DNA of 36,445 nt from Deltaproteobacteria bacterium (GTDB lineage: Bacteria > Myxococcota > JACRCW01). Of the stretch, positions 1 through 36,445 are shown in pieces. The translations under genes were made by a program, and so were the position numbers. The notes under the pieces were generated by a model. It saw only the letters and a list, made by a program, of their open reading frames with translations. It was not told the origin of the DNA and did not search any database. The stretch spans positions 1-36,445 of the forward strand of contig JACRCW010000149.1 in assembly GCA_016218805.1 (NCBI GenBank). Direction: 5' to 3'. Numbering within the stretch: position 1 is the first letter of the stretch; every line of letters begins with the position of its first letter.

Positions 1-1
1 C

Positions 2-1504
2 TCAGTGAACGGCGGGACGCCGATTGCGTTCTCGTACGACGACGACGGGCTGCTGACGCAAGCGGGCGCCCTGGTGCTCACGCGCGATGCGACCAATGGG
101 TTCGTGACGGGAACGACGCTGGGGAACGTGACGGATGCGTTCGGGTACAACGGGCATGGAGAGGTGACCGCGTACAACGCGCAGTTCCTGGGAACGACGA
201 TGTTCGCGGAGGGCTTTGAGCGCGACAACCTGGGGAGGATCACGACGAAGACGGAAACGGTGGTGGGGGAGACGCACGTGTACCAGTACGAGTATCATGT
301 GCGCGGTTGGCTGACGGACGTGTGGACCGATGGGGTGCACACGAGTCACTACGAGTATGACGCCAATGGGAACCGCCTCGCGCATACCAAGGCGGACGGG
401 ACGGTGGTGACGGCGGATTACGACGACCAGGACCGCATGCTGCGCAATGGAACGACGAACTACACGTGGACCAACAACGGCGAGATGCAGACCAGGACAG
501 AGACGCTCAGCGGCGCGGTGACGACGTATTCTTGGGATGAATTCGGGAATCTCGTGGAGGTCGTGCTGCCCGATGGAACGGACATCACGTACGTCATTGA
601 TGCGAGAAACCGCAGGGTCGGAAAGCGCGTCAACGGGACGCTGGTGCAGGGCTTCCTCTATGAGGACCAGTTGCGCATTGCCGCGGAGTTCGACGGCGCG
701 GGGAACGTCACGCGGCCGTTCGTGTACGCGCTGAGCCCCAACAGCCCGGAGATGATCCCGACGAGCAGCTGGACGTGGCGCGTGTTCAAGGACCACCTCG
801 GCAGTCCGCGGCTGGTGGTCGACGAGGGAAGCGGCGCGGTGGTCGCACGGATGGATTACGACGCGTTCGGTGTGGTGACGGCGGAGACGGGCGCGGGTGC
901 GGTGCCGCATGGGTTCGCGGGTGGGCTGTATGACCGGGACACGGAGCTCGTGCGGTTCGGGGCGCGCGATTACGACGCGGCGAGTGGCCGGTGGACTGCG
1001 AAGGAGCCGCTGCGGTTCACGGCTGCACTCAACTTCTATGAATACGCAGGGAACGATCCTGTCAATCGCGCCGATGCGACCGGACTCGCTGATGCAGCAA
1101 CGATGACCCAGGTTGCGCAGATCGTCGCTCTGTTGGTGTCCGGCGCAGCCGCCGTAAGCGGCGGGGTTGTCGCGCTGGCGGTCGCGGCACTGCCGGTGGC
1201 AGCAGTGGGCTTGGTCATCGTCGGCGCATTTGCGGCTGGGGTCGGGATCGGGGTTCTGGTCGCCCACTTTGGAGAACTGGCGGTCGAGGAGGCGATGGCC
1301 GTCGACACGGTCTCAACCGCCACAGTCTGCGAGGAGGAGAACGAGGAGGAAAAGGTCGAGGAGTGTGCGAAGAAGTCGGCCGGGGTGATGGCTCTTTGTT
1401 TGAGCCAAGGGAAGTCAACAGCCGTATGTTCTCGCGCCTACGACATCACCTTCGCAAGATGCATGCACTACCCGATTCCTCCTGAGTCACCGCTTCCGAA
1501 CTGA
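2..1504 (+). CDS. RHS/YD-repeat protein (5'-partial) with RHS core and ~138-aa C-terminal putative toxin domain
   Basis: YD repeats (YEYDANGNR, YDDQDR, YSWDEFGNL). RHS core motifs DHLGSPR, YDAFG, FAGGLYDRDTELVRFGARDYD, NDPVNRADATGL. Frame is open to the window edge. Confidence 0.93.
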   Translation, partial: SVNGGTPIAFSYDDDGLLTQAGALVLTRDATNGFVTGTTLGNVTDAFGYNGHGEVTAYNAQFLGTTMFAEGFERDNLGRITTKTETVVGETHVYQYEYHVRGWLTDVWTDGVHTSHYEYDANGNRLAHTKADGTVVTADYDDQDRMLRNGTTNYTWTNNGEMQTRTETLSGAVTTYSWDEFGNLVEVVLPDGTDITYVIDARNRRVGKRVNGTLVQGFLYEDQLRIAAEFDGAGNVTRPFVYALSPNSPEMIPTSSWTWRVFKDHLGSPRLVVDEGSGAVVARMDYDAFGVVTAETGAGAVPHGFAGGLYDRDTELVRFGARDYDAASGRWTAKEPLRFTAALNFYEYAGNDPVNRADATGLADAATMTQVAQIVALLVSGAAAVSGGVVALAVAALPVAAVGLVIVGAFAAGVGIGVLVAHFGELAVEEAMAVDTVSTATVCEEENEEEKVEECAKKSAGVMALCLSQGKSTAVCSRAYDITFARCMHYPIPPESPLPN

Positions 1505-1531
1505 GAATGGCAGTACCCGGGAGGATTGGTC

Positions 1532-1957
1532 ATGGCCCCCAAGCAGAAGGACATGAAGTGGGTCGAGAAGCTCACCGAGGGTGTTCACTTGGCAGCCGTC
1601 GATCCCGTCGCCGCAATCGGAGCGCTTCGGGGCTTGCTCGAGACGGTGGAAGCTGCGGGCAACGACGGAGCGGCGCACGCGGTGCTCGAGGTCCTCGTTG
1701 GGCTTCTTATCAACCAGAGGACGGAACTCGCCGACGCCGAACTGTTGGCGCTGAGGCTCGTTGAGCGATGCCCAGACAGACTCCACCTTTCATCTCTGGC
1801 GCGGGTGTGCCGGATGCGCGGAAATGAGAAGCAGGCGCACGAGTACGAGGAGCGGGCGCGCAGCGCGCCCAACAACCACTTAACGCCAGAGTTCCTGCGG
1901 GACTATGCGGAGGCGGTCCAAATGGCTGAAGAGGAGGACCGGCGAAGACGTCACTGA
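1532..1957 (+). CDS. Putative immunity protein (helical/TPR-like) for the RHS C-terminal domain
   Basis: Starts 27 bp after the RHS stop with GGGAGG SD at 1519-1524. Helical Ala/Leu-rich sequence. Immunity role is inferred from position only. Confidence 0.6.
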   Translation: MAPKQKDMKWVEKLTEGVHLAAVDPVAAIGALRGLLETVEAAGNDGAAHAVLEVLVGLLINQRTELADAELLALRLVERCPDRLHLSSLARVCRMRGNEKQAHEYEERARSAPNNHLTPEFLRDYAEAVQMAEEEDRRRRH

Positions 1958-2163
1958 CCTGTCTGCTTGGCCGCAGCGGTGACTCCATTCACGATCACCG
2001 TGCGGTGGGCTCCCTGGCGTCCTCTGTCTTCTTCTCCGGTCCACCCGCTGCGGCTGCGGTGCCGCGCTGGTCGCTGACGCCCGGCGGGAAAGCGCTCGGG
2101 CGTCACGGGCCATGCAGTCACTTCTCTGGCGACACTCACTGGCATGGCCCGGTCCGCCCTCGC

Positions 2164-2290
2164 TGTTCACATAATGCCTGGACGTTATCAGACGTGCCTC
2201 ACACCCGTGGCCGTGACCATGCATTTGACGACGTGACGGAGTGGGTCACGGCCCCGGGCGGCACATCTGATAACTGGCATTATGATGAAC
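2164..2290. repeat. Imperfect inverted repeat formed by two inverted dif-like (XerC/XerD) sites; candidate foldable recombination (att) site
   Basis: TGTTCACATAA-TGCCTGGACG-TTATCAGACGT (2164-2195) and ACATCTGATAA-CTGGCA-TTATGATGAAC (2263-2290) are inverted copies. Inner stem GGCCGTGACC (2209-2218)/GGTCACGGCC (2244-2253). ATAA-N6-TTATG core as in dif. Confidence 0.7.
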
Positions 2291-2764
2291 TTTCCCGCCG
2301 GGCTACCGCTTGTCGCGCTTACGCGCGGCCCCTTCGCCTCCGCGGGTGGACCTGCGCCGCATCTCCAACCAGCCGGAACTCTCCGCCCTGCGCTCCGCCC
2401 CTTGCGCCAAGGCGCTTCTTCCCGCCACCGAGTCCACCTGGGGTGCGCCTCGCCGCGCCACCTTCCGCGCACACTGCTGCCGCGCCCGCCGCGCCCTCAG
2501 CGGCAGATCTGCGGAGGGGGACCCTCCACCCGCACCGGCCGGGGCGCGGGTGGCAGCACCCTCCCGCCGTCAGCCCGCCGTTCACGACGGTGCCCAAGGC
2601 ACGCAGCCCGGCCTGGCGACGAGGTTGAGGCGCGGAGGCGGGACGCCGGGGAGGGCCAGCTCACCTCCGGCCGGCGCCGGGCGAGTCTCCCCTTGTGGGA
2701 ACCCGGTCGCGTGGGTGAGCATGTCGGCACTCAGCGTCGGCGTCCCGGCGGGGTCGGGAGCGCC

Positions 2765-3712
2765 ATGGAGCGGGCGAGCATGCGAGGGCTCATGGGTCGT
2801 GTGGGGATGGTCGCGGCCGCGTTGTGGGTCGTCTTCCACGCCGGCGAAGCGCGCGCGCAGTACCGGAACAACGGCATCTACTTTGAGGGCGGCGTCCAGA
2901 CCTACGAGTTCCTGCCGTATACGGTGGCGGCGTTTGCCTCCAGCCGCGCGGTCTATGAGACCGCCACCCAGGTGGAGAAGGCCGGCGGTCCGGCGCGGCC
3001 CAACTTTGTGCGTCACTGCGGGCAGATGAAGCCGTACGGCTTCCCGTGCGTGAACAACTGGTTCGGCCTGACGGATGGGCCGTACTTTGGCCTGGGCTAC
3101 CAGCGCGTCATCGGTGACCTGCTGGTGGACGTGTCGGAGAGTCCGCTCATCAAGAACATTGTGTTCAACTACGGGGCGCGGCTGGGCGGCGCGCTGACGT
3201 TGGCGGGCGGCGGGCACATGGCGCCGGTGTTCATTGTGCACCAGGACTTTGGCATCCGCTGGAACATCCTGGACGAGCGCATCCGCCCGTACGTGGGCGC
3301 GGGGTTTGGCTTCAATCTGTTTGTGGATCCCTTTGGGCTGGCGGGGCGCGTGCGCGCCAACAACGCGCAGTGCGCCAGCGGTGCCGGGTCCACCAACGCC
3401 GGCACGCCGGGTTACGTCCAGAGCGGCGGCGAGGGCTGCATTGCCACGCCCACCGGCGGCGACGTGTCCATCAGCGCGCTGGGGCCGTCGGTGAGTTCGG
3501 GCGCGGCGCTGTTCTACATCACCAGCTTCCCGGTGCTGCTCACCTTCCCGCGCCCGGAAGTGGGCCTGGAGTACTTCTTCATGGAGGACATCTCCGTGCA
3601 GGGGTACCTGAGCCCCGCGGTGTACTTCACGCTGCTCCCGCAGTTCCTGTTCCGCCCGCCGCTGGCCGGCCTGAGCCTGCGCGGCGGCGCCAACGTGGTG
3701 TTCTACTTCTGA
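2765..3712 (+). CDS. Outer-membrane beta-barrel protein
   Basis: Signal peptide ending ARA-Q, alternating amphipathic strands (RPYVGAGFGFN, VGLEYFF), C-terminal beta-signal NVVFYF. Start is uncertain (2765/2780/2792). Confidence 0.72.
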   Translation: MERASMRGLMGRVGMVAAALWVVFHAGEARAQYRNNGIYFEGGVQTYEFLPYTVAAFASSRAVYETATQVEKAGGPARPNFVRHCGQMKPYGFPCVNNWFGLTDGPYFGLGYQRVIGDLLVDVSESPLIKNIVFNYGARLGGALTLAGGGHMAPVFIVHQDFGIRWNILDERIRPYVGAGFGFNLFVDPFGLAGRVRANNAQCASGAGSTNAGTPGYVQSGGEGCIATPTGGDVSISALGPSVSSGAALFYITSFPVLLTFPRPEVGLEYFFMEDISVQGYLSPAVYFTLLPQFLFRPPLAGLSLRGGANVVFYF

Positions 3713-3734
3713 GGGCGGGCGCGCCCGCAGCGCC

Positions 3735-5138
3735 ATGCGCACGCAGAACCTTGCCATCCTGTTGACGGACATTGCCGGGTTCACCGCGGCCACAGCGCGG
3801 CAGACGCGCGAGCAGAACGCCGCCTGGCTGGCCACGCACGCGCAGCTGCTGCGGCCGGTGTTTGCCGCGTTCAACGGGACGGTGCGCAAGGAACTGGGGG
3901 ACGCGTTCCTGGTGACCTTTCCGTCCCCCACGGACGCGGTGCTGGCGGCCACCGCGGTGCTGGACCGCTTGTGGGCGTACAACCAGTCCGCTGCGGCGCT
4001 GATGCGCCTGAAGGTGCGTGTCGTCGTCAACATGGGTGAGGTACGCCTGGACAAGTCTGAGATCCTGGGCGAACCGGTGAACGTGGCGGCGCGCGTGGAG
4101 GACGTGGCGGACGGCGGGGACATCACGCTGACGGAGGCGGTGTACCTGACCATGAACCGCTCCGAGGTGGAGCTGGAACCGCTGGGGCCGCACACGCTCA
4201 AGGATGTCCAGGAGCCGGTGAACCTCTACCGCGTCAAACAGGTGGTCCCCCGCCCCGCCGAGGGCGAACTGCACGCGAGCTACCCCTACGGCGGCACGCA
4301 GCTGCACCGCGTGGCCGCCGCGGAGGCTGCACCGCCGTCGCGGGGCAATGACCTGCGCGGGACGGCGCGGGACCGGATTTCCGTCGTCAACGAGGCGTTC
4401 CAGCGCTGGGGCGGCGCGCGGCTGGTGGGGCGGGTGGCGGCGCTGCTGGTGCTGCTGGCCGGCGTGGGCGCCGGCGCCAAGATGGGGTGGGACACCGTGC
4501 AGAACCAGCAGGCGGATCCCTTCCGGCTGGTGGCGGACCGCGTGCAGGCGGGGGACCTGCCCGGTGCGTCCCAGGCGTGGGATGACGCCGACGAAAAGAA
4601 GGCCGAGCCGGCGTGGAAGCTGGACTACTACCTGGGGCGCATCAGCGCGCTGGAGGGCGAATGCGGCGACGTCATGGATGCGTACCGGCGCGCGGTGAAG
4701 GCGCACGAGCCGCTGGCGGAGGATGAGGCCCTGGCGCGTGACGTGGTGAAGTGCGTGGACACGGTGGACGGGAGCGCCGCGAAGTTCATCCGCAAGTGGC
4801 TGGGGAAGAAGGCGGCGCTGCCCTGGTTGCGTGCGGCCGCGCGTGACGGCACGCGGCCGGCCCAGGCGCGCCTGGCGGTGCTGTCCATGCTGGATGAGAT
4901 GGGCGAGCCCAATGCGGTGGACCAGGGCGCGGTGCTGGTGGAGCTGCTGCGCGGCGATCACCCGTGCAAACAGCGCCGCGAGGCGGTGCTGCGGCTGGCC
5001 GCGCGCCGTGAGAAGGACGCACTGGATGCGCTGCGCGCGGAACTGAAAGACAGCGAGGGCGAGGGGAAGAGGGTCAAGGCCAACGGGTGCCTGGTGGGCG
5101 CGCTGGGCGAAGCCGTCCGCACCATCGAGGGCGGCTGA
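3735..5138 (+). CDS. Class III adenylate/guanylate cyclase with TM helix and C-terminal helical-repeat domain
   Basis: LTDIAGFT, KELGDAF and GEPVNVAARVE catalytic motifs. TM segment VAALLVLLAGVGAG. TPR/HEAT-like C-terminus. Confidence 0.88.
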   Translation: MRTQNLAILLTDIAGFTAATARQTREQNAAWLATHAQLLRPVFAAFNGTVRKELGDAFLVTFPSPTDAVLAATAVLDRLWAYNQSAAALMRLKVRVVVNMGEVRLDKSEILGEPVNVAARVEDVADGGDITLTEAVYLTMNRSEVELEPLGPHTLKDVQEPVNLYRVKQVVPRPAEGELHASYPYGGTQLHRVAAAEAAPPSRGNDLRGTARDRISVVNEAFQRWGGARLVGRVAALLVLLAGVGAGAKMGWDTVQNQQADPFRLVADRVQAGDLPGASQAWDDADEKKAEPAWKLDYYLGRISALEGECGDVMDAYRRAVKAHEPLAEDEALARDVVKCVDTVDGSAAKFIRKWLGKKAALPWLRAAARDGTRPAQARLAVLSMLDEMGEPNAVDQGAVLVELLRGDHPCKQRREAVLRLAARREKDALDALRAELKDSEGEGKRVKANGCLVGALGEAVRTIEGG

Positions 5139-5140
5139 GC

Positions 5141-5146
5141 TAGAGT
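5141..5146 (+). promoter_or_regulatory. Putative -10 hexamer (TAGAGT) 8 nt upstream of the ATG; near-leaderless promoter
   Basis: TANNNT match in very GC-rich context with no SD before ATG 5155. The same layout occurs at ligD and at 36152. Confidence 0.4.
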
Positions 5147-5154
5147 GCCCGCCC

Positions 5155-7191
5155 ATGTCCGAGCTGATTCCCCTCCCGTTTGACCGTCTGTTGTCCCGCA
5201 TGTTCCGTGAGAAGGAACGCGAGCAGTGCGTGTTCGGCCTGCCCGTGGACAAGTTTGCTCCCGCGCCGTCGTCAGGACGGTCATGGTCCGTACGCTTTCA
5301 CGGGCATGATGCCGCCACGCCGCTGGGGCCGGCCGCCGGGCCGCACACGCAGCTGGCGCAGAACATTGTGCTCAGCTTCCTGGGCGGCGGCCGCATCATG
5401 GAGCTCAAGACGGTGCAGGTGATGGACCGCCTCACCATCCCGCGCCCGTGCATTGACATGCGCACCGCCGGTTACAACGTGGAATGGTCGCAGGAGCTGA
5501 CGCTGGAGCAGTCGCTGGAGGAATACGTCAAGGCCTCCATGCTGGTGGACATCCTGCGCGCGGCGGGCTGGCCGGAGTTGCCAGCAGCATCATGCGCCAA
5601 CGTGTTTGACATGAGCGTGGGGTATGACCTGGCGGGCATCCAGGGTGACCGTGTGCAGGCGTTCATCCGCGGCATGCAGGACGCCACCGCCGTGGTGGAC
5701 CGGTTGCGCGCGCAGCTCCCCGCCGAGTTCCGCCGCTACCGCGACCTGCCGTTCCGCACCCGCCTGTCCGACACGCTCACCCTGTCCACCTTCCACGGCT
5801 GCCCGCCCGACGAGATTGAGCGCATTGCCGCGTTCCTGATGGAACACAACGGGCTGCACGTCATTGTGAAGCTCAATCCCACGCTGCTGGGGCCCGGGGA
5901 CGCGCGGCGCATCCTCAATGACCAGCTGGGTTGGCCGGACCACATCCCGGACGAAGCGTTTGCCGAGGACGCGAGTTGGGACCAGGCCAGCGCGTTTGTG
6001 GGCCGGCTGGGGGAGCAGGCGCGCGCGCTGGGGCGCAGCTTTGGGGTGAAGTTCTCCAACACGCTCATTGTGGAGAACCGCGACACGTTCTTCCCCTCCG
6101 AGAAGGTCATGTACATGTCCGGCCCGCCGCTGCATGTGCTTGCCATGACGCTGGTGGGGCGGTTCCGCGCGGCGTTTGGTGACCGCTTCCCCGTGTCCTT
6201 CTCCGGTGGGATCAACAAGAGCAACTTCGCGGATGCGGTATCGCTGGGGATCGTTCCCGTCACCGTGTGCAGTGACCTGCTGCGCACCAACGGCTACGAG
6301 CGCCTGGCCGGCTACTTCAAGGACCTGGACGCGCGCATGGCGGCAGCGGGCGCGCGGGACCTGGACGAGTTTGTGGTGCGCGGGCGCGGGAAGGCGGAGG
6401 CGGCGCTGGCGCGCGCGGGCGCGGACGAACCACACACGCGGGCCTGCCGCGACGCCTTGGCGACGGGCGGCAACCTGCGCGCGGCCGCCGGGGAGGCGCT
6501 CTACGCCAAGTGGGTGGCGGAGGCGCGCCTGCTCAACACCGCGGACTACGTGGATGGACTGGCCCGCAACCCCCGGTACGCGCGCGCGCAGAACGCCAAG
6601 CCGCCCAGGAAGGTGGGGTCACACCTCACGCTGTTTGACTGTCTTACCTGTGACAAGTGCCTGCCGGTGTGCCCCAACAACGCCAACTTCACCTACGCGC
6701 TGCCCGCCGCGGAGATCCCGGTCCTCAAGGCCCGTCACGACGGGCATGCGTGGAAAGCGGAGCGGCAGGGTGCCCTGAAGACGGAGCAGAAGCACCAGAT
6801 CGCCAACTATGCGGACTTCTGCAATGAGTGCGGAAACTGTGACGTGTTCTGCCCGGAGGATGGCGGGCCGTACGTGGTGAAGCCGCGGTTCTTTGGCAGC
6901 CACGAGGAGTTCCGCCGGCACGCGCGCCTGGACGGCATGCACGTGGCGCGGCGGGGCGGCGCGCTGCACGTGCACGGGCGCTTCAACGCGGTGGAGTACG
7001 TGCTGGTCAGTGACGGCGGCCGGTCACAGTTCTCCGGCAAGGGGTTTGACGTGCGCTTCCGCGAGGACGCACCGGAGAGCACGCTGGAAGGGCAGGGCAG
7101 CGTGGAGGTGGACCTGACCTGGGCCGCGGTGATGCGCTGGCTGGGCAACGCGGTGATGGACGCACGCGCGGCCAACTACGTGAACACCTGA
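5155..7191 (+). CDS. YgfK-family Fe-S oxidoreductase-like protein lacking the central FAD/NAD(P) domain
   Basis: YgfK N-terminal motifs GPAAGPHTQLAQNI, ELKTVQ, RPCID, YNVEWSQEL, LSTFHGCPPDEIE, KLNPTLLG. Two 4Fe-4S motifs CLTCDKCLPVCPN and CNECGNCDVFCP. Confidence 0.8.
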   Translation: MSELIPLPFDRLLSRMFREKEREQCVFGLPVDKFAPAPSSGRSWSVRFHGHDAATPLGPAAGPHTQLAQNIVLSFLGGGRIMELKTVQVMDRLTIPRPCIDMRTAGYNVEWSQELTLEQSLEEYVKASMLVDILRAAGWPELPAASCANVFDMSVGYDLAGIQGDRVQAFIRGMQDATAVVDRLRAQLPAEFRRYRDLPFRTRLSDTLTLSTFHGCPPDEIERIAAFLMEHNGLHVIVKLNPTLLGPGDARRILNDQLGWPDHIPDEAFAEDASWDQASAFVGRLGEQARALGRSFGVKFSNTLIVENRDTFFPSEKVMYMSGPPLHVLAMTLVGRFRAAFGDRFPVSFSGGINKSNFADAVSLGIVPVTVCSDLLRTNGYERLAGYFKDLDARMAAAGARDLDEFVVRGRGKAEAALARAGADEPHTRACRDALATGGNLRAAAGEALYAKWVAEARLLNTADYVDGLARNPRYARAQNAKPPRKVGSHLTLFDCLTCDKCLPVCPNNANFTYALPAAEIPVLKARHDGHAWKAERQGALKTEQKHQIANYADFCNECGNCDVFCPEDGGPYVVKPRFFGSHEEFRRHARLDGMHVARRGGALHVHGRFNAVEYVLVSDGGRSQFSGKGFDVRFREDAPESTLEGQGSVEVDLTWAAVMRWLGNAVMDARAANYVNT

Positions 7192-7210
7192 CCGCACGGT
7201 TTTGACGTTC

Positions 7211-8617
7211 TTACGACCGCGGCTTCACAAAGCGGCGCCACCACGGCGTCCGATCATCGGGTCCCGGGTCGGTGGCGGCCGAGGTGCGCGTGGCCAGTTC
7301 CGCGCGCAGGGTGGCCCACGGAATGTCCTTGCGGGTGGTGGGCGCGTCCTCAAACCCCGACGCCAGGTTGAGACGCCGGGTCTCCTCCAGCCACTGCTCC
7401 ATGCGGCCGGCCGGCGTCTCCCGCGACGCGGGCTGCGCCGGCAGCTGCTTGACGCGCGAGGGTGCGGCGTCCGGGCCGGACCCCTGCCACGCGTCGGGGC
7501 CAGGCACGTGCAGGTCCAGGTCCGTGTCGGCGGATTCAAAGTCCTCAGGGCGCGCGGGCGCGTCCGGGTTCACGTACGCCGCCAGCAGCGGCATGGTGGG
7601 CGCAATGGAACGCGCATTGGCGGCGGCGGCTTCGGCGCGGGCCTGCCGGGCGCTGAACCGCATGCGCGCACACCACGCGCGCGCGTGGTCCATGCCCGGC
7701 GGGAACAGCAGTTGCAACAGCGCGGCCAGCGGCTCGCGCCCGCCCTGGTGTCCGGAACCGGCCGCTGCGGCCTCCAGGCCCGCGCGCAGCTCTGCCAGCC
7801 CGGCGCGGCGCACGGGGTCCGCCAGCAGCCCGCGCAGGCACAGCTCCTCCAGTGCGGCCGGGATGGACGGGTTGATGGAACGCGGCGCCAGCGGCGGTCC
7901 GCGGTCCATGGCCGCCAGCACGTCCGCCGCGCTGCGCCCGGCAAACGGCAGCGCGTCGGTGAGCAACTGGTAGAGGGTGGCCGCCACCGCATAGGACTCC
8001 ACCTTCGCGTCGCCCTCGCCGTGGCGGAGGATCTCCGGTGGTACCAGCGCGGCGCGTGACGGGAGCAACTCAGCCAGCCGCTGCTGCGTCTCCGCCAGGA
8101 CGTCCAGCGCGGCCACGCACGCCACGCGCACGCTCCCGTCATACCCCAGCAGCACGCTCTCCGGGCACACCAGCAACGGCGCGGGCCGGCCGCGCCGCGC
8201 GCGCGCCACCTGCGCGGCCTCCACGCCGCGGGCCGCCTCCGCCAGCACGTGCGCCAGCAGCGCCACGGGGATGGAGGCCTGGACCTGCCGGCACGCCTGG
8301 CCCACGGCAAGCAGGTTGCGGCCCTCCGTCCACTGCACCACCAGCACCGGGTCGTGCATGTCGCCAAAGACGTCTGATACCGCCAGCACGTTGTCGTGGT
8401 GGATGCCGTCGACGGCGGCGGCCTCGGGCGGGAGCAGCGCGCGCAACCGCGCATGGCTGCGCCAGGGCGCCGCAATGCGCCAGAGCAGCACGGGTTGTTC
8501 GTCACTGCCGGGGCGCGTGCGCACCGCCAGGAAGCTCTCCCACGCGCCGTGACGGCCGGCGGTACCCAGCACGGCCAGGCCGGGAATGGCGGGTGGGGTT
8601 GCGGGGTCCGTGGCCAT
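7211..8617 (-). CDS. Ser/Thr kinase-like protein (pseudokinase)
   Basis: Kinase-fold remnants: IHHDNVLAV, VVQWTEGRNL, PESVLLGYDGSVRV, VPPE, LYQLLTDALPF, PSIPAALEELCLRGLLADPVRR. VAIK, HRD and DFG are absent. Confidence 0.75.
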   Translation of the reverse strand: MATDPATPPAIPGLAVLGTAGRHGAWESFLAVRTRPGSDEQPVLLWRIAAPWRSHARLRALLPPEAAAVDGIHHDNVLAVSDVFGDMHDPVLVVQWTEGRNLLAVGQACRQVQASIPVALLAHVLAEAARGVEAAQVARARRGRPAPLLVCPESVLLGYDGSVRVACVAALDVLAETQQRLAELLPSRAALVPPEILRHGEGDAKVESYAVAATLYQLLTDALPFAGRSAADVLAAMDRGPPLAPRSINPSIPAALEELCLRGLLADPVRRAGLAELRAGLEAAAAGSGHQGGREPLAALLQLLFPPGMDHARAWCARMRFSARQARAEAAAANARSIAPTMPLLAAYVNPDAPARPEDFESADTDLDLHVPGPDAWQGSGPDAAPSRVKQLPAQPASRETPAGRMEQWLEETRRLNLASGFEDAPTTRKDIPWATLRAELATRTSAATDPGPDDRTPWWRRFVKPRS

Positions 8618-8666
8618 GCCGGCGCGGAGCATTACCACGCCGGTGCAACGCGCGGGGACGGGTGCG

Positions 8667-9497
8667 TCAGCCCGCGCTGGCCTTGCGGGCCGGCTTGGTC
8701 TCCGGCGCCTCCGCGGCGGCGGACTGCTTCTTCGCCAGGCTCGCCTTGAGCGCCTCCATCAGGTCAATGATCTGCTCGCGCGGCTGCTCGGGTGCCGCCG
8801 CGTTCACCGTCTCGCCGGCGGCCTTGCGCTCCAGCATCGCGGTGAGCTGTTCGCGGTAGTCGTCATGGTACTTGGAAGCGTCAAAGCGCGGGCTGGACAG
8901 CTGCTCCACCAGTTGCACCGCCAGGGCCAGCTCGTTGTCGCGGATGGCCTTGGGGTCGCCCAGGTCAATGTCCTCAAACGTGCGCACCTCGTCGTGGAAA
9001 TACAGCGCGTGCATCATCAGTCCGTCACGCGCGGGGCGCAGCAGCACCAGCTGCTCCTTGCCGCGGACCGAATACCGCGCAATGGCGACCTTCCCGGACT
9101 GCGTGAGCGCCTTCACCAGCAACGCGTACGGCTTCCCGCCGCCCTTGTCCGGCCCCACCAGCTGGCTCCGTTCAAAGTAGACCGGGTCCACCTCGGACAT
9201 CGGGACAAACTCCTGGATGTCAATGGTCTGGTCGCTCTTCTTGAGCAGCGCGGCCATCTCGTCCTCAGTGACGGTGACGTAGGCGTCCTTGGCGTGCTCA
9301 TAGCCCTTGACCGTGTTCTTGCGGTCCACCACCTCACCGCACAAAGAGCAGACATACTGCTGCTTGAGGCGGGACTTGTCCTTGTCATGGAGCATGTTGA
9401 AGCCCACGCTCTTGGACGACGTGGCGGTGTACAGCTTGATGGGCACGCTGACGAGCCCGAACGTGATCATTCCGGATGCGGATGCGCGTGCGGCCAT
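8667..9497 (-). CDS. ku: NHEJ DNA end-binding protein Ku
   Basis: ITFGLVSVPIKLYTAT, VKGYE, EFVP..EVDPVYFER, YHDDYRE, IIDLMEALKASL. GAGGAG SD precedes ATG 9497. Confidence 0.96.
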   Translation of the reverse strand: MAARASASGMITFGLVSVPIKLYTATSSKSVGFNMLHDKDKSRLKQQYVCSLCGEVVDRKNTVKGYEHAKDAYVTVTEDEMAALLKKSDQTIDIQEFVPMSEVDPVYFERSQLVGPDKGGGKPYALLVKALTQSGKVAIARYSVRGKEQLVLLRPARDGLMMHALYFHDEVRTFEDIDLGDPKAIRDNELALAVQLVEQLSSPRFDASKYHDDYREQLTAMLERKAAGETVNAAAPEQPREQIIDLMEALKASLAKKQSAAAEAPETKPARKASAG

Positions 9498-9611
9498 GGT
9501 CTCCTCGTGCGGCAGGGGCGGGTGGACGCCGTCGGGCAGAGCGTAGCGAGCCGGGGGGCGGGCTGCCAGAAACCGGCGCGTTGGCGTCGGGAACCGTAGA
9601 ATGCGCGCACC

Positions 9612-12131
9612 ATGGCCCCGCGCGATCTGAAGGAATACCGCGACAAACGGGACGCGCAGCGCACGCCGGAGCCGTTTGGCGCGGGCGGGGCGCGCCCGGC
9701 GGCGCCGCAGGGCCCGTGGTGTTTCATTGTCCAGCAGCACGACGCCACCGGCATGCACTGGGACGTGCGGCTGGAGATTGACGGCGTGCTGACCAGCTTT
9801 GCGGTGCCGCGCGGTATCAGCCTGGACCACGACCAGAAGAAGCTGGCGGTGCTCACGGAGGACCACCCGCTGGAGTACGCGCACTTTGAGGGGATCATTC
9901 CCAAGGGCAACTACGGCGCGGGCGCCATGATCCTGTGGGACCGCGGGCAGTACCGCACCGTGGACGGGCGGCCGCCGCGTGAACATCTGGCGGAGGGCAA
10001 ACTGGACCTGCTGTTCCACGGGCTGAAGATGCGCGGGCGCTGGGCGCTGGTGCGCATCAAGGGCGAGGGGAACGGCAAGCAGTGGTTGATGTTCCACAAG
10101 CCGCCGCGCGGCGTGCTGGCGCAAACGGATCTCACGGCAACGCTGGACCGCAGCGTGCTCTCCGGCCTCACCGTGGCGGAACTGGACGCGGGCGCCAACC
10201 GCACCGCCGCACTGGTGGAGCGGGCGCGCACCGCGGGCGCGGCGGACGTGCCGCCCGACGCGGCGGATCCCGCTCCCATGCTGGCGGAGTCCGCGTCCGC
10301 GCCGTTCACGCGGGACGGTTGGGTGTTTGAGATCAAGCTGGACGGCATCCGCGCGCTGGTCATCCGTGACGGGGCGCGGCGCGTGCGCATCCTGACGCGC
10401 GCGGGCCGCGAGGTGTCGGCGAGCTTCCCGGAGATCGCCCGCGCGGCGCGGCACCTGCCGGCGGATGCGTTTGTGCTGGACGGGGAGATTGTGGCGCTGG
10501 ACGCGGTGGGGAAGAGCAGCTTTGAGCTGCTGCAGCAGCGGCTGGGATTGTCGGACGCCGCGCAGCTGGCGCGGATGGAATGGGACATCCCGGCGCACCT
10601 GTTCGCGTTTGACCTGCTGCGGGTGGGTGACGTGGACGTGACGGGGCTGCCGCTCACCACGCGCAAGGAGCTGCTGCAGGGGCTGGTGCCGCGCGTGGGC
10701 GTCATCCGTTTCCATGATCACCTGGAACGCGAAGGCGAGCTGCTGTTTGACAAGGTGCGCGGCCTGGGGCTGGAAGGGCTCATCGCCAAGCGCGCGGCAT
10801 CCCGCTACCAGGATGGGCGCCGCACGGATGACTGGCAGAAGGTGAAGCCGCTGCGGACGGTGGACGTGGTCGTCGTGGGCGCGTCCCCGGCCAAGGGCAA
10901 CCGCAAGGATTTGGGCGCGCTGCTGGTGGCGTGGCACCGCGATGGTGCGCTGGTGTACTGCGGCCGGGTGGGCAGTGGCTTTGACGACGAGACGCGCAGG
11001 CGCACCTGGGCGTGGTTGCAGGCGGAGCAGCGCGACACGCCCGCGTTCCAGGGCGGCCCGGAACGCCATGAGGCGGGGACGTTCTTTGTGGAGCCCAACC
11101 GCGTGGTGGAGGTGAAATACACGGAGGTGACCGCGGGCGCGGGCCTGCTGCGCCACCCGGTGTTCCTGCGCGAGCGCGACGACAAGACGCCCCACGAGTG
11201 CACCGCGCCAACGACGCGCGCCGCCCTGCCGGAGCCGGCCCCCGAGGTGCAGCCGGCCGCGCCCAGCCTGAAGGTGTCCAACCGGGACAAGGTCTATTTC
11301 CCCGCGGACGGCCTCACCAAGGGTGACCTGCTGCGTTACTACGAGGAGGTCTGGCCGTGGATTTCGCCGTATCTACGCGACCGCCCCGTGGTGCTGACGC
11401 GCTATCCCGACGGGATTGACGGGAAGAACTTCTACCAGAAGAACGCGCCGCCCTTCACGCCGGAGTGGGTGGAGACCGTGCGCATTGAGGACACGGACTA
11501 TTTTGTGTGCAACACGGTGGAGACGCTGCTGTACGTGATCAACTCTGGGGCCATTCCACTGCACGTGTGGAGCGCGCGGCGCGGCAGCCTGGACACGCCG
11601 GACTGGTGCATCCTGGACCTGGACCCCAAGGAGGCGCCGTTCCACCACGTGGTCCGCATCGCGCGGCACATCCACCAGTTGCTCAGTGACGTGGGCGCGC
11701 CGCACTTTGTGAAGACGTCCGGGCAGGCGGGGATGCACATCCTCATCCCGCTGCACGCGGAGCTGACCCACGCGGAGAGCCGCATGCTGGCGGAACTGCT
11801 GGCACGCGCCGTCGTGAAGGACCTGCCGGACATCGCCACGGTGGAGCGCGCGCTGTCAGCGCGCGGCGGCAAGGTCTACGTGGACCATCTGCAGAACGGG
11901 TTTGGGAAGCTCATTGCGGGGACGCTGTCCGTGCGCCCCCGGCCCGGTGCGCCGGTGTCCACGCCGCTCACCTGGGACGAAGTGGACGGCGCGCTGGCCC
12001 CCGCGGCCTTCACGCTCCGCACCGTGCCCGCGCGGTTGCAGCACGTGGGTGACCCCATGCGCCCGCTGCTGGACGGGCGCACGGATGTGCCGGCGGTGCT
12101 GCTTGCGCTTTCAAAGCGCCTGGGCGGCTGA
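9612..12131 (+). CDS. ligD: NHEJ DNA ligase D (phosphoesterase-ligase-polymerase)
   Basis: PE domain (HWDVRLE, EDHPLEY, GNYGAG). Ligase motifs EIKLDG, LDGEIV, EGLIAKR, WQKVK. Polymerase motifs RYPDGI, DLDP, KTSG, YVDHLQN. Divergent from ku. Confidence 0.96.
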   Translation: MAPRDLKEYRDKRDAQRTPEPFGAGGARPAAPQGPWCFIVQQHDATGMHWDVRLEIDGVLTSFAVPRGISLDHDQKKLAVLTEDHPLEYAHFEGIIPKGNYGAGAMILWDRGQYRTVDGRPPREHLAEGKLDLLFHGLKMRGRWALVRIKGEGNGKQWLMFHKPPRGVLAQTDLTATLDRSVLSGLTVAELDAGANRTAALVERARTAGAADVPPDAADPAPMLAESASAPFTRDGWVFEIKLDGIRALVIRDGARRVRILTRAGREVSASFPEIARAARHLPADAFVLDGEIVALDAVGKSSFELLQQRLGLSDAAQLARMEWDIPAHLFAFDLLRVGDVDVTGLPLTTRKELLQGLVPRVGVIRFHDHLEREGELLFDKVRGLGLEGLIAKRAASRYQDGRRTDDWQKVKPLRTVDVVVVGASPAKGNRKDLGALLVAWHRDGALVYCGRVGSGFDDETRRRTWAWLQAEQRDTPAFQGGPERHEAGTFFVEPNRVVEVKYTEVTAGAGLLRHPVFLRERDDKTPHECTAPTTRAALPEPAPEVQPAAPSLKVSNRDKVYFPADGLTKGDLLRYYEEVWPWISPYLRDRPVVLTRYPDGIDGKNFYQKNAPPFTPEWVETVRIEDTDYFVCNTVETLLYVINSGAIPLHVWSARRGSLDTPDWCILDLDPKEAPFHHVVRIARHIHQLLSDVGAPHFVKTSGQAGMHILIPLHAELTHAESRMLAELLARAVVKDLPDIATVERALSARGGKVYVDHLQNGFGKLIAGTLSVRPRPGAPVSTPLTWDEVDGALAPAAFTLRTVPARLQHVGDPMRPLLDGRTDVPAVLLALSKRLGG

Positions 12132-12151
12132 CACCCTTCAAGGAGGCAACC

Positions 12152-12991
12152 ATGCCAACCCGCCGTGCCACCGTGTTGTTGGGCCTGCTGTGGTGCGCAG
12201 GCTGCCTGGTGCCGCCGTGGGAGTGGGACGGACTGGACCCCAACGTCCCTCCGGTCACCGAGGGGTCGTGGTACCGCCCCACCGTGGACACCACCTGGAC
12301 GTGGCAGCTGCGCGGCACGCTCAACGAGTCCTACGACGTGCAAGCGTACGATGTGGACCTGTTTGACACGCCCCGGGAGACCATCAGCCGCCTCAAGCAA
12401 TCCGGGCGCAGAGTGATCTGCTACTTCTCGGCGGGCTCGTCCGAAGACTGGCGCGAGGACGACGGTGACTTCCACTTCACCGACCGGGGGCTGCCCATGG
12501 CGGGCTGGGCCGGCGAGCGCTGGCTGAACATCCGCTCCGAGACCGTCATGGCGGTCATGCAGGCGCGGCTGGCCCGCGCGGTGGAAAAGGGCTGTGACGG
12601 CGTGGAGCCGGACAACGTGGATGGGTACGCCAACGCCACCGGGTTCCACCTCAGCGCGGCGGACCAGCGCGCGTTCAACCGCGCGCTCGCCAATGACGCG
12701 CATCGCCGCGGCCTCACCGTTGCCCTGAAGAACTGCGGGGGCCTGGCGCCGGAGCTGGTGGCGTACTTTGACCTGTCTCTCAACGAGCAGTGCCACGAGC
12801 TGAACGAGTGCGGAGAACTCCAGCCGTTCCTGGACGCCGGCAAGCCCGTCTTCAACGCCGAGTACCAGCCCTCCTACCGGGAGGACCCCGGCCTGGCGGA
12901 GCTGTGCGCGCGCGCCCGCGCGGACCGGACCCGCACGCTGGTGCTCGCCCTGGAACTGGATGACTCGTTCCGCGCGAGCTGCGACCCGTAA
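12152..12991 (+). CDS. Endo-alpha-1,4-polygalactosaminidase (GH114 family), predicted lipoprotein
   Basis: TWTWQL, YDVDLFD, ICYFSAGSSEDWR, KGCDGVEPDNVD, ALKN, NEQC, GKPVFNAEY. Lipobox-like CAGC. AGGAGG SD. Confidence 0.9.
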   Translation: MPTRRATVLLGLLWCAGCLVPPWEWDGLDPNVPPVTEGSWYRPTVDTTWTWQLRGTLNESYDVQAYDVDLFDTPRETISRLKQSGRRVICYFSAGSSEDWREDDGDFHFTDRGLPMAGWAGERWLNIRSETVMAVMQARLARAVEKGCDGVEPDNVDGYANATGFHLSAADQRAFNRALANDAHRRGLTVALKNCGGLAPELVAYFDLSLNEQCHELNECGELQPFLDAGKPVFNAEYQPSYREDPGLAELCARARADRTRTLVLALELDDSFRASCDP

Positions 12992-13114
12992 GGGGATGGC
13001 TCCAAGCAAACTGGCGAGATCCGTCGACAAGATGGTGCGCGGTGGCTTCTCGTCCTGTGCGGCTGGACGGGTCTGTCGACGGAAAACGCTTGGTAGCAAT
13101 GCGCTTTGCAGCTT

Positions 13115-13729
13115 CTACGCGTGGCTGCGTTCCTTCACCGCCCGCACCAGTGACCCCAGGGACAGCGGGTCCGGCGACCACAGGAAGGTGGCGCGCAGGG
13201 GCGGGTCGGTGGTGCCCCTGACGGGGATGAGCCCCACCACGTCGGTGGAGTCCAGCGCCAGGCGGCTCAGCAGGGAAGAGGGTGCGTTCCGCACGTCGGG
13301 CACGGAGGGGTAGCAGACCTGCCGGAGCGCATCCCCAAACACGTTGATGAAGCTGGAGGAGACCACGTTGCCCGCCTCAGCCAGCGCGCCGCGCGCGTTG
13401 TCATCCAGCGCGGCGGGCGGGGAAGCCGGCGTGCCCAGCAGGCGCGCGGCCAGCGCCAGCATCTCCGGGAGCGGGGCCACCAGCCAGAAGCGGCCGTTCA
13501 CCCCGCCGGCCAGGCGGAACATGACCGCCAGCGCCTGGCGCGCACCCAGCGCGTCGGTCACTTCGCGCGCTCCACCTACGGAGAACGGGGCCGCGTGCAG
13601 CGCGTTGTCCGGCAGGCCCATCAGCAGCGCCAGGCTCTGCGCCGCGCGCGTGCCCGCGCGCGAGGCGAGCCGTCCCAGGTCGCCCTGTTCTTCCGGCGTC
13701 AGTTCCTTCAGCGTGCGTGGTTCGGTCAC
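13115..13729 (-). CDS. cheC: CheC-family phosphatase (DifG-like)
   Basis: AAQSLALLMG, ALAEAGNVVSSSFINVF, YPSVP. GTGA overlap with cheA stop. Confidence 0.8.
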   Translation of the reverse strand: MTEPRTLKELTPEEQGDLGRLASRAGTRAAQSLALLMGLPDNALHAAPFSVGGAREVTDALGARQALAVMFRLAGGVNGRFWLVAPLPEMLALAARLLGTPASPPAALDDNARGALAEAGNVVSSSFINVFGDALRQVCYPSVPDVRNAPSSLLSRLALDSTDVVGLIPVRGTTDPPLRATFLWSPDPLSLGSLVRAVKERSHA

Positions 13730-15867
13730 GCGACCTCCCGGTGGGCGGATTGTGGGGTGACGGCGATGAGCTTGGCAACATCGAGGATATAGGCCGGCCG
13801 CCCGTCCGCAAGCACGGCGGCACCGGACAGGTAGGGCACCTGCGAAAGCGGCATCCCCAGCGGCTTCACCACCACCTCCTGCTGTCCCAGGATCCGGTCC
13901 ACGCGCACCCCCAGCGGCCGGAACGGTGTCTCAATGACGACGACGGTACCGCTGGCCGGCCACGGTTCCACGGCGTGGCCCAGCAGGGGCCCCAGGTCAT
14001 GCACCGGGGCAATCTCGTCGCCCAGGGGGTACAGCGTCTCACCGTGGCTGTGCAGCAGCTCCGCGGGCTGGAAGTCCAGCGCGGACTCCACGCGGTGCAG
14101 CGGCAGCGCGTACACCGCGTCCGTGGGGCCGGCGCTCACCAGCAGCACGCGGATGATGGCCACCGTGAGGGGGAGGCGCAGGGTGAAGGAGGTGCCCTTG
14201 CCGACAACGCTCTGGATCAGCAGCTGTCCGCCCAGGTGCTCCACGGTGGACAGCACCACGTCCATGCCCACGCCGCGGCCGGAGGTGTCAGACACCTCCT
14301 GGGCGGTGGAGAAGCCGGGGCGGCAGATGAGCTCCAGGGCCTGCTGGTCGGACAGCAGGCGCGCGGCCTCCGCGGTGATCACGCCCTTGTCAATGGCGGA
14401 TGCGCGCAGCCGTTCCGGGTCCATGCCCTGGCCGTCGTCGTGCAGCTCAATGAGCACGTGGTCGCGGTCGCGCGAGGCGGCCAGCGTCAGGTGCATGGTG
14501 GCGGGCTTTCCCGCTGCCACCCGGGCCTCGCCGCCCTCGTGCGCGTGGTCCACCGCGTTGCGGACCAGATGCAGCACCACGTCGTGCAGTTCGTCCAGCA
14601 TGGCGCGGTCCAGCTCAATGTTGGTGCCCTCCACGGTGAAATCCACCTCGCGGCCGCGCTTCTTGGCCAGGTCCCGCACCACGCGCGGCAGCCGGTCCGT
14701 GAGCAGGCTGACGGGGTGCATGCGCGCGGACATCACGCGCTCGTGCAGGCCCTGGGCAAAGCGGTTGAACTCGTCCGCCAGGTCACCCAGGTCCGGGTCA
14801 TCCAGGCGGATGGACAGCGCGTGCAGGCGGGCGCGCGCGAGCAGGATCTCACCCACGCTGTCAATGAGTTCGTCCAGCAGTTCCGTACGCACGCGTACGG
14901 TGCGCGCGGCCAGGTCCGCGGGCGCCGGGCGCGGCCCCGGTGCGGTGGCGGCGGCGGGCGCGGGCTTCTCGGTGTCCGTGACCAGGCAGTCCGCCACGTC
15001 CGTCAGCGCCTTGATCATGCTCTGGATGGACACCGCGTCCAGCGTGCCGCGCACGCGCATCCGCAGGCGCCGCTCCGGGAGCGTGCCGCGCTTGAGGTCC
15101 GCCAGCGGAGGGGTCATCTGGACCACCTCCAGCTTCTCCGTCACGCGCTTGTGCACCAGGAATGCGCGCACGTGCGGGGTGGCGGCGCTCTCAGAGATGC
15201 GCACTTCCACGTCAAACTCCCGCGGGCCCACGGCGGACAGGGTCAGCGTGGGCTGCGTGCCGCCCGGGCCGGCGCCCACCGCGGGGAGCATGACGGTGGC
15301 CTGGGGCCCCACCGCCGGCAGTGACCCGGTGGGCGTGGCCGATGGCGCGGCCGCCACGGCGGGCAGCCGCGCATCGGTAGTGCCGGCCGCGGCGGTGACC
15401 GGGAGCGACGGCTGCGTGGTGCCGCTGGGCGCGCGCACGGCAGCCAGGTTGGGGAAGGTGGTGGACCCCGCGCCCGGTGCGGCCGCCGTCATCTGCGCCG
15501 CCTTGCCCAGGATGCGCTGCATCAGCGTGGGCAGGGCCAGGTCTGCCTCGCGGCCGCCCTCCACCAGGCTCACCGCGTCCCCCAGCCAGTCCCCGCCCTC
15601 CAGCCACAACTCCACCGCCTCCGCGTCAAACGGCACCCCGCGGCGCGCCATGTCCGCCAGGTCCTCCAGCTTGTGCGCCATGGTGGCCACGGGGTCATAG
15701 CCCATGGAGGCGGCCATGCCCTTGATGCTGTGCGCGTGGCGGAACAGCGCGTCCAGCGCGGGGCGGTCCGCCGGCGTCTTCTCCAGCGTCAGCAGCGCCT
15801 TGGAGATGCCTTCCAGGTGTTCACGGGATTCGGTGACAAACAGGGCCCGGTACTTGGACATGTCCAT
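13726..15867 (-). CDS. cheA: Chemosensory histidine kinase CheA (DifE-like)
   Basis: HPt motif FRHAHSIKGMA, TVRVRTELLD, HLVRNAVDH, DDGQG, GFST..VSDTSGRGVGMDVV, C-terminal CheW domain. Confidence 0.96.
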   Translation of the reverse strand: MDMSKYRALFVTESREHLEGISKALLTLEKTPADRPALDALFRHAHSIKGMAASMGYDPVATMAHKLEDLADMARRGVPFDAEAVELWLEGGDWLGDAVSLVEGGREADLALPTLMQRILGKAAQMTAAAPGAGSTTFPNLAAVRAPSGTTQPSLPVTAAAGTTDARLPAVAAAPSATPTGSLPAVGPQATVMLPAVGAGPGGTQPTLTLSAVGPREFDVEVRISESAATPHVRAFLVHKRVTEKLEVVQMTPPLADLKRGTLPERRLRMRVRGTLDAVSIQSMIKALTDVADCLVTDTEKPAPAAATAPGPRPAPADLAARTVRVRTELLDELIDSVGEILLARARLHALSIRLDDPDLGDLADEFNRFAQGLHERVMSARMHPVSLLTDRLPRVVRDLAKKRGREVDFTVEGTNIELDRAMLDELHDVVLHLVRNAVDHAHEGGEARVAAGKPATMHLTLAASRDRDHVLIELHDDGQGMDPERLRASAIDKGVITAEAARLLSDQQALELICRPGFSTAQEVSDTSGRGVGMDVVLSTVEHLGGQLLIQSVVGKGTSFTLRLPLTVAIIRVLLVSAGPTDAVYALPLHRVESALDFQPAELLHSHGETLYPLGDEIAPVHDLGPLLGHAVEPWPASGTVVVIETPFRPLGVRVDRILGQQEVVVKPLGMPLSQVPYLSGAAVLADGRPAYILDVAKLIAVTPQSAHREVA

Positions 15868-15936
15868 GGCGGCACCGGGGCGAGGGGAGGGGGCGGGCGC
15901 CGAGCAGGGCGGCCCCCGGGACGGCGACTACACGGC

Positions 15937-16308
15937 TCAGCCCTCGCCGAGCACCTTGCGGACCACGGCCAGGACGTCCTCAGCCTTGAACGGCTTGACA
16001 ATGAAGTCCGCCGCCCCCGCCTCAATGGCCTCCATCACCAGGCTCTCCTGCCCCAGCGCCGAACACATCACGATGACGCCCTTGGGATTCTCCAGCAGGA
16101 TCTCCTTGGTGGCCTCAATGCCGCTCTTGAACGGCATGACGATGTCCATGGTGGTCAGGTTGGGTTTGAGTTCCTTGTGCTTTTCCACGGCCTCCACGCC
16201 GTTGGACGCCTCGCCCACCACCTGGAAGTCGCCCCCCGCCGCGAAGATGTCCTTCAGCATGTTCCGCATGAAGACGGCATCGTCGACAATCAGCACGGTC
16301 TTCGGCAT
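15937..16308 (-). CDS. cheY: CheY response regulator (DifD-like)
   Basis: VLIVDDAVFMRNM, TMDIVMPFKSGIEAT, MCSALGQE, FIVKPF. Closely resembles myxobacterial DifD as recalled. Confidence 0.95.
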   Translation of the reverse strand: MPKTVLIVDDAVFMRNMLKDIFAAGGDFQVVGEASNGVEAVEKHKELKPNLTTMDIVMPFKSGIEATKEILLENPKGVIVMCSALGQESLVMEAIEAGAADFIVKPFKAEDVLAVVRKVLGEG

Positions 16309-16334
16309 GTCCGAACCAGCCTTTCAGGGGGCGA

Positions 16335-16811
16335 TCAGGCCCCGGCGGGATGAGCAATGGCACTGGTGCGGCGCGGCGGCGAATCCTCCGCCTGGCACAG
16401 GCCACCAATCCGGTTGAAGATGAGTTCGGTGTCCAGCACGTTCAGGGCGCGGCCCTGGTGCACGTGGATGCGGGCAATGGCGCCGCCCTCGCGCGCGGGC
16501 GGCGTGCCCGCCTCGGGTGCCAGGGAGACAATCTCCCGCACCACGCCCACCAGCAGCGCCACGCTGCCGCCGCCGCGCTCCATCAGCAGCAGCCGGCCAC
16601 GCGTGACGTCCTGCGCGGGGAAGCGCGAGGACACCACCAGGCCCAGGTCCACCACGGTCATGACGCGCCCGCGGTGATGCGTGATCCCGCGGACCTGCGG
16701 CGGCAGACGCGGCAGCGCGGCAATGGAGCCCGGCTCCACCACCTTCACCACCTCCGCGGCGGGAACGGCGTGGGCTTCCCCACCCAGTTCAAAGACCAGC
16801 AACAGTTCCAT
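16335..16811 (-). CDS. cheW: CheW coupling protein (DifC-like)
   Basis: LVFELGGE, LPRLPPQVRGITHHRGRVMTVVDL, ALLVGVVREIV. Lies upstream of cheY. Confidence 0.9.
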   Translation of the reverse strand: MELLLVFELGGEAHAVPAAEVVKVVEPGSIAALPRLPPQVRGITHHRGRVMTVVDLGLVVSSRFPAQDVTRGRLLLMERGGGSVALLVGVVREIVSLAPEAGTPPAREGGAIARIHVHQGRALNVLDTELIFNRIGGLCQAEDSPPRRTSAIAHPAGA

Positions 16812-16887
16812 GGCGTGTCAGTGTGACCGTTCCTCCCCCGGGTACCGCCGGGAGCCGGGGCACCCTACCAGCGCCCTTGCGCGCGCC

Positions 16888-18792
16888 TCAAGCGCCCCCG
16901 GCGGCGGCGGGGCCGGCAGGCCGGGCACGCCGCGCGTGGACCGCCAGGATCCCCAGGGCCGCCGGTGTCACGCCGGCAATCTGCGCGGCCACCGCCAGCG
17001 TGGCGGGCCGGTGGCGTCGGAGCTTGTCCGCCACTTCCCGGGACAGCCCGGGGACCTCGCCCGCGGACACGTGCGGCGGCAGCGGCTCGTGTTCCAGGTC
17101 GCGGAGCTGCCGAAGGCGCGCGGCGTCGTCGGCACGGTAGCCCTCGTAACGGACCTCGGAGAGCACGCGCGCCCGCTCGCTCTCCGTGAGCGCACCCACC
17201 TCCGGGCACAGCGCGGCCACCTGCGCGCCGGTCACGCCCGGGCGGCAGGCCAGCGTGGCCACGCTCATGGGGCCGGACAGCGGGAGGAGACCGGCGCGTT
17301 GCAGCGCCGCGTTCTGTTCGGTGGACGGATTGAGCATGTGCGCGCGCAGCCGCGCCTTGACGTCAGCCAGCGCGGCTTCCCGCTCCGCCACACGCGCGCG
17401 CCGCGCCGCGGCCACCAGGCCCGCGCGGTGCCCGTGCTCGCACAGGCGCGCCTGCGCACTGTCCTCACCCAGCCACAGCCGGTGCTCCGCGCGGGAGGTC
17501 AGCATCCGGTAAGGCTCCGGCGCGTCCCGCTCGACCAGATCGGACACCATCACGCCCGCGTACGCCTCGTCCCGCCGCAGCACCAGCGGGGCCTGGCCGC
17601 GCAACCACAGCGACGCGTTGAGTCCCGCCCACAGGCCCTGCGCCGCCGCCTCCTCGTAACCGGAGGTGCCGTTGACCTGGCCGGCCAGGTACAGCCCGGG
17701 CACGTGGCGCGTCTCCAGCGTCGGGTGCAGGCCGGTGGGCGGCACCATGTCGTATTCCACCGCGTAGCCCCAGCGCATGACCTCCGCGCGTTCCAGGCCG
17801 GGAATCCGGCGCAGGAATGCCAGCTGCACGTCCACGGGCAGGCTGGTGGACAGGCCGTTGGGGTAGACCTCGCGCGCGTCCAGGCCCTCCGGTTCCAGGA
17901 ATACGTGGTGGCGCTGTTTGTCCGCGAACCGCACCACCTTGTCCTCAATGGACGGGCAGTAGCGCGGGCCGGTGCCCTCAATGACGCCGGTGAACAGCGG
18001 GCTGCGGTCCAATCCCGCACGGATGACGTCGTGCACGGCGCTGTTGGTGTACGTGAGGTGGCAGGGCACCTGCGGCAGCGGGACATGCGCCGGTTCCAGC
18101 GCAAAGGGCCGCGGCGTCTCCGGCGGCTGCACCTCCAACCGCCCAAACTCAATGGTGCGCGCATCCAGCCGCGGGCACGTCCCCGTCTTCATGCGGCGCA
18201 GCGTGAAACCCAGCGCGGCCAGCGACCGCGACAGGCCTGCGGCGGCGGGTTCGCCCGCGCGCCCGCCGGGACGCTGCGCGGGGCCCACGTGCATCAGCCC
18301 CTGCAGGAACGTCCCCGTGGTCACAATGACCACCGGGGCGCGGAACTCCTCCCCCAGCGCGGTGCGCACGCCCCGCACGCGCGCGGTGTCCGCGTCCACC
18401 AGGATTTCCTCCACGCTGCCCTGCCGCAGCGCCAGGTGCGGCGTGTTCTCCACCACCCCGGTCATGTAGCGGCTGTAGCGCCACAGGTCCGACTGGCAGC
18501 GCGTGGACTGCACCGCGGGGCCCTTGGAGGCGTTCAGCGTGCGGAACTGGATCGCCGTGGCGTCGGCGGCGCGCGCCATCTCGCCGCCCAACGCGTCAAT
18601 CTCACGCACCAGCTGGCCCTTGCCCACCCCGCCAATGGCCGGGTTGCAGCTCATGGCCCCCACGCGGTCCAGTGACAGGGTCACCAGCAGCGTGGATTGC
18701 CCCGTGCGCGCCAGCGCCAGCGCCGCTTCAATGCCGGCGTGCCCGGCACCAATGACAATGGCGTCATGCGACGAGACGAGAGAGCAACCCAT
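16888..18792 (-). CDS. mnmG: tRNA uridine 5-carboxymethylaminomethyl modification enzyme MnmG (GidA)
   Basis: [76 protein letters not shown]. Confidence 0.96.
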
Positions 18793-18801
18793 GCGGCGGT
18801 C

Positions 18802-19260
18802 CTAGCACAGCGTTCCGAACACGGACCGCAGCACGGTGTGCCGGTGGCGCAGTTGCGCCTCCAGCATGGCGCGGATGAACGGCGCGCTGACCGCCCGGCC
18901 CAGCGAGCCCAGCGGCGCGCGGTAGTGCACTTCGTCCACCAGCGTGCACCCGCCGGGCACCGGCAGGATGCGGTGGTGGTGCTCCCACGTTGGGAACGGC
19001 GCTCCCACCGCCACGTCCACCCAGCCGCACGGGGGCTGCACGCGCTCCACGCGGGAACGCCAGCGCAGCCGGAACGGCAACGGCGACAGCACCCGCACCC
19101 CCAGCACCACCACGCGGCCCTCCTCCAACGGAGCGGACTCCAGGATCACCACGTTCCCGTCGGGCGGCGTGAGCGCAGACAGCGTGTCCGGCGCGGCCAG
19201 GTATCTCCACGCGGCTTCCGGAGAGGCGCGCACGGTGAGCTCACGAACGAACACCTCCAC
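18802..19260 (-). CDS. SRPBCC/START-fold protein
   Basis: LSALTPP, WRSRVE, DVAVGAPFPTWEHHHR, LVDEVHYRAPLG, HRH. Operonic with neighbours. Confidence 0.82.
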   Translation of the reverse strand: MEVFVRELTVRASPEAAWRYLAAPDTLSALTPPDGNVVILESAPLEEGRVVVLGVRVLSPLPFRLRWRSRVERVQPPCGWVDVAVGAPFPTWEHHHRILPVPGGCTLVDEVHYRAPLGSLGRAVSAPFIRAMLEAQLRHRHTVLRSVFGTLC

Positions 19261-19263
19261 GCG

Positions 19264-20283
19264 TCACCCGCCCAGCAGCGCGCGCGCCAGGGCGGCGTAG
19301 CGGCGCGTGCCCTCGATGAGATCCGCCTTGAGCACGTGCTCGTGATCCGTGTGCGCGTCATGGATGGAGCCCGGTCCCAGGAGCAATGGGGTGCCCACGG
19401 ATTGCAGGTAGGGAATGTCAGAGCCAAACCGGACCACCTCGGCGTGCTCGCCCGGCGGGACGTGGCAGCGGACGGGGTCCGTTCCGCCCAGCCGCTCCAG
19501 CCGAACGTGCGGCGGCAGCAGGGCGCGCGCGGTGCGCTCCGCGTCATCCACCGGCATGCCCAGGCGGAAGATCCCGCGCGCGGTGGCGGACGGGGCCAGC
19601 ACGTTGGGCGCCACGCCGCCATCCAGCAGGCCCACGTTCACCGTGGTGTCGCCCAGCTCGGGGTCCGCCGGCCAGGTGTGGTGCAACAGCGCGTGCGCCG
19701 CGTCCACCAGCGCGTGCGTGGCGGACCGCCCGCGCTCCGGGTACGCCGAATGCCCCGCCATGCCATCCGCGACGAGGCGGAACGACAGCGTGCCCTTCTG
19801 CGCGCTGGCCAGCGTGAGCCCGGTGGGTTCCCCGTTGATGAAGTACCGCAGGCGCGGCGCAAAGCCCGTCGCCGCGGCGCGTGCGCCGTCGCTCTCCGTC
19901 TCCTCGCCCACGAGGAACATCACGCCCACGCGCAGCTCACCCGCCTGGCGGAGTCCGGACAGCGCACACAGCATGGCGGCGGCGGCACCCTTGGCGTCAC
20001 ACGTCCCGCGGCCGGTGAGCCGGTCTGCCAGCTCTGCGGGCGGGAGGTACGGCGGCACCGTGTCCAGGTGCGTGGTGAACAGCACCTCCGGCGCCACGGC
20101 GGGATCCCACGCCGCCACGTTGACGCGGCCGGGGGCGCCCACCTCCTGCGTCCGCACCGCCAGCCCCAGCGTCCGGCACAACCCGGCGGCCAGCTCCATG
20201 ACGTGGGCTTCGCTGCCGGTGGTGCTCTCCACCCCGCACAGGTCCAGCGTGAGGCGCACCGGGTCCCCCAGGCGCGCGGTCAC
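19264..20283 (-). CDS. M20 family metallo-hydrolase (ArgE/DapE-like)
   Basis: THLDTVPP, GRGTCDAKG, VGEE, NGEPT, GHSAYPE, AHTDHE. Metal ligands intact. Confidence 0.9.
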   Translation of the reverse strand: MTARLGDPVRLTLDLCGVESTTGSEAHVMELAAGLCRTLGLAVRTQEVGAPGRVNVAAWDPAVAPEVLFTTHLDTVPPYLPPAELADRLTGRGTCDAKGAAAAMLCALSGLRQAGELRVGVMFLVGEETESDGARAAATGFAPRLRYFINGEPTGLTLASAQKGTLSFRLVADGMAGHSAYPERGRSATHALVDAAHALLHHTWPADPELGDTTVNVGLLDGGVAPNVLAPSATARGIFRLGMPVDDAERTARALLPPHVRLERLGGTDPVRCHVPPGEHAEVVRFGSDIPYLQSVGTPLLLGPGSIHDAHTDHEHVLKADLIEGTRRYAALARALLGG

Positions 20284-20579
20284 GGTTCCACCGCGGCCAG
20301 CAGCGGCTCCACCGCCCGCGCCAACGCCACGTCCCGCTGGGTCACGCCGCCGGCGTCATGCGTGCTGACCCGGATGACCAGCGCAGCGCCAGTCACGGTG
20401 AGGTCCGGGTGGTGGTCCTGCGCCACGGCCACGCGCGCCACGCGCCCCAGCAGTTCCACCGCGACGGTGAAGTCCCGGGTGCGGGCGGTGCGCTCCAGCG
20501 CGCCACCGCGCGCAGTCCAGCCGGGGAGTCCGGCCAGGAGGTGGGCCAGCTCAGCATCAGACAGGAGGGCAGGAGCCAT
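20280..20579 (-). CDS. phhB: Pterin-4-alpha-carbinolamine dehydratase
   Basis: LPGW, QDHHPDL, STHDAGGVTQRDVALA. Confidence 0.88.
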   Translation of the reverse strand: MAPALLSDAELAHLLAGLPGWTARGGALERTARTRDFTVAVELLGRVARVAVAQDHHPDLTVTGAALVIRVSTHDAGGVTQRDVALARAVEPLLAAVEP

Positions 20580-20692
20580 GGTGCCGTTCTGCTAGCGGTG
20601 GCGACGGCGGCCGGCAAGGGTGGCTCAGGCCGGTGCGTGGAAGTGGCGGCCGTGCGCTAGGCTGGCCGCAACGCCCAACGGAGATACCGCCC

Positions 20693-20965
20693 ATGCCCGT
20701 GCCCACCCAGGATGAGATTGGCCAGCGCATCAAGAAGATCCTTGCGGAGGATTTCAAGGTCGATCCCGCCCGCGTCACGCCGGACGCCACCTTCCGCGGT
20801 GACATGGCCATGGACAGCCTGGACGTGGTGGACCTGGTGTTCTTTGTCCAGAAGGAATTCCAGATCAAAGCAAAGGTGGAGGAGTACCAGGACATCAAGA
20901 CGTTCAAGCGCCTCGTGGAGCACCTCCACAACAAGCTGCAGAACCCCGCGCCACCGCCGGGCTGA
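20693..20965 (+). CDS. Acyl carrier protein
   Basis: DMAMDSLDVVDL phosphopantetheine motif, KEFQIK. GGAG SD. Upstream TAGGCT -10-like hexamer. Confidence 0.9.
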   Translation: MPVPTQDEIGQRIKKILAEDFKVDPARVTPDATFRGDMAMDSLDVVDLVFFVQKEFQIKAKVEEYQDIKTFKRLVEHLHNKLQNPAPPPG

Positions 20966-21155
20966 GCGGGACCCGTCACGCGGCGCTGTTCCCAGGGGGG
21001 GGATCTCGCCCAATGGTCCGTTCCCACAAATGACGCGCGCCCCCGCAACTTGGATTTGTCCGTTCAACCATGGTTGAAGCACTTCTTCTGTCAGGCGTCC
21101 GCGCGAATGACGAGGTCGCCTCCAGCCCGCGCAAGCGCCGGGCCCTGCCGGACTC

Positions 21156-22388
21156 TCAATACAGGATGCGCGTCTTGATGGAGGTGGACAGCCGGCTGAT
21201 TGCGGCGTTCACGTCGGAAGACACGTCCTGGTCCAGGTCCATCACCAGGCAACCAATGTCCGGGTCCGTGGAGAGCATCTGCGCGTGGATGTTCGCGTTC
21301 AGGTCACTCACGGCCTTGTTGATGTCCTTGAGCACGCCCGGGACGTTGCGGTGGATGTTGAGCAGGCGGTGCGTGCCCCGCGCGGGCGGCAGCTCCACGG
21401 CGGGGAAGTTGACCGCCCCCGTCGTAGCGCCCTGCGTAACGAACTTGATGAGCGATGTGGACACCTCCGTCCCAATGGCGCTCTGCGCTTCTTCCGTCGA
21501 GCCGCCCACGTGGGGCGTGAGGATCACATTGGGCAGCCCCTGCAGCTCGGTCTTGAACCCGTCGGCCGCGCTGGATTCCGGCTCCTCCGGGTAGACGTCC
21601 ACCGCCGCGCCCGCCAGGTGCGCCGTGCGCAGCGCGTTGGCCAGCGCGTTGATCTGCACCACGGTGCCGCGGCTGGCGTTGAGCAGACACGCGCCGGGCT
21701 TCATCACCGCCAACTGCTCCGGCCCAATCATGTTCCTGGTCTGCGCCGTCTCCGGCACGTGCAGCGTCACAAAGTCACTCTGCCCCAGCAGTTCGGCCAG
21801 CGTGCTGCAGCTGCGCGCGTTGCCCAACGGCATCTTGGTGACGATGTCATAATAGATGACGCGCAGGCCCATGGACTCCGCCAGGATGGACACCTGCGTG
21901 CCGATGTGGCCGTAACCCACGATGCCCAGCGTGCGCCCGCGCACTTCATGGCAGCCGGTGGCGATCTTCTTCCAGACGCCGCGGTGCAGCTCGCTGCTGC
22001 GGTCACCCAGCTGGCGTGAGAGCGCCACAATCTCCGCAATGACGAGCTCCGCCACCGAGCGGGTGTTGGAAAACGGCGCATTGAACACGGGCACGCCGTG
22101 CCGGTTGGCTTCCGCCAGCGCCACCTGGTTGGTCCCGATGCAGAAGCAGCCCACCGTCATCAACCGCGGCGCCTGCGCCAGCAGCGTGGGGGTCACCTGC
22201 GTCTTGGAGCGGATGCCCAGCACCTGCACGTCGGCCAGCGCGCGGGTCAGCTCGGCTTCCGGCAGCGAGCCCTTGCGCACCTCCACGTGGAAGCCCTCCG
22301 CGCGGAAGTTGTCCACCGCGGTGGTGGAGACGTTCTCAAGCAGCAGGACTTTCACGGGTTCCCTGGAGTACGAAGTCGCCGTTGTCAT
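21156..22388 (-). CDS. serA: D-3-phosphoglycerate dehydrogenase
   Basis: KVLLLENV, GIRSKT, GCFCIGTNQV, NAPFSNTRSVAE, GIVGYGHIG, LTPHVGGSTEEAQ, C-terminal ACT domain HRNVPGVL. Confidence 0.96.
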   Translation of the reverse strand: MTTATSYSREPVKVLLLENVSTTAVDNFRAEGFHVEVRKGSLPEAELTRALADVQVLGIRSKTQVTPTLLAQAPRLMTVGCFCIGTNQVALAEANRHGVPVFNAPFSNTRSVAELVIAEIVALSRQLGDRSSELHRGVWKKIATGCHEVRGRTLGIVGYGHIGTQVSILAESMGLRVIYYDIVTKMPLGNARSCSTLAELLGQSDFVTLHVPETAQTRNMIGPEQLAVMKPGACLLNASRGTVVQINALANALRTAHLAGAAVDVYPEEPESSAADGFKTELQGLPNVILTPHVGGSTEEAQSAIGTEVSTSLIKFVTQGATTGAVNFPAVELPPARGTHRLLNIHRNVPGVLKDINKAVSDLNANIHAQMLSTDPDIGCLVMDLDQDVSSDVNAAISRLSTSIKTRILY

Positions 22389-22413
22389 GGTTCCCAACCG
22401 TCGGTGAGGGGGC

Positions 22414-23598
22414 ATGGACCATACCCGGAATGGCCTGGAACGGAAGAGGCGGCGCGCGGCGGCTGCCGTGGCGCTGTGCTGCGCCGTGGGCGGCGGCGTG
22501 CAGGCGCAGCAGGACGGTGCCACGGTTTCCGCGCGCGCGTGGCTGGCGGTAATGGCCGGCCTACCGGCGGACGCAGCGCTGCCGCATGAACGGCTGTCCG
22601 CCGCGGGGCTGAAGGCGGAAGCCGTTCCGGGCGGGTGGGTGGTCCGCCGGGGCGGGGGGACCCCGTCCATGACGCTGGTGGCGGCGCTGCGGCCGGCCGA
22701 CTGCCCGGCACACTCCACCGTGGACGACCGCGGCGGCCTGCAGGCGTGCGGTCTGCGGCGGGGGCTGGCCTTTGCGGCGGCAGCGCTGGCGGCGGTGGAG
22801 TCCCAGTCCGGCCCGGCGCTGTTGCTGCGCACCTCCGCCGAAGCACCGCCCACCCCCGGCGGCCCCGCGGTGTTTGAAGGCGGCTTCCGCGATGGGCCGC
22901 TGGCCGTGGTGCAGACCGGATGCAAGACGCGCGTCCCCGTCACGTTGTCCGTTGGCGGCGCGGCAGTCCCGCCGGGGCAGCCGCAGCAGCACAGCGCAGT
23001 GTGGCGCTTGTCGCGCGCGGCGCAGCGGGTGGAGGAGCACCGCTTTCCGGTGCGCGCGCGCGGTGACCTGGCCGGGCTGCTGGGAGTGCTGGGGGGGACG
23101 GCGCACCCCGCCGCGGCCACCTTCCGGACGTGGGCGGCGGGCCAGCCGGCGCCGGCGGGGGACGAACTGGACGCGGACCCGCGTTGGGCGGCGGTGCTCC
23201 GCACCACCTGCCAGGTGGAAGCCGTCTCGCCGCGCACGCGGGGCGGGGCGGAGGCGCGGCTGGGGTGTTTCGCGTCCCCGGCGGAGCAGGCGCAGGAGGT
23301 GGGGTGGCAGCTGGTGGACGTGGTGCAGGATCCGGTGGTGGTGGTGGAGCGCGTGGTGGAACACCCGCCGCCCGCCACGTCGTTGTCCGATGGTGCACGG
23401 CGCCGCCTGGAGCGCGCCCTGGAAGCGGTCCCGGTTGCCGCGCTGCTGCCGTGTTCGCCTGGGCAGGGCGCGGCATTCGCCGCCGGGACGGCCATGGGAG
23501 TGCCGGTGTTTGGCCCGGGGGCGGCGGACCGCATGGACGTCGGAGAATTCGCCGCGGGTGTGCGCCGCCTGCGCGCGCTGGTGGAGCCGGGCCGATGA
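22414..23598 (+). CDS. Exported, degenerate M20-peptidase-like protein lacking metal ligands
   Basis: Signal peptide-like N-terminus. Segments align by eye with the M20 at 26372 (AAVLRTT/AAVIRTT; RLSRAAQRVEEHRFPVR/ILGAAVARLEAHQMPPR; DRMDVGEFAAGVR/ERLPLTDLGRMVR). Confidence 0.6.
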   Translation: MDHTRNGLERKRRRAAAAVALCCAVGGGVQAQQDGATVSARAWLAVMAGLPADAALPHERLSAAGLKAEAVPGGWVVRRGGGTPSMTLVAALRPADCPAHSTVDDRGGLQACGLRRGLAFAAAALAAVESQSGPALLLRTSAEAPPTPGGPAVFEGGFRDGPLAVVQTGCKTRVPVTLSVGGAAVPPGQPQQHSAVWRLSRAAQRVEEHRFPVRARGDLAGLLGVLGGTAHPAAATFRTWAAGQPAPAGDELDADPRWAAVLRTTCQVEAVSPRTRGGAEARLGCFASPAEQAQEVGWQLVDVVQDPVVVVERVVEHPPPATSLSDGARRRLERALEAVPVAALLPCSPGQGAAFAAGTAMGVPVFGPGAADRMDVGEFAAGVRRLRALVEPGR

Positions 23599-24335
23599 GC
23601 GCGGAACGCCTGGCGGGCGTCACCGTCCTGGATGTGCGCGTGCGGGGCAGGGCCGTTCCCGGGTACGTGTTTGACCCGCACCGCCTGGCGCTTCCGTCGT
23701 GGGCGCACGCGCTGGGGGAGCGGCCGGCGGCGCTCCTCATCACCCTGGACCGCCACGCGGACCTGGTGGCCCCGGTGGACCCGGTGCCCGCGCGCGCGGC
23801 GGGACTGCGCGCCCTGGACGAACACGCCCGCTGGACGCTGGACGTCCGCAACGTGAGCCACGTGCTGGCGGCCATGGAGGCGGGTTTGGTTGGGGATGCA
23901 TTGTGCCTTGCCCGCACGCGGCTGCCCGGCGCGGTGACCGCTCCGGCGTGGACGGACCGGCACGGCGTTGCGCACCGCCTGGAACTCCACCCCACGCCGC
24001 TGGCCGCAGTGGAAGCGCTGCAACTGGGCCGCGGCGCGGAACCCGCCTGGCTCCTGCGTGACACGCCGGTGCTGCTCGACGTGGACCTGGACGCTTTCAC
24101 CTCGCCCTCAGACGCGGACCCGACGGAGATCCTGCCCTGGCCGCGTGACGCCATACGCCGCTTTTTGCTCCCGGATGGGGACGGCTCGCTGTGGGACCTG
24201 GTGTTGCCGCGCCTGGCGGGGCTCACGTTCGCGCGCGAGCCGCTCCACGTGGGCGGCATCGCGGCGGCGGGGCGCCTGTGGGAGGACGCCGCGCACGTGC
24301 TGTTCCGCGAAGTGCTGGGCACCGACCCGCCGTGA
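23595..24335 (+). CDS. UPF0489-like (arginase/deacetylase-fold) protein
   Basis: FDPHRLALPSW, LITLDRHADL, LLDVDLDAF, TFAREP. ATGA overlap with the upstream gene. Confidence 0.72.
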   Translation: MSAERLAGVTVLDVRVRGRAVPGYVFDPHRLALPSWAHALGERPAALLITLDRHADLVAPVDPVPARAAGLRALDEHARWTLDVRNVSHVLAAMEAGLVGDALCLARTRLPGAVTAPAWTDRHGVAHRLELHPTPLAAVEALQLGRGAEPAWLLRDTPVLLDVDLDAFTSPSDADPTEILPWPRDAIRRFLLPDGDGSLWDLVLPRLAGLTFAREPLHVGGIAAAGRLWEDAAHVLFREVLGTDPP

Positions 24336-24347
24336 ACGCCTTTGACC
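24298..24347 (+). repeat. 50-bp direct repeat, left copy (3' end of the UPF0489-like gene)
   Basis: TGCTGTTCCGCGAAGTGCTGGGCACCGACCCGCCGTGAACGCCTTTGACC, identical to 26292-26341. Confidence 0.97.
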
Positions 24348-24378
24348 TGGCCGCGGCGGCGACTCCAAAGAACCGGAT

Positions 24379-24933
24379 TCAGCGAGTGAGTTCCTTCACG
24401 GCATCCACGAAGACCCGGTAGCTTGGAGACGCGTTCTTGTTGAGTGAGAGGTACGGGCCAATGGCCCTGCAGCCACCCACCTTCTGGTACGCGCCGCCCG
24501 TGACCTCTCGGAGCACGTCTGACGGGCGTTGCGTGTTGTCGGGTTCCCGGAACTTCTTCTTGCCCTGCATCTGGGCCACGCCGTGGAGATTCAGCCCAGC
24601 TTCCACTGCAGCCAGGTCCCCAAGGAGCCACGCCTCAAGTTCCCGGCAGGCCACCCGCACCTTCCACCGGCGCTTGCCGGACGCTTGGCACCGCCTCACG
24701 AGCCCGTCCTTGACCGCCTTGCACGTCGCATTGTCCTGGTCCCGCAGGATCAGGAATGACGCCTTGTCATCCTGCCACGCTTGGAGCTTCCTGGTGATGT
24801 TGCTCTCCAGGTCCTGCTTTCCCTGAAACACAAGGGGGATGACGCGAGTGTTTCCCGGAAGGATGCGCGGCAGAAGTCCTTCGAGAAGCGCCTTGGCGGA
24901 CTGCTCCTCCATCAGGATGACCAAGGTCTTCAT
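24379..24933 (-). CDS. DUF4276-family (TOPRIM-like) protein
   Basis: LMEEQSAK, FQGKQDLE, LRDQD (DxD), RELEAWLLGD, YQKVGG, SPSY. ATGA-coupled to the ATPase. Confidence 0.85.
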   Translation of the reverse strand: MKTLVILMEEQSAKALLEGLLPRILPGNTRVIPLVFQGKQDLESNITRKLQAWQDDKASFLILRDQDNATCKAVKDGLVRRCQASGKRRWKVRVACRELEAWLLGDLAAVEAGLNLHGVAQMQGKKKFREPDNTQRPSDVLREVTGGAYQKVGGCRAIGPYLSLNKNASPSYRVFVDAVKELTR

Positions 24934-26120
24934 TCTGGATGTGCCCCCTCAAACATCCCCTGCCGCCACAAGAAGCCAAGTTGGTCTCCGGCCTTGATGA
25001 GGGCGCTGATCTGCTTGCTGTCACTCGCCCGGAGAATTCTGGTCGTTCCCCGCGTCTTCACCATCCAATAGACTTCCTCAAGTCGCGCAGCATTGAGAAA
25101 ATCCGGGGAGTGGGTGGATACAAACACCTGGCCCCCGCGCTCCGCGTAGCTCCGGAACTCCTCGGAAAGCTCGGCAAGAAGGCTGGTGTAGATTTGGTTC
25201 TCTGGTTCCTCCACACAGAGCAGAGGATGCGGCTGCGGATCGTAAAGGAGCGCCAGATACGCCAACATCCTGATGGTCCCGTCCGACACGTGGCGGGCCA
25301 GGAAGGGCTCCAAGAAAGCCCCATCCTTGAACTTCAGAAGGACCTTCCCTTCCTCCGTCACTTTGCTCTCGACTTTGGCGATTCCTGGCACCCGCCTGCC
25401 GAGAGCGTCCAGTATCTTCTTGAACGTCTCGGGGTGACTCTTCTGCAGGTAGTCCACAACCAGTGAGAGGTTCTCTCCTTCCCGAGAAAGGTGGGTTGCG
25501 TATCCGGCCTCTTGTTCCGGACGGGCCCTGCTGATGTGGAAGTCTGAGAGATGCCAGTTCTCAATCAGCGTGCCCAATGCCTTGACCGCGGGGAACTTCT
25601 CAAACTGCGCCAACCCTTTGATGGCAAGGATGTCAGGGGATTTGAGCGTGTGGTTTTCGCGCTTCAATTGGCGGACATCTTTGACCTTCTCGAGTTCGTT
25701 GGTGACGGCGGTACCTTCCCCATCCTGGAAGTCGAGGAAACGCCAGGGCTGTCCGTGTTGCCCGCGCCGATACTTGAGCACCTCACGCGTCACCACGGGC
25801 CGTCCATTCGGCGCCTGGTCCACGCTGAGCAGGTAGGTCATGAGCTGGGCGCCGGTGCCAGGCCGGAACTTGAGTTCAATCTCCACCGGACCTTTTTCCC
25901 CACGGGTGCGGAGTTCCTCCAAACCACGACTCCCGCCAAGTTTGGTCAGCGCCACCGAGACATTCGATGTGAACGCCTCTCGCAGGAACGCGAAGACGGA
26001 GAACAAGGTTGATTTCCCGACTCCGTTGGCGCCAACAAATATGGCGTATGTGGGCAGGTCCTTGAGTTCCACCGCTTTGAAGGCGCGGAAGTTCCTTAGC
26101 CGCAGTGACTCAATCTTCAT
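24930..26120 (-). CDS. ABC/AAA_21-type ATPase (defence-associated family)
   Basis: IESLRLRNFRAF, Walker A GANGVGKST, signature VSDGT, Walker B LCVEEPEN, H-loop VSTHSP. An alternative in-frame ATG lies at 26252. Confidence 0.92.
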   Translation of the reverse strand: MKIESLRLRNFRAFKAVELKDLPTYAIFVGANGVGKSTLFSVFAFLREAFTSNVSVALTKLGGSRGLEELRTRGEKGPVEIELKFRPGTGAQLMTYLLSVDQAPNGRPVVTREVLKYRRGQHGQPWRFLDFQDGEGTAVTNELEKVKDVRQLKRENHTLKSPDILAIKGLAQFEKFPAVKALGTLIENWHLSDFHISRARPEQEAGYATHLSREGENLSLVVDYLQKSHPETFKKILDALGRRVPGIAKVESKVTEEGKVLLKFKDGAFLEPFLARHVSDGTIRMLAYLALLYDPQPHPLLCVEEPENQIYTSLLAELSEEFRSYAERGGQVFVSTHSPDFLNAARLEEVYWMVKTRGTTRILRASDSKQISALIKAGDQLGFLWRQGMFEGAHPE

Positions 26121-26291
26121 GGGTCGCTCATACCACCGAAGGTCACAGCTTTGAAAAACGGCGGCCCCATGGCGCGCGGCGGTGGTCTGCGCGGAGTGTT
26201 CCAGGCCGCGCGCGATCTCCACGTGGTCCTCGAGGATGGAGATCGCGGTCATCGGTGCGTGGCCTTCGGGCAGTCCAGCGCGTCGATGTCC

Positions 26292-26341
26292 TGCTGTTCC
26301 GCGAAGTGCTGGGCACCGACCCGCCGTGAACGCCTTTGACC
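26292..26341 (+). repeat. 50-bp direct repeat, right copy
   Basis: Identical to 24298-24347. Flanking bases differ on both sides. Confidence 0.97.
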
Positions 26342-26371
26342 GCGGGCCGGTTCCCGCCCGACCATTCGCGC

Positions 26372-27835
26372 ATGCGTCGCATCCTCCTTGCCGTGGTGGC
26401 CGCCGTGCTGGTCCTGCTGGGCGTGATGGTTGCGCGCACGCTCGCCCTGGAGAGCCACCAGCTGACGGCGCCGGCCGCGGAACCGCTGGCTTTTGATCTG
26501 GCCGCGGCGGCCGAACACCTGGGCGCCGCCATCCGCCTGCGCACGGTGAGCCACCAGGACGGCGTGGGTGACGACGTGGCGGCGGTTGACGCGCTGCACG
26601 CGCACCTGGAGGCGTCCTACCCGCTCCTGCACGCCGCGCTGCCGCGCGAGAAGGTTGCCGGCGCCAGCCTCCTGTACGTGTGGAAGGGCTCCAACCCGTC
26701 GCTGCCACCGCTGCTGCTGGCCGCCCACCAGGACGTGGTCCCCGTGGAGGAGGACGCGGAGCGCCACTGGACGCATCCGCCTTTCGGCGGGCGGGTGGTG
26801 GACGGCGCCGTGTGGGGGCGCGGCGCCATGGATGACAAGAGCGGACTCATCAGCGTGATGGAGGCGGTGGAGGCGCTGCTGGCCGCGGGGTTCCAGCCGG
26901 TGCGGACGGTGCTGCTGGCGTTTGGCCACGACGAGGAAGTGCTGGGCAAAGGCGCACCCGCCATGGCGGCGCTGCTGGAGGCGCGCGGCGTGCGCCCGTT
27001 CCTGGTCATGGACGAGGGCCTGATCATCACCGACGGCATCATGCCCGGCACCTCCCGGCCCATTGCGATGCTGGGGATTGCGCAGAAAGGGTACCTGACG
27101 GTGGAACTGGCCGTGGCGGGGACCGGCGGCCACTCCTCCATGCCGCCCGCGGAAACCGCCGCCGCCATCCTGGGCGCCGCCGTGGCCCGCCTGGAGGCGC
27201 ACCAGATGCCGCCGCGCTCCGGCGGGGTGGCGCAGTCCATGTTTGACTTTGTGGGCACGGAGATGTCCTTCCCGCTGCGCCTGGCGTTTGCCAACCTGTG
27301 GCTCACGCGCCCCGCCCTGCACCGCGTGCTGCTGCGCAAGCCGTCCACCGCCGCAGTGATCCGCACCACCACCGCGCCGACGATGCTGGAAGCCTCACCC
27401 AAGGAAAACGTGCTGCCCACGCGGGCCCGCGCCCGCGTGAACTTCCGCCTGGCCCCCGGGGACACCGTGGACGGCGTGCTGGAGCACGTGGCGGACGCCG
27501 TGGCGGATGACCGCGTCCACGTCACGCCCCAGCCGGGCGGCTACGCTTCACCCCCGCCTACCAATCCGGACGGCGCGCCGTTCCGCCTGGTGCACCGCGC
27601 GTTGGCGCGGGTCACCCCGGAGGTTGCCGTGGCCCCCGGGCTGGTGGTGGGTGCCACGGATTCACGGCACTACGCGCGCCTGGCCCCGGACATGGTCCTG
27701 TTCCGCCCCATGCAGATGAACCAGGAGGACACCCGCCGCGTCCACGGCCGGGACGAACGCCTCCCGCTCACGGACCTGGGCCGGATGGTGCGCTTCTACG
27801 CGCAGGTCATTCGCGATGCGTCAGTGACGCCATAA
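26372..27835 (+). CDS. M20 family peptidase/amidohydrolase (PM20D1/carboxypeptidase S-like)
   Basis: N-terminal anchor. AHQDVVP, WGRGAMDDK, FGHDEE, MDEG, GGHSSMPP, GATDSRHY, VHGRDER. Confidence 0.92.
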   Translation: MRRILLAVVAAVLVLLGVMVARTLALESHQLTAPAAEPLAFDLAAAAEHLGAAIRLRTVSHQDGVGDDVAAVDALHAHLEASYPLLHAALPREKVAGASLLYVWKGSNPSLPPLLLAAHQDVVPVEEDAERHWTHPPFGGRVVDGAVWGRGAMDDKSGLISVMEAVEALLAAGFQPVRTVLLAFGHDEEVLGKGAPAMAALLEARGVRPFLVMDEGLIITDGIMPGTSRPIAMLGIAQKGYLTVELAVAGTGGHSSMPPAETAAAILGAAVARLEAHQMPPRSGGVAQSMFDFVGTEMSFPLRLAFANLWLTRPALHRVLLRKPSTAAVIRTTTAPTMLEASPKENVLPTRARARVNFRLAPGDTVDGVLEHVADAVADDRVHVTPQPGGYASPPPTNPDGAPFRLVHRALARVTPEVAVAPGLVVGATDSRHYARLAPDMVLFRPMQMNQEDTRRVHGRDERLPLTDLGRMVRFYAQVIRDASVTP

Positions 27836-27852
27836 TCAGGTGGGGACGCAGT

Positions 27853-27885
27853 CCGGGCCCGCCGCGATGAGGGCGGCGGGCCCGG
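27853..27885. terminator. GC-rich hairpin between convergent genes
   Basis: Perfect 13-bp stem CCGGGCCCGCCGC / GCGGCGGGCCCGG with a 7-nt loop. No U-tract. Confidence 0.6.
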
Positions 27886-27897
27886 GCATCAGGTGCG

Positions 27898-30294
27898 TCA
27901 CGGGGTCGCGGTGCTCAGCACCAGCGTGAAATCGGTACCGTTGCGGTAGCTGTCCACGACCAGCGTGTAGGCCGCGTTGGCCTCCAGCGTGGTCGTGAAC
28001 TGGCTGCCGTAGGAGGCGGAACCAAAGTCGTCATTGCAGGCGACCTCGGTGCCGCCGGTGCAGCCGCCCTTGATCAGGTAGACCAGGGTGTCGCCTTCCG
28101 TTTCAGTGGTCACGGTCAACGCGACTGCGGTGGCCGGCGCGGTGAATGAATAGAACACCTCGGGTGGCGTTGCGGACGTGGGAATGGAGCCGCACGTCTC
28201 GGTGGTGCGGGCCAGGTCATCCGTGGCACCCACGGAAGTGCCGGTGACGCGGAGGGCCGCAGCACCGGCAGCCGGAAGCGTCAACGCGGTGGCGTTGGCG
28301 CAGGTGTCGTTGGCCGGCGGCGGCATGGCAATGCTGACCAGGTATTCCAGGCCGGCGGCGGGCGGAGCCGTGGTGCCCTGCACCACCTTGACCAGGAAAT
28401 TCGCGCCGGAGGCCGCGGCGGCAAACGTCACCGTCTTGTCCGCGCCGGCGGCCGCGATCGTCGCGTTGGCGCTGCCGCTGGCACCCATGAGTTTGCCGTC
28501 CGTGACGGTGGCCAGGAAGGCGTCCACGGTGAGCGCGCTGCCGCCGCCCAGCGTGACCACCACGTCGCCCGTGGCGCCGCGGTTGTTGATCCACAGGTAG
28601 TCCGTGTCGCCGTCACACAGCCGCGCCGTCAGCGCGTCTGCCACGTCAATGGCGCCCAGCGGGCCGGAGCCGTTGACGTCCGTGTCGTTGGTCTGTGCGC
28701 CCGTGGCCTTGAACTCCAGGTCGTCCGGCGGGCAGGCCCAGATGACGTTGAAGTCATACGCCGTTCCGGCCGTGGTCTGGCCGGTTCCGGAGACCTTGAT
28801 GGCGTACTCGCCCGCGGCCGGGGCCGTGGCGGTCAGGATGCCGGCAGCCACCGTGACGCCGGTAGTGACCTCTGTGCCGGTGGGCGTGCCATCCGTGGCG
28901 CGCGTCACGCTCAACAACTTGGGGTCCACCGTTCCCGTGGCGCCGGCCCCAACAATGGCGTGCACCGTGAGGTTGCCGCCGGAGTGCGGGAAGCTGAAGA
29001 AGTCCTCGTCACCCAGGCACACGTTGAGCGCCTGGTCCGCGGGGGCGCCGGTGTCGTCCGTGAACGTGCCGTTCATGCGGTAGGCCGCGGCCAGGGAGTT
29101 GTTGCCCGGCGTGAAGCCGTCGGCCTTGAACTCGGCGCCGTCCGGGTCACAGGTGAACAGGATGTTGAACCCGTAGTCCACGCCGGTCTGCGGGACGCCG
29201 GTGGCGGAGATCTTCATGGCGTATTCGCCGGTGGGGAGCGCGGCCAGGGTCATCACGCCATTGGTCAGCGTGCCGGAAACGGGCGTGCCCGCAATGGGCG
29301 CGCCGCCCGTGGCGGGACGGGTGATGGACTGGACCGCCACCGCCATGGTCGCCGCGGTGCCCGTCGGGGGAATCGCGTGCAGGGTGACATCGCCGCCGGA
29401 GGTGAAGAACGTGAACCAGTCTTCATCTGTACCGCACAGGCCCAGCGTGACATCCGCGGGTGCGCCCGCGTCATCCCTCTGCGTGCCAATGGGGCCCAGC
29501 GCGTCCGCCAGCGAGTTGCCAACCGGCGGCGTGCGGTCATCCAGGACGTCAGGCAGGCAGATGCCGCCGGGGGTCAGGGTGAGCGTGAGGGTGTAGGCCG
29601 CCTGGTCGGGGCCAGGCGTGCTGCTGTAGGCCTCCACCACCACCCAGTACTGGCCGGGCTCCAACACGGCGATCCGCGCGGTCTCCGGGTCGCCCGTGCC
29701 GCCACTGTCCACGCAGCCCTGGGCGAACAGCGTTGCCGTTGGGCAGTCCGCGCCCTGGCGGATGTAGACGGACCCGTCAAAGGGAGCGTCCAGCACCAGC
29801 TGCACGCCGGAAGCCTGCGTGATGTTCAGGCTCCACACCTGCTCCAGCGAGTCCTGGCCGACGGTGTAGGAACCAAAGATCGTGTCAATGTCGCAGCCAA
29901 CCAGGCCGTCCACCTTGCCGGTGGTGTCACCGTTGTTGACGCCGGCCTGGAGGGTGGGTGCGCCCGTGCAGGCTTGTTCCGGGGTGCCGCTGGTGCTCCC
30001 GCTGGACCCACCGGAGGTGCCGCTGGACCCGCCGGAGGTGCCGCTGGACCCACCGGAGGTGCCGCTGGACCCGCCGGAGGTGCCACTGGACCCGCCGGAG
30101 GTGCCGCTGGACCCGCCGGAGGTGCCACTGGACCCGCCGGAGGTGCCGCTGGACCCGCCGGAGGTGCCGCTGGACCCGCCCGTGCTGGACGAGGAGGACC
30201 CGCCGCTGCTGCTGCCGTTGTCATCGTCATCGCCGCCACCGGTGCATCCCAGCGCCAGCGTGCCGAGCAGGAACGATATTGCGACTCGCTTCAT
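27898..30294 (-). CDS. Large surface lipoprotein with Gly/Ser linker and repeated PPC-like beta-sandwich modules
   Basis: Lipobox LALG-C. GGSSGTS repeats. Three modules with C..D...N...C..DED[WF]/DTDY. C-terminal NDTCANA...ACNDD domain. GGAG SD. Confidence 0.78.
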   Translation of the reverse strand: MKRVAISFLLGTLALGCTGGGDDDDNGSSSGGSSSSSTGGSSGTSGGSSGTSGGSSGTSGGSSGTSGGSSGTSGGSSGTSGGSSGTSGGSSGTSGGSSGSTSGTPEQACTGAPTLQAGVNNGDTTGKVDGLVGCDIDTIFGSYTVGQDSLEQVWSLNITQASGVQLVLDAPFDGSVYIRQGADCPTATLFAQGCVDSGGTGDPETARIAVLEPGQYWVVVEAYSSTPGPDQAAYTLTLTLTPGGICLPDVLDDRTPPVGNSLADALGPIGTQRDDAGAPADVTLGLCGTDEDWFTFFTSGGDVTLHAIPPTGTAATMAVAVQSITRPATGGAPIAGTPVSGTLTNGVMTLAALPTGEYAMKISATGVPQTGVDYGFNILFTCDPDGAEFKADGFTPGNNSLAAAYRMNGTFTDDTGAPADQALNVCLGDEDFFSFPHSGGNLTVHAIVGAGATGTVDPKLLSVTRATDGTPTGTEVTTGVTVAAGILTATAPAAGEYAIKVSGTGQTTAGTAYDFNVIWACPPDDLEFKATGAQTNDTDVNGSGPLGAIDVADALTARLCDGDTDYLWINNRGATGDVVVTLGGGSALTVDAFLATVTDGKLMGASGSANATIAAAGADKTVTFAAAASGANFLVKVVQGTTAPPAAGLEYLVSIAMPPPANDTCANATALTLPAAGAAALRVTGTSVGATDDLARTTETCGSIPTSATPPEVFYSFTAPATAVALTVTTETEGDTLVYLIKGGCTGGTEVACNDDFGSASYGSQFTTTLEANAAYTLVVDSYRNGTDFTLVLSTATP
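29999..30180. repeat. 21-bp coding tandem repeat (8 full copies + 14 bp)
   Basis: Unit CCRCTGGACCCRCCGGAGGTG, encoding GGSSGTS on the minus strand. Confidence 0.95.
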
Positions 30295-30414
30295 GACCAC
30301 TCCATGAGAAAGGACGTCCACGCCAATGTGGACGGCACACCCGGAAAAAATCCCCCGGCGTGTGGTCCAATGCGCAGGACTTGTCAATGCGTTCCGCCGT
30401 GCGACCGCCCGCCG

Positions 30415-31023
30415 TCAGGAAACCCCGCCCGCCAGCCGCTTGAGCGCCTCGCGGATGAGGACGTCCATGCCCGCCCCGGCGCGCGCCTGTTCGTCCAGCG
30501 CCTTCACCACCTTCTCCACCTGTGGCGCGCGGTAGCCCAGGTTCAGCAACGCGCTCTGCAGGTCCATCAGGATGCGCGTGGGCGTGGCGGGTGCGCCGGC
30601 CACCGGTGGCGCCATCCCCGGCCGCATCAGCTTGCCCTGCAACTCCACGCACAACCGCTCCGCCGTTTTGCGCCCCACGCCGGGAATCGCGGTGAGGCGC
30701 GCCAGGTCCTTGCTCTCCACCGCGCGCGCCAGTTCATCCGGTTCAATGCCGGACAGGATGGCCAGCGCCAGCTTGGGTCCCACCCCGTTGACGGACATCA
30801 GCGTCTGGAACGCCGCGCGCCCCTCATCCGCCAGGAAACCAAACAACTGCAGCGCGTCCTCCCGCACGTGCGTGTGGATGCGGAGGGTGACCTTCTCGCC
30901 CACGGCGCCCACGCGGCCCAGGTCCATCAGCGGCATTGCCACCTCGTAACCCACGCCGCCCACGTCCAGAAGAATGGTCCGCAGGTCCTTCTCCACCAGC
31001 GTTCCCACCAGGCGGCCGATCAT
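30415..31023 (-). CDS. ruvA: Holliday junction branch migration protein RuvA
   Basis: MIGRLVG, DVGGVGYEV, HVREDALQLFGF, VNGVGPKLALAIL, IPGVGRKTAERL, ALLNLGY. Confidence 0.97.
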   Translation of the reverse strand: MIGRLVGTLVEKDLRTILLDVGGVGYEVAMPLMDLGRVGAVGEKVTLRIHTHVREDALQLFGFLADEGRAAFQTLMSVNGVGPKLALAILSGIEPDELARAVESKDLARLTAIPGVGRKTAERLCVELQGKLMRPGMAPPVAGAPATPTRILMDLQSALLNLGYRAPQVEKVVKALDEQARAGAGMDVLIREALKRLAGGVS

Positions 31024-32102
31024 GCGGGCAGCACCCAGCCTTCCTCTTGCGCAATGCCCAGCACCTTGGCGTCATCCTCCGCCGTGGGCACCGGCCACGC
31101 GGTGTCCCCGCCGGAGGGCGTGGCGGCCGGCGCGGCCTCCGCGCCAATGGTGCGGTTGGCGGTCCACGGCGGCACGCGCAGCGGTTCGCCGTCATGCAGC
31201 GTGTTCAGGCGCGCCAGCGTGCGCTCCACCTCGTACAGCCAGCGCACCCGCGCGTCGTCGTTGAGGCGCGTGGGGTCCTCCGGCGGGGCGGCGCGCTCGC
31301 GCTCGTGCACGCGGCCCTTGAGCCCGGCGCGCCAGGCCAGCGCTGCCGTCTCAGAACGCTCCCAGCCAAACAGGTCCAACCCCAGCGCCACCCACCGGTT
31401 GATGTACCGCTGCAGCAACGGCACCCCCACCCGCCCCGCCTCCACCACGCGCGCCAGCCCCGCCGCACCAAACCGGCTCTGCACCTCGTGCCGGCGCGCC
31501 AGCACCTCCGCGGTGGCCGCCACCTGCGCAAAGCCGCCCACCGCCAGCGTCTCCAGCGCGAACCGCGCGCACAGGCTCACAAACGCTACAAAACAGTACA
31601 GGTCCACCCAGTGCCGCAGCGGCTGGTTGAACGCGTTGAGCACGCGCGTGCGGTTCTCCGCGCGGCGCTCCAGCAGGTGCGCGGCGGCAATGGCGCCCCG
31701 CTTGGGAAAGTGGCGGATGAGCAGCGCGCCCAGTGCGGCGGCATGGCCCAGGTTCTCCTCCACCACGTTGCGCAGCGCGGCGTGGTCTTCCTGCGTGGGC
31801 GCGCTCTCAAACAGCCCGCGGTGCATCTCCACGCTGCCCATGTGGCAGTCCGCCTGCGTGGCCACCATCTGCAGCAGCATGTCCCGCGCCTGCACGCCGG
31901 GGATGTCCCGCCACAGCTTCCACAGCGGTTGGCCCGCGCTGTCACCAAACAGGATCACCCGGTGCCGTGGCGCCCCTGCGTCCGGTGGCAGCGCCGCGGA
32001 CAGCACCGCCGGCAGCGGCACGCCAATGTCACGCGTCCAGGTCACAAATCCCTGGTGCCAGGCCTTCTGCGCGTCTGCGAGGTCCAAGAGCGGTGATCCC
32101 AT
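31020..32102 (-). CDS. BoxB/PaaA-like ferritin-fold protein with degenerate di-iron ligands
   Basis: BoxB-like scaffold: FGDSAG.PLW, TQAD..GSVE, AP, LLERR, VLNAFN, W, GLARV, LQRYINRW, DLFG. ExxH motifs are altered. Confidence 0.68.
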   Translation of the reverse strand: MGSPLLDLADAQKAWHQGFVTWTRDIGVPLPAVLSAALPPDAGAPRHRVILFGDSAGQPLWKLWRDIPGVQARDMLLQMVATQADCHMGSVEMHRGLFESAPTQEDHAALRNVVEENLGHAAALGALLIRHFPKRGAIAAAHLLERRAENRTRVLNAFNQPLRHWVDLYCFVAFVSLCARFALETLAVGGFAQVAATAEVLARRHEVQSRFGAAGLARVVEAGRVGVPLLQRYINRWVALGLDLFGWERSETAALAWRAGLKGRVHERERAAPPEDPTRLNDDARVRWLYEVERTLARLNTLHDGEPLRVPPWTANRTIGAEAAPAATPSGGDTAWPVPTAEDDAKVLGIAQEEGWVLPA

Positions 32103-32491
32103 GCACCCACCGGGGCGGCGCGCCCATGCGCCGGCCGGCCGCAAAGGTCGCAGCAGGGGGAGGGAGCGGGCAAGCGCCCGGTGACGGGGCCGCGAGCACA
32201 CGCTGGGCATGACGGGGTGACCGACGACCGGCACGCTGCCGGGCGCCCCGGGCGGACCGGACCCAGGCGGCCGCACCGCCGGCACCGGCCCATTGCTGGG
32301 GGCGAACGCATCCGCATGCGCCCAGCGACTCAGCCGGGTGCGCTGCCGGTGCGCCGCCGCCTGGGCCGCAACGCAACGCGGTCACCCGCAGGGACGCGGA
32401 TCCCCGGCGTGACCGCGTCGTGACAGACAGCAAGCACCATGGGTGCAGGCGATCCGGCGGAGACGCGCCGGTCCGCTCACGGTGGTGTCTG

Positions 32492-33499
32492 ATGTCCACG
32501 GCCCCAACTGCGTTCTTGCCGGATTTCCAGTTTGCCGCGGAGCACTCGTTCCGTGCGGCGTGGCAGGCCAAGGCTCCGCGAATCACGAACGGCTCGCTGA
32601 AGGTGGTGCCCTTCCTGCTGATGCACGTGGTGGCGCTGGTCGGTCCCCTTGGGGTGGGCGTGACCGCGGCCGATCTGATCTTGTGCCTTGGGATGTACTA
32701 CTTGCGCATGTTTGGGGTGACCGCCGGATACCACCGCTATTTCGCTCACCGTGCCTTCAAGACCAGCCGTGTGTTCCAGTTTGTCCTTGCGTTCCTGGCC
32801 CAGACGTCCGCGCAGAAGGGGGTGCTCTGGTGGGCGGGACATCACCGCAACCATCACAAATACGCGGACACCGACCGTGATCCGCACAGCCCCACGCGCC
32901 AAGGACTCTTCTGGGCGCACATCGGCTGGATCCTGGACTCGCGGAATGACGCCACGCCAAAAGGCCGCATCAGTGATTTCGAGGAATTCCCCGAGCTGCG
33001 CTGGCTTGACCACCACCATCTGGTCCCGCCGACCGTGCTTGCAGTGGTGCTGTTCGCCTTTGGCGGTCTGCCTGCGCTCGTGTGGGGCTTCTTTGTGTCC
33101 ACTTTGTTCCTGTTCCACGGCACGTTCGCCATCAACAGCCTGAGCCACATCTTTGGTTCGCGGCGCTATGCAACCAAGGACACCAGCAAGAACAGCGTGC
33201 TCCTGGCCCTGCTCACCATGGGCGAAGGCTGGCACAACAATCACCACCATTACTGTTCTTCGGCGAATCAGGGCTTTTTCTGGTGGGAGTTCGACCCGTG
33301 TCACCTCATCCTCCGCATGCTGTCCGTCACCGGGGTCGTGTGGGATCTGCGCAGGCCGCCGCAGCGTGTGCTGGATGAGGGCCGCAGGAAGACCGCACCG
33401 GTGACGGGTGCGATGGACCACCAACGCATTCCCGCGGAACAGTCGGCCCTCCCCGTTGGAGCACGATTCCGCCGGAGGGCCTGGCCCCACCCGTCCTAG
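32492..33499 (+). CDS. Acyl-CoA (delta-9-type) fatty acid desaturase
   Basis: His boxes GYHRYFAH, HRNHH, GEGWHNNHH. DPHSP, INSLSH and TM segments present. Start uncertain (32420/32492). Confidence 0.92.
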   Translation: MSTAPTAFLPDFQFAAEHSFRAAWQAKAPRITNGSLKVVPFLLMHVVALVGPLGVGVTAADLILCLGMYYLRMFGVTAGYHRYFAHRAFKTSRVFQFVLAFLAQTSAQKGVLWWAGHHRNHHKYADTDRDPHSPTRQGLFWAHIGWILDSRNDATPKGRISDFEEFPELRWLDHHHLVPPTVLAVVLFAFGGLPALVWGFFVSTLFLFHGTFAINSLSHIFGSRRYATKDTSKNSVLLALLTMGEGWHNNHHHYCSSANQGFFWWEFDPCHLILRMLSVTGVVWDLRRPPQRVLDEGRRKTAPVTGAMDHQRIPAEQSALPVGARFRRRAWPHPS

Positions 33500-34584
33500 T
33501 CAAAAAGCCCCATTTGTTCCGCCGTCACCTGCTGGATTGGCGCAAGGCGCTCGGCAAGGCACTCACGCGAAACGACGTAAACGTATTCCTTGTTCTTCAG
33601 GTGGCTGACCTTGCCGACCTTTTCGCCCTGCGGGTTGTAGATGCCAATCTGGGCGCCCACGTACCGCTTGAAGTCGTTCTCAATGGTTGTGACCTTGCCC
33701 TTGCCATCCCAAAGGGCTCCGAGCATCGCCTCCATCTCATCCCGTGCCAGGTACCCCTCATTGTTGAATGACACCACCATCACCGGCGCGCGCACCGCGT
33801 TGAGCACCGCGCGCATGGCCTCCGCAAACCGCGGCCTTGAGTTGAAGACGCTCTGCCGCTGCCGGACATCCACGCGCTTGCAGGCGATTCCGTAGACCTC
33901 CGGCTTGTCCCAGCGCACCAGTGATTCCCACACGTGATAGTTGCCCAGGTAGGAGTGCTGGTTGTACGGCGGGTCCAGGTAGGCGACGTCCGCTTCCAAA
34001 GTCGCGGCGGCTTCGAGCGCTTCGAGGCAGGTTGCCTGGCCTTTGCCGTGCCTGGCGCGGGGGAGCACGTTGGGAACGCGGAGCTCCAGGTCATTGGAGG
34101 CCCGCGGTGCCCATGCCTTCAAGTACGCCATCTGGAGGCCCGTGGTGGAATCCACGCGGTCCGCGGCTTCCATCAGCGACACCAGCATGACCGCCTCAAG
34201 CTCAGGCGCCAGTCCTTTGGCGGCAATGGCGTCTCGGATCGCATCGATCCGCTCGCCGTTCTTCGGCTGGAAGAAACGGGACTTCACGCAAAACGTGTCC
34301 GTGAAATAGCCGGGTGTCCCCTTGAGCTCGTTGAACTCGCGCACGAGTCTGGCCGCGTCATTTCCGACATCCTCGGCATCGGCCTGCACGTAGCACCGGG
34401 CAAGCGTGGCCGCGTACGCGTTGTGGTCGTTGGATAGCACGCGATACCCGGAGGCCTTCAGGGCGTGGCCAACGCGAGCGGTACCCGAAAACAGGTCAAT
34501 CACTGAATGCGCGTCTGACGCGCGTCGCACGGCATCCAGGATGACCGGGATCAGGGTGCGCTTGGAGCCGATGTACTTGATCAT
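33496..34584 (-). CDS. DNA adenine methyltransferase (D12 class N6-MTase)
   Basis: MIKYIGSK, DLFSGT (motif I), YLDPPYN (motif IV), VSFNNEG, NKEY. Motif I precedes motif IV. Confidence 0.92.
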   Translation of the reverse strand: MIKYIGSKRTLIPVILDAVRRASDAHSVIDLFSGTARVGHALKASGYRVLSNDHNAYAATLARCYVQADAEDVGNDAARLVREFNELKGTPGYFTDTFCVKSRFFQPKNGERIDAIRDAIAAKGLAPELEAVMLVSLMEAADRVDSTTGLQMAYLKAWAPRASNDLELRVPNVLPRARHGKGQATCLEALEAAATLEADVAYLDPPYNQHSYLGNYHVWESLVRWDKPEVYGIACKRVDVRQRQSVFNSRPRFAEAMRAVLNAVRAPVMVVSFNNEGYLARDEMEAMLGALWDGKGKVTTIENDFKRYVGAQIGIYNPQGEKVGKVSHLKNKEYVYVVSRECLAERLAPIQQVTAEQMGLFD

Positions 34585-34798
34585 CGCGTGCCTCGCGGGC
34601 GCGGGGTGCCGCGCCACGCATGCTCCATCGAATACCACGCGAAGTTGGACAATCGGTCCACCTGGACATGGAAGGAGACGTGGTACGCAACCGGCATCTT
34701 CGAGGACCAGCGCGTCATCGAACCTGGTTGTGAGTGGGCAAGGAAACCGCGCCGCGGAAGCCCCCCTTCCGACGAGCTGGCTGCACTGCCGCTGGCCT

Positions 34799-35424
34799 TC
34801 ATGCCTGCGCACGCTTGAGAACGCGCACCACGTTGGCTGGCTGCGTCGACGGCAACAAGGGTTTCACAAGCAGGCCGAGCTTCCGGATCGTGTACTCGAC
34901 AAACTCGTCGCTGAGAACGTGCTGTGCGCCGAACGTGGTTGTTGTTGCGGCGGAGCTGCCGTGCTTTCCCGTCGCCGGTGCTGCAAGGATCTTGGCTGCG
35001 CGCCGTTCTTGCCTTTGTCCCTTATCCATTCGGCCATCTCCCTGATGTTGCTGTGGGCGTTGGCAGGATGGAATAGCCCGTTGCGCAGTGGGACGAAGAA
35101 TTTCGCGAGCCAGCCCTGGTTCCGGGAGTCCACGCCTCCCAAGAAGGATGCCAGCCCTTTGGTGAAGTCGGCAGCGCATTTGCCAGCATCACAGACAAGT
35201 TCGATCAGAAGACAGCAGCCAGCGAGAGCCCAGAGAAAGTCACCACGGTCAATGGCGTCACCGACCAGGTGGGCCAGAACAGAAACGGACAACACCGGAC
35301 GAGGCGCCTCCCCGGTGTTGGCGTTGAGCGCCTGACGCACCCGCGCTTGAACATGTCCATCCAGCGCGGCAAGGGCGTCTTGCTTGGAAAGGAAGCTCTC
35401 CTTGAACGCCTCCTTGGAACTCAT
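34799..35424 (-). pseudogene. HEPN-motif protein, probably frameshifted near 34995-35010
   Basis: ALAGCCLLIE helix and LRNGLFH (R-x4-H). The annotated tail reads off-frame, while an adjacent frame continues AKILAA...VLSDEFVEYTIRKLGLLVKP to TGA at 34799. Unshifted ORF is 34864-35424. Confidence 0.5.
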
Positions 35425-36152
35425 GATGACGTCTGCCCTGCCTCCTTGAGGGTTACAATGACATCGTCGTCGCGCAGGAATCGGTCTGGCATCTCAAAGG
35501 CCTGCGCTGCAATCGCGGGGGACACGTAGACAAACTGGTCGAAGCGCAACGTGGCCTGGCCCCACCTCCCGCCCTCCTCTTGCTCCGGTACGAATCGCCA
35601 AGTCTCTCCACGCGCAATTCCCGCGGTGGCGACCCATGTCCAAATGGCGCCGTACCTAAGTGGGTGCCACCACCCATCGACGGGCACAAGAACCAGGTGG
35701 CAGTGAGCGAGTTCGCCCGATCTTGAGGCGGCACCTTGTGGCGGGACCACCGCCCCCGTGGGCATCCATTGCGGTTGTTGCGTGGGGATTTCGTCGGCGG
35801 GACCAAACCAGAATCCGCAAACCTGATGATCGAGTACCTTGGACCATCCAGCGGCTTTCACCGCTGCTAGCACAGGCTTCGGAACGTCGTCGTCCATAGC
35901 CAGCACGTCCATGATGCCCATTTCCCTTGACGCGGCCAAGAAGCCAGCAAACGTCGTGAATGACGGCCGGGTTGAAGCCAACGTGAACACGGCTACCTCG
36001 CCGGTCCTGCGTCTTGCGCTTGGAGGCCGTTCCGCCAAGACCACGAGTTTCACGCCGCGGCCACTCGCTTTGGAATGCGCCCACGTCCACGCACGCGCGG
36101 CGGCTTTGGACAGCGGGGAGTCATCAGACGGGACTGCGTAGGGGGTGATCAT
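35421..36152 (-). CDS. Hypothetical protein (243 aa), translationally coupled to the HEPN-motif gene
   Basis: ATGA overlap at 35421-35424. TAGCAT -10-like hexamer 6 nt upstream of the ATG. No recognisable family. Confidence 0.6.
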   Translation of the reverse strand: MITPYAVPSDDSPLSKAAARAWTWAHSKASGRGVKLVVLAERPPSARRRTGEVAVFTLASTRPSFTTFAGFLAASREMGIMDVLAMDDDVPKPVLAAVKAAGWSKVLDHQVCGFWFGPADEIPTQQPQWMPTGAVVPPQGAASRSGELAHCHLVLVPVDGWWHPLRYGAIWTWVATAGIARGETWRFVPEQEEGGRWGQATLRFDQFVYVSPAIAAQAFEMPDRFLRDDDVIVTLKEAGQTSS

Positions 36153-36445
36153 GCCTGCATGCTACCTGTCTGACTGGGTTGGAGCGACCGCCGCCACGGC
36201 ACGACTTGCCGCGCGCTGACCCGAGCGGCGGTGAGGTAGCTGAGCCGCCAGTTCGCTTGGAGGACGGCTTTCAGCGCCGCGATGCCGGACGCCCGCAGGT
36301 TGGGTTGTTGTTTCCCGGGAAGATCCGCGCATACGGCACCGCGGACATCCGCGGTGGCGTACGGATTGCTTGCGCTCACTCAGGCGCGTGGTGGCTATAG
36401 CAACGGGAGTTGTTCCGGCGGTGAGGGCGGCAGGGTAACTTCGGC

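What the first reader, a model, noticed from the sequence alone, without database searches (positions are those of the whole stretch)
2164..2290. Two inverted dif-like sites forming a foldable Xer-type attachment hairpin right after an RHS toxin/immunity pair
Seen: the minus-strand copy reads ACGTCTGATAA-N10-TTATGTGAACA and the plus-strand copy ACATCTGATAA-N6-TTATGATGAAC, 67 bp apart, with a further 10-bp stem between them. Folded as ssDNA both arms pair. The centre is an asymmetric 10/6-nt bulge pairing TGCC/GGCA on the XerD side, with one extrahelical base in the XerD-like arm. A C:A mismatch becomes G:T only on the bottom strand. Established: dif is XerC(11)-N6-XerD(11). Each XerD-like arm here matches E. 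coli TTATGTTAAAT at 8/11. CTXphi integrates via a folded ssDNA attP built from two inverted dif-like sites with unequal spacers, and integron attC sites use extrahelical bases for strand choice. From recall, CTX has XerC arms outermost, whereas here the XerD-like arms are outermost. Inference: boundary of an element or toxin cassette mobilised by host XerCD (or a related tyrosine recombinase) via a hairpin site. This would be a possibly undescribed IMEX- or integron-like route for polymorphic-toxin exchange in Myxococcota. The site also sits near where foreign-looking sequence gives way to core-like sequence.
Basis: partly seen in the sequence, partly recalled or inferred. Interest (0 to 1): 0.85.

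Follow-up and report, generated by a model that had tools for sequence, protein, structure and literature searches.

The report
dif-derived hairpin ending RHS toxin islands
A 127-base foldable DNA palindrome built from two inverted copies of the chromosome-unlinking site (dif) sits just after an RHS toxin/immunity gene pair, and homologous copies sit after other RHS toxin modules in a related genome, so it is probably a recombination site that host Xer enzymes use, or once used, to move such toxin modules.

Summary
Window 2164-2290 carries two inverted dif-like sites. Their arms match the dif consensus of this lineage (XerC-type arm 11/11 and 10/11; XerD-type arm 9/11 and 7/11). GATAA-N3..15-TTATG occurs only four times in the 6.4-Mb assembly, and two of the four are these sites. 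The real chromosomal dif lies on another contig (C29:43187-43214), at a GC-skew switch.

The hairpin is not an orphan. The only same-family genome (G001) holds three homologous copies. All four copies lie 0.2-1.9 kb downstream of RHS or toxin-immunity modules and border unrelated housekeeping genes. Paired positions co-vary, and the bottom strand always folds better.

The design resembles CTXphi attP(+): unequal central regions of 10 and 6 nt that share their ends, and mismatches in the arms. The geometry is reversed, with XerD arms outermost. Similar asymmetric double sites occur on phage- and plasmid-like contigs.

Against an active CTX-like site:
- it is not at dif;
- it has no spacer homology with the host dif;
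- no partner site and no ssDNA-element genes were found;
- the dif features decay in G001.

Verdict: a dif-derived, Xer-type folded recombination site that marks the distal end of RHS toxin modules. It is a new variant of a known kind. The mechanism is inferred, not shown.

The parts
2..1504 (+). 3' part of an RHS/YD-repeat toxin gene (runs off the contig start); C-terminal toxin region of lower GC
   Evidence: Pfam TEN_YD-shell 6.3e-23 and RHS_repeat 9.5e-14; ORF; GC 0.60-0.64 at 1201-2000
1526..1957 (+). 143-aa ORF in the position of the immunity gene
   Evidence: ORF. No Pfam family. Only 4 weak matches in 400 genomes of the phylum. The immunity role is inferred from position alone.
2038..2092 (.). 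Left arm of an outer stem that pairs with 2290-2352. Unitig breaks and one alternative contig junction fall at 2034-2063.
   Evidence: Inverted repeats I1 and I5; 331-nt fold; contig pieces and the joint 960->2034 (weak)
2098..2159 (.). Accessory hairpin H1 just 5' of the long-spacer site. It resembles the inner hairpin of the G001 copies.
   Evidence: I4, 18 nt, 83%; blastn of G001:C62 1068-1127 against window 2101-2159, 73%; L151 has a hairpin in the same position
2164..2195 (-). L site: XerC-type arm (2195-2185), 10-nt central region (2184-2175), XerD-type arm (2174-2164)
   Evidence: The XerC-type arm is identical to the dif XerC arm of relatives L018 and L019. The XerD-type arm is 9/11 to TTATGTTAACT of the genome's own dif.
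2204..2258 (.). Inner stem-loop between the two XerC-type arms. Its apical loop (about 2219-2243) is the best conserved stretch among the family copies.
   Evidence: I7; fold; alignment A2 with ATTTGACGNCGTNACG conserved
2263..2290 (+). R site: XerC-type arm (2263-2273), 6-nt central region (2274-2279), XerD-type arm with one extra base, A2285 (2280-2290)
   Evidence: XerC arm 10/11 to the L arm. XerD arm 7/11 to the host dif arm.
2290..2352 (.). Right arm of the outer stem
   Evidence: I5, 14 nt, 100%, and I1, 30 nt, 80%; fold

Best explanation
The hairpin is a recombination site derived from dif. It consists of two inverted copies of the lineage's XerC-arm/XerD-arm site, with the XerD arms outermost. 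As a single strand, best as the bottom strand, it folds into a stem. That stem shows one XerC-type and one XerD-type duplex arm around a largely unpaired centre, with a branched tip.

It belongs to a small family of homologous hairpins that mark the distal (3') end of RHS toxin-immunity modules in this myxobacterial family.

Most likely the housekeeping XerC/XerD act on it in folded form. The genome's third Xer/IntI-like recombinase is the less likely actor. The proposed reaction is a single-strand exchange completed by replication, as for CTXphi attP(+) and integron attC. By this route RHS toxin modules were inserted at different chromosomal places, or exchanged.

Shown: the sites, their likeness to dif, the family, its link to RHS modules, covariation and strand bias.

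Inferred: binding by Xer proteins, strand exchange, and present-day activity.
For: (1) Likeness to dif.
- GATAA-N6-TTATG occurs twice in 6.43 Mb: C29:43187-43214, where 2-kb GC skew turns from positive to negative, and the window R site. The window L site is the only N10 match.
- 20 single sites fetched from relatives give NNGTCYGATAA-N6-TTATG(T/G)NAAYT.
- Published dif predictions for M. xanthus and Anaeromyxobacter agree (Table 1 passage of PMC2731167).
- The L XerC arm is identical to real dif arms.

(2) Family.
- Homologous copies lie at G001:C62:1017-1175, at C79:32749-32914, and as a diverged inverted copy at C79:31620-31770.
- The covariance model matches only G000 and G001 among 61 genomes.

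(3) Cargo link.
- The C79 copies follow an RHS gene (RHS_repeat 5.4e-130) with a low-GC tail.
- The C62 copy follows a short ORF and an LRV-repeat ORF at a contig start.
- The toxin-immunity parts share no similarity with the window's.
- The right flanks are unrelated housekeeping genes.

(4) Fold under selection.
- 9 of 47 consensus pairs keep pairing through changes on both sides.
- Two examples: TTATG to TTCTG on both arms in C62, and TGATAA to GGATAA on both arms in C79.

(5) Strand bias. The bottom strand is 5-11 kcal/mol more stable (DNA parameters) in 5 of 5 copies, the metagenomic L151 included.

(6) CTX-like design.
- CTX attP1/attP2 have 12- and 7-nt (or 6-nt) centres with shared ends, and unpaired bases in both arms.
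- Here the centres are C-GTCCA-GGCA against C-T-GGCA.

(7) The same asymmetric, XerD-outermost design occurs on mobile-looking DNA.
- A complete 48-kb tailed phage with no tyrosine or serine recombinase hit.
- Contigs with ParB, with HTH plus primase-helicase, and with HNH.

(8) XerD and XerC are encoded in the genome. XerD scores 353 bits, over its cut-off. XerC scores 334.9 against 335.15.
Against: - The site is not at the chromosomal dif.
- Its centres start with C, while the host dif centre is TCAACG. The XerC-side homology that CTX integration needs (passage) is therefore missing.
- The hairpin is intact, which is not the product expected if it had itself recombined with a target.
- The genome holds one copy only.
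- No dif-like site or family member lies in the 14 kb upstream of the RHS gene of G001:C79.
- No Rep, relaxase or phage genes lie nearby.
- 3 of 6 RHS 3' ends lack the hairpin: G000:C158 twice and G001:C30.
- The G001 arms depart from positions that are invariant in the 20 real dif sites, so XerCD binding there is doubtful.
- The geometry is the reverse of CTX.
- The family rests on 4 copies from 2 genomes, which is thin for covariation.
- The folding energy is unremarkable against the genome background.
Confidence: 0.45

Rival explanations
1. Relic: the hairpins are decaying scars of one or a few past Xer-mediated (IMEX-like) insertions that brought RHS modules in. They have no present function.
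For: - The dif features erode in G001: XerD arm TTCTG, XerC arm GGATAA, and CGTAA in the third copy.
- The window R site's XerD arm is only 7/11.
- No partner sites or element genes were found.
- The centres are not compatible with the host dif.
Against: - Pairing is kept through double changes: 9 of 47 pairs.
- The apical loop is conserved across genera while the flanks are not.
- The strand bias is consistent in 5 of 5 copies.
Neutral decay would break the stem rather than co-vary.
Confidence: 0.2
2. A structured transcript or protein-binding palindrome that serves the rhs operon. Examples: a 3' stabiliser, an antisense RNA, or a regulator's operator. Its ancestry from dif would be incidental to what it does today.
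For: - Three of four copies have the same orientation relative to the upstream toxin genes.
- It folds strongly as RNA.
- The apical loop is conserved.
- The fold is conserved although the arms drift from dif.
Against: - The sense (top) strand is the worse folder in 5 of 5 copies.
- No terminator-like site lies at the hairpin.
- No Rfam family matches.
- An 11/11 and 9/11 match to AT-rich dif arms in a 70% GC genome needs a DNA-level origin.
- One copy is inverted.
Confidence: 0.15
3. A conserved 3' homology block. Together with the conserved RHS core it lets RecA-type homologous recombination swap the toxin-immunity part. The hairpin itself would be a passenger.
For: - The variable toxin-immunity parts lie between the conserved RHS core and a conserved block. 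In G001 that block starts about 180 nt before the hairpin and ends shortly after it: C62 858-1156 against C79 32587-32888, 76% over 313 nt.
- Unitig breaks and one alternative contig junction lie at window 2034-2063 (weak: side of 30 nt, likeness threshold 90).
Against: This does not explain the dif likeness, the asymmetric centres, the strand bias or the covariation. Between genera the block is conserved only in and around the hairpin.
Confidence: 0.12
4. A second functional chromosome or replicon dimer-resolution site: the R site acting as a plain duplex dif.
For: The R site has the 11-6-11 layout and is one of only two GATAA-N6-TTATG matches in the assembly.
Against: - The XerD arm is 7/11 and breaks the AA at arm positions 8-9 that all 20 real sites keep.
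- GC skew stays positive to the right of the site, unlike at C29.
- The contig carries core genes such as mnmG and ruvA.
- A canonical dif exists on C29.
Confidence: 0.03

Closest known systems
CTXphi attP(+), the folded single-strand attachment site of the cholera-toxin filamentous phage (CTX-type IMEX)
   Same: - Two inverted dif-like sites lie within about 130-150 nt and fold into a branched hairpin.
- The centres are unequal (12 and 7 or 6 nt there, 10 and 6 here). They share their end bases and leave an unpaired middle.
- Both arms carry mismatched or unpaired bases.
- The element encodes no recombinase of its own.
- Host XerC/XerD are present.

   Different: - The geometry is reversed: CTX has XerC arms at the base of the stem, and here XerD arms are outermost.
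- This site is not at dif.
- It shares no XerC-side centre base with the host dif.
- No filamentous-phage or rolling-circle genes are in reach.
- The cargo is an RHS toxin-immunity module in a chromosome.
- Activity has not been shown.
Integron attC sites
   Same: Both are imperfect palindromes at the 3' end of a variable cargo module. Both are conserved in fold rather than sequence, with an unpaired centre, an extrahelical base and a variable tip. In both the bottom strand is the favoured one. The attC properties are recalled.
   Different: - The arms are copies of the host dif, not attC core sites.
- No integron integrase reaches its cut-off. The third recombinase scores 181.5 against 265 bits for TIGR02249.
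- No attI and no array: one copy in G000 and at most two at one locus in G001.
dif-flanked genomic islands (gonococcal genetic island; dif sites beside vgrG effector-immunity clusters including Rhs in Neisseria subflava)
   Same: dif-like sites border horizontally acquired toxin or effector-immunity islands, and host XerCD is the proposed mover (passages of PMC10210955).
   Different: Those are plain duplex dif sites that flank an island at or near dif. Here a single hairpin of two inverted, unequal sites lies at one end. No partner was found upstream in the one assembled case.
pdif modules of Acinetobacter plasmids
   Same: Inverted XerC/D-type sites are associated with small accessory modules, toxin-antitoxin pairs among them (search listing and abstract starts only).
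   Different: pdif sites are separate duplex sites that flank kb-sized modules. Here the two sites are 67 nt apart and pair with each other.

Membership tests
CTX-type IMEX attachment site (folded ssDNA Xer site) | Two inverted dif-like sites close enough to pair | tested here: met
CTX-type IMEX attachment site (folded ssDNA Xer site) | Arms resemble the host's own dif | tested here: met
   Against the genome's own dif (C29) the arms score 9/11 and 9/11 (L site) and 8/11 and 7/11 (R site). The L XerC arm is identical to real dif arms of relatives.
CTX-type IMEX attachment site (folded ssDNA Xer site) | Unequal central regions that leave an unpaired overlap region | tested here: met
   10 against 6 nt, sharing C...GGCA. 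CTX has 12 against 7 or 6.
CTX-type IMEX attachment site (folded ssDNA Xer site) | Same stem geometry as CTX (XerC arms at the base) | tested here: not met
   The CTXphi record shows XerC arms outermost. Here the XerD arms are outermost.
CTX-type IMEX attachment site (folded ssDNA Xer site) | Bases next to the XerC cleavage point match the host dif centre | tested here: not met
   The centres start with C. The host dif centre is TCAACG. The requirement is taken from a passage.
CTX-type IMEX attachment site (folded ssDNA Xer site) | Carried by an element with a single-strand stage (rolling-circle Rep, filamentous-phage genes), integrated at dif | tested here: not met
   No such genes appear among the 21 ORFs of the window or beside the G001 copies. 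dif lies on another contig. The side left of the RHS gene is unassembled.
CTX-type IMEX attachment site (folded ssDNA Xer site) | XerC/XerD bind, and XerC exchanges one strand | not testable with these tools
   Needs protein-DNA assays.
Integron attC | Structured palindrome at the 3' end of cassettes, in arrays next to intI/attI | tested here: not met
   The 3' position is met. There is no array. No integron integrase exceeds its cut-off.
Chromosomal dif | Single 11-6-11 site with consensus arms at the GC-skew switch | tested here: not met
   The R site has the layout, but its XerD arm is 7/11 and there is no skew switch. C29:43187-43214 meets all the criteria.
Intrinsic terminator | Short GC-rich stem followed by a T run | tested here: not met
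   No terminator-like site at 2038-2352. The only one in 1400-3000 is at 1684-1703.

The most novel reading that the evidence does not exclude
In this myxobacterial family, RHS toxin-immunity modules behave as integron-like cassettes. Their attC-equivalent would be a hairpin derived from dif, recombined on its bottom strand by the housekeeping XerCD. That would make it an independent invention of single-strand hairpin recombination, with a stem geometry opposite to CTXphi. It would be one instance of a wider, undescribed class of XerD-outermost double sites. That class also serves integrase-less tailed phages and plasmid-like elements, and in symmetric form it makes up the only dif locus of Gemmatales chromosomes.
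Probability: 0.2. Interest if true: 0.9.

Novelty: new variant of a known kind. Interest (0 to 1): 0.7.

Why it matters
How RHS and other polymorphic-toxin modules move between genomes is poorly understood. Exchange is usually put down to homologous recombination at the conserved core.

A conserved, foldable Xer-type site at the distal end of such modules offers a concrete, testable route that needs no dedicated recombinase.

It would also take CTX-type hairpin recombination beyond Vibrio filamentous phages, the only place where it is known in detail. The extension covers a different phylum, a different cargo and a reversed geometry.

The survey done for this finding turned up two further leads:
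- Integrase-less phage and plasmid contigs with the same asymmetric double site.
- Gemmatales chromosomes whose only dif locus is an inverted pair of sites.

For the Gemmatales point I found no paper in the library searched.

Tried and rejected
- Rfam scan of 1-6000: nothing at the hairpin.
- BLAST of the hairpin against its own genome and 60 relatives: self only. The G001 copies were found later by a motif pattern.
- C57:32877, an N7 match. It lies in a divergent promoter beside an ORF that I read as LysR-type. I did not test that reading. Set aside.
- G052's 17 matches to the core motif: 7 of 7 fetched copies share an identical context, so they are the interior of a multicopy repeat. Irrelevant.
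- TTATGTCAAC 1.5 kb from the true dif: part of a small palindrome between divergent ORFs. Not pursued.
- Viral scans with loop lengths 20-50 and 80-110: no matches.
- Control scan for the XerC-outermost arrangement with this lineage's arms: 2 AT-rich matches without pairing arms.
- Contigs of four runs from one study laid on 1-6000. No joint at 2164-2290. These are contigs, one run is the probable source, and rare forms are dropped, so this is no test of excision.
- A repeat of window 2030-2070 elsewhere in the assembly, to explain the unitig break: none.
- Homologues of the 143-aa ORF in 400 genomes of the phylum: 4 weak matches, useless for context.
- Flanks of L150 and L151 against the genome: no real similarity. 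Contig ends show no circular overlap.
- Synteny with G001 to find an empty site: only the gene at 5155-7188 has a clear counterpart.
- The GACGACGTGACG motif as an iteron: 15 copies genome-wide, so not specific.
- The third Xer/IntI-like recombinase as cognate enzyme: its homologues are sporadic and not linked to the hairpins.
- A position-weight-matrix scan of the genome with the relatives' dif sites: the script was not run (see steps_to_tell). The exact-motif counts stand in its place.
- Pfam search of the records behind the metagenome loci L142-L149: those records are not held.

Full report
1. THE OBSERVATION

- L site, minus strand, 2195..2164: ACGTCTGATAA, 10 nt, TTATGTGAACA.
- R site, plus strand, 2263-2290: ACATCTGATAA, CTGGCA, TTATGATGAAC.
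- 67 nt separate them.

The repeat finder gives the paired arms and an inner stem of 15 nt at 93%.

The 146-nt stretch folds as ssDNA at -34.9 kcal/mol. That is z -4.5, and none of 200 shuffles does as well. As RNA, z is about -6 on either strand.

A control on real genome windows tempers this. 907 of 2500 random 146-nt windows of this 70% GC genome fold at least as well. Energy is therefore not the argument. The palindrome and the motif are.

No Rfam family matches. No terminator-like site lies there.

2. IS IT dif-LIKE, AND WHERE IS THE REAL dif?

The window is the whole of contig C124 in a 170-contig, 6.43-Mb, 70% GC assembly.

ATAA-N6-TTAT occurs 4 times in the assembly. GATAA-N(3..15)-TTATG also occurs 4 times:
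- C29:43187-43214, which reads AGGTCCGATAA TCAACG TTATGTTAACT on the minus strand;
- the window R site;
- the window L site, the only N10 match;
- an N7 site in a divergent promoter on C57.

At the C29 site the 2-kb GC skew turns from mostly positive to negative. The site is intergenic.

In 61 genomes of the phylum, most high-GC genomes have exactly one GATAA-N6-TTATG. I fetched 20 such sites. They give XerC arms NNGTCYGATAA and XerD arms TTATG(T/G)NAA(C/A)N.

Published predictions for Myxococcus xanthus and Anaeromyxobacter have the same form (Table 1 passage of PMC2731167).

So C29 holds the chromosomal dif, and the window sites are copies of that lineage-specific site.
- The L XerC arm is letter for letter the arm of two relatives' dif.
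- The L XerD arm is 9/11 to the host arm.
- The R arms are 8/11 and 7/11 to the host arms.

Half-sites are rare in the assembly. TCYGATAA occurs 10 times and TTATGNNAAC 4 times.

XerD and XerC genes are present, plus a third Xer/IntI-like recombinase that stays below every cut-off.

3. SURROUNDINGS

To the left lie the 3' part of an RHS gene (Pfam) and a 143-aa ORF with no family. Their GC is 0.60-0.64.

To the right, after about 480 nt of C-rich non-coding DNA, come ordinary genes: a cyclase, LigD, CheA/Y/W, MnmG and RuvA. There are no phage, Rep or recombinase genes.

The fold extends outward. A hairpin lies at 2098-2159 and an outer stem at 2038-2092/2290-2352. For the 331-nt stretch z is -8.5 against shuffles, but 32 of 700 genome windows fold as well.

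4. THE HAIRPIN HAS RELATIVES, AND THEY SIT BEHIND RHS MODULES

BLAST found nothing in 60 relatives.

A pattern for two facing XerC arms, run over 401 genomes of the phylum, hit 17 genomes. The only convincing relative was in G001, the sole other genome of the family.

BLAST with that copy found a second one in G001, 87% over 122 nt.

A covariance model built from the three copies found a third, diverged and inverted copy. Among 61 genomes it matched only G000 and G001.

Context of the G001 copies:
- G001:C79 has an RHS gene (RHS_repeat 5.4e-130) ending at 30870 with a low-GC tail. The diverged copy follows at 31620-31770 and the main copy at 32749-32914.
- G001:C62 starts at a contig end with a short ORF and an LRV-repeat ORF. 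The hairpin follows at 1017-1175.

The toxin-immunity parts are unrelated to the window's. The right flanks are unrelated housekeeping genes.

Between the two G001 loci the conserved block is about 300 nt. It starts about 180 nt before the hairpin and ends shortly after it.

Not every RHS end has a hairpin. G000:C158 (two ends) and G001:C30 lack it under an unfiltered model search. That makes 3 of 6 ends with a hairpin.

5. SIGNS OF SELECTION ON THE FOLD

In the three-sequence alignment, 9 of 47 consensus pairs keep pairing through changes on both sides.

Some of these changes leave the dif consensus in step on both arms:
- C62 has TTCTG where dif has TTATG.
- C79 has GGATAA where the 20 real sites have YGATAA.

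The apical loop, ATTTGACGNCGTNACG, is the best conserved part.

In 5 of 5 copies the bottom strand folds 5-11 kcal/mol better than the top strand. The five comprise the four family members and the metagenomic L151. The mismatches are C:A on top and G:T below.

The sample is small: 4 copies from 2 genomes.

6. COMPARISON WITH CTXphi

From passages of a review and of an EMBO J paper:
- attP1 and attP2 are inverted and about 90 bp apart.
- Their centres are 12 nt and 7 nt. One variant has 6 nt, GGGGCA against GGTGGTGCGGCA.
- XerC exchanges one strand, and replication completes the event.
- Ligation needs base pairing next to the cleavage point.

The window's centres (C-GTCCA-GGCA and C-T-GGCA) follow the same design.

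A CTXphi record shows XerC arms outermost. Here the XerD arms are outermost.

The host dif centre starts with T and the window centres with C. The site also lies far from dif and is intact. It is therefore not the product of its own recombination with this chromosome's dif.

7. THE SAME DESIGN ELSEWHERE

Viral contigs. A scan for XerD-outermost double sites found two designs in 4 contigs.
- One lies in a complete 48-kb tailed phage. It has a terminase and a portal, centres of 9 and 6 nt, and no tyrosine or serine recombinase hit.
- Other loop lengths gave nothing.
- A XerC-outermost control gave two unpaired AT-rich hits.

Metagenome contigs. The asymmetric pattern hit 12 stretches.
- Several have centres where the short one equals the long one minus an internal piece, for example TT-AAGTT-TGGA against TTTGGA.
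- Four examples show the G-versus-A difference at arm position 3 that causes the C:A mismatch: the window, L151, L149 and L147.
- Their neighbours look mobile: ParB; HTH plus RelA_SpoT plus primase-helicase; HNH.
- L151 (68% GC) also has an accessory hairpin in the position of 2098-2159. It matches the model weakly, at 22.5 bits.

Species genomes. The pattern hit 98 stretches, and titles were shown for 80 of them. See point 9.

8. READS

Four runs of one study hold the stretch, as contigs only. One run is the probable source.

No joint lies at the hairpin. Unitigs break at 2035-2063 in two runs. One contig of the probable source run joins about 960 to 2034, with a side of 30 nt and unknown letters between.

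No repeat in the assembly explains the break.

This is a weak hint of an alternative toxin-immunity module that ends where the structured block begins.

9. READING

The best account is a dif-derived, Xer-type folded site at the distal end of RHS toxin modules (0.45).

Rivals:
- a decaying scar (0.2);
- an RNA or protein-binding role (0.15);
- a homology arm for RecA-type swapping (0.12);
- a second dif (0.03).

dif sites beside effector-immunity islands, Rhs included, have been noted in Neisseria subflava (passages of PMC10210955). pdif modules are another analogue (listing only). I found no paper that links RHS modules to a Xer hairpin.

In passing: about 90 of the 98 genome hits are Gemmatales or other Planctomycetota. 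Each has two full dif sites in inverted orientation, 45-70 nt apart.
- In 4 of 5 large genomes checked, these two are the only TCYGATAA-N6-TTATG sites.
- GC skew left minus right is positive in 33 of 50 loci (weak).
- I found no paper on this.

The organism is called myxobacterium-like in earlier notes of this scan. This fits the dif arms.

Noticed in passing
L044-L141 (genome-contig hits), e.g. L066 6001-6092, L094 6001-6091: In about 90 Gemmatales/Planctomycetota species genomes the dif locus is a pair of complete dif sites. The sites are in inverted orientation with XerD arms outermost. Both centres are 6 nt and not complementary, and 45-70 nt lie between the sites. In 4 of 5 large genomes checked these two are the only TCYGATAA-N6-TTATG sites. 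GC skew left minus right is positive in 33 of 50 loci. No paper on this was found in three searches.
   Followed up: partly
L039 3001-3099 = L145 5001-5099 (48,167-bp IMG/VR contig with direct terminal repeats, rated 100% complete); L040 2616-2714: A complete tailed phage with terminase and portal carries an asymmetric double dif-like site between its packaging genes and a block of small genes. The centres are 9 and 6 nt and the XerD arms are outermost. It has no Pfam tyrosine or serine recombinase match. It is a candidate Xer-exploiting tailed phage, or the site is a dimer-resolution site.
   Followed up: partly
L148 167-275, L149 2714-2819, L147 1536-1641, L142 5001-5102, L151 450-560, L150 829-943: Metagenome contigs carry the same asymmetric double site, often with the short centre equal to the long one minus an internal piece. 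Neighbours include ParB, HTH plus RelA_SpoT plus primase-helicase, and HNH. L150 and L151 are high-GC 1.4-kb contigs with C-rich flanks that look non-coding.
   Followed up: partly
L046, L081, L106 (three Bacteroidales MAGs): A conserved cluster of three dif-like sites lies downstream of gyrA and a TPR gene in three species. One site is inverted with a 9-nt centre and two are direct.
   Followed up: partly
G000:C29:43187-43214 (L009 8188-8215): The probable chromosomal dif of this genome. It is intergenic, at a GC-skew sign change, and flanked by a short inverted repeat (GTCCGGACG). A run of GCGGAAA-type repeats precedes it.
   Followed up: partly
window 960 and 2034-2063: In the probable source run, one assembled contig joins about 960 (RHS core) to 2034. 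Unitigs break at 2035-2063 in two runs. This may be an alternative toxin-immunity module in the population.
   Followed up: no
G000:C165:24776-25741: A third Xer/integron-integrase-like tyrosine recombinase lies 257 nt from a contig end and stays below all NCBIfam cut-offs. Its homologues are sporadic in the phylum and often lie at contig ends.
   Followed up: partly
G001:C79:31620-32914 (L186 9621-10915): Two hairpin family members in opposite orientation bracket about 1 kb that holds a 233-codon open frame without a Pfam match. This may be an orphan module between two sites.
   Followed up: no
G052 (17 places), e.g. L031 2203: The core motif GATAAGAAGATTTATG recurs 17 times in one 10-Mb genome, inside an identical repeated sequence. 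I read that sequence as a transposase gene but did not test this. It is unrelated to dif.
   Followed up: yes
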